A stretch of 32,000 nucleotides of DNA from NCBI GenBank assembly GCA_045660865.1, contig JAZREP010000015.1, positions 28,266 to 60,265 on the forward strand, read 5' to 3'. Below are positions 1-32,000 of the stretch, piece by piece (within the stretch, counting starts at the first letter, position 1; every line of letters starts with the position of its first letter). The stretch is from Acutalibacteraceae bacterium. GTDB taxonomy: Bacteria > Bacillota > Clostridia > Oscillospirales > Acutalibacteraceae. The notes below the pieces were generated by a model. The model searched no databases and was not told where the DNA came from. It saw nothing but the letters and a program-made list of their open reading frames with translations. The position numbers and the translations under genes were made by a program.

Positions 1-376
1 TTTCTGCTTGATTAAGTAGTAGGTTTTCTTGTTTTTCGCAAACGTGCTTCATATAACCGCTGTAAGCACGCCTATCAATTTGGGCACGCAAACTATGAAC
101 CGCTGGACCTTTTCCGCGGTTTAACATACGGCTTTGCAGCATATTTTTATCGGCCGCTTTACCCATTTCACCGCCGAGCGCATCAATTTCTCGCACCAAG
201 TGGCCTTTTGCCGTACCGCCGATAGAAGGATTGCAGGGCATATTGCCCACCCAATCCAAATTGATTGTAAACATAACAGTTTTGCAACCCATACGGGAGG
301 CTGCTAACGCCGCCTCAATACCTGCATGGCCTGCACCGATTACTGCCACTTCAATTGTGTCTGCAAAAAAGCGCAC
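1..376 (-). CDS. mnmG: tRNA uridine 5-carboxymethylaminomethyl modification enzyme MnmG (GidA), N-terminal ~125 aa; the gene continues beyond the window start
   Basis: My own minus-strand translation from GTG at 376 gives [76 protein letters not shown]... This shows the FAD-binding GxGxAG motif and the MnmG signature [21 protein letters not shown]. It is absent from the ORF track because it is open at the window edge. It lies directly downstream of mnmE. Confidence 0.9.
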
Positions 377-384
377 AATACTAC

Positions 385-1749
385 CTACTTTCCAACACAA
401 AAATGTTTAAACACTTCATCTGCAACCGCATTGGTTACACGCTCGCCCGTTAATTCCATAAGTGCGGCTAAGGCGTCATCAATACAAACGCCGACCGCAT
501 CCAAGGTTAATTGTTCTTTCAAAGCATCCTTAGCCGATACAACCGATTGCATAGCTCGGTTAACGCAATTGTATTGGCGCTCGCCTGCTAAGACTACGCT
601 ATTTTCATCTAAACGGTTTAAGTAAAACTGCTCTTGTACCGCTTTTATGAGTTCATCAATACCTGTGCGGTTTTTAGCCGAAACTTCTACAATCGGGAAA
701 GTTTCATTTGATAAAAATGCTGTATTACCGCTGTTGCCTTTATCAATTTTATTTAATAAGACTATACACTTTTTATCACGGCATAAAGAAAGCACCTCTT
801 TATCCGCTTCGGTAAATTTCTCAGATGCATCAAATACCGCCAATACTAGTTCAGCAGTTTTTAAACGCTCTTTTGAGCGCTCAACACCGATTGACTCAAC
901 AATATCCTCAGTATCGTGCAAGCCTGCGGTATCGGCCAAACAGAGCTTGATGTCACCTAACATAACCGTTTCTTCAATAACATCACGGGTTGTGCCCGCA
1001 ATTTCGGTGACGATTGAACGAGATTGACCCGAAAGCAAGTTCATTAAAGTAGATTTGCCTACATTCGGCTTACCTACAATAACAGTATCTATACCGCTTT
1101 TATAAACCTTGCCTGCATCATAATTCTTTATAAGCTGTTCTAGTTGTGTTATAGCAGAGTTTAGTTCGGTTTCTAATAAATCTATACCGCTGAATTCCGG
1201 CTCCTCATCAGGATAGTCCGAGAAAACCGCAATACGTGCCGCAGAGTGAAGCAGACTGTCCTTAATAGCCGAAATTGCTTTAAAAATTGCGCCATCTTTA
1301 CCCTTTACGGCAAAATGCAACGCCTGTTCACCCGATGCCGATATAATATTTGCTACCGATTCGGCACGGCTTAAATCCAATTTACCGTTTAAAAAGGCAC
1401 GCTTTGTAAACTCGCCCGCCTGGGCAGGTACAGCCCCTGCGGCAAATACCGCGCGCAAAAGCCGTTTAACAACAAAACTGCCTCCGTGGCAGGAAAGTTC
1501 TATAACATCCTCACCAGTATAGCTTTTTGGGGCGGCAAATTTGAGCGCTACAACCTCATCAATTTTGCCGACATTATCATAAGCGGCACCGTAAAGAGCC
1601 GAATAACCGTTTATTTCGGTTAAAGTGCGGCCATCAAACGATTTAAACACCTTATCTGCCACAGATATTGCAAGTTCACCGGAAATACGGACAATACCTA
1701 TGCCGCCCTCACCCGACGGTGTGGAAACAGCTGCAATTGTTTCGGTCAC
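385..1749 (-). CDS. mnmE: tRNA modification GTPase MnmE (TrmE)
   Basis: ORF 385..1797. It has the [11 protein letters not shown]-loop, DTAG, NKID and the C-terminal FCVGK motif typical of MnmE. I place the start at GTG 1749 ([11 protein letters not shown]...), preceded by AAGGGAGGG. The 16 residues upstream in the ORF track are AT-rich leader, not protein. Confidence 0.93.
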
Positions 1750-1788
1750 GCTCAACCCTCCCTTTATATAAATTATATATAAAATATA

Positions 1789-1831
1789 ATACCACAATCC
1801 TACTATAGTTGCAAGAAGCGGATTGTGGTAT
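1789..1831 (-). terminator. Putative intrinsic terminator after dnaJ (12-bp perfect stem, long 19-nt loop)
   Basis: ATACCACAATCC (1789-1800) pairs perfectly with GGATTGTGGTAT (1820-1831). On the minus strand it is followed by T/A-rich sequence. The long loop and broken T-run lower confidence. Confidence 0.45.
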
Positions 1832-1835
1832 TTAT

Positions 1836-2984
1836 TTAGTCTTCAAAGAAGTCTTTTAACTTTTCGAAAAATGATTTTCTATTTTTATAATTTTTGTCAT
1901 CTGTTATGTTTTCAAACTGCTTTAACAGTTCTTTTTGTTCCTTTGAAAGGTTTTTAGGTACCTCAACGTTTACCTTAACATACTGGTCACCCTTGCCACC
2001 GTAGTTAAGCCGCTGAATACCCTTGCCGCGCAGTTTAAACTCATCACCCGACTGTGTACCCTCATGAATGGTGAATTTAACCTTGCCGTCTAGGGTGGGA
2101 ACTGTTATTTCTGCGCCCAAGGCCGCCTGTGCAAAGGTTACGGGAATTTCACAGAAAACATCATAGCCCTCACGCACAAAAATCGGGTGCGGTCTTACTG
2201 CAACGTGGATATGCAAATCACCTGCGGGACCACCGTTTTTGCCTGCATCACCGCCGCCACGGAGATTGATAATCTGTCCGTCATCAATTCCTGCCGGAAT
2301 ATCAACAGTTTGCTGTTTTGTGCGGCGTACTCTACCCTTGCCTGCGCAGGTATGACAGGGTTTATCAATAATCTTACCTGTGCCTCGACAATGGTCACAA
2401 ACACGGGAGGTTTGCATTGCGCCAAAGGGTGTGCGCTGGGTGACCTGAATCTGTCCCGTACCGTGACAGGACGGACAGGTTTTAGGCTGGCTGCCTTTTT
2501 CTGCACCACTACCGCCACATTCAGCGCAATTTTCAACACGAGTGATGTTTATAGTCTTTTTACAGCCTTTTGCTGCCTCTTCAAAGGAAAGGTTAACCGT
2601 AGCCGATGTATCGGCGCCCTTTCTTGGTGCATTGGGGTTGGCAGAACGCCCACCGCCAAAACCGCCACCAAAGAAGGAACCGAAAATATCACCAAGGTCA
2701 CCGAAATCCCCAAAACCGCCAAAGCCGCCACCGGGGCCGCCCGCACCAAAGTTAGGGTCTACCCCTGCGTGACCGTATTGGTCATATCTTGCACGCTTGC
2801 CGGCATCTGAAAGCACCTCGTAAGCCTCATTGACCTGTTTGAACTTAACCTCAGCCTCTTTATTATCCGGGTTTAGGTCGGGGTGGTATTTTTTTGCGGC
2901 TTTTCGGTATGCCTTTTTTAATTCATCATCTGAAGCGCCTCGGTCTACACCAAGCACCTCATAATAATCTTGCTTTTCTGCCAA
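1836..2984 (-). CDS. dnaJ: Molecular chaperone DnaJ (Hsp40)
   Basis: J-domain with HPD (KKYHPDLNP), a G/F-rich linker, and four CxxCxGxG zinc-finger repeats ([32 protein letters not shown]). Confidence 0.97.
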
Positions 2985-3006
2985 TTACTGACACTCCTCA
3001 AATTGA

Positions 3007-4857
<1,851 letters not shown>

Positions 4858-4870
4858 TTATGTTTATTTA

Positions 4871-5368
4871 TTAGTTGGCGACCTGTACCATCGCTGTACG
4901 AATAACGGTGTCACCTAATTTATAACCTTTTTGTAAAACCAGGGCAATTACGTTTTCACCCAAATTTTCATCCTCAATATGCATTACTGCCTCGTGGAAA
5001 TTCGGGTCAAAGGTTTCCCCTACTTCACCGATAGCGGTAATTCCCAATTGATTCCCAAGCTCACAGAACTGCTTAACTATAAGTTCAATGCCTTTATTGT
5101 AATCATTACTGCCCGGCTCACACGCGGCGGCGCGGTCAACATTATCCAAAATCGGAAGCATCGGTTTAATCATTTGCGCTTTTGCATATTCTAAAGCGGC
5201 AATGCGCTCACGCTCGGTGCGTTTTTTATAGTTATCAAACTCTGCCGCTGTGCGAAGCAACATTTCCTTAGCCTCGGCAAGTTCTTTTTGCAGTTGTTCT
5301 AATTGTGTATTATCTTCTTTTTTAGCTTCAGCCTTTTTAGGCTCTTTCTTTGCGGTTTGATTAGCCAA
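4871..5368 (-). CDS. grpE: Nucleotide exchange factor GrpE
   Basis: Position between hrcA and dnaK. It has a coiled-coil N-terminus and the C-terminal GrpE beta domain (FDPNFHEAV...V.V). The TTG start is preceded by GGAGGAA, which lies in the last codons of hrcA. Confidence 0.93.
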   Translation of the reverse strand: MANQTAKKEPKKAEAKKEDNTQLEQLQKELAEAKEMLLRTAAEFDNYKKRTERERIAALEYAKAQMIKPMLPILDNVDRAAACEPGSNDYNKGIELIVKQFCELGNQLGITAIGEVGETFDPNFHEAVMHIEDENLGENVIALVLQKGYKLGDTVIRTAMVQVAN

Positions 5369-5370
5369 CT

Positions 5371-6360
5371 TTATTCCTCCATATCTATTATGGTCTGTTC
5401 CAAAATTGCACCCAGCTGTTCAGCAAAATACTGTATGCTCGGCAGCATTTGGCGGTACGCCATTCGTGTAGGTCCTATAACACCTATACGGCCTATTTCG
5501 TTATTACCCATACTGTAACGAGCAACAACCATATTTGTAGGCTTTAATTCATCTATGCCGGTAGTGTCACCGAATACTACATCTACCTTACCGCTGATTT
5601 CGGTTATGAACGGCAAAAGTGCGTTTTGCTTGTTTGCCAATCCATAAGCATCGCCACCGAATGAAATGTTTGCGTTTGCAATTTCATCAATCATATCAAA
5701 CACGGCTGAAAAAAGCGGAATAAGCGCCAAAGCAAACTCCCCTGCCGGTGCAGTAAGGCTTTGCAGTCCTACCACAGATAGTTCAGAAAGCGAATGACCT
5801 ACAACCATTGCAGATATTACTCTGTCAAAGCGGGCAATTAAAGCGGGAGATATATCCTCACTTGTGCGACAGAAACGGCTTTTTGCTACTCCGTCAGAGG
5901 ATACTAACAGTACAAGCAAGGTCCTGCGGCTCATAGGCAGTACTTCTACTCGGCGCACATAGGAGCTTTCACAGCCAACCGTTGCCAGCAAGGTGGTAAG
6001 ACCCGTGAAATTTGAAAGAAACTGTGCGGCAAGACCAGATATATGCACAGGGTCCTTAGCTGCCTCATAGAGCATATCATCTATTGCGGTACGTATTTTC
6101 TGCGGCGGCGCGGCAGGCTTTAACATAGTTTTAATGTAAAGCTCGTACGCCTTGTTGGTAGGAATACGACCTGCCGAGGTGTGAGGCTGTTGCAAATAAC
6201 CAAGCTCACACAACTCACTCATCTCATTGCGCAATGTTGCGGATGATAGCGAGGTACCAAGCACGGAACAAAGTGCTTTTGAGCCAATCGGCTCACCCGT
6301 TTCTATATACGAATTTATAATAGCCTCTAAAATGGCCTGTTTTCTTGCGCTAAGCTCCAT
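5371..6360 (-). CDS. hrcA: Heat-inducible transcriptional repressor HrcA
   Basis: N-terminal winged helix (LSARKQAILEAIINSYIETGEPIGSKAL). It is the first gene of the hrcA-grpE-dnaK-dnaJ operon and a CIRCE element lies immediately upstream. Start set at ATG 6360 (MELSARK), after GGGGTGGTG. Confidence 0.93.
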   Translation of the reverse strand: MELSARKQAILEAIINSYIETGEPIGSKALCSVLGTSLSSATLRNEMSELCELGYLQQPHTSAGRIPTNKAYELYIKTMLKPAAPPQKIRTAIDDMLYEAAKDPVHISGLAAQFLSNFTGLTTLLATVGCESSYVRRVEVLPMSRRTLLVLLVSSDGVAKSRFCRTSEDISPALIARFDRVISAMVVGHSLSELSVVGLQSLTAPAGEFALALIPLFSAVFDMIDEIANANISFGGDAYGLANKQNALLPFITEISGKVDVVFGDTTGIDELKPTNMVVARYSMGNNEIGRIGVIGPTRMAYRQMLPSIQYFAEQLGAILEQTIIDMEE

Positions 6361-6390
6361 ATTCACCACCCCGTTAGCCACTTTAAGCAC

Positions 6391-6417
6391 TTAGCACTCA
6401 GGCACTTCGAGTGCTAA
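6391..6417 (-). promoter_or_regulatory. CIRCE operator (HrcA binding site)
   Basis: TTAGCACTC-AGGCACTTC-GAGTGCTAA is an exact match to the consensus TTAGCACTC-N9-GAGTGCTAA. It sits 31 nt upstream of the hrcA start. Confidence 0.95.
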
Positions 6418-6426
6418 ACCGATAAT

Positions 6427-6455
6427 AATTTAACACAGAATTTTCCATTTGTCAA
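6427..6455 (-). promoter_or_regulatory. Putative sigma-A promoter of the hrcA operon
   Basis: Minus strand: TTGACA (6455-6450), 17-nt spacer, TAAATT (6432-6427). CIRCE begins about 10 nt downstream, the usual arrangement. Confidence 0.45.
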
Positions 6456-6516
6456 TAGAAAACACTTAAATTTCGCAAATATTTTTTGACTTTCTTTGAC
6501 CTTTGTGTTTTAGGTA

Positions 6517-6897
6517 TTAGAAAATGCTTTCAAGGCTAACCGAATTTGCAGTTTTTATATGGATAAACTGTATGCGTATAACCGCTATTTGATTAAGAAT
6601 ATCCTCCTTGGTTTCACTTGTTGCAAGGTCACTTATACCTCCTATATACTCCCCTGCACTTGAAAGGTCGGTATTGTCTAAAAAATAAGACAACCTTTTT
6701 TCATAAGTAACCCAAGTTTCCTCCATATTCCGTGCTAATTTTTTTGCTTTTTCAAAATCCTCATCATTACAGGTCTGTTCTAACAAATCAAGAGAGCTTA
6801 GCATTTTTGAACAACAATCATTCAAAAATTTATATTGTACAAAGCAGACTCCGATTACAACAGCCGTAAGCACTATTACCACAAAAAAGCGTTTCAT
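6517..6897 (-). CDS. DUF4363 family protein (N-terminal membrane anchor)
   Basis: 126 aa with an N-terminal TM helix (FFVVIVLTAVVIGVCFV) followed by a helical domain. Size, layout and position directly downstream of a DUF421 gene fit the DUF4363 partner commonly seen in Firmicutes. Confidence 0.6.
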   Translation of the reverse strand: MKRFFVVIVLTAVVIGVCFVQYKFLNDCCSKMLSSLDLLEQTCNDEDFEKAKKLARNMEETWVTYEKRLSYFLDNTDLSSAGEYIGGISDLATSETKEDILNQIAVIRIQFIHIKTANSVSLESIF

Positions 6898-6902
6898 AGC
6901 CT

Positions 6903-7571
6903 CTACTCCTTTTCAACAATGTTGTATTCGCCGTTTACATCTGCCGTCATTAAAAAAACGTCCTCTTTTGATAAGTTTTTACTTTTTAAAATTTCGGTCA
7001 ATTTATCCTTATCTAAGCCGGACAATCGCAAACCGTCACTTAAAATGTTTCCGTCGCTTATAATTAAAAATGCCATAGTATCCCCCCTGTTCGGTTCTTC
7101 TTGCAGTTGTGCCGTAATCGGCTGGTATTCGCATTTTGAGAGCACACTTAATTGCCCGTCGGTTTCAAGCACTGCATAGGACACCTCACTAACATCAAAA
7201 ATACCCTGTTCACGCAACAGTTCCAATAAATCGGGGACTGTTACCCTTAAATCTCTCATACTTTTCTGGTCAATTTTACCGTTTGCAATAAGTATTGCAG
7301 AGCGCCCGTTTATTATCTTGCGTGCGGGAAAATATTTCATGGTTATTACAGAGGTCAGCACCTCCATAATGACAAGCGAGAAAATTGCCACAATACCGAT
7401 TAAAATAGGTTGATTGCCGTTTTCTAAGGGTGTTGCCGCCGCCTCGGAAATGAGAATGGTGATAACTAATTCACCCGGTTGCATATCCCCTACCTGCCGC
7501 TTTCCCATAATGCGTATGGCAAGAATTACAATAGCATAAACGATTGCTGAACGAATAAATATAACAAACAT
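6903..7571 (-). CDS. DUF421 (YetF/YdfS/YkjA-like) membrane protein
   Basis: N-terminal TM region with the conserved GKRQxGxMxPxELVxxIxI motif (GKRQVGDMQPGELVITILI), followed by a soluble C-terminal domain. This is typical of the YetF family. Confidence 0.8.
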   Translation of the reverse strand: MFVIFIRSAIVYAIVILAIRIMGKRQVGDMQPGELVITILISEAAATPLENGNQPILIGIVAIFSLVIMEVLTSVITMKYFPARKIINGRSAILIANGKIDQKSMRDLRVTVPDLLELLREQGIFDVSEVSYAVLETDGQLSVLSKCEYQPITAQLQEEPNRGDTMAFLIISDGNILSDGLRLSGLDKDKLTEILKSKNLSKEDVFLMTADVNGEYNIVEKE

Positions 7572-7630
7572 ACATTACCTTCTAAATATATAGTGTTTTT
7601 ATTTTTTTATTAAAATGGCAAAATATACAT

Positions 7631-7678
7631 AAAAAACCCTTACGAGAGTTCTGCTTTCAACTCTTCGTAAGGGTTTTT
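7631..7678 (-). terminator. Intrinsic terminator after the SLOG gene (A6-stem-loop-T5, bidirectional shape)
   Basis: CCCTTACGAGAGTT (7637-7650) pairs with AACTCTTCGTAAGGG (7659-7673) with a one-base bulge. It is flanked by AAAAAA (7631-7636) and TTTTT (7674-7678). It lies 4 nt after the stop of the 7682..8071 gene. Confidence 0.8.
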
Positions 7679-7681
7679 GAC

Positions 7682-8071
7682 TTAATATGAATAATTATTC
7701 TTTGTTATATGTATTTTTTTAATTTTAACGGGTTTTCCGCACTCTTTGGCAAAGTCAATCATTGACTTTGTGCCCCTGCTTTTCTCGTCCCAAAAACAAA
7801 TTACATAGTCGCTGACTTCTGCCATTTGCTTATTCCGTATTGGCCCGGCACTCTTGCCGTGCGTTTCCCAATCGGCAGGGTATTTTTCAACCTTAAACCC
7901 GTTTTCTTTTGCATAGCGTTCGCCTATTGCATCCGCACCGCTTGCACAACCCGAAATAATAATTATATCGTTCTCTTTTCGAATGTTGGACAAACAAAAA
8001 TCAATATATTCTTTTGCCTCTTCATAATCGTTATAATCTCTGCATCCTGCAATTACAACACGTTTAATCAT
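7682..8071 (-). CDS. SLOG-superfamily protein, DUF2493-like
   Basis: 129 aa. Motifs: VVIAGCRDY, IIISGCASGADAIGERYAKENG, PADWETHGKSAGPIRNKQM and VICFWDEKSRGTKSMI. These match the GxxxGAD...PADW..HGxxAGPxRNxxM...FWDGxSRGT pattern of DUF2493 / SLOG Rossmann proteins. Confidence 0.7.
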   Translation of the reverse strand: MIKRVVIAGCRDYNDYEEAKEYIDFCLSNIRKENDIIIISGCASGADAIGERYAKENGFKVEKYPADWETHGKSAGPIRNKQMAEVSDYVICFWDEKSRGTKSMIDFAKECGKPVKIKKIHITKNNYSY

Positions 8072-8117
8072 AAATTCTTCCTTTTTATATGGGGTTTATA
8101 TCCCCTTAATATTTAAG

Positions 8118-8146
8118 ATTATAATCCCCATAATAATACTTGTCAA
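8118..8146 (-). promoter_or_regulatory. Consensus sigma-A promoter for the SLOG gene; its -10 is palindromic and shared with a divergent -10
   Basis: Minus strand: TTGACA (8146-8141), exactly 17 nt, TATAAT (8123-8118). The sequence ATTATAAT (8118-8125) is its own reverse complement, so it also reads TATAAT on the plus strand (8120-8125) toward the HTH gene. Confidence 0.7.
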
Positions 8147-8158
8147 GGGGGTAATCTA

Positions 8159-8362
8159 ATGATAGTGTTTGATAAACTGTGGGTTACTATGAAGAAAAAA
8201 GGCTTCTCTACTTATAAATTAAGAGAACAATGTGGAATTGATAGCAAAACAATACGAAGACTAAAAGCAAACGAAAATATAGAAACCAAAACGTTAGATA
8301 AATTATGCCATGCATTAAACTGTCAACTTGAAGATATTGCAGAATTTGTAAAAGAAAATTAG
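8159..8362 (+). CDS. Small Cro/C1 (Xre)-type helix-turn-helix transcriptional regulator
   Basis: 67 aa. FDKLWVTMKKKGFSTYKLREQCGIDSKTIRRLKANENIETKTLDKLCHALNCQLEDIAEF matches the HTH_26-like short regulator pattern. RBS AGGGGG lies 7 nt upstream of the ATG. Confidence 0.8.
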   Translation: MIVFDKLWVTMKKKGFSTYKLREQCGIDSKTIRRLKANENIETKTLDKLCHALNCQLEDIAEFVKEN

Positions 8363-8366
8363 AAAC

Positions 8367-8398
8367 AAAGGACTTGGGGAAATTTCTCCAAGTCCTTT
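8367..8398. terminator. Bidirectional terminator hairpin between the convergent HTH and alcohol dehydrogenase genes
   Basis: AAAGGACTTGG (8367-8377) pairs with CCAAGTCCTTT (8388-8398). The stem extends by G-C and A-T pairs to a 4-nt loop. Confidence 0.6.
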
Positions 8399-8433
8399 AA
8401 TTATACAAAATAAATTTCTTATTTGCAAATAAC

Positions 8434-9579
8434 TTACCAAAGATTACGATAAATCTGCATAACAGCTTCTTTATCCGGTGTTCTTGGGTTAGTTGCTGTA
8501 CAAGCATCTGCTAAAGCAGCTTCTGCCATAGCTTCAACTTTACTCATATAGTCATTTACAGAGATTGTGCCGATTTCGGAAATTTTTGCAGGAATACCCA
8601 TATCCTGATTCATAAACTGAATCCACTGGATTAAGGAGCGAACGCTCATAACCTTGTTATAGCTGCTTAAACCAAGTGTATGCGCAATTGTGCAATATCT
8701 CTTAACTGACGGATGATATTCGGACTGAGAATGACTGTCTTTATGTATATCTGCGTTGTATTCAATAATGTGCGGTAATAACATTGCATTCGCACGTCCA
8801 TGCGGAATATGGAAGTTTGCACCCAGCTGATGAGCCATACCGTGAGTAAGACCTAAAGAGGCTGAGTTAAAAGCAATTCCTGCCAAACAGGACGCTACGT
8901 GCATTTTCTGTCTTGCGTGAGTGTCATCACCGTTTAAATATGCTCTAAGTAAGAATACGCCAATGATTTCAACCGATTTTTCAGCCAAAGCTGCCGAGAA
9001 TTCGTTATGGTTAGTACTTACATAAGCCTCAATAGCGTGTGTTAATACGTCCATACCTGTATCGGCAGTGATTGCCGGCGGTACACTTTTAACAAGCTCC
9101 GCATCCAAAATAGCCTCCTCCGCTGTAAGGGAGTCGGATACTAACGGATGTTTAACCTTTGCTACTGTGTCATTAACTACAGCAAAAGATGTAACCTCAG
9201 AACCTGTTCCGCTGGTTGTAGGAATAGCAATTAAAGCAACATCTGCATATTGATTGGTCTTTAAAGCAAATTCACGAATGGCTTTTGAAGAGTCAATAGC
9301 AGAACCACCGCCTACCGAAACGATAACATCAGGCTGGTATTCCAACATTTTCTTAACACCGATAATAATTTTATCAACCGGTGCATCAGCAACTACATCG
9401 TGGAAAATGTCATAAGCTTTGCCGGATTTTTCCAAAGGCTCTGTAATCAATTTAATCATCGGACCGTTTGCAATGAAAGGGTCAGTAATAACCAAGACAC
9501 GCTTGTACGGCATTTGCGCAAGACGTTCAAGGGCATTATCACCAAAATGAATTTTAGTTTTAAGCTCAAATGATTTCAT
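8434..9579 (-). CDS. Iron-containing (group III) alcohol dehydrogenase
   Basis: 381 aa. It has the GGGSAIDSSKAI nucleotide-binding motif and the metal-binding His cluster (HGMAHQLG...HIPHGRANA) typical of the Fe-ADH / PduQ / EutG family. Confidence 0.9.
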   Translation of the reverse strand: MKSFELKTKIHFGDNALERLAQMPYKRVLVITDPFIANGPMIKLITEPLEKSGKAYDIFHDVVADAPVDKIIIGVKKMLEYQPDVIVSVGGGSAIDSSKAIREFALKTNQYADVALIAIPTTSGTGSEVTSFAVVNDTVAKVKHPLVSDSLTAEEAILDAELVKSVPPAITADTGMDVLTHAIEAYVSTNHNEFSAALAEKSVEIIGVFLLRAYLNGDDTHARQKMHVASCLAGIAFNSASLGLTHGMAHQLGANFHIPHGRANAMLLPHIIEYNADIHKDSHSQSEYHPSVKRYCTIAHTLGLSSYNKVMSVRSLIQWIQFMNQDMGIPAKISEIGTISVNDYMSKVEAMAEAALADACTATNPRTPDKEAVMQIYRNLW

Positions 9580-9614
9580 ACTAATTCCTTTCCACTGCTT
9601 AAATCTCTTTATTT

Positions 9615-9643
9615 ATAATATACCTATTTTGTATAGGTGTCAA
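9615..9643 (-). promoter_or_regulatory. Sigma-A promoter of the alcohol dehydrogenase gene, with palindromes in the spacer and over the -35
   Basis: Minus strand: TTGACA (9643-9638), 17 nt, TATTAT (9620-9615). It is overlapped by the inverted repeats ACCTAT-N5-ATAGGT (9622-9638) and TTGTAT-N8-ATACAA (9629-9648). Confidence 0.65.
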
Positions 9644-9666
9644 TACAAATAAACTTATTATAGTGT

Positions 9667-9714
9667 AAAAAATTAGACACATCATAGTAAAAATACTTAG
9701 AATGATGTGTCTAA
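9667..9714 (-). terminator. Intrinsic terminator of the NifU-like/GGGtGRT operon
   Basis: Perfect 13-bp stem: TTAGACACATCAT (9673-9685) pairs with ATGATGTGTCTAA (9702-9714). On the minus strand it is followed by TTTTTT (plus-strand A-run 9667-9672). It lies 33 nt after the stop codon. Confidence 0.8.
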
Positions 9715-9747
9715 TATTACTTTTTATAAAATGTAGCCTAAATCGGT

Positions 9748-10758
9748 TTAGAACTTGCCGGCTTTAGCAGCTTCTTCAACTGCAACTGCGCAAGCAACAG
9801 TCATACCAACCATGGGGTTGTTACCTGCACCGATAAGACCCATCATCTCAACGTGAGCAGGAACGGAAGAAGAACCTGCAAACTGAGCATCGGAATGCAT
9901 ACGGCCCATAGTATCGGTCATACCGTAAGAAGCGGGGCCTGCAGCCATATTGTCGGGATGCAATGTACGACCTGTACCGCCGCCCGAAGCAACAGAGAAG
10001 TATTTTTTGCCCTGCTCAATGCATTCTTTCTTATAAGTACCTGCAACAGGATGCTGGAAGCGAGTGGGGTTGGTGGAGTTACCTGTGATAGAAACGTCAA
10101 CACCCTCTAAATGCATGATAGCAACGCCCTCACGAACATCGTCAGCACCGTAGCAGCGAACCTTAGCACGCTCACCATTAGAATAAGCAATCTCCTCAAC
10201 GATGTTTACTTTACCGGTAGCATAGTCAAACTTAGTTTGAACATAGGTAAAGCCGTTGATACGAGAAATAATCTTAGCGGCGTCTTTACCAAGACCGTTA
10301 AGGATAACTCTTAAATCTTCTTTTCTTGCCTTGTTAGCGCTACGGGCCAAGCCGATAGCACCTTCAGCAGCAGCAAAAGATTCGTGGCCTGCTAAGAAAG
10401 CGAAGCATTTTGTTTCGTCTCTAAGCAACATTGCGCCTAAATTACCGTGGCCGATACCAACCTTACGGTCGTCAGCAACAGAACCGGGGATACAGAAAGA
10501 CTGTAAGCCAAGACCGATTTTTTCTGCAGCCTCAGCAGCAGAAGCTGCCTTATCTTTAATAGCGATTGCACAACCTACAACGTAAGCCCAGCAAGCGTTT
10601 TCGAAACAGATAGGTTGAATACCTTTAACAATATTGTAAGCATCAACGCCGGCGTCATCGCAAATCTGCTTAGCCTCTTCGATTGAAGAAATGCCGTGCT
10701 TTGCGAGTTCCTCATTGATTTGCTTAATTCTTCTGTCATAACTCTCAAATAATGCCAT
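9748..10758 (-). CDS. GGGtGRT family protein (conserved, function unknown)
   Basis: 336 aa. The eponymous motif GGGTGRT is at residues 259-265 (nt 9964-9984, verified codon by codon), followed by LHPDNMAAGPASYGMTD. RBS GGAGGTATAGG lies upstream. Confidence 0.8.
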   Translation of the reverse strand: MALFESYDRRIKQINEELAKHGISSIEEAKQICDDAGVDAYNIVKGIQPICFENACWAYVVGCAIAIKDKAASAAEAAEKIGLGLQSFCIPGSVADDRKVGIGHGNLGAMLLRDETKCFAFLAGHESFAAAEGAIGLARSANKARKEDLRVILNGLGKDAAKIISRINGFTYVQTKFDYATGKVNIVEEIAYSNGERAKVRCYGADDVREGVAIMHLEGVDVSITGNSTNPTRFQHPVAGTYKKECIEQGKKYFSVASGGGTGRTLHPDNMAAGPASYGMTDTMGRMHSDAQFAGSSSVPAHVEMMGLIGAGNNPMVGMTVACAVAVEEAAKAGKF

Positions 10759-10774
10759 TTCCTATACCTCCCTA

Positions 10775-11467
10775 TTATTCTACGCGCGGGTCAAGCAGGC
10801 GGGCGGCATCATCCACACGACCATACTGGCCGCTGGCTTTTTGCATAGCCTCATTTGCATCCATACCGTTACGAATCATTTCCATCATTTTGCCGAGGTG
10901 AACGAATTTATAGCCTGTAATCTGGCCTTCCTCGTCAACTGCGATTTTGGTTATGTAGCCTTCAGCCAACTCTAAGTAGCGAGGACCTTTAACCTTGGTA
11001 GCATAGGTTGTACCAACCTGTGAACGAAGACCTTTACCTAAATCTTCAAGGCCTGCGCCTACCGGCAGACCGTCCTCAGAGAAGGCGGTTTGGGTACGGC
11101 CGTATACGATTTGTAAGAACAGCTCACGCATAGCTGTATTTATAGCATCACAAACCAAGTCGGTATTGAGTGCTTCAAGCAAGGTCTTGCCCACGAGGAT
11201 TTCAGAAGCCATAGCGGCAGAATGGGTCATACCCGAACAGCCGATTGTTTCAACCAAAGCCTCCTCAATAATACCCTCTTTAACGTTCAGTGTCAGCTTG
11301 CAAGCGCCCTGTTGGGGTGCGCACCAGCCGATACCGTGGGTCAGACCGGAAATATCTTTAATTTCCGTAACCTGCGTCCATCTACCCTCCTGCGGGATGG
11401 GTGCAGGACCGTGATATGCACCTTTTGCCAAAGGACACATATTTTCTACTTCATGTGAATAGTTCAT
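10775..11467 (-). CDS. NifU/IscU-like iron-sulfur cluster scaffold-domain protein with a ~100-aa C-terminal extension
   Basis: The core GIGWCAPQQGACKLTLNVKEGIIEEALVETIGCSGMTHSAAMASEILVGKTLLEAL resembles the IscU N-terminal domain (Cys...GC.....A.....GK...A). Start set at ATG 11467 (MNYSHEV), after AAAGGAG. The upstream 20 aa in the ORF track are leader. Confidence 0.7.
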   Translation of the reverse strand: MNYSHEVENMCPLAKGAYHGPAPIPQEGRWTQVTEIKDISGLTHGIGWCAPQQGACKLTLNVKEGIIEEALVETIGCSGMTHSAAMASEILVGKTLLEALNTDLVCDAINTAMRELFLQIVYGRTQTAFSEDGLPVGAGLEDLGKGLRSQVGTTYATKVKGPRYLELAEGYITKIAVDEEGQITGYKFVHLGKMMEMIRNGMDANEAMQKASGQYGRVDDAARLLDPRVE

Positions 11468-11545
11468 GATTTTACTCCTTTCCAGATATCTAAAAAAGAT
11501 TATACACAAATTTTGTAAAAAAAACAATAGTTAATACTTATTTTG

Positions 11546-11574
11546 TTGCAATTTTTTTATTTTGTAATTATACT
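11546..11574 (+). promoter_or_regulatory. Putative sigma-A promoter of the flavin reductase gene
   Basis: TTGCAA (11546-11551), 17 nt, TATACT (11569-11574), about 40 nt upstream of the start codon. Confidence 0.55.
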
Positions 11575-11616
11575 ATACAAATGCAGAATATATATTCTGG
11601 TGAAAGGATGATTTTT

Positions 11617-12111
11617 ATGCCGTTTAAAGAAATAAAAGCAACCGATATAAAGGATAATCTTATTTCACTTATTCGTGATGAATGGGCGCTTGTATGTGCA
11701 GGAAACGAAGATAAGCATAATATGATGACTGCAAGCTGGGGCTTTTTCGGTGAAATGTGGGGCAAGGATTGTGTGATTTCTGCTATCCGCCCGCAAAGAC
11801 ACACATTTGGTTTCATAGAGGAAAACGACACCTTTGCCCTTTGTTTTATGGGAGATAACAAGGCAGTACACAAAATTTGCGGAAGCAAATCAGGCCGTGA
11901 TATTGACAAAACCAAGGAAACCGGTCTTACCCCAATCTTTGCCGACGGAACGGTTTACTTTGAAGAAGCAAGACTGGTTATAATTGTAAAAAAATTGTAT
12001 GCCAACACCATTAATCACGAAAACTTTATAGACAAAGAGCCTTTAAAGTGGTATGACGGTGATACACACAAGATGTTTGTTGCCGAAATTGTCAAAGTCC
12101 TTGAAAAATAA
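11617..12111 (+). CDS. Flavin reductase-like (FMN-binding split-barrel) family protein
   Basis: NMMTASWGFFGEMWGK, IRPQRHT, CGSKSGRDIDK and GLTP are motifs typical of this family. Start set at ATG 11617 (MPFKEIK), 8 nt after AAAGGA. ATG 11608 is an alternative. Confidence 0.8.
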   Translation: MPFKEIKATDIKDNLISLIRDEWALVCAGNEDKHNMMTASWGFFGEMWGKDCVISAIRPQRHTFGFIEENDTFALCFMGDNKAVHKICGSKSGRDIDKTKETGLTPIFADGTVYFEEARLVIIVKKLYANTINHENFIDKEPLKWYDGDTHKMFVAEIVKVLEK

Positions 12112-12121
12112 TTAACCCATT

Positions 12122-12155
12122 GTCCCGCCTGCTTTTATGCAGAGCGGGACTTTTT
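12122..12155 (+). terminator. Intrinsic terminator after the flavin reductase gene
   Basis: GTCCCGC (12122-12128) pairs with GCGGGAC (12144-12150), followed by TTTTT. Confidence 0.8.
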
Positions 12156-12200
12156 GTATAAATCCACTGTAAATTTGCAAAATATATATTAGGTGATTTT

Positions 12201-12551
12201 ATGAAAAAGCCATTATTTTATCTTTGCAATCTTGCGGTTGGTGTTGTAAACGGACTCTTCGGTGCAGGCGGCGGTATGCTTGCCGTACCGCTTTTAAAAA
12301 GTACAGACATTTCTCAAAAGCAGGCTCACGCAAATTGCGTTGCTATTATTCTGCCTATGACTGTTTTCAGCGCAATACTATATTTGGCGCAAGGGCGAAT
12401 GGCGGTGTCCGACGCACTGCCGTTTTTTGTGCCGGGTTTGTTAGGAGCTTTAGCGGGTACCATTATTTTATCTAAAATACAAAACAAGTGGCTCAAAAAG
12501 GTTTTTGCCGCCTTTATGATTTGGGCAGGAATTAGTTTGGTGATGAGATGA
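12201..12551 (+). CDS. TSUP (TauE/SafE, DUF81) family membrane protein, half-size unit 1
   Basis: 116 aa, about 4 TM helices. N-terminal GxxGAGGGMLAVPLL motif characteristic of TSUP repeat units. Confidence 0.75.
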   Translation: MKKPLFYLCNLAVGVVNGLFGAGGGMLAVPLLKSTDISQKQAHANCVAIILPMTVFSAILYLAQGRMAVSDALPFFVPGLLGALAGTIILSKIQNKWLKKVFAAFMIWAGISLVMR

Positions 12552-12922
12552 ATTCTATTATAACTTTTTTAGCCGGATTTTTGTCGGGAATGTTTGGCGC
12601 AATGGGTCTTGGAGGCGGCGGTGTGCTGCTTATTTACCTTACTTTATTTGCTGGAATGGAGCAATTGCAAGCCCAGGGTGTAAACCTGCTGTTTTTTATA
12701 CCCATAGGCACAGTTGCCACCATTATTTACGCAATAAGAAAACAAATAAAGTGGAAAACTGTTTTGATTTTTGCTTGTCTTGGTATTGCAGGTTCTGCCG
12801 GCGGTACCTATATTTCAAGTTTGCTTGGCGGAACATTGCTTTCCAAACTGTTTGGAGGCGCTTTAATTTTAACCGGAATTTGGCAACTTTTCAGTAGACA
12901 AAAAGAAAAACCGGTGGTATAA
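12548..12922 (+). CDS. TSUP (TauE/SafE, DUF81) family membrane protein, half-size unit 2
   Basis: 124 aa, about 4 TM helices. It has its own GMFGAMGLGGGGVLLIYL motif. Its ATG overlaps the unit-1 stop (ATGA at 12548-12551). Confidence 0.75.
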   Translation: MNSIITFLAGFLSGMFGAMGLGGGGVLLIYLTLFAGMEQLQAQGVNLLFFIPIGTVATIIYAIRKQIKWKTVLIFACLGIAGSAGGTYISSLLGGTLLSKLFGGALILTGIWQLFSRQKEKPVV

Positions 12923-12955
12923 TTCTATAAACACAATGTAAAGGAATGTTAGTTT

Positions 12956-13837
12956 ATGGATTTCAATGCAACTTTAGTAGTTATGGCAGCAGGTATGGGT
13001 AGCCGTTTCGGCGGACTTAAACAGGTTGAGCCTGTAGGTCCTAACGGTGAAGCCATTTTAGATTTTTCAGTTTATGATGCAAAGCAAGCAGGCTTTAACA
13101 AAGTAGTATTTATTATAAAGAAGCAAATTGAGGAAGAATTTAAGAGTTTAGTCGGCAGCCGCATAGAAAAACAGATTGCGGTTGATTATGTATTCCAAGA
13201 GACTGACAAACTGCCCGAAGGCTTTGTTTGCCCTTCAACACGCACCAAACCCTGGGGCACAGGACACGCAGTGCTCTGTTGTAAAGATGTTGTTAAAGAG
13301 CCTTTTGCAGTTATCAATGCCGACGATTTCTACGGTTCCTCCGGATACAAGAGCATCTATGAGCATTTGAAAAACAACAATAATTACTGTATGGTAGGCT
13401 TCCGTCTTGGCAATACAGTAACCGAAAACGGAACTGTTTCCCGTGGTGTTTGCAACACAGAAAACGGTCTTTTAACCTCTGTTACCGAGCACACAAAAAT
13501 TGACGGCAACTGCGTATCCTTATTTGACAATGAAACTGTACAGCTCACACCCGATACCATTATTTCCATGAACATGTGGGGCTTTACACCCGATATTTTC
13601 AATTACTTAGAGCGTGAATTTAACGGATTTTTAAAAGAAAACATTAACAGCGAAAAGGCTGAGTTTTTCTTGCCCTTTGTTGTAGACGATTTAATTAAAA
13701 ACGGTGAAAAAACCGTAAGCATGCTGACAACTGAGGATAAGTGGTACGGCGTTACATATAAAGAGGACAAGGATGCCGTTGTTTCAGCTGTTTCGGCTTT
13801 AATTAGCGAAGGCCGTTACGATAGTATGAAAGGATAA
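12956..13837 (+). CDS. Sugar-phosphate nucleotidyltransferase family protein
   Basis: N-terminal VVMAAGMGSRFGGLKQ (the GxGxR nucleotide-binding loop of the NTP_transferase fold), PWGTGHAV and INADDFYG. RBS AAAGGAA lies upstream. Confidence 0.8.
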   Translation: MDFNATLVVMAAGMGSRFGGLKQVEPVGPNGEAILDFSVYDAKQAGFNKVVFIIKKQIEEEFKSLVGSRIEKQIAVDYVFQETDKLPEGFVCPSTRTKPWGTGHAVLCCKDVVKEPFAVINADDFYGSSGYKSIYEHLKNNNNYCMVGFRLGNTVTENGTVSRGVCNTENGLLTSVTEHTKIDGNCVSLFDNETVQLTPDTIISMNMWGFTPDIFNYLEREFNGFLKENINSEKAEFFLPFVVDDLIKNGEKTVSMLTTEDKWYGVTYKEDKDAVVSAVSALISEGRYDSMKG

Positions 13838-13845
13838 ACTGATTT

Positions 13846-14388
13846 ATGGAACAAATTAAGGCGCAAGCATCAGCTGCCGTTAAAGAGCTGATTCAAGTTG
13901 CTGGACTTAAAAAAGGTGATATTTTAGTTGTTGGTTGCAGCAGCAGTGAGATAATGGGTTGCGGAATTGGTACAAACTCTGACATTTCGGCTGCCGAGGC
14001 AGTTTTTAACACTATCTATCCCCTGCTTTCAAAAAAAGGCATTTACTTAGCGGCTCAATGCTGTGAGCATTTAAACCGAGCTATTGTTATAGAGAAGGAT
14101 GCTTTACCTTTTGCTGAGCAGGTAAATGTTGTGCCGCAAAAAAAAGCAGGCGGCTCATTTGCAACAACCGCCTACCATTCATTTAAAAATCCAATTGTCG
14201 TTGAGGAAATCAAGGCCGATGCAGGCTTAGATATCGGCAGTACCTTGATTGGTATGCACCTTAAAAAGGTTGCCGTTCCTGTACGCCTTGAAACCAAGCA
14301 AATCGGTGAGGCTTTACTTACCGCCGCCAGAACAAGACCTAAATTTATCGGCGGTGTTAGAGCTATCTACGATAATGATTTAATGTAA
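13846..14388 (+). CDS. UPF0340 / DUF436 (YwlG-like, TIGR01440) family protein
   Basis: 180 aa. GDILVVGCSSSEI, YLAAQCCEHLNRA, GGSFAT and IGMHLK match the conserved blocks of the YwlG family. It starts 8 nt after the upstream gene. Confidence 0.75.
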   Translation: MEQIKAQASAAVKELIQVAGLKKGDILVVGCSSSEIMGCGIGTNSDISAAEAVFNTIYPLLSKKGIYLAAQCCEHLNRAIVIEKDALPFAEQVNVVPQKKAGGSFATTAYHSFKNPIVVEEIKADAGLDIGSTLIGMHLKKVAVPVRLETKQIGEALLTAARTRPKFIGGVRAIYDNDLM

Positions 14389-15236
14389 TTTATAATATCC
14401 GTAACTGCTTCGGCGTTTTGCCGAGGCAGTTTTTTTATTTGGTGATTTATTTTGCTTTCGTATTTTGCCGTGATTTGTCTGGCAATGGCTACGCCGCCGT
14501 CCATATAACGCAAAACCTCATTGCTTTTATCCCCTTTTAGCCAAGGGTAAAGTTCCAGTGTGCAAATGTGGGGCATAGTCATTACGCCGTTTTTAAAATC
14601 GGAATACCTTTTTTCACCCATAACAGTACAATCTTTTATATCATCGTTAAGCTGAAACCACAATCCTATTCTGCGGCAAAGCGTACTAAGGGTTGCAGAA
14701 TCAGTATAATTTTGCAAAGCGGCGGCACCGCACAAGGAAAACAAGGCTGCCGTCTTACCGTTTATTGTGCGGGCGTATTCCGGCACCGAAACTACTTTGT
14801 GCTGATTGTTTATTTCTCGCATTTCACCGCAACACAATTTAGAAAGCGTTTTATAAAAATACTCGGTTAATTCATTTTGGTCCTTAATCAAGGAAAAGCA
14901 TTTAAGGTACAAGAAATCGCCCGTAAGCAGCGCCTTATTTTCACCGAATTTTTGGTGTAATGCTCTTTTGCCACGTCTGGTTTCGCTTTTGTCAATTAAG
15001 TCATCGTGTATCAATGTTGCCAAATGCAAAAGTTCAATTGCCGCCAAGCGGGGAACAATTTCCTTTGGTATTCTCCCCTTTTCATCGGTTGAAAGGGCTA
15101 AACCTAACCGTGCACGAAGCATTTTTCCGTACGGGCGCACAGTGTATTTTAGTGTATCATTAAAAACACCGCCCTGCAGTGTGTCCCTAAGTATAAACTT
15201 AACACCCTGCAAGGCGGTATTTTGACTTTGGTACAT
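14367..15236 (-). CDS. Polyprenyl diphosphate synthase family protein (trans-isoprenyl diphosphate synthase)
   Basis: First Asp-rich motif LIHDDLIDKSETRRG and second motif FQLNDDIKD. Start set at ATG 15236 (MYQSQNT), 11 nt after the upstream stop. The ORF-track extension overlaps the Gx transporter gene. Confidence 0.85.
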   Translation of the reverse strand: MYQSQNTALQGVKFILRDTLQGGVFNDTLKYTVRPYGKMLRARLGLALSTDEKGRIPKEIVPRLAAIELLHLATLIHDDLIDKSETRRGKRALHQKFGENKALLTGDFLYLKCFSLIKDQNELTEYFYKTLSKLCCGEMREINNQHKVVSVPEYARTINGKTAALFSLCGAAALQNYTDSATLSTLCRRIGLWFQLNDDIKDCTVMGEKRYSDFKNGVMTMPHICTLELYPWLKGDKSNEVLRYMDGGVAIARQITAKYESKINHQIKKLPRQNAEAVTDIINYIKSLS

Positions 15237-15247
15237 AACATCATTCC

Positions 15248-15733
15248 TTAAATAATATGTACCCTTGCAAGTAGGAATATACTTACAAGTCCTATAAGGA
15301 ATCCACAAACCACACCGGCAATTAACAAAACCGGAGTATAATAAAAAACTGCGTTTGAGCCAAGTATAATTGACGCAACAAGTAACTGACCTATATTATG
15401 TGCAACACCACCTGCGACACTTACACCCACCGGAGAAAAAATCTTTGTTGCTTTTAGCAAGACCATAACCAATAAACTCAGCAATCCGCCGCAAAGTGAA
15501 TACACAAGTGACATTACATTGCCGAACAGAAGCGCAACCAGTAAAATTCGCAAAAGATTTATAAGGATTGCTGTTTTGAAATCTTTACGGTAAAGCAGAA
15601 AAACCGAGATTAAATTAGCAAGACCTAATTTAACACCGTAGGCAATAAAATCAAGCGGAAGCAATATCTCCACATAGGATAAAATCATACCCAATGCCAA
15701 AAGCAAGCCGTATGTGGCGGTTTTTTTAGCCAT
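15248..15733 (-). CDS. Gx transporter family protein (legacy Pfam name: heptaprenyl diphosphate synthase component I, PF07456)
   Basis: 161 aa polytopic membrane protein with about 5-6 TM helices (LLLALGMILSYVE..., GVSVAGGVAHNIGQL). Start at ATG 15733 after GGAGGTG. It lies next to NusG-II and polyprenyl synthase genes, the usual context of this family. Confidence 0.7.
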   Translation of the reverse strand: MAKKTATYGLLLALGMILSYVEILLPLDFIAYGVKLGLANLISVFLLYRKDFKTAILINLLRILLVALLFGNVMSLVYSLCGGLLSLLVMVLLKATKIFSPVGVSVAGGVAHNIGQLLVASIILGSNAVFYYTPVLLIAGVVCGFLIGLVSIFLLARVHII

Positions 15734-15734
15734 C

Positions 15735-16052
15735 TTACCGCACCTCCACGACAACCGAATTAGGCAGACATACTATGGCTTCGCCTTTATCGTTTATTTT
15801 ACCTTTGTTGACACAAATTTGGTCACGGCAGTCGGCGTGGGAAACAAACACTGCTCCATCTTTTATTTCTACCGTATTGTGCTCTAATTTTATGACCTGA
15901 TTAGTGTCTAAACGGTATTCGCCATAAACCTCATTAGCGGTTGTTACGCGAACTGTACCGCCCTCTTTTTTAAATGCCGCAAATAAAAAAACCGACTCAA
16001 CCGCTATGGCAATAATGCAGGCACTTAAAATATAATCTGCTTTTTTAATCAT
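15735..16052 (-). CDS. NusG domain II-containing protein (DUF1312, PF07009), membrane-anchored
   Basis: 105 aa. N-terminal TM helix, then a beta-rich domain with CRDQICV...GEAIVCLPNSVVVEV, the conserved Cys pattern of the family. Its ATG overlaps the NDH-2 stop by 8 nt (ATGATTAA). Confidence 0.7.
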   Translation of the reverse strand: MIKKADYILSACIIAIAVESVFLFAAFKKEGGTVRVTTANEVYGEYRLDTNQVIKLEHNTVEIKDGAVFVSHADCRDQICVNKGKINDKGEAIVCLPNSVVVEVR

Positions 16053-17934
16053 TATATAAATACCATTTCCTGCTTAATTTTGTATTCTTATATTTTGATT
16101 TTAAAGCAGGCAACAGGTAATAGTCAAGTCCAAATGCCATTCCGCCGCCAAAAAGCAAAGCAATTGAAGCAAAAATCAACCACCAGGTACCCAAATACAG
16201 CCCTGTCGTCATTAAAAACATAAGCTGTAGCAGCAAGGCGTAAGCATTTGCAAAAAAATTGAAACAACCAAGCACTAATAAAGCGCCTATTAAAAGCTCA
16301 CTTATAATTATAATCCATTGGAAAATCAATTGGCTTGTGTTATTGTACAAAACCACTTCATTTATAAAAAATGTTACGGGACTAAATAAAATACGTAAGG
16401 CGTATTCGCCGCCACTTTTTATAAAATGAGGGTTAAAAAACCATAAAAGCCTAAAATTAAAGATTTGCTCACTAACCGCTTCGGTAGTAGCGGTAGCCGA
16501 GGTCATAGCTTCTGAGCCACCTTTGAAAGCAACTGAAAAATAAGCATCTGCACCCGAAAAGAACGATGTTAATTCAGGGGATTTTAACCAGCCGTCGGCT
16601 ATTTTTTCTACTGCCTCTATTATCCAATAGACACCCGTAAAAATCCTGAGCGGCAAAAGCCAAATACCGCTTTTACGGTTTGCAAACAACCCACCGAATA
16701 TGCTTCGCCTATCCCTTCTGGCAAAGAACTCGTGTTTTAGATAATTACGGCATTGCCTATACCCTGCTATTTGCCAAAAATAGACCAGGTTAATAAAATG
16801 CTTTATAAGCATCGAAAAAAACGATGGCAAAATAATTGTTTTACCCAACAAATTCAGTTGCGCTGTAGCGTAGCGGCTTCCAACCGATACCATTATTCCG
16901 TGGAAATTGGGTTTATAAGAAATTTTATAGTTTGTCTCGGTTATATCGCAATAAATGTTGTGGGCTATTGTTTCGGCTGATTGCTCTGCATTTTCTACCA
17001 TTTGCGGAACAGTGGTGTTTGTTTCGTCAATAAAATATAGATTATCACCGCCGATATAGACATTTTCTGCTGCCTGCAAATATTCGTCGGTTTGTATACG
17101 GCCTCTGCCCTTTACGGTAAATGATTTACCGACCTCATCTATTATTGAGGCTACCCTAACACCTGCTGTCCAGACTACTGTTGAAGCCGAAATATGCTTA
17201 TTTGCTATGCTAAGACCTTTTTCGCCTATTTCTTCAACCTTGCTTCCCGTCATAAGCTCTATGCCCTGCTTATAAAGACGCTTTAACACCCTTTTTCGTG
17301 CCTTTTCCTTTAAAATGGGCAGTATTTCTTCCATAACATCTGCACAAATAAGACGGATTTCGTTTCTATCCACACCGTACTCATAACACAGTTGCGGCAA
17401 CCACTCGCTTAATTCGCCGGTCAATTCAACACCGGTAAATCCTGCTCCTACAACCACAAAGGTAAGCAAAGCGGCTCTTTTTTCTTTATCTGGTTCTTTT
17501 GTTGAAAGCAAGATACAATTTTCTATATGACGGCGCAAGGTTACCGCATCATCATATGACCATAAACGAAATGCATTCTCCTTTGCTCCACTTACGCCGA
17601 AAAACTCCGGCTCACTTCCTGCACAAAGCACCAGATAATCATAAGTATAACTGCTTTTTTTACCTGTCACTTTTTTCAAGGTTGTATCTATATGAGTAAT
17701 TGTATCGGTTACACTTTCAACCTTCGTACCGCCAAAAATTGTATCATAGGGTATTCGTATGCTATCAGGCTCGGTTCTTCCGCCTGCTACTTCATGCAGT
17801 TCTGTGAGCATAGTGTGGAAGGGGTTTTTATCTATTAAAGTTATGTCGGCTTTACCTTTAAGCCGCTTATGCAACTTTTTTGCGGCAATTACTCCTGTAT
17901 ATCCACCACCTATTATGACAATACTTTTATTCAA
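16045..17934 (-). CDS. ndh: Type II NADH dehydrogenase (NDH-2) fused to a ~240-aa polytopic C-terminal membrane domain
   Basis: N-terminal IVIIGGGYTGVIAAKKL and second dinucleotide fold FVVVGAGFTGVELTGEL (Pyr_redox_2). Residues from about 400 onward contain about 5-6 hydrophobic helices (IWLLPLRIFTGVYWII, IIIISELLIGALLVLGCF, LLLQLMFLMTTGLYL, WWLIFASIALLFGGGMAF). Start set at TTG 17934, 8 nt after AAAGGGG. The ORF-track GTG at 17976 is an alternative. Confidence 0.85.
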   Translation of the reverse strand: MNKSIVIIGGGYTGVIAAKKLHKRLKGKADITLIDKNPFHTMLTELHEVAGGRTEPDSIRIPYDTIFGGTKVESVTDTITHIDTTLKKVTGKKSSYTYDYLVLCAGSEPEFFGVSGAKENAFRLWSYDDAVTLRRHIENCILLSTKEPDKEKRAALLTFVVVGAGFTGVELTGELSEWLPQLCYEYGVDRNEIRLICADVMEEILPILKEKARKRVLKRLYKQGIELMTGSKVEEIGEKGLSIANKHISASTVVWTAGVRVASIIDEVGKSFTVKGRGRIQTDEYLQAAENVYIGGDNLYFIDETNTTVPQMVENAEQSAETIAHNIYCDITETNYKISYKPNFHGIMVSVGSRYATAQLNLLGKTIILPSFFSMLIKHFINLVYFWQIAGYRQCRNYLKHEFFARRDRRSIFGGLFANRKSGIWLLPLRIFTGVYWIIEAVEKIADGWLKSPELTSFFSGADAYFSVAFKGGSEAMTSATATTEAVSEQIFNFRLLWFFNPHFIKSGGEYALRILFSPVTFFINEVVLYNNTSQLIFQWIIIISELLIGALLVLGCFNFFANAYALLLQLMFLMTTGLYLGTWWLIFASIALLFGGGMAFGLDYYLLPALKSKYKNTKLSRKWYLYND

Positions 17935-17987
17935 AAAAACTTCCCCTTTTTGCCAATTATGTAGTATACTATACACGAGGTGAAATA

Positions 17988-18977
17988 ATGAAAAGAATAG
18001 TTGCCTTTTTATTAGTTTTTTTGTTGCTGCCGATTTACGGTTGTAAGAGCACCGAAAAAGAATTTAGCGCCACAAGAATTCTACTTGATACTGCTGTGCA
18101 AATCACCATTTATTCGGGCGGAAGCAACGACATTTTAGAAGAGTGCTTTAACCTTTGCCAAGAGTACGAGCAGCTGTTCAGCACCACAATTTTAGACAGT
18201 GATATTTCCCGTATCAATTCGTCTGACGGCAAGCCGCTAGAGGTTAATCCTCAAACGGCGGAGTTGTTGCGCCTTTCTTATGATTACAGTAAATTAAGCG
18301 ACGGAGTCTTTGATATTACTGTTTTACCCTTAAAAGAGCTTTGGGATTTCAAAGCGCAAGACCCTAAATTACCCGACAACAAACAAATTAGCAATGCTTT
18401 AGCATCAATAGGTTATAACAATGTTTCTGTTACAGAAAACACCGTTACATTAAAAAATAATGCAAAGGTTGATTTGGGCGGTATTGCAAAGGGCTATATT
18501 GCCGACCGTTTGTGTGAATACTTAAAATCACAAAATGTTACTTGTGCTCTTGTTAATTTGGGAGGCAATGTAGCTTGTGTGGGTGAAAAAAGCGGTGGCT
18601 TTAAAATTGGTGTGAAAAAACCTTATTCTTTAAATGAGGTACTAAAAACCATTCAAATAGATAACGGCTCTGTTGTGACCTCGGGTTGTTATGAACGCTA
18701 TTTTACCTTAGATGACAAGCAGTATCACCACATTTTAGACACTAAAACCGGTTATCCTGTAGATAACGATTTAGCCGGCGTTACCGTTATTAGTGAAAAT
18801 TCCGCTTTGGCTGATTTTCTTTCTACCACACTTTATGCTTTAGGTTATGAAAAGGCTTTGCAATTCCTTCAAGACCAGCCCGCCGAGGCAGTTTTTGTTT
18901 TCAAGGATAATTCAGTACGCCTATCTGACGGGCTTGAATACGAAGATAAGGACACTATAATTTTATCAAACGATTAA
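17988..18977 (+). CDS. apbE: FAD:protein FMN transferase (ApbE family) lipoprotein
   Basis: Signal peptide plus lipobox-like LLPIYGC (Cys19). ApbE blocks: FDITV.PL..LW, VDLGGIAKGY, LVNLGGN and HHILDTKTGYP. RBS GAGGTGA lies upstream. Confidence 0.9.
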   Translation: MKRIVAFLLVFLLLPIYGCKSTEKEFSATRILLDTAVQITIYSGGSNDILEECFNLCQEYEQLFSTTILDSDISRINSSDGKPLEVNPQTAELLRLSYDYSKLSDGVFDITVLPLKELWDFKAQDPKLPDNKQISNALASIGYNNVSVTENTVTLKNNAKVDLGGIAKGYIADRLCEYLKSQNVTCALVNLGGNVACVGEKSGGFKIGVKKPYSLNEVLKTIQIDNGSVVTSGCYERYFTLDDKQYHHILDTKTGYPVDNDLAGVTVISENSALADFLSTTLYALGYEKALQFLQDQPAEAVFVFKDNSVRLSDGLEYEDKDTIILSND

Positions 18978-19501
18978 GCTTTTGCTTTTTCAATTGCCTT
19001 GTTATATAAATTGAGATATTGGCTAATAGAAATAGTGCAACCTGATATTGCATCAGTTTTACCCTCAGAGTCAACTGTTATACCCTTAACACCCTTTTCG
19101 GTAAGATGCTTTTCCAACACAGCTATTTCCTCATGCCATTCGGCCTTGGCGTTACCTTTTTCCTTCATACCGTAATTGCCGCTTTCGGACAAGGCTTTCT
19201 TTGACTTTTTATCCTTATCAATATCGTCAATGTTTACCGAAACAACTTTACCGTCACTTACAGTGACGGTAACTGTTGCTAAATATCCGCTTTCGTCATA
19301 CTCATTTGCATCAACGGTATATTTGCCGTCACTCATTGAGCTGACATTTTCGGACCCGGTGCCATCTCCGCTTAAAACCGATTCTACATCGGACTTAACA
19401 TCGGATACGGCTGAATTCAAATCGTCTGTTGCCTTTCTGGAGCAACCGGCAAAAGCCATTAACACCAAAAGTGCACAAACTACTGCTAAAATTCGTTTCA
19501 T
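18974..19501 (-). CDS. FMN-binding domain lipoprotein (predicted ApbE substrate, PplA-like)
   Basis: Lipoprotein signal MAFAGC (Cys20), an acidic/Ser-rich linker, and an FMN_bind-type domain ending with DAISGCTIS (nt 19028-19054, verified). This corresponds to the D-x-x-S-G-A-T flavinylation motif. RBS GGAGGG lies upstream. Confidence 0.8.
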   Translation of the reverse strand: MKRILAVVCALLVLMAFAGCSRKATDDLNSAVSDVKSDVESVLSGDGTGSENVSSMSDGKYTVDANEYDESGYLATVTVTVSDGKVVSVNIDDIDKDKKSKKALSESGNYGMKEKGNAKAEWHEEIAVLEKHLTEKGVKGITVDSEGKTDAISGCTISISQYLNLYNKAIEKAKA

Positions 19502-19576
19502 TTATCTTCCCTCCTTCAGCAATAGTTTTTGTGCATATTTCAAAATTATACAATTGTTGTTTTTTAAAAATTTTTA

Positions 19577-19606
19577 TTGACAACACGGGTCGTTTTGCGG
19601 TATAAT
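19577..19606 (+). promoter_or_regulatory. Near-consensus sigma-A promoter of rpmH-rnpA-yidD-yidC-jag
   Basis: TTGACA (19577-19582), 18 nt, TATAAT (19601-19606), 66 nt upstream of rpmH. Confidence 0.7.
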
Positions 19607-19672
19607 TGCAAAATGGTAGGCTAGTGTAACTAGCTATATACAAGATTTTCTTAGCGAAGGAGGTTTTTCGAA

Positions 19673-19807
19673 ATGAAAAGAACTTACCAACCGAAAAAAT
19701 TGCATCGTAAAAAGGAACATGGTTTTCTTAAGAGAATGGCTACCGGTAATGGTCGTAACGTACTTGCCCGTCGCCGTGCTAAGGGTAGAAAGAGGCTTAC
19801 TCACTAA
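19673..19807 (+). CDS. rpmH: 50S ribosomal protein L34
   Basis: My own translation gives [44 protein letters not shown] (44 aa), canonical L34. RBS GAAGGAGG lies upstream. It is too short to appear in the ORF track. Confidence 0.97.
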
Positions 19808-19810
19808 TTT

Positions 19811-19833
19811 GAGACCACTTTCGTGGTCTTTTT
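19811..19833 (+). terminator. Intrinsic terminator/attenuator between rpmH and rnpA
   Basis: AGACCAC (19812-19818), loop TTTC, GTGGTCT (19823-19829), then TTTT. It starts 4 nt after the rpmH stop. Confidence 0.65.
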
Positions 19834-19853
19834 CATTCTTGGGGGGATAGTTT

Positions 19854-20186
19854 TTGAAACCGCTCACGCTGAAGCTTAACAAGGAATTCCGCCGTGCCTA
19901 TGGTCGCGGCAAATCTTTTGTTAATCCTGTTCTGGTTACATACGTCGTGCCGAACCGGCTCGGCTGTGTGCGTATCGGTATCACCGCAGGAAAAAAAGTC
20001 GGCAATGCCGTTACTCGAAATCGTGCAAAGCGTGTAATTATGGCATCTTTTTTGAATTGCCGCGAACAACTTGTCGGCGGTGCCGATATTGTTTTTGTTG
20101 CCCGCCAACGCACACCCTTTGTAAGCAGTAATGAATGTCTTGAAATTATGCAAAGGCATCTTACAGAGGCAGGATTAATTATATGA
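19854..20186 (+). CDS. rnpA: Ribonuclease P protein component
   Basis: [15 protein letters not shown] and the RNR motif [11 protein letters not shown]. Position after rpmH. TTG start after GGGGGGA. Confidence 0.93.
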
Positions 20187-20410
20187 AAAGAATTTTGATT
20201 TATTTAATCCGCTTTTACCAAAAATGTATATCCCCTACTAAAACGCCATGCTGCAGATTCACTCCAACCTGCTCGCAATATGCTATTGAGGCAATCGAAA
20301 CGCACGGAGCCATAAAAGGAACTGCGCTGGCTGTTTGGCGGATTTTACGATGTAACCCTTTATGTAAGGGTGGCTTTGACCCTGTACCGAAGCCAAAAAA
20401 ACGGAAATAA
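20183..20410 (+). CDS. yidD: Membrane protein insertion efficiency factor YidD
   Basis: [31 protein letters not shown]...RILRCNP is the canonical YidD sequence. Its ATG overlaps the rnpA stop (ATGA). Confidence 0.95.
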
Positions 20411-20449
20411 AAACTTTTAACTGTTTATTCAGTTAGATTGGTGGTTGTT

Positions 20450-21331
20450 ATGGATTTTATCTACGTGCCTATGGGATATGTTTTGAGGTGGCTTGCGCAA
20501 ATTTGCAACGGCAATTTTGCTATGGCTGTTTTTCTGTTTACCGTTTTTGTAAACGTAATTATTTTACCTCTTTCCATCAAATCACAAAAATCCACCGCCA
20601 AGCAATCAATGTTAAAGCCCAAGTTAGATGCTTTAAAACAAAAATACGGTGATGACAAGGCTAAATACAGCCAAGCCATGCAAGAACTATATCAAAAAGA
20701 AAATGTTTCTATGGCCGGCGGTTGTTTGCCTTTGATTATTCGCCTTATTTTTATGATGGGCGTTTACTACGTTGTTCTCAATCCTATTCGTCATTTGGGC
20801 GGAATTGATAAAGACACCATTCAAGAAGGCTTCAAAGCCTTGGCTGAAACTGTCGGAAAAACTACCGGTCGTGATATTGACTTGTTACCCACTGTTATGG
20901 CAGGTGGCGTTAAAGGAATCCCTTCCGATGTTTTGAGCCATATTGATTTTCACTTTTTAGGTATAGACCTTACAAAGCAACCCCATTTCACCTTTAATTT
21001 CTCAGAAGCAGAGCTTATATGGATTATTCCCGTATTAGCTTTTGCCGCCGCTATGTTGACCAGCATTGCCTCTTTGATAATGCAAAAGAAGGTTAACCCC
21101 GGACAGCCTAATATGGCTGGTATGATGCTTACAATGCCTTTAATCTCTTTAATCATCGGTTTCACCGTTCCCGGTGCCGTTGGTTTCTATTGGGCATGCT
21201 CAAGCTTAATTTCCGGTGCAATTCAAATACTCACTCAAATTTGGTACAGCCCCGCAAAATTGGTTGCCCGTCAGCAGATGGATTTTGTTATGAAACGCAA
21301 CCAAGCTGAACTTAACATTAAAAATAAGTAG
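20450..21331 (+). CDS. yidC: Membrane protein insertase YidC (Oxa1 family)
   Basis: GNFAMAVFLFTVFVNVIILPLSIKSQKS, the MQELYQKENV coiled region, GGCLPLIIRLIF, and C-terminal TM helices. Start set at ATG 20450 (MDFIYVP) after GGTGG. Confidence 0.93.
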   Translation: MDFIYVPMGYVLRWLAQICNGNFAMAVFLFTVFVNVIILPLSIKSQKSTAKQSMLKPKLDALKQKYGDDKAKYSQAMQELYQKENVSMAGGCLPLIIRLIFMMGVYYVVLNPIRHLGGIDKDTIQEGFKALAETVGKTTGRDIDLLPTVMAGGVKGIPSDVLSHIDFHFLGIDLTKQPHFTFNFSEAELIWIIPVLAFAAAMLTSIASLIMQKKVNPGQPNMAGMMLTMPLISLIIGFTVPGAVGFYWACSSLISGAIQILTQIWYSPAKLVARQQMDFVMKRNQAELNIKNK

Positions 21332-21359
21332 CCCTTATAGGCTTTTGGAGGATAATAAA

Positions 21360-22235
21360 TTGATTATAGAAGCTTTTGGAATTGGCGACACCTACGAGCA
21401 AGCTCAAGAGGCCGCCAAAGCAGAACTTAACCTTGGCCCTGAGGCCGATATACAGTTTGAAATTGTTGATATGCCCAAGAAAAAAGTTCTTGGCGTATTT
21501 GGAGGCACCAAAGCAAAGGTGCGCGCTTATGTAGAACTTCCGGATGAGAAGCCTGCAAAGAAACCCCGCAACGAAAAAGCAAAGAAACCCCAAGCACAAA
21601 AAGCACCTAAAGCTGAAAACCCTACCGAGCAAAAAACTGATAAGAACCTTGAAAATGCTGTTGATTATACAACACTTGATAAAAACTCACCCAGCTATAA
21701 AGCTTGTGATTATTTAAAATCCATTTTAGAGCAATTAGGTTGCGAGGAAATCGTAATGAAAACCGCACCTATACACAATGGATGCTTTATCGACCTTAAC
21801 GGCACACACTTAGGCACTGTTATCGGTCGCCGTGGCGAGACTCTTGATGCTTTACAGTATCTCTCCTCTCTTGCTGCAAATTCTAAAGAAAGCGGTTATT
21901 TCCGTGTAGTTCTTAATATTGGTAACTACCGTGAAAAACGTGAAAGCACTCTGCAAGGTCTTGCTCGCAGAACTGCTAACCAGTGCTTGCGTACAGGTCG
22001 CAGCCGTACATTAGAGCCTATGAATCCTTATGAGCGCCGCATCATCCACACCACCGTTCAGGATATTGAGGGTGTTTCCTCTAACTCAATCGGTGAGGGC
22101 GCTTCACGCCGTGTTGTAATCACACCTGACAAGGCTAACTTCAACAAAAAAGAAAAGCCCGCAGCTGCCCAGGCTGACTCACGTCCTGTAAAGAAGGATG
22201 CTCAAGACTTACCGCTTTACGGTAAAATAAACTAA
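21360..22235 (+). CDS. jag: RNA-binding protein Jag/KhpB (Jag_N, KH and R3H domains)
   Basis: VIGRRGETLDALQYL (KH), the PMNPYERRIIHTTV block (R3H), and position after yidC. Start set at TTG 21360 (MIIEAFG), 7 nt after GGAGGA. Confidence 0.9.
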   Translation: MIIEAFGIGDTYEQAQEAAKAELNLGPEADIQFEIVDMPKKKVLGVFGGTKAKVRAYVELPDEKPAKKPRNEKAKKPQAQKAPKAENPTEQKTDKNLENAVDYTTLDKNSPSYKACDYLKSILEQLGCEEIVMKTAPIHNGCFIDLNGTHLGTVIGRRGETLDALQYLSSLAANSKESGYFRVVLNIGNYREKRESTLQGLARRTANQCLRTGRSRTLEPMNPYERRIIHTTVQDIEGVSSNSIGEGASRRVVITPDKANFNKKEKPAAAQADSRPVKKDAQDLPLYGKIN

Positions 22236-22244
22236 CACTTAAAA

Positions 22245-22274
22245 CACTCTCAAAATTTTGAGAGTGTTTTTTAT
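22245..22274 (+). terminator. Intrinsic terminator after jag
   Basis: CACTCTCAAA (22245-22254) pairs with TTTGAGAGTG (22259-22268), followed by TTTTTT. Confidence 0.85.
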
Positions 22275-22326
22275 TTCTTTAATTTTTTGGGTAATACTAA
22301 TCCAAAAGAATTAAAGGAGAATGAAA

Positions 22327-22566
22327 ATGGGGAAACAGCCAAATGATATAACCCAGGCCGAGCTGTTTGATATTTGGGATGCAGATGCACTTGACAGCGA
22401 GGAGGAGCGCATTGATGCGCTTGAGCAGGTAAGTAAATTCGGCACATACGAAATTCAACCAACAGCCGATACTCAAAACACTTTTCCAATGATAGCCCAA
22501 GGGTTATCCAAAGATTGGAAGATGGACCGCCCAAGGACCAAAGAAAAACAAAAACCATTCTCATAA
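22327..22566 (+). CDS. Small acidic hypothetical protein (79 aa)
   Basis: AGGAGA RBS 6 nt upstream of ATG 22327. The ORF ends inside a strong terminator hairpin. The sequence is hydrophilic and acidic (DIWDADALDSEEERIDALEQ). I recognise no family. Confidence 0.55.
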   Translation: MGKQPNDITQAELFDIWDADALDSEEERIDALEQVSKFGTYEIQPTADTQNTFPMIAQGLSKDWKMDRPRTKEKQKPFS

Positions 22567-22580
22567 GAGAATGGTTTTTT
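22551..22580. terminator. Bidirectional intrinsic terminator between the small ORF and the aldo/keto reductase
   Basis: AAAACCATTCTC (22551-22562), loop ATAA, GAGAATGGTTTT (22567-22578), then TT. The A-run/T-run symmetry allows termination in both directions. Confidence 0.85.
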
Positions 22581-22581
22581 A

Positions 22582-23577
22582 TTATTTAACAGCGATAATT
22601 TCATCAATGCGGCGAAGCTCGTCTTGGCTAAATCCTGGTGCGCCGACAACGCCTATATTATCCAATATCTGTTCGGGTTTGGAAGCGCCGATAAGCACCG
22701 ATGCCACTTCCCCATCTTTAAGCACCCAATTTAAAGCCATCTGAGCCAGCGTTTGCCCACGCTCAGCCGCCAAAGCATTAAGACTTGTAATTTGAGCCAA
22801 AATTGTACTGTTCAGCGCTTTTTCGTTAAGAAAACGGCCGTCGGTCTTAATGCGGCTGTCTTGCGGGATTCCCTTTAAATAACGGTCTGTAAGCAAACCT
22901 TGTGCTAACGGGCTAAAAGCAATTATACCTTTTCCGCTTTCCTTTGCGGCCGCCTTTAAACCGTTCTGCTCTATCGTGCGGTCCATAATTGAATAGCGGT
23001 TTTGGTTGATAATAAAGGGACAATGCAACTCTTCTAAAATTGCGGCAGCCTTTTTCATAGTTTCTCCGTCATAATTAGAAAGCCCTGCATATAGCGCCTT
23101 TCCGCTTTTTACAGCTGTATCAAGCGCACTCATTGTTTCTTCTAAGGGTGTATCAGGGTCCATTCTGTGGTGATAAAATATATCTACATAAGGTAGCCCT
23201 AAACGTTTAAGACTTTGGTCTAAACTTGAAAGCAAATACTTTCGACTGCCAAAGTCACCGTAAGGTCCCTCCCACATATAATAGCCTGCCTTTGTGCTGA
23301 TTAGCAATTCATCACGGTAGGCTGACATTTCCTCACGCAATATACGGCCTAAATTTTGCTCTGCCGAGCCTGCAACCGGTCCGTAATTATTTGCAAGGTC
23401 AAAGTGGGTGATGCCATTATCGAATGCGGTAAAGCACATTTGCTTCATATTTTCATAATCAGCATTTGAGCCGAAATTATGCCAAAAGCCCAAAGAAACC
23501 TTGGGCAAGGAAATACCGCTTTTGCCGCAGCGGGGATACTCCATACTATTATATCGGTTTGAGTTAGCCTTGTACAC
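22582..23577 (-). CDS. Aldo/keto reductase (YghZ / L-glyceraldehyde-3-phosphate reductase-like)
   Basis: CGKSGISLPKVSLGFWHNFG, FDLANNYG and HRMDPDTPLEET are AKR motifs of the Kv-beta/YghZ subgroup. Start set at GTG 23577 (VYKANSNRY) after GGAAGGTGG. Confidence 0.88.
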   Translation of the reverse strand: MYKANSNRYNSMEYPRCGKSGISLPKVSLGFWHNFGSNADYENMKQMCFTAFDNGITHFDLANNYGPVAGSAEQNLGRILREEMSAYRDELLISTKAGYYMWEGPYGDFGSRKYLLSSLDQSLKRLGLPYVDIFYHHRMDPDTPLEETMSALDTAVKSGKALYAGLSNYDGETMKKAAAILEELHCPFIINQNRYSIMDRTIEQNGLKAAAKESGKGIIAFSPLAQGLLTDRYLKGIPQDSRIKTDGRFLNEKALNSTILAQITSLNALAAERGQTLAQMALNWVLKDGEVASVLIGASKPEQILDNIGVVGAPGFSQDELRRIDEIIAVK

Positions 23578-23600
23578 AAAGCCACCTTCCCTTCTTAAAA

Positions 23601-24620
23601 TCAATCTACAATCAATTCTTGAATGGAACGGAACTGGTAGTCGCCGTTTTTAAGGAGTTTAGGCTTTTTCAATGCTATTAATTCGCCACGAACAACATTG
23701 TGCATAGGGTCTTCGGCAACTATTACGTGAATACCAATTGCTTCTTGGAGTTTTTGTTCCATACCGAACAGCAATGCGCCGCCGCCGGTAAGCATTATGC
23801 CTCGCTCCATAATATCTGCGACCAAATCGGGCGGTGTTTTTTCTAGCACATCCTTAATTGCACGAATAATATCCGCGATAGAGTCTTCCAACGCCTCTTT
23901 AACCTGCTCTGAAGTAATTTCAAAAACCGCAGGCAAGCCTGAATACGCATCCTGACCCTTAGCGCGCATAGTTAAATCTACAGGGCGAGCAATAGCGCAA
24001 CCTATTTGCTCTTTAATTAGTGAAGCGGTTTGCATACCGATATGGATATTAAACTCTTTGCGAACAAATTTAATTATTGCTTCATCAAAGCTGTATGATG
24101 CAGTATGACTGCTGCCGCAAGCGGCTATTCCGCCCATAGAAATAGTTGCTATATCAGTAACACCTGCACCTATATCAACAACCATATTTCCGCCCGGCTT
24201 AGTAAAATCAATTCCAAGACCCAAAGCGGCGGCTACAGGAGATTCAATAGTACATACATCACGTCCTCCGGCATAACCCGCAACGTCGGCTACGCTACGA
24301 TGCTGTACCGGAGTAACACCGATTGGCACAGGTATCATAACACGAGGTTTAATAATTCTTTTACCGAATGCCTTTTGCATATAGTGTTGAAGCATTTTTT
24401 CGGCAATATCATAATCGGCAATAACACCGTGTTCAAGCGGAAAAACAGTAGTAACGCTTTCAGGAGTACGACCCACCATAGACAAAGCACGGTCACCGTA
24501 ACAAATCGGTTCCCACGTTTCGGTATCAACCGCTACAACAGAGGGCTGCTCTAAATAAATTTTTCCTTTGGAAAACAAAATGGTTTTAGATGTACCGAAA
24601 TCAATTCCTATATCTGTCAT
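23601..24620 (-). CDS. mreB: MreB/Mbl-family actin-like protein
   Basis: Phosphate-1 motif DIGIDFGTSKT, phosphate-2 motif MVVDIGAGVTDIA, and adenosine motif IMLTGGGALL. RBS AGGAGGAA lies upstream. Its ATG overlaps the comFC stop (ATGA). Confidence 0.88.
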   Translation of the reverse strand: MTDIGIDFGTSKTILFSKGKIYLEQPSVVAVDTETWEPICYGDRALSMVGRTPESVTTVFPLEHGVIADYDIAEKMLQHYMQKAFGKRIIKPRVMIPVPIGVTPVQHRSVADVAGYAGGRDVCTIESPVAAALGLGIDFTKPGGNMVVDIGAGVTDIATISMGGIAACGSSHTASYSFDEAIIKFVRKEFNIHIGMQTASLIKEQIGCAIARPVDLTMRAKGQDAYSGLPAVFEITSEQVKEALEDSIADIIRAIKDVLEKTPPDLVADIMERGIMLTGGGALLFGMEQKLQEAIGIHVIVAEDPMHNVVRGELIALKKPKLLKNGDYQFRSIQELIVD

Positions 24621-25369
24621 TTCATTTCCTCCTTTTTGCCGACCTTTGTATTATTTTTTAGTTTATCTGCATTATTGGTAATGAGCGCGGCGGTACAATA
24701 GACCTTTTCTGCTCCTGCCAATAACAGTTGTTTTGTACAAGCATTAAGCGTTGCCGAGGTGGTGCGAATATCATCAACAAGCAATATCGTTTTACCCTGT
24801 AAATCACCATGGGCTGTATAAATATCTTTTACGTGGCGCATACGCTCTCTATAAGAAAGTTTATGCTGTGATACTGACTTTTTATCATGCTTTTTGAGTA
24901 TTCTACCGTTATATTTAACACCTAACTGCTCTGCTACCACCTTTGCCAAAACTTCGGCGTGGTTAAAGCCTCTTTGAAGCTTTTTCATTTTGTTCATAGG
25001 CACAGCGGTAACTAAGTCAAGCTTTACATCCTTAAAATGCTCTAAAAATCGTTCAGCTATGCAAATGCCGAAAAACTGAGCATTATCTTTATACCCTTTA
25101 AACTTTAATGAGTATATGCCTTCCCTTGCTACGCCGTCATTATAAAAAGGAACGGTAATTCCTGAAAAAAGCATATTAACGCGCTTACATTCGCAATCTT
25201 TATGGGCTTGACCGCAATTAGTACAGCAATCAATGGGAATATAAGACAATTTTGAAAGGCAGGTTTGACAAATCAGAGCCCTATCTTCTGTTAATTCCCC
25301 GCAACAGCAACAGCGTGACGGAAAGAACAAATTCCAAAATGCCGAATATTTATTACTCTTTATTTTCAT
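24617..25369 (-). CDS. comFC: ComF family protein (ComFC-type phosphoribosyltransferase-fold with N-terminal zinc ribbons)
   Basis: N-terminal Cys clusters (CCCCGE...CQTC...CCTNCG...CEC) and the PRTase motif ILLVDDIRTTSATL. Its ATG overlaps the recD2 stop. Confidence 0.88.
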   Translation of the reverse strand: MKIKSNKYSAFWNLFFPSRCCCCGELTEDRALICQTCLSKLSYIPIDCCTNCGQAHKDCECKRVNMLFSGITVPFYNDGVAREGIYSLKFKGYKDNAQFFGICIAERFLEHFKDVKLDLVTAVPMNKMKKLQRGFNHAEVLAKVVAEQLGVKYNGRILKKHDKKSVSQHKLSYRERMRHVKDIYTAHGDLQGKTILLVDDIRTTSATLNACTKQLLLAGAEKVYCTAALITNNADKLKNNTKVGKKEEMK

Positions 25370-27564
25370 ATCTTTAGCAACTTATCCTCAAGTCCGGAAT
25401 ACCGCATATTTTTTCTGTTGTTTTCTATCATTTGCTGCAAAACCGCTTCGCTTCCCACTACAATCAGCCGCTCCTTTGCACGAGTAACTGCGGTATATAG
25501 TAAATTGCGATAACGAAGTTTGTCAGGTGTGGCAAACAGCGGTAAAACCACGCAAGGAAACTCACAGCCCTGACTTTTATGTACAGTTACAGCGTATGCT
25601 AATTCCAGTTGTAAAATGTCATTACCCGTAAATGTTGCGAGCTTGTCCTCAAACTGAACCAGTACCCTCTGCTCTCCTGCGTTTATCTCAACCAATATAC
25701 CTATATCGCCGTTATAAACACCTGTACCCGATTCGCCCTCGGAATTTTCCCAAATAATATCGTAATTATTCTTCATCATCATTACCTTATCGCCCAACCG
25801 AAGAGTATACCCCTTCAATGTGATTTTAGGTAATGTATCGTCACCATTTATTATAGATTGGATACGATTATTCAGTGCCACTGTGCCATAATCGGTAATC
25901 TTGGTAGGACAAAGAATTTGTATATCGTTTAAAACAGAATAGCCGTATGCCTTGGGCAAACGATTGCAACAAAGCTCAGATACCACACGAGGCAATTGTG
26001 CGCCGACAGCAGGTATAAAGAAGAAATCCTTATCCTTTTGCATCAGGTCGGGCATTTCGCCGCCAATAATTCGGTGGGCATTTGTTACTATAAGGCTTTG
26101 CTCGGCTTGGCGGAAAATCTCATTCAACTGCACACAAGGGAATTTGCCTGAGTGTATTAAATCATACAATATGTTACCTGCCGAAACGCTTGGCAACTGG
26201 TCGGCATCCCCTACCATAATAAGCTTACTACTTAATTTTAAAGCCTTTAATATTGCTTCAAAAAGTTTAAGGTCTACCATTGACATTTCGTCAATAATCA
26301 ACACATCACAATCAAGCGGATTGTTCTCATTGTGGACAAAAATATGCTTGTCCACCTCATCAAGATAAGCCACCTCTAAAAGACGGTGAATGGTCTGCGC
26401 ATCTCTACCACATAATTCTTCAAGTCTTTTGGCGGCTCGGCCTGTTGGAGCTGTCAGCTTAACCGACAACCCGCGATTTTCAAGTATTTGAATAATAGCG
26501 TTAACCGTTGTGGTTTTACCCGTACCCGGCCCGCCTGTTAAGACAAGTATGCCGTTTTCGGCCGCTAATTTAATAGCCTGCTTCTGCTGATTAGCATACT
26601 TTATGCCCAGTCGCTTCTCAATTGCCTCTATTTCTTTATCGACAGGCTTTTTAGAATAAATAGGAAATGCAGTAATCATCTGGAGCCTATCAGCTATATA
26701 CCGTTCAGATAAATCGTATTCCAAAAGTGAAAGGTATTCAGTACCATCAATATTATTCACTATGATTTTTTGTTCATCTATTAACTCAGCACAAGCATCA
26801 TCCAACATAGGCTGTGGTGCTTCAAGCAATGCCGCTGCAACTTTATAAAGCTTATTCAAAGGCAGGCAGGTGTGTCCGTTTAATAAATTATGGCGCAAAA
26901 CATATTCAATACCGCTTTTAGTGCGTTCAAGCTGTGAAAAAGAGGAATTTATATTACCGGCTATCTCATCGACCCTTTGAAAGTCGAGACCTACCTCCAA
27001 GGCGCATAAACGATATGGATTTTCGCATATACTTGCGATGGCGTTTTGGCCGTAATAACTATAAATCTTCAAACTTTCGGCAGCATCTATACCGTAAGAA
27101 TTAAAGAAAGCTAAAACTGTGCTGATAGATTTGTTGCGCGAAAATTCTTCACCGATACTAGCAGCCTTTTCCCTTGAAATGCCTTTGATTTCACACAATC
27201 TCATTGGCTCTTCTTCCATAATACGCAGAGTGTCATCACCAAAACGGGAAACTATTTTTTTAGCCGTAGCAGGGCCTATACCCTTGATTGCGCCGCCCGA
27301 AAGATAGCGCAACACGGCGGCTGTATCACCGGGCAGCACTTTTGTATAACTCTTTACTTTTAATTGAGGACCATAGGTGTCGTGCATAACATATTCTCCG
27401 CACACCTCAACCCATTCGCCAGCATCAAGGTCAGGCATGGGGCCAACGGCTGTGATAATCTCACCATCCAGCAGTAGCTGAGCCACAGTAAAGCCGGTGA
27501 CGGCATTTTGATAGGTGATTTTACTCACCTCAGCTTTTATCACTGACATTTCCCGTTGTTCCAC
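25366..27564 (-). CDS. recD2: SF1B ATP-dependent RecD-like DNA helicase (RecD2)
   Basis: 732 aa. Walker A VLTGGPGTGKTT, Walker B VLIIDEMSMVD, LIMVGDADQLPSV, YAVTVHKSQGCEF, and an N-terminal OB/HhH region. The start is either GTG 27564 or ATG 27549. Confidence 0.9.
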   Translation of the reverse strand: MEQREMSVIKAEVSKITYQNAVTGFTVAQLLLDGEIITAVGPMPDLDAGEWVEVCGEYVMHDTYGPQLKVKSYTKVLPGDTAAVLRYLSGGAIKGIGPATAKKIVSRFGDDTLRIMEEEPMRLCEIKGISREKAASIGEEFSRNKSISTVLAFFNSYGIDAAESLKIYSYYGQNAIASICENPYRLCALEVGLDFQRVDEIAGNINSSFSQLERTKSGIEYVLRHNLLNGHTCLPLNKLYKVAAALLEAPQPMLDDACAELIDEQKIIVNNIDGTEYLSLLEYDLSERYIADRLQMITAFPIYSKKPVDKEIEAIEKRLGIKYANQQKQAIKLAAENGILVLTGGPGTGKTTTVNAIIQILENRGLSVKLTAPTGRAAKRLEELCGRDAQTIHRLLEVAYLDEVDKHIFVHNENNPLDCDVLIIDEMSMVDLKLFEAILKALKLSSKLIMVGDADQLPSVSAGNILYDLIHSGKFPCVQLNEIFRQAEQSLIVTNAHRIIGGEMPDLMQKDKDFFFIPAVGAQLPRVVSELCCNRLPKAYGYSVLNDIQILCPTKITDYGTVALNNRIQSIINGDDTLPKITLKGYTLRLGDKVMMMKNNYDIIWENSEGESGTGVYNGDIGILVEINAGEQRVLVQFEDKLATFTGNDILQLELAYAVTVHKSQGCEFPCVVLPLFATPDKLRYRNLLYTAVTRAKERLIVVGSEAVLQQMIENNRKNMRYSGLEDKLLKI

Positions 27565-27598
27565 AATTACACCTGCCTTATGCCGAAAAAATCCCTGT

Positions 27599-27919
27599 TT
27601 ATTGAATTATGTAGGCTGCCTCCTCCGGTTTACAGAGGATTATAAACGGGTTTTCTTCGGCTGCTTTTTCACACAACTGTTTAGTCAAGGTATCCATACC
27701 TAAATCTATCGCCAACAAAATGGGGTTGCGGTCATTATGCCACCTGATTAGCTCTATTTCAGATACAAGGTCATAATAGCCCTCAATATTTTGAATAGGC
27801 ACTATAAAGCGGCGAACTTTATTTTTAGGTACTATAATCTTAATTGCAACATAGCGAAGACAATCCGAAAGCCCCCACAAAGCAAAAAACAAAACTATTA
27901 AAGTTAATACTATTTCCAT
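27599..27919 (-). CDS. Small membrane-anchored hypothetical protein (106 aa)
   Basis: Single N-terminal TM helix (EIVLTLIVLFFALWGL) followed by an ~80-aa soluble domain. ATG 27919 lies 5 nt after GGGGTGA. I recognise no family. Confidence 0.5.
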   Translation of the reverse strand: MEIVLTLIVLFFALWGLSDCLRYVAIKIIVPKNKVRRFIVPIQNIEGYYDLVSEIELIRWHNDRNPILLAIDLGMDTLTKQLCEKAAEENPFIILCKPEEAAYIIQ

Positions 27920-27978
27920 AAAAATCACCCCACTAGCATACTATGCAATGCGGGTGATTTTGCTATTTTAAGATACAA

Positions 27979-28005
27979 GCCGGCGAGGAGCAATACCGCG
28001 CCGGC
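27979..28005 (-). terminator. Weak GC-rich hairpin after cdaR (possible terminator)
   Basis: GCCGGCG (27979-27985) pairs with CGCCGGC (27999-28005) across a 13-nt loop. The trailing minus-strand sequence is only moderately T-rich. Confidence 0.3.
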
Positions 28006-28012
28006 CCAACAA

Positions 28013-29281
28013 TTATTTAATTACAACAACTGTGGTATATTCGCCCACCTGCCAGATTTTATCTGACTTTGCAGACTTAACCACTACTGAAACAGTGTAT
28101 TGTCCTGCCGCTTTTCCTTTTAAATCGACCTCAACATAAAGGTCAGAGGCTAACAGATTACGCACAACCGCTTCCGGACCGAACACCTTAACATTGCGCA
28201 CACTTGCGATATCGTCTACCTTTACGCCTTTTTCAAGGTTTACAGCACGGCAATCGGTAATATTAAAAGTGCGCTGAATGTAATTGTCAGTGTTTATTTT
28301 AACTGTAACTGACTCTATATTATCAATCGGCTTAATGCCGTTCGGTAAAGACAGAGCCACGTCAAAGCTGTTGTTATCCTTACTAATTTCATAGAAATCA
28401 ATCGGTGCAAGCTTAATTTCAGTCAACGCGTCAATTGTTTCAGGTGTACCCTTAACATCAATCTTTTGATAATTTATGGTGTATGGGATATGAGAAGTTT
28501 CAAAGCCTGCCGGCGCATTAGTAAAGGTCGGAACTAATTTCACCGATTTCTGTTTGTAAATCGGCACCGAAATTTTAACATCGGTAGTACTTAGAGTAAA
28601 CAATTCATTGTCTAACTCTTTACCATTCTCATCAAGAATGATTATTTCTGCATCATAACTGGTTGTTTGAGAAAGTACATCGTTTACATCTGCTACGGCA
28701 CGGATATGCGCGATTTGTTCTATATAACTGCGAGGTCCACGAACAGTTATCAACGAATCCTCACTGTTTGTAACAACAGGAGTATCTGCGATAAGACCTT
28801 TAACCGCCGAGGCACCGTTTGCAACAGCCTCAACCGTAAACTGTGTTTCACTTATATAGTCAAAAGTTAACGAAATTTTTTCAGGTATTATTGAAACAAC
28901 ATTATATCCTGTTTTGGCACCCACCTTGTTAGCAACCAACGGAATTTCATACGTGCCTGCTGCATTAACCTCTGACATGTTTGCAGTAACCGAAATATCT
29001 GTTGCTGAAACAGAGCTTACTATATATGTGGGACCGGAAATTACCACGCTTACCTCAGTATCAATATTACCGATTACATCCAAGCCAAGCTGCTCTACTA
29101 CTGTGTTTGCAGTAGCAATTGAAACAGGAAGCTTTGAAATAGTAGCTTCACGCTGTGGATTTTGGCTAATGGTAACTACCAACCAGAACATAACGGCCGC
29201 AAATATAGAGAAAGGTATAGTGAATTTTCGATGGCTGAATAAGCGGCTTAAAAAGTCCTTGGGTAATTTAAATTGTTTCAC
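28013..29281 (-). CDS. cdaR: YbbR-domain protein CdaR (regulator of diadenylate cyclase CdaA)
   Basis: 422 aa. N-terminal TM helix, then repeated beta-rich YbbR-like modules. It lies immediately downstream of cdaA. GTG start after GGGAGG. Confidence 0.8.
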   Translation of the reverse strand: MKQFKLPKDFLSRLFSHRKFTIPFSIFAAVMFWLVVTISQNPQREATISKLPVSIATANTVVEQLGLDVIGNIDTEVSVVISGPTYIVSSVSATDISVTANMSEVNAAGTYEIPLVANKVGAKTGYNVVSIIPEKISLTFDYISETQFTVEAVANGASAVKGLIADTPVVTNSEDSLITVRGPRSYIEQIAHIRAVADVNDVLSQTTSYDAEIIILDENGKELDNELFTLSTTDVKISVPIYKQKSVKLVPTFTNAPAGFETSHIPYTINYQKIDVKGTPETIDALTEIKLAPIDFYEISKDNNSFDVALSLPNGIKPIDNIESVTVKINTDNYIQRTFNITDCRAVNLEKGVKVDDIASVRNVKVFGPEAVVRNLLASDLYVEVDLKGKAAGQYTVSVVVKSAKSDKIWQVGEYTTVVVIK

Positions 29282-29297
29282 TACGGCCGTACCTCCC

Positions 29298-30191
29298 TTA
29301 CTGTTTTTTTAGAATTTTTTTAATTCTATCCCATAAATCGGAGAATAATCCTTTGTTATTATTCTCTTCTTCGTCAAGCAACAAAGTTTTCAATGCCTCA
29401 CGAAGTGTGATAGCTGTATAATCTCTTGTTAAATTACCATTTTCGGCAATAGAAATGTTGCCTGTTTCCTCACTTACAACAAGCACAACCGCATCACTGT
29501 TTTCGCTCATACCGACAGCCGCACGGTGCCTTGTACCAAGGTGATGACTAAGGTCAGCACGTGATGTTAACGGTAAAATACAACCTGCCGCGTGAACACG
29601 GTTTTCTCTAATGATTACCGCGCCGTCATGCAACGGTGATTTCGGGAAAAACACATTGTCAATGAGCGGCATTGTAGCCTCGGCATCAAGCACAGTACCT
29701 GTGTTTATTATTTCTCCGAGAGGGGTTGTCCTCTCAAATACTATTAACGCGCCCACCTTTTGCTCTTGCATATTTTGGGTTGCTTTACTAACCGCATCTA
29801 TACACTTTAAGGTTTCTTCACGGTTTCTGTCGCTGCCTCTGCCAAATATGCCGAATTGACTGCGGCCCATACGCTCCAACGCACGGCGAAGCTCCGGCTG
29901 GAAGATAATTGCCACACCGATAATAGCATAATCAAAAACTTTGATTAACAACCATTTTATACTTACTAAATCCCACCATATTGCAAAAACCCATACAAAA
30001 AACAGGATAATTATACCCCTAATCAATTGCTTGGCACGGGTTTCTCGAAACAGTTGGATGCATTTGTATATAACATAAGCCACAACAGCAATATCTAGAA
30101 TATCGGCAAAACGTATACCGGAAAGCGCCGCCCAAACCATATTGAAAACGGTATAAATACCTCCACCGAGCCCTGCAAAAAAGTCAGCCAT
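29298..30191 (-). CDS. cdaA: Diadenylate cyclase CdaA (c-di-AMP synthase)
   Basis: Three N-terminal TM helices, then a DisA_N/DAC domain with GALIVFER, HDGAVII and GTRHRAA motifs. RBS GAGGTGA lies upstream. Confidence 0.93.
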   Translation of the reverse strand: MADFFAGLGGGIYTVFNMVWAALSGIRFADILDIAVVAYVIYKCIQLFRETRAKQLIRGIIILFFVWVFAIWWDLVSIKWLLIKVFDYAIIGVAIIFQPELRRALERMGRSQFGIFGRGSDRNREETLKCIDAVSKATQNMQEQKVGALIVFERTTPLGEIINTGTVLDAEATMPLIDNVFFPKSPLHDGAVIIRENRVHAAGCILPLTSRADLSHHLGTRHRAAVGMSENSDAVVLVVSEETGNISIAENGNLTRDYTAITLREALKTLLLDEEENNNKGLFSDLWDRIKKILKKQ

Positions 30192-30238
30192 TGTGTCACC
30201 TCATTCTTAAAATATATATTATTATATAATATACTATA

Positions 30239-30267
30239 ATTGTAACAATATTTTGACTTTATTGCAA
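30239..30267 (-). promoter_or_regulatory. Putative sigma-A promoter (extended -10) of cdaA-cdaR
   Basis: Minus strand: TTGCAA (30267-30262), 17-nt spacer ending in TGT, TACAAT (30244-30239). It lies about 48 nt upstream of the cdaA ATG. Confidence 0.6.
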
Positions 30268-30285
30268 TAGGAAAATTTATTAAAT

Positions 30286-31416
30286 TTACATATTTTTAAG
30301 CAAATTTATAACACGATATGCTTCCGCCTTAGTATTAAACCAACCGCTGCTTATACGAACCGCTCCGTTATCTATTGTGCCAAGCCGATTATGAGCCAAA
30401 GGTGCACACTGAAGCCCTGCCCTGACAGCTACATTATGCTCGGCTAAATATTCGGCAGTTTGCTCACTTGTTGCCTTTAAAATGTTGAATGCCAACACAG
30501 GAGCGCAAAGCGTTTTAAAAGGGTTAGGCGAATAAACTGCCATCCCGTTTATATTTGATATTTCGTCATATAGAACTCTGTGTATTTCCATTTCGTGCTT
30601 AAACAGTTGCTCCATTCCCTTGCGGTTAATGAAATCAATTCCAGCCGAAATACCTAAAATCCCCGGTAAATTTACCGTTCCGCTCTCAAACCGTTCGGGC
30701 AGTTCTTTAGGCTGATTTAAGTTTCTAGATTCTGTACCTGTGCCGCCCTCTAAAATCGTGTTTGGTATGGACTTACGCGCTATCAAGATGCCTGTTCCCA
30801 TCGGTGCAAGCAGACCTTTGTGAGGTGCCAAGCACAAAAAATCAATATGCATATTTTGCATATCAATAGGCAGTACGCCTCCGCTTTGTGCCGCATCAAC
30901 GCCAAACAGTATACCTTTTTGCTCACAAACTGCGCCCAAAGCCGCTATGGGCAATAGTTGTCCGTTAACATTTGATGCGTGGATGCTGAATATCATTTTT
31001 GTATTGGGCTTAATTTTATTTACAAATGAACGCACGGTAGCATCGTCATCGCCGAATATAACCTCGGCTATGTCTACCTCTACGCCTAATTTTTTTAAAG
31101 CTAACGCAGGGCGAGCTACAGCATTGTGTTCCATTGAAGATATAATTAAATGGTCGCCTTTTTTAAGGCAACCTTTTAACACAAAGTTAATTGCAGTTGT
31201 ACAATTTTGGCAAAACACCACCTGTGTTTCATCATCACAGTTAAACATCTCTCTTACCTTTTTTCGGCAGGAATAAATTTCCCCAGCCGCTTTTTGAGAT
31301 TGCTCGTAACCTCCTCTGCCCGCATTAACCGAAAATTTTTGTAATGCCCTATCTACTGCGGCAACTACACTCTCCGGCTTTTTGCCGCTTGTGGCCGCAT
31401 TGTCAAAATAAATCAT
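30286..31416 (-). CDS. Class V aminotransferase-fold PLP enzyme, cysteine desulfurase / selenocysteine lyase-like
   Basis: 376 aa. PLP-lysine context LCLAPHKGLLAPMGTG and a SufS/CsdA-like active-site loop VRAGLQCAPLAH containing Cys. Its ATG overlaps the stop of the upstream DUF3343 gene. Confidence 0.85.
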   Translation of the reverse strand: MIYFDNAATSGKKPESVVAAVDRALQKFSVNAGRGGYEQSQKAAGEIYSCRKKVREMFNCDDETQVVFCQNCTTAINFVLKGCLKKGDHLIISSMEHNAVARPALALKKLGVEVDIAEVIFGDDDATVRSFVNKIKPNTKMIFSIHASNVNGQLLPIAALGAVCEQKGILFGVDAAQSGGVLPIDMQNMHIDFLCLAPHKGLLAPMGTGILIARKSIPNTILEGGTGTESRNLNQPKELPERFESGTVNLPGILGISAGIDFINRKGMEQLFKHEMEIHRVLYDEISNINGMAVYSPNPFKTLCAPVLAFNILKATSEQTAEYLAEHNVAVRAGLQCAPLAHNRLGTIDNGAVRISSGWFNTKAEAYRVINLLKNM

Positions 31417-31631
31417 AGCTCGCTCACGCCTATTACCTTCACTCCGTTTTGTTTTAATAGAGCGGTCGCGCCGTCAAAATCATCCTCAACCATTATGCCC
31501 CAACCGCATCCCGAGCCTTTGACAATATTTTGTATTTTTTTAGCGGTAGCCTTATACCCCTTTGCTTGCAATAAATCTCTGCCACGGAAAGCATAAGTTA
31601 TGCTGCCCGTTAATATAAACATTTTTTTCAT
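31413..31631 (-). CDS. DUF3343-like small protein (putative S/Se carrier)
   Basis: 72 aa from ATG 31631 (MKKMFILTGS), 6 nt after AGGGAGGAA. The beta-alpha-beta layout and the single conserved Cys in GSGCGWG resemble DUF3343. It is translationally coupled to the class-V enzyme. Confidence 0.55.
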   Translation of the reverse strand: MKKMFILTGSITYAFRGRDLLQAKGYKATAKKIQNIVKGSGCGWGIMVEDDFDGATALLKQNGVKVIGVSEL

Positions 31632-31789
31632 TTTCTTTTCCTCCCTTTGTATAAAAATATCCTGTGCCGAAAGCAAATTTTGGCACCGAATAGAATGATT
31701 TTTTGCCTACTAATGCCATTATATGTTGCAGTTGGACCAAGCGTACAACCTGCATTTTAAAATTCTTGTTTTTTATACTAAAAATACCC

Positions 31790-31818
31790 TTGCATTCTTA
31801 AGCTTAATGTGTTATAGT
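31790..31818 (+). promoter_or_regulatory. Putative sigma-A promoter (extended -10) of the ACT-domain gene
   Basis: TTGCAT (31790-31795), 17-nt spacer ending in TGT, TATAGT (31813-31818). Confidence 0.6.
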
Positions 31819-31861
31819 GTTTTACATACGAAAACAATTGTGTGTGAACGGTGGACTGTTT

Positions 31862-32000
31862 ATGAAAGATAACCAATTGCTTTTAATTCATTCAAATATC
31901 CTGCCGCCTGTATATTTAAAGGTGGTTAAGGCAAAACAATTATTAGAAAACGGCACAGCCAAAAGCGCAAGTGAGGCAGCTAGGTTGTGCGGCATTTCTC
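31862..32000 (+). CDS. UPF0735 ACT-domain protein (PheB-like), N-terminal 46 aa; continues past the window end
   Basis: My own translation gives MKDNQLLLIHSNILPPVYLKVVKAKQLLENGTAKSASEAARLCGIS... This matches the N-terminal HTH-like region of UPF0735/PheB proteins (..ILP.V..KV...K.LL..G......EA.....ISRSAFYKY). Confidence 0.65.
   Translation, partial: MKDNQLLLIHSNILPPVYLKVVKAKQLLENGTAKSASEAARLCGIS

What the first reader, a model, noticed from the sequence alone, without database searches (positions are those of the whole stretch)
9748..11467. Uncharacterised two-gene operon: NifU/IscU-like scaffold with a C-terminal extension + GGGtGRT protein
A 230-aa protein with an IscU-like Cys-containing core (GWCAP..GAC...IGCSGMTHSAAMA) plus about 100 extra C-terminal residues is followed 16 nt later by a 336-aa GGGtGRT-family protein. 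The motif was verified at nt 9964-9984. The pair has its own promoter region and a perfect 13-bp-stem terminator.

The GGGtGRT family is named only for its motif and has no assigned activity. A dedicated Fe-S/metal scaffold-like partner suggests a cofactor-maturation system or a metalloenzyme complex. The neighbours (Fe-ADH, flavin reductase) are redox enzymes.
Basis: partly seen in the sequence, partly recalled or inferred. Interest (0 to 1): 0.7.

Follow-up and report, generated by a model that had tools for sequence, protein, structure and literature searches.

The report
Unknown iron-sulfur pair tied to glycolysis
This is a real two-gene operon, about 80% identical across bacterial phyla and of unknown function, and its genomic context in other organisms suggests an iron-sulfur enzyme that may replace the fluoride-sensitive glycolytic enzyme enolase.

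Summary
On the minus strand, a 230-aa IscU-like gene (10775-11467) lies 16 nt upstream of a 336-aa GGGtGRT gene (9748-10758). The motif is at 9964-9984 and a 14-bp-stem terminator follows.

- **Pairing.** All 74 testable species-representative loci, from at least seven phyla, keep the two genes adjacent. A 54%-divergent sister clade does too.
- **Conservation.** Both proteins stay 73-85% identical between phyla, and identity tracks taxonomy.
- **Not a standard scaffold.** IscU Cys37 and Asp39 are replaced. Four other Cys are invariant. No cysteine desulfurase gene recurs nearby.
- **Structure and homology.** GGGtGRT has no detectable characterised homologue. Structure prediction failed.
- **Glycolysis link.** Three Oscillospiraceae species carry pgk-tpiA-gpmI-A-B, which puts the pair where eno sits in the Firmicute gapA operon. 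The divergent clade always sits with phosphoglycerate-mutase-type genes.
- **Fluoride link.** Fluoride riboswitches lie directly upstream of the pair or its operon in eight contigs from three phyla. CrcB or CLC fluoride exporters are adjacent in six loci from three phyla.
- **Published data.** The pair is abundant in vivo, repressed 11-13-fold by iron limitation, and was hit together with pfkA in a Bacteroides glucose-signalling screen.

Best inference, unproven: a two-subunit Fe-S enzyme of lower glycolysis, most likely a fluoride-insensitive enolase analogue.

The parts
11468..11580 (-). Intergenic promoter region shared with the divergent flavin-reductase-like gene. It holds a candidate -10 TATAAT at 11499-11504, a weak -35 TTGTTT at 11522-11527, and the RBS AAGGAG at 11475-11480.
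   Evidence: Read directly from the sequence. The consensus scan did not call a minus-strand promoter here. No Rfam match, so this genome has no fluoride riboswitch at this site.
10775..11467 (-). Gene A: a 230-aa IscU-like protein. The core is residues ~40-122. A C-terminal extension of ~105 residues is conserved. Invariant residues are Cys49, Cys56, Cys77, Cys106, His44 and His82.
   Evidence: ORF. Pfam NifU_N 23.2 bits. hhalign to IscU 88.7%. Invariant residues come from 69 homologues. Identity between phyla is 73-82% over the full length.
10759..10774 (-). The 16-nt spacer between A and B, with the RBS GGGAGG at 10767-10772.
   Evidence: The same-strand gap is 10-57 nt in nearly all 74 loci.
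9748..10758 (-). Gene B: a 336-aa GGGtGRT-family protein (PF14057). It shares the lowest Nc in the window, so its codon bias is the strongest.
   Evidence: Pfam 641.7 bits, full length. Identity between phyla is 76-86%. Nc is 41.7. No PDB sequence, PDB profile or NCBIfam hit.
9964..9984 (-). Codons for the GGGTGRT motif (residues 259-265). A hydrophobic strand, KYFSVAS, precedes it.
   Evidence: Translation. The motif is invariant in all 79 family members, and also in the divergent clade.
9667..9715 (-). Intrinsic terminator: a 14-bp stem, a 16-nt loop and a U6 tail.
   Evidence: RNA fold -23.2 kcal/mol, z -5.6, 0 of 200 shuffles fold as well.

Best explanation
A and B are the two subunits of one metalloenzyme. 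They are not a scaffold and its client.

**Proposed roles**
- A is an IscU-fold protein that has been converted into a permanent cluster- or metal-binding subunit. It uses Cys49, Cys56, Cys77 and Cys106, and His44 and His82 may contribute. Its C-terminal extension of about 105 residues docks it onto B.
- B supplies the substrate pocket. This would include an anion- or phosphate-binding strand-loop (SVAS-GGGTGRT), invariant Arg and Lys residues, and His, Asp, Glu and Ser residues that could act as acid/base groups.

**Proposed activity**
- The enzyme works in lower glycolysis, next to phosphoglycerate mutase.
- The single most likely activity is 2-phosphoglycerate <-> phosphoenolpyruvate. That would make it a non-homologous, iron-sulfur-dependent enolase.
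- The Fe-S cluster would act as a Lewis acid on the C3 hydroxyl, as in serine dehydratase, IlvD/Edd and class I fumarase. The two-Mg2+ site that fluoride plus phosphate poison in canonical enolase would not be involved.

**What this would explain**
- Fluoride riboswitches switch the pair on in several phyla.
- Strict anaerobes express it constitutively and abundantly.
- It is repressed when iron is scarce.
- It is dispensable where Mg-enolase is also present.

**Shown and inferred**
- Shown: obligatory pairing, extreme conservation, the altered Cys set, the glycolytic-operon context and the fluoride-regulon context.
- Inferred: Fe-S binding, complex formation and the enolase reaction.
For: **1. 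Obligate partnership**
- An A homologue lies immediately upstream on the same strand in 74 of 80 species-representative loci. The other 6 are cut at the contig end.
- The pairing persists in a clade only 54-56% identical (A' against A, 56%).
- It also persists in a Methanobacteriaceae MAG, in Vibrio and in Persicobacter.

**2. Constraint**
- Between phyla, B is 76-86% identical and A 73-82%. Within taxa the values are higher (84-94%), so this is slow vertical evolution and not only recent transfer.
- The 1.84-billion-protein representative search shows essentially one tight cluster plus fragments.

**3. Glycolysis context**
- pgk-tpiA-gpmI-A-B is found in L042, L048 and L071, with a 3-nt gap between gpmI and A in L042. 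L072 has tpiA-gpmI-x-A-B.
- In the canonical Firmicute gapA operon (cggR-gapA-pgk-tpiA-pgm-eno, established knowledge) that position belongs to eno.
- No enolase signature occurs in any of the 104 sources, 800 kb in total.
- Pyruvate kinase lies nearby in L034 and L088.
- The divergent clade is always embedded with ApgM (NF003104, 517 bits against a cutoff of 489), a His_Phos_1/dPGM-like gene, and sometimes iPGM or a HAD gene. This holds in five different gene arrangements.

**4. Fluoride context**
- RF01734 lies directly upstream of A in L065 (57.6 bits), in L092-L096 (45.5-52.4 bits; at least four lineages including L065, 72-79% DNA identity between groups; terminator-type platforms) and in Vibrio L097 (60.7 bits).
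- In Persicobacter L098 (50.1 bits) the order is riboswitch-CLC-A-B.
- CrcB, with or without DUF190, is adjacent in L038, L054, L065, L077 and L095.
- Enolase is the classic fluoride target (Ki about 80 uM) and is often riboswitch-controlled (PMC11139923).
- A mobile fluoride operon of E. cloacae reads riboswitch-ppaC-uspA-eno-gpmA-crcB (PMC5533749). The divergent A'B' islands mirror it, with A'B' in the place of eno.

**5. Physiology from the literature**
- BT0173-74 falls 11-13-fold under iron limitation (PMC10434189).
- The C. pasteurianum homologue is among the proteins whose abundance changed with iron availability, up to 7.1-fold (PMC5395762).
- Transposon hits in BT0173-4 came out with pfkA in a screen for loss of glucose-dependent Cur silencing, and the mutants grow normally (bioRxiv 10.64898/2026.04.10.717545).
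- The pair is highly expressed in vivo in several phyla (PMC11204068).
- In the rumen it co-varies with GAPDH, PEPCK, PPDK and fumarase (PMC7035244).
Against: - No biochemical or structural evidence exists. The AF2 models were poor (pLDDT 61 and 52), Foldseek found nothing, and the most conserved part of B (residues 220-303) was not modelled.
- No homology to any Fe-S hydro-lyase or to enolase was detected.
- A has four invariant Cys. Catalytic Fe-S dehydratase clusters usually have three ligands and one open Fe site.
- Most loci, including this window, show the pair standing alone with no glycolytic or fluoride neighbours.
- The glycolytic-operon placement is seen in only four related Clostridia.
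- The metagenome riboswitch hits came from a search designed to find them, so they show the arrangement exists but say nothing about how common it is.
- The context cannot strictly separate enolase from another step adjacent to phosphoglycerate mutase, or from a fluoride-insensitive pyrophosphatase.
- I could not test whether any genome has A-B but lacks eno.
- High co-expression with canonical enolase in gut anaerobes would need a reason for the redundancy.
Confidence: 0.42

Rival explanations
1. One reading: A is a dedicated Fe-S (or other metal) assembly scaffold, and it matures B or a cofactor bound to B.
For: - The core of A is homologous to IscU.
- Expression depends on iron.
- B has conserved Cys89, Cys118, Cys202 and Cys246 and six invariant His in the main clade.
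Against: - IscU Cys37 and Asp39 are replaced, and the equivalog models fail by about 160 bits.
- No cysteine desulfurase recurs among the neighbours.
- A is as conserved as B, and in vivo proteomics detects a protein annotated NifU alongside GGGtGRT in several of the same taxa. That fits a stoichiometric subunit better than a catalytic chaperone.
- The divergent B' has lost Cys89, Cys118 and Cys246, while A' keeps all four of its Cys.
- The model does not explain the fluoride or glycolysis contexts.
Confidence: 0.12
2. A-B catalyses a different reaction around the phosphoglycerate node. Examples are a ferredoxin-linked glyceraldehyde-3-phosphate to 3-PG bypass of GAPDH and PGK, a mutase or phosphatase acting on phosphoglycerates, or a PEP-consuming step.
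For: - The same operon contexts apply: pgk-tpi-gpmI-A-B, the PGM-type genes and pyruvate kinase.
- A 4-Cys cluster suits electron transfer.
- Cys202 of B is kept even in the divergent clade.
- Metal-ATP enzymes are also sensitive to fluoride.
Against: - No nucleotide-, flavin- or pterin-binding domain was detected.
- Fe-S-only aldehyde oxidation has no precedent.
- A redundant mutase is unlikely in clusters that already carry up to three PGM types.
- Its position after gpmI, and the eno-gpmA precedent, point to the next step.
Confidence: 0.2
3. A-B is a stress-protection module and not a pathway enzyme. It might repair or store Fe-S clusters or metals, or act as a fluoride-insensitive pyrophosphatase or general phosphoesterase, and it is induced when fluoride perturbs metal homeostasis.
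For: - The pair belongs to the fluoride regulon alongside CrcB, CLC and DUF190.
- Fluoride stress causes metal and oxidative stress, and riboswitch operons often carry fluoride-tolerant PPases.
- Mutants are dispensable in vitro.
- B is rich in invariant His and Asp residues.
Against: - The model does not explain the placement inside pgk-tpi-gpmI operons, or the invariable PGM-type partners of the divergent clade.
- A very abundant soluble PPase would be costly in anaerobes that use PPi as an energy currency (Bacteroides and many Clostridia; general knowledge).
- Extreme sequence constraint over the whole length of both proteins is more typical of a core enzyme.
Confidence: 0.14

Closest known systems
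IscU / NifU N-terminal domain Fe-S scaffolds (PF01592; E. coli IscU, A. aeolicus IscU, SufU)
   Same: - Residues ~50-104 of A align to IscU 34-93 at 45% identity (hhalign 88.7%; PDB profile hits 4eb5 and 2kqk).
- The Cys63-equivalent (Cys77) is conserved.
- A Cys sits at the start of the last core helix (Cys106), as IscU Cys106 does.
   Different: - Cys37 is replaced by Gln53 and Asp39 by Ala55.
- Two new invariant Cys (49 and 56) flank that loop, and His44 and His82 are also invariant.
- A conserved extension of about 105 residues follows the core.
- It is never found next to a cysteine desulfurase and is always next to GGGtGRT.
- It scores far below the IscU, NifU and SufU equivalog cutoffs.
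Canonical enolase (Mg2+-dependent, enolase superfamily) and its place in fluoride-resistance operons
   Same: - It occupies the same operon position after gpmI.
- It shows the same regulation by fluoride riboswitches and the same company: PGM-type genes and CrcB.
- It is abundant, like a glycolytic enzyme.
   Different: - There is no sequence relationship.
- It has two subunits.
- It probably depends on Fe-S rather than on two Mg2+ ions.
- Its expression is regulated by iron.
- The activity is not demonstrated.
Two-subunit Fe-S hydro-lyases of anaerobes (L-serine dehydratase alpha/beta, class I fumarase alpha/beta, tartrate dehydratase TtdAB; also IlvD/Edd)
   Same: - The proposed chemistry is the same: beta-hydroxyl elimination from an alpha-substituted carboxylate on an Fe-S Lewis acid.
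- 2-PG is the phosphate analogue of serine and of 2,3-dihydroxy acids.
- The architecture is heteromeric.
- The distribution is biased toward anaerobes.
- An iron-free isozyme exists alongside.
   Different: - No homology was detected.
- The cluster-binding subunit derives from an IscU fold, which is not known for any hydro-lyase.
- There are four invariant Cys rather than three.
E. cloacae FRM fluoride-resistance operon (riboswitch-ppaC-uspA-eno-gpmA-crcB; PMC5533749)
   Same: - It is a mobile cluster that combines a PGM-family gene, the enzyme of the next glycolytic step and a fluoride exporter under a fluoride riboswitch.
- The A-B operons (L065, L095, L098) and the A'B' islands have the same logic.
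   Different: - Here A-B or A'B' stands where eno stands.
- The divergent islands carry an XRE-type regulator and no detectable riboswitch.

Membership tests
GGGtGRT protein family (Pfam PF14057) | Full-length match to the family model above the gathering score | tested here: met
   641.7 bits against a cutoff of 27. Residues 4-330 match model positions 1-327 of 327.
GGGtGRT protein family (Pfam PF14057) | The eponymous GGGtGRT motif | tested here: met
   SGGGTGRT at residues 258-265, nt 9964-9984. It is invariant in 79 homologues.
IscU/NifU-type Fe-S assembly scaffold | Match to the family models at curated cutoffs | tested here: not met
   - Pfam NifU_N is only marginal (23.2 against 22 bits, partial coverage, model positions 38-95 of 127).
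- The NCBIfam equivalogs fail: NifU_clost 27.7 against 187.9, iscU 21.9 against 192.4, SufU 18.7 against 92.5.
IscU/NifU-type Fe-S assembly scaffold | The three cluster-ligand Cys (E. coli Cys37, Cys63, Cys106) and Asp39 | tested here: not met
   - Cys37 aligns to Gln53 and Asp39 to Ala55.
- Cys63 aligns to Cys77.
- The Cys106 equivalence to Cys106 is plausible from the NTD(L/I)...C motif, but the alignments do not cover it.
It is corroborated by the PDB alignments.
IscU/NifU-type Fe-S assembly scaffold | Genomic partnership with a cysteine desulfurase (IscS, NifS or SufS) | tested here: not met
   No aminotransferase class V family appears among the 25 most frequent families of the 139 nearest neighbours. 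No neighbour family recurs more than 3 times.
IscU/NifU-type Fe-S assembly scaffold | Transient cluster assembly and transfer to apo-proteins | not testable with these tools
   This needs anaerobic biochemistry.
Enolase (functional analogue only; membership not claimed) | Enolase N- and C-terminal domains and the PROSITE signature | tested here: not met
   A and B have no Pfam hit apart from NifU_N and GGGtGRT. No enolase signature occurs in any locus. The pair is therefore not a member of the enolase family.
Enolase (functional analogue only; membership not claimed) | Operon position after phosphoglycerate mutase in the glycolytic gene cluster | tested here: met
   pgk-tpiA-gpmI-A-B in L042, L048 and L071. 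tpiA-gpmI-x-A-B in L072. This is not the case in the window itself.
Enolase (functional analogue only; membership not claimed) | Catalysis of 2-PG <-> PEP | not testable with these tools
   This needs an enzyme assay or genetic complementation.
Fluoride-riboswitch regulon (Rfam RF01734 controlled genes) | A fluoride aptamer above the gathering score in the 5' leader of the operon | tested here: inconclusive
   - Not met in this window. There are no Rfam hits, and 113 nt of intergenic sequence leaves no room.
- Met in relatives: L065, L092-L096, L097 and L098 at 45.5-60.7 bits against a threshold of 34.
- Among the unbiased species-representative loci, 1 of 74.
Fe-S hydro-lyases (serine dehydratase, class I fumarase, IlvD/Edd, aconitase) | Sequence or structural homology to a known hydro-lyase family | tested here: not met
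   No Pfam, NCBIfam or PDB hits at permissive thresholds. Foldseek found nothing, but the model was of low confidence.

The most novel reading that the evidence does not exclude
The NifU-like/GGGtGRT pair is a previously unrecognised core glycolytic enzyme: a two-subunit enolase that depends on iron-sulfur, is insensitive to fluoride, and is built on an exapted IscU fold. It would be widespread and abundant in anaerobes of the gut, rumen, mouth and sediments, and it would be used as a fluoride-inducible back-up in facultative bacteria such as Vibrio.
Probability: 0.35. Interest if true: 0.92.

Novelty: new member of a known kind. Interest (0 to 1): 0.74.

Why it matters
This is one of the most conserved and most highly expressed protein pairs of unknown function in anaerobic bacteria. 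It has been noted in rumen, chicken-gut and human-gut proteomes.

If it is a non-homologous Fe-S enolase, or any lower-glycolysis bypass, several things follow:
- It would add a new enzyme to central carbon metabolism.
- It would explain how many anaerobes tolerate fluoride.
- It would link iron availability to glycolytic flux in commensals such as Bacteroides thetaiotaomicron.
- It would correct metabolic models.
- It would affect how fluoride and enolase-targeting antibiotics are expected to act on oral and gut microbiota.
- It would be the first case of an IscU scaffold fold recruited as a permanent catalytic or redox subunit.

If the enolase guess is wrong, the newly seen membership in the fluoride regulon and the tie to phosphoglycerate mutase still give experimentalists two concrete, cheap assays for a protein that has had no lead at all.

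Tried and rejected
- **Sequence homology for B.** phmmer and profile searches against the PDB found nothing. NCBIfam had no model. Permissive Pfam scans of 23 members gave only noise, such as NeqB_N at E = 0.013.
- **Representative search.** The 1.84-billion-protein search returned only family members. The apparent fusions (ABC ATPase, GuaA, SusD-like and others) are metagenome assembly chimeras.
- **Motif look-alikes.** The FtsZ/tubulin T4 loop GGGTGTG and the DhaK motif GGGSGHEP were recalled from memory. These are motif-level resemblances only and I did not use them as evidence.
- **The window's neighbours as functional hints.** Rejected. Among 139 nearest neighbours from other genomes, 201 Pfam families appear and none occurs more than 3 times.
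- **Long antisense ORFs over A-B in GC-rich genomes.** These are an artefact of crude ORF calling.
- **Plasmid collection.** The hits are chromids or mis-binned chromosome fragments. They were useful only for the Vibrio and Persicobacter loci.
- **Literature.** No paper links NifU or GGGtGRT to fluoride, and none describes an Fe-S enolase. The 2012 Science paper on fluoride riboswitches was not held.
- **PGM analogue.** Considered and down-weighted, because the clusters already carry up to three PGM types.
- **PPase analogue.** Down-weighted, because nothing in the context points to it and a soluble PPase is costly for organisms that use PPi.
Full report
**1. The observation**

The window carries two tightly linked genes on the minus strand, between 9748 and 11467.
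- Gene A (10775-11467) encodes 230 aa. Gene B (9748-10758) encodes 336 aa. They are 16 nt apart.
- B matches Pfam PF14057 (GGGtGRT) over its full length at 641.7 bits. A matches NifU_N only marginally, at 23.2 bits against a cutoff of 22, over residues 56-113.
- Both genes have good Shine-Dalgarno sequences: AAGGAG at 11475-11480 and GGGAGG at 10767-10772.
- Downstream of B, a 14-bp stem plus U6 (9667-9715) folds at -23.2 kcal/mol with a z-score of -5.6.
- Upstream of A, a 113-nt AT-rich spacer holds a perfect TATAAT but a poor -35.
- The flanking genes are an Fe-ADH and a flavin-reductase-like protein.

**2. How conserved and how coupled the pair is**

A scan of one genome per GTDB species returned about 600 matching stretches, 598 of them confirmed as relatives. 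The best 80 loci were kept.
- In 74 of the 80, an A homologue lies immediately upstream on the same strand, usually 10-57 nt away. The other six loci start within about 125 nt of B, so they cannot be tested.
- The loci come from Bacillota (Clostridia, Negativicutes, Erysipelotrichales), Bacteroidota, Spirochaetota, Myxococcota, Desulfobacterota, Acidobacteriota and Actinomycetota.
- The pair also occurs in a Methanobacteriaceae MAG, in a marine Vibrio and in Persicobacter.
- Between phyla, B stays 76-86% identical and A 73-82%. Within-taxon identities are higher (84-94%), so the pattern follows taxonomy. This is extreme purifying selection over the whole length of both proteins, including the C-terminal 'extension' of A.
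- A HMMER search of 1.84 billion representatives found essentially one tight cluster plus fragments and assembly chimeras.
- No other gene is a conserved neighbour. Among the 139 nearest neighbours, 201 Pfam families appear and none occurs more than three times.
- In the window, B shares the lowest Nc (41.7). That agrees with published proteomics showing the protein is abundant in vivo.

**3. What A is**

Profile comparison shows real but distant homology to the IscU core. hhalign gives 88.7% probability, with A residues 50-104 aligned to IscU 34-93. The PDB profile hits point the same way.

The ligand set has changed.
- IscU Cys37 aligns to Gln53 and Asp39 to Ala55. Only Cys63 (to Cys77) is verified.
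- Cys106, at the start of the next helix, plausibly corresponds to IscU Cys106, but the alignments do not cover it.
- Cys49, Cys56, Cys77, Cys106, His44 and His82 are invariant in 69 homologues.
- The IscU, NifU and SufU equivalog models fail by a wide margin.
- No cysteine desulfurase recurs nearby.

A 4-Cys set without the labile Asp, a conserved docking-like extension, and conservation and abundance equal to B's all argue that A is a permanent subunit carrying a stably bound cluster or metal. They argue against an assembly scaffold.

**4. What B is**

B has no detectable relative outside its own family. The PDB sequence search, the PDB profile search, NCBIfam and permissive Pfam scans all found nothing.

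Structure prediction also failed.
- AF2 models built from the shallow alignments I was allowed to use were poor. The most conserved segment, residues 220-303, was not modelled.

Some residues are conserved even in a 54%-divergent clade:
- H125-E-S
- ITGNST
- K243-K244
- the strand plus GGGTGRT loop
- H267, D269, Y278, D282, R286 and H288
- SSS296-298
- H302 and E304
- GNNP

This looks like an active site for a small anionic, probably phosphorylated, substrate. In the same divergent clade Cys89, Cys118 and Cys246 of B are lost while all four Cys of A' are kept. Any cluster therefore belongs to A.

**5. Context that informs function, found outside the window**

(a) A divergent sister clade has B' at 54% and A' at 56% identity. 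It keeps the pairing, with overlapping stop and start codons. It is always embedded with phosphoglycerate-mutase-type genes:
- an archaeal-type iPGM, ApgM, which passes the NF003104 equivalog cutoff (517 against 489 bits)
- a His_Phos_1 (dPGM-superfamily) protein
- sometimes a bacterial iPGM or a HAD phosphatase
- an XRE regulator
- a conserved membrane-anchored protein of unknown function

This holds in five different gene orders.

(b) In three Oscillospiraceae species the main-clade pair ends the classical glycolytic operon, giving pgk-tpiA-gpmI-A-B. In L042 only 3 nt separate gpmI from A. A fourth genome has tpiA-gpmI-x-A-B. In the well-known Firmicute gapA operon (cggR-gapA-pgk-tpiA-pgm-eno) that slot is eno. 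No enolase signature occurs in any of the 104 stretches I hold. Pyruvate kinase lies close to the pair in two further loci.

(c) Fluoride.
- An Rfam scan of the loci found a fluoride riboswitch 47 nt upstream of A in L065, followed by A-B-DUF190-crcB-crcB.
- A targeted pattern scan of metagenomes found five more contigs. All were confirmed by Rfam at 45.5-52.4 bits. They have terminator-type expression platforms. Together with L065 they represent at least four lineages, with 72-79% DNA identity between groups. One reads riboswitch-A-B-DUF190-crcB. Another has a second, separate riboswitch in front of a transporter gene.
- Vibrio sp. THAF191d has riboswitch-A-B (60.7 bits). Persicobacter psychrovividus has riboswitch-CLC-A-B (50.1 bits).
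- CrcB is also adjacent in a deltaproteobacterial MAG, in a Geobacter and in a Prolixibacteraceae genome.

The link to the fluoride regulon therefore spans Bacillota, Bacteroidota, Pseudomonadota and Desulfobacterota. I found no paper reporting it.

**6. Published physiology**

- B. thetaiotaomicron BT0173 (GGGtGRT) and BT0174 (NifU) fall 11-13-fold under iron limitation (PMC10434189).
- The C. pasteurianum homologue is among the proteins whose abundance changed with iron availability, up to 7.1-fold (PMC5395762).
- In a B. thetaiotaomicron screen for mutants that fail to silence the regulator Cur in glucose, the hits were pfkA, an M16 peptidase locus and BT0173-4. The mutants grew normally (bioRxiv 10.64898/2026.04.10.717545).
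- In the rumen the protein co-varies with GAPDH, PEPCK, PPDK and fumarase (PMC7035244).
- Reviews and primary work state that enolase is the key fluoride target (Ki about 80 uM) and is often under fluoride riboswitches (PMC11139923).
- A transferable E. cloacae operon reads riboswitch-ppaC-uspA-eno-gpmA-crcB (PMC5533749).

**7. Synthesis**

The simplest model that fits all of this is a two-subunit Fe-S enzyme acting next to phosphoglycerate mutase. Most likely it is a non-homologous enolase.
- The chemistry is natural. 2-PG is the phosphate analogue of serine and of 2,3-dihydroxy acids, which Fe-S hydro-lyases dehydrate by Lewis-acid activation of the beta-hydroxyl. This is established enzymology and was not tested here.
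- Such an enzyme would lack the di-Mg2+ site that fluoride and phosphate block.
- That would explain fluoride induction in Vibrio, Persicobacter and several Bacillota.
- It would explain constitutive high expression in strict anaerobes, where an oxygen-labile cluster is safe.
- It would explain iron-sparing repression.
- It would explain dispensability where Mg-enolase coexists, and the mild pfkA-like signalling phenotype.

I put this at about 0.4. The broader claim, a metalloenzyme of the phosphoglycerate/PEP node that belongs to the fluoride response, I put at about 0.6.

**8. Caveats**

- There is no biochemical or structural support.
- Four invariant Cys is one more than a typical catalytic cluster has.
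- Most loci, including this window, are context-free.
- The glycolytic-operon placement comes from a few related Clostridia.
- The metagenome riboswitch hits were searched for deliberately.
- I could not test whether any genome has A-B but lacks eno.

The rivals are a scaffold/maturation system, another reaction at the same metabolic node, and a stress-protection or PPase role. They are listed with their own tests.

**9. Novelty**

The genes in this window are ordinary members, 92-97% identical to many database entries, of a catalogued but uncharacterised family. Its pairing with a 'NifU' gene is already visible in annotations and in papers. The feature itself is therefore a new member of a known (unknown-function) kind. 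What appears to be new is the functional lead. If it is right, the enzyme type would be categorically new.

Noticed in passing
L081 9005-9958; L085 6992-7972; L090 2067-3065; L102 3808-4770: A conserved 317-332-aa protein with two N-terminal hydrophobic helices always follows B' in the divergent clade. It has no Pfam or NCBIfam match and its function is unknown.
   Followed up: partly
L034 5649-8059; L088 1707-5951: An HGD-D (2-hydroxyglutaryl-CoA dehydratase D-component-like) gene plus a BcrAD/BadFG ATPase 'activase' lie between the A-B pair and pyruvate kinase in L034. A 1414-aa BcrAD_BadFG+DUF2229 protein occupies the same place in L088. This could be chance, or it could hint that the pair needs reductive activation.
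   Followed up: no
L094 1378-1438 and 3962-4025: Two separate fluoride riboswitches lie on one contig. One precedes A-B (followed by an EamA transporter) and the other precedes a membrane ORF that looks like a cation/H+ antiporter (not scanned against any family library). A-B therefore has its own fluoride control and is not simply carried along with an exporter.
   Followed up: partly
window 12201-12551 and 12548-12922: Two half-length TauE/SafE (sulfite-exporter family) ORFs of 116 and 124 aa overlap by 4 nt. This is either a split gene or a two-piece transporter.
   Followed up: no
window 1836-6390 (-): HrcA (5371-6390) is confirmed by Pfam. The three ORFs downstream of it (165, 614 and 382 aa) have the sizes and order of grpE-dnaK-dnaJ. 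They were not scanned.
   Followed up: partly
window 7682-8362: A YspA/SLOG-family protein (7682-8071, minus strand) lies divergent from a small Cro/C1-type HTH protein (8159-8362, plus strand).
   Followed up: no
L085 3938-4105: A group II intron domain (RF02001, 43.3 bits) sits between the ApgM gene and the next ORF of a divergent-clade island. Together with the transposase and YodL genes in L081, this suggests the islands are mobile.
   Followed up: no
L033 2198-5134 (-) and 25 other loci: Long antisense ORFs overlap the A-B genes in GC-rich genomes. They cluster as a 'family' only because the sense genes are so conserved. A naive ORF caller would mis-annotate them.
   Followed up: yes
L038 1677-3209: A sulfatase / alkaline-phosphatase-superfamily gene lies between crcB and A-B in a deltaproteobacterial MAG. 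It belongs to the same metalloenzyme superfamily as iPGM and ApgM.
   Followed up: no
P0241-P0390: Many 50%-cluster 'representatives' of the family are assembly chimeras. B fragments are fused to ABC ATPase, GMP synthase, a SusD-like protein and others. They could be mistaken for domain fusions.
   Followed up: yes

Follow-up and report, generated by a model that had tools for sequence, protein, structure and literature searches.

A probable clostridial version of the Listeria-type flavin-based extracellular electron-transfer locus in an Acutalibacteraceae bacterium

Does the six-gene locus at positions 14367-19501 of this stretch encode a new kind of extracellular electron-transfer (EET) module, or is it the clostridial copy of one already known? 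A first-pass annotation had described it as an EET-like locus with a non-canonical part list, in which a NusG-domain-II protein and a 'Gx transporter' sit in place of EetA and EetB. All six ORFs are present in the ORF list of the window (the whole stretch of DNA that was analysed, 32 kb), and the genes were recovered where that annotation had placed them, each with the Pfam family it had been given:

16045-17934, minus strand: ndh2-like gene, NDH-2 (residues ~1-395) with a C-terminal DoxD/DoxX-like membrane domain of ~235 aa (about 16045-16749)
15735-16052, minus strand: eetA-like gene, one N-terminal membrane helix and NusG domain II
15248-15733, minus strand: eetB-like gene, a PF07456 ECF-S-like 'Gx transporter', predicted FAD-export substrate subunit
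14367-15236, minus strand: dmkB-like gene, trans-polyprenyl diphosphate synthase
17988-18977, plus strand: apbE/fmnB-like gene, FAD:protein FMN transferase lipoprotein
18974-19501, minus strand: pplA-like gene, one-domain FMN-binding lipoprotein, predicted flavinylation substrate and surface electron carrier
19034-19054, minus strand: flavinylation motif of the pplA-like gene, D150-A-I-S-G-C-T156, with Thr156 as predicted FMN acceptor

The three junctions previously reported for the minus-strand operon were each confirmed from the sequence: the ndh2 and eetA reading frames share 8 nt (ATGATTAA), eetA and eetB are separated by 1 nt (TAA-G-ATG), and an 11-nt gap after eetB precedes the ATG of the polyprenyl synthase gene at 15236. 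The true start of ndh2 is likely the TTG at 17934 (629 aa; database twin P0001, RBS GGGGA), that of the eetB-like gene is likely the ATG at 15733 (161 aa; twin P0165) and that of the dmkB-like gene is likely the ATG at 15236 (289 aa, as called in locus L083).

Judged by sequence, the window's NusG-II protein is EetA and its PF07456 'Gx transporter' is EetB, because the Listeria proteins of these names fall in the same two Pfam families, BLASTP detects homology, the genes hold the same positions and a published survey labels the two families in this way. Our reference was the Listeria locus L003, which encodes an FmnB with 98% identity to PDB 7ESA (L. monocytogenes FmnB). The eetA-like protein matches PF07009 NusG_II (1.2e-26, 93 bits), as does the EetA of L003 (1.8e-30), with which it shares 43% identity over 47 aa (BLASTP, 5e-11); its sole hydrophobic helix is N-terminal (residues 8-26). 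The eetB-like protein is polytopic and matches PF07456 Hpre_diP_synt_I (1.8e-37, 129 bits), the family of the L003 EetB, to which it is 40% identical (BLASTP, 3e-26). The structures closest to its AlphaFold model (pLDDT 88.9) are 5kc0 and 5kbw, both RibU riboflavin S-components (TM 0.72-0.74, probability 1.00). In the survey, Rivera-Lugo et al. 2023 (PMC9973259), membership of PF07456 defines eetB, NusG_II (PF07009) carries the label EetA in Data Set S1, and genes of the two families stand side by side in 3,328 genomes. According to the same work, EetB is the FAD-export ECF-S subunit in Listeria, where the T and ATPase subunits are partly redundant and EetA is dispensable, and eetB adjoins ECF-T in only 291 of 4,214 genomes.

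The claim that eetA and eetB are absent was therefore wrong, as both are present in the form of the PF07009 and PF07456 proteins, and the pair does not stand in place of EetA and EetB but is that pair. A reading in which the two proteins replace EetA/EetB, supplying flavin or completing the conduit in a new way, could point to their location between ndh2 and the polyprenyl synthase gene and to the fact that no NCBIfam model names either of them, so that a reader without tools would not recognise them. We regard it as exceedingly improbable, given the shared families, homology and positions, the pairing of the two families in the survey and the published flavin export by EetB; as a candidate, a variant EET module of this kind is refuted by the families of the Listeria proteins, the BLASTP matches and the Data Set S1 labels. 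The accompanying idea that an ECF-S-like protein supplies flavin for extracytosolic flavinylation was right in spirit but is not new, this being the published function of EetB. The case carries a caution for annotation: PF07456, named 'heptaprenyl diphosphate synthase component I' or 'Gx transporter', is EetB, and PF07009, named 'NusG domain II', is EetA.

Ndh2 matches Pfam Pyr_redox_2 (3.4e-36, on a protein of 629-643 aa), and its residues 17-406 match the PDB NDH-2 4nwz (1e-63), leaving the last ~235 aa outside the NDH-2 fold, with several hydrophobic helices at ~540-603. By BLASTP it is 36% identical to Listeria Ndh2 over its full length (648 columns, 4e-124), and the C-terminal 234 aa on their own still align with the Listeria protein at 28% identity (4e-21). 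Among 35 Ndh2 homologues, DoxD is matched by 16 and DoxX by 9; in the alignment of these 35 sequences, which takes in Listeria, Enterococcus, Granulicatella and Aerococcus, invariant columns extend through the C-terminal domain. The operational definition of flavin-based EET given by Meheust et al. 2021 (PMC8238504) asks for a K03885-type NDH that has a transmembrane helix and is encoded in a flavinylation-associated gene cluster, one where an ApbE or FMN-binding-domain gene with a lipobox or signal peptide lies no more than five genes away. The window falls under this definition, with its NDH-2 fold, C-terminal hydrophobic helices and adjacent ApbE and FMN_bind lipoproteins.

That both of these proteins are lipoproteins, as first proposed, is borne out by their lipoboxes (IYGC in ApbE, FAGC in the FMN_bind protein). 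The apbE/fmnB-like product matches Pfam ApbE (8.9e-86) and Listeria FmnB (BLASTP, 2e-57), and its best solved structure is L. monocytogenes FmnB 7ESA (5.5e-55), other ApbEs matching at 1e-42 or weaker. The pplA-like product matches Pfam FMN_bind (5.2e-05, 24.2 bits against a cut-off of 22), Listeria PplA (BLASTP, 4e-8) and PDB 2kzx (4e-23). It also matches the NCBIfam PplA model NF041941 at 4e-14, but its 52 bits lie far under that model's cut-off of 325. The model describes a lipoprotein with two FMN-binding domains and a flavinylation motif in each; the pplA-like protein, at 175 aa, has a single domain, which aligns with both domains of Listeria PplA. The predicted flavinylation motif claimed for it is present but reads SGCT, with Cys in place of Ala in the consensus D-x-x-[S/T]-G-A-[S/T] (PMC12052999); in alignments, D-A-I-S-G-C-T falls on the SGAT present in both Listeria PplA and 2kzx. 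Clostridial one-domain relatives keep the Cys, [S/T]GCT being found across the clade, and some relatives have Val or Ala instead. In another flavinylation substrate, an A-to-V change retained ~50% of flavinylation (PMC12052999).

The dmkB-like product matches Pfam polyprenyl_synt (1.1e-43) and Listeria DmkB (BLASTP, 34% identity, 9e-34), and its gene occupies the same place after eetB. Both DDxxD motifs are intact, and the small residues A and T stand at -5/-4 ahead of the first. The first-pass annotation was correct that dmkA and fmnA are not in the neighbourhood: when the 32-kb window was searched by tblastn with the Listeria proteins, DmkA (UbiA) gave no match and FmnA (CbiQ/ECF-T) gave only a chance-level one (E 0.022 over 34 aa). 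These 32 kb therefore encode neither a full quinone branch nor a full transporter. Of the Listeria-type features, the locus has the Ndh2 C-terminal domain, EetB, EetA, FmnB and DmkB but not DmkA or FmnA, and in part list the only real departure from a known EET locus is that dmkA and fmnA are missing nearby.

Co-conservation in related genomes had been set beforehand as a test, and the outcome was positive: five further clostridial genomes have the same six genes together, and the flanking contexts, with the window's own included, number at least four. As the module recurs in varied contexts, it is a conserved unit, and it is a compact one that occurs without prenyltransferase and ECF-T genes, neither UbiA nor CbiQ being found nearby in any of the six variant loci (the window and five sister loci). 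One could argue from this that the module is self-sufficient without DmkA and FmnA, exogenous DHNA or quinones serving as soluble shuttles (as in Lactiplantibacillus) alongside a housekeeping ECF module, and that the Cys beside the flavinylated Thr marks a functionally distinct carrier. DHNA is indeed a direct shuttle in L. plantarum, sister clostridial loci do keep ndh2-polyprenyl_synt-UbiA, and [S/T]GCT is kept throughout the clade. We nevertheless think this reading unlikely: the absence covers a ~10-kb neighbourhood and not the remaining genome, the polyprenyl synthase has been kept, which speaks for continued synthesis of a prenylated quinone, and Val or Ala at the Cys position in relatives makes this look like a site that tolerates change and not like a sign of new function. 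Quite unlikely as well is the broader proposal that the module is a distinct, self-contained EET sub-type that has lost its dedicated prenyltransferase and ECF-T and uses exogenous quinone or a different lipid-linked carrier; were it true, the conserved Cys beside the flavinylated Thr would confer altered redox or thiol-linked behaviour on the carrier.

The recurrence of the module also bears on whether Ndh2 and the polyprenyl synthase might simply form a respiratory NADH:menaquinone module, with ApbE, the FMN_bind protein, EetA and EetB as chance neighbours that serve, for example, Rnf. It is true that eetB and apbE are found alongside Rnf in 572 genomes of Clostridia (PMC9973259), and several Clostridia have ndh2-polyprenyl_synt-UbiA with no ApbE nearby. 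Such an arrangement is nonetheless highly improbable here, as (i) the 8-nt overlap and 1-nt gap place eetA and eetB within the ndh2 operon; (ii) the set of six stays together in four or more flanking contexts and (iii) there are no rnf genes in the window.

Taken together, the domains, the homology to Listeria and the shared operon order uphold the reading of this region as an EET-like locus, and our analysis makes it probable that the system encoded is the Listeria-type one for flavin-based extracellular (extracytosolic) electron transfer, in a clostridial form. What did not survive is the view of its part list as non-canonical, the NusG-II and Gx genes being the normal eetA and eetB in the order seen in Listeria, and the view of it as a variant module not recognised as characterised, since its parts, its gene order and the flavin-export role of PF07456 are all published. 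The locus is largely ordinary, a clostridial copy of a known Gram-positive EET gene cluster, and for the same reasons it opens no new question; it does bring an uncultured lineage of Clostridia into the set of bacteria for which electron export via covalently flavinylated lipoproteins is predicted.

A plausible mechanism can be drawn by homology to the Listeria and Lactiplantibacillus systems. The FAD domain of Ndh2 would oxidise cytosolic NADH and reduce a membrane naphthoquinone, while its DoxD/DoxX-like C-terminal domain would act as a membrane anchor and probably in quinone handling. The DmkB-like synthase would make the long polyprenyl tail of the naphthoquinone, and the prenyltransferase that attaches it (DmkA/UbiA) would have to be encoded outside the window, unless an exogenous quinone is used. 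EetB, with its ECF-S-like, RibU-like fold and its partner EetA, would export FAD through an ECF T/A module encoded elsewhere, and the ApbE/FmnB lipoprotein would use this FAD to place covalent FMN on Thr156 of the one-domain PplA-like lipoprotein. The flavinylated lipoprotein may then pass electrons from quinol to free flavins, ferric iron or flavinylated reductases outside the membrane.

No terminal acceptor or reductase is encoded near the locus, and for a module without one of its own it is possible, if somewhat doubtful, that electrons and flavin go to extracytosolic, flavinylated enzymes that resemble fumarate or urocanate reductase and have their genes elsewhere, in which case the process would be membrane-proximal anaerobic respiration and not true EET. 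There is support for this in the flavinylated fumarate reductase of Listeria, as summarised in the eLife survey, and in the capacity of flavinylation motifs to accept electrons from transport-chain components encoded elsewhere, described in the same survey. No such reductase was found in the window or beside the five related modules, however, and the proposal refines the explanation as a Listeria-type system and does not contradict it.

Among known systems, the closest comparison is with the L. monocytogenes EET locus described by Light et al. 2018 (as summarised in PMC8238504 and PMC9973259), which has dmkB-eetB-eetA-ndh2 on one side and pplA-fmnB-dmkA-fmnA on the other. All six gene pairs between window and Listeria are significant by BLASTP. 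The two loci share the ndh2-eetA-eetB-dmkB order and strand logic with divergent flavinylation genes (an arrangement found in 14 Listeria loci and several Enterococcus loci), an Ndh2 with an extra C-terminal membrane domain, an ApbE lipoprotein and an FMN-binding lipoprotein substrate. Unlike Listeria, the window has no dmkA (UbiA) or fmnA (CbiQ/ECF-T) nearby, its PplA-like protein has one FMN-binding domain in 175 aa rather than two in 299 aa, its pplA gene lies downstream of and convergent with apbE rather than upstream and co-directional, its motif is SGCT rather than SGAT and its EetA is 105 aa rather than 150 aa. Enterococcus loci (dmkB-eetB-eetA-ndh2 and pplA-apbE-dmkA) lack fmnA, as the window does, and those of Granulicatella, Streptococcus and Aerococcus encode a window-like one-domain PplA of ~165-187 aa. 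In all four genera, however, dmkA adjoins apbE and the motif is SGAT or SGAS, and streptococcal-type loci differ from the window in gene order, with eetA sometimes non-adjacent. A further comparison is with the clostridial ndh2-polyprenyl_synt-UbiA triads (Acetobacterium bakii and others), which have a long Ndh2 (45-48% identity) directly followed by the polyprenyl synthase. Unlike the window they contain UbiA, and four of five have no ApbE, EetA or EetB genes alongside; L088 has two ApbE genes and a PF07456 gene nearby, and in L001, L085 and L086 an upstream ~180-aa lipoprotein shows no FMN_bind match and no flavinylation motif. Finally, the window's EetB shares PF07456 and a RibU-like predicted fold with the ECF-type EetB/FmnA FAD exporter (PMC9973259), and its gene likewise adjoins eetA and lies near apbE; a difference is that the window has no gene for a dedicated ECF-T subunit nearby.

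By Pfam family, by BLASTP against Listeria and by the labels of Data Set S1 of PMC9973259, the NusG-II and Gx transporter pair of the locus at 14367-19501 is EetA and EetB, the two proteins that the first-pass annotation had considered missing and replaced by this very pair. Six ORFs had been claimed for the locus; all were found at their coordinates, and an HMM check matched every one to the Pfam family proposed for it:

14367-15236, minus strand: dmkB-like gene (polyprenyl_synt, 1.1e-43)
15248-15733, minus strand: eetB-like gene (PF07456 Hpre_diP_synt_I, "Gx transporter", 1.8e-37)
minus strand: eetA-like gene (PF07009 NusG_II, 1.2e-26)
minus strand: ndh2 (Pyr_redox_2, 3.4e-36)
plus strand: apbE (ApbE, 8.9e-86)
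minus strand: pplA-like FMN_bind gene (FMN_bind, 5.2e-05, slightly over the gathering score)
19034-19054, minus strand: flavinylation motif DAISGCT in the FMN_bind gene, with Cys at the consensus Ala position, directly ahead of the predicted acceptor Thr

Read from the sequence, the genes of the minus-strand operon overlap by 8 nt at the first junction and are 1 nt and 11 nt apart at the next two, just as had been described. Database twins and one ribosome-binding site place the likely true starts at 17934 for ndh2 (629 aa), 15733 for the eetB-like gene (161 aa) and 15236 for the dmkB-like gene (289 aa). Only 53 bp separate ndh2 from apbE. The convergent apbE (plus) and FMN_bind (minus) genes share 4 nt at their 3' ends (18974-18977), without a terminator between them. 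An Rfam scan of the whole window returned no riboswitch, FMN or other, at the gathering score, and a promoter/terminator scan of 14-20 kb gave counts close to the shuffled expectation, with no informative site within the locus.

No NCBIfam model matches the eetA-like or eetB-like protein, and our naming of them therefore draws on Pfam, on published work and on comparison with Listeria. Rivera-Lugo et al. 2023 (PMC9973259) defined eetB homologues as PF07456 and found eetB adjoining eetA in 3,328 of 4,214 genomes; in their Data Set S1, EetA is the label given to NusG_II (PF07009) proteins and EetB the one given to those of PF07456. The best solved-structure match of the window ApbE is 7ESA (5.5e-55), which is L. 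monocytogenes FmnB (PMC8906456), and we retrieved Listeria loci with the 7ESA sequence, rebuilt from a printed alignment, as query. In the Listeria cossartiae reference locus (L003), whose FmnB is 98% identical to the 7ESA-derived sequence, dmkB-eetB-eetA-ndh2 and pplA-fmnB-dmkA-fmnA lie on opposite strands; Pfam assigns its EetA to NusG_II (1.8e-30), EetB to PF07456 (1.4e-50), DmkA to UbiA and FmnA to CbiQ. All six window proteins have BLASTP matches there:

BLASTP comparison of window and L. cossartiae proteins
Ndh2: 36% identity over 648 columns, 4e-124
EetB: 40% identity, 3e-26
EetA: 43% identity over 47 aa of the conserved C-terminus, 5e-11
DmkB: 34% identity, 9e-34
ApbE: 33% identity, 2e-57
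PplA: 32% identity, 4e-8

Given this gene order, these Pfam families and these BLASTP matches, the minus-strand operon is canonical ndh2-eetA-eetB-dmkB, gene for gene. Between the PF07456 gene and the polyprenyl synthase gene downstream of it are 11 nt, an adjacency that recurs. It is likely that this neighborhood gave rise both to the misleading name "heptaprenyl diphosphate synthase component I" and to the KEGG K00805 label that EetB carries in a published data set.

The suggestion that the Gx transporter supplies flavin had been offered as a new, testable idea. It is in fact the published function of EetB, since PMC9973259 showed that EetB and the ECF-T-like FmnA together export the FAD used in FmnB-dependent flavinylation; the ECF T and ATPase subunits and their housekeeping counterparts can partly replace one another (PMC9973259). 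The predicted model of the window EetB-like protein (pLDDT 88.9) best matches the RibU riboflavin ECF S-components 5kc0 and 5kbw (TM 0.72-0.74), followed by other S-components, a comparison already made for Listeria EetB (PMC9973259, mBio). By homology, the FAD of Ndh2 would take electrons from NADH and reduce a prenylated naphthoquinone, the quinol would reduce the FMN-lipoprotein and the latter would pass electrons to outside acceptors; in parallel, EetB (with EetA) and ApbE would load FMN onto the lipoprotein.

In Ndh2 the NDH-2 fold spans residues 17-406 (PDB 4nwz, 1e-63), and the extra polytopic C-terminal domain reported earlier is borne out by a further ~235 residues with several hydrophobic helices. 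On its own, this domain matches its Listeria counterpart at 4e-21, and the alignment from Listeria to the window protein has invariant residues all along it. DoxD is matched by 16 of 35 homologues and DoxX by 9 of 35, the window protein being below threshold; the domain belongs to these membrane families. The dmkB-like synthase keeps both DDxxD motifs and has small residues ahead of the first, a feature of polyprenyl synthases with long-chain products, and it may well make such a product.

ApbE and the FMN_bind protein each have a lipobox, and the flavinylation motif claimed for the latter is present. This PplA-like protein differs from Listeria PplA in having one FMN-binding domain in 175 aa, and it scores far under the NCBIfam PplA cut-off. 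The fetched Granulicatella, Streptococcus and Aerococcus loci share a one-domain PplA (165-187 aa), and the fetched Enterococcus loci likewise lack fmnA, so both traits have precedents. We considered whether the motif Cys is a unique oddity and rejected this: this PplA subfamily varies at the position, with Cys in each of the one-domain clostridial relatives seen, Val in the two-domain relatives from Paenibacillus and Ala in PDB 2kzx, and about half of flavinylation was retained when another ApbE substrate had its Ala changed to Val (PMC12052999).

As had been noted, fmnA and the prenyltransferase gene dmkA are lacking: Listeria DmkA and FmnA match nothing across the 32 kb. Outside this clade, and within ~10 kb around each locus inspected, dmkA was never seen to be missing where EetA and EetB are encoded. 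Lactiplantibacillus uses exogenous DHNA directly (PMC9888254).

Co-conservation in related genomes was found: five further clostridial genomes have all six genes, ordered and oriented as in the window, and their Ndh2 proteins are 48-73% identical to that of the window. Their flanks are as follows:

L083: as in the window (rpmH, DUF436)
L084: rhamnosidase and rimP-nusA
L089 and L091: gpsA and rpoB
L090: a GH43 gene

The module thus recurs in at least four flanking contexts (rpmH/DUF436, rhamnosidase/rimP, gpsA/rpoB, GH43) and is therefore a conserved unit, one that appears to relocate as a single block. No UbiA or CbiQ gene was found near any of these five modules. Homologues are labelled Clostridiales, Firmicutes and Oscillospiraceae MAGs, among others. 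A second, also common clostridial arrangement is ndh2-polyprenyl_synt-UbiA, with ApbE and EetB genes absent nearby in four of five loci and present in L088. In the latter, a 2.6-Mb genome (3521-5025, 12200-13240), ndh2-polyprenyl_synt-UbiA lies between two ApbE genes plus a PF07456 gene, without a NusG_II gene; the same parts are here combined in yet another way. Directly upstream of ndh2 in three loci of the second type (L001 9344-9880, L085 7337-7873, L086 6369-6917) is a gene for a ~180-aa lipoprotein with a lipobox, which gave no FMN_bind match and has no flavinylation motif; it is a conserved partner there.

The remaining window is housekeeping: one flank of the locus has mnmE, dnaJ, dnaK, grpE and hrcA, the other rpmH, rnpA, yidD, yidC, jag, recD2 and further genes. 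A perfect TTGACA-18-TATAAT promoter consensus (19577-19606, plus) stands upstream of rpmH (19673-19807, plus, 44 aa), which is followed by rnpA-yidD-yidC-jag; no dnaA adjoins rpmH, and cumulative GC skew does not turn there. At 12201-12922, two short neighboring ORFs (116 and 124 aa, 4-nt overlap) have two TauE-family genes as counterparts in syntenic L083 and resemble a TauE/SafE exporter that is split or made of two pieces.

A literature search found no paper on this exact clostridial arrangement; similar clusters are catalogued in published survey data sets. What remains new is that the six genes form a compact sub-type with an [S/T]GCT motif. The locus falls within the published operational definition of a flavin-based EET system. 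The EET-like reading stood and the non-canonical part list did not, the operon being canonical and only dmkA and fmnA missing from the neighborhood. Of the eight sequence features that mark the Listeria locus, five are present outright, a sixth (PplA) at the domain level only, and two, dmkA and fmnA, are lacking. By its gene content the locus is a clostridial arrangement of the known EET family rather than a new kind of system.
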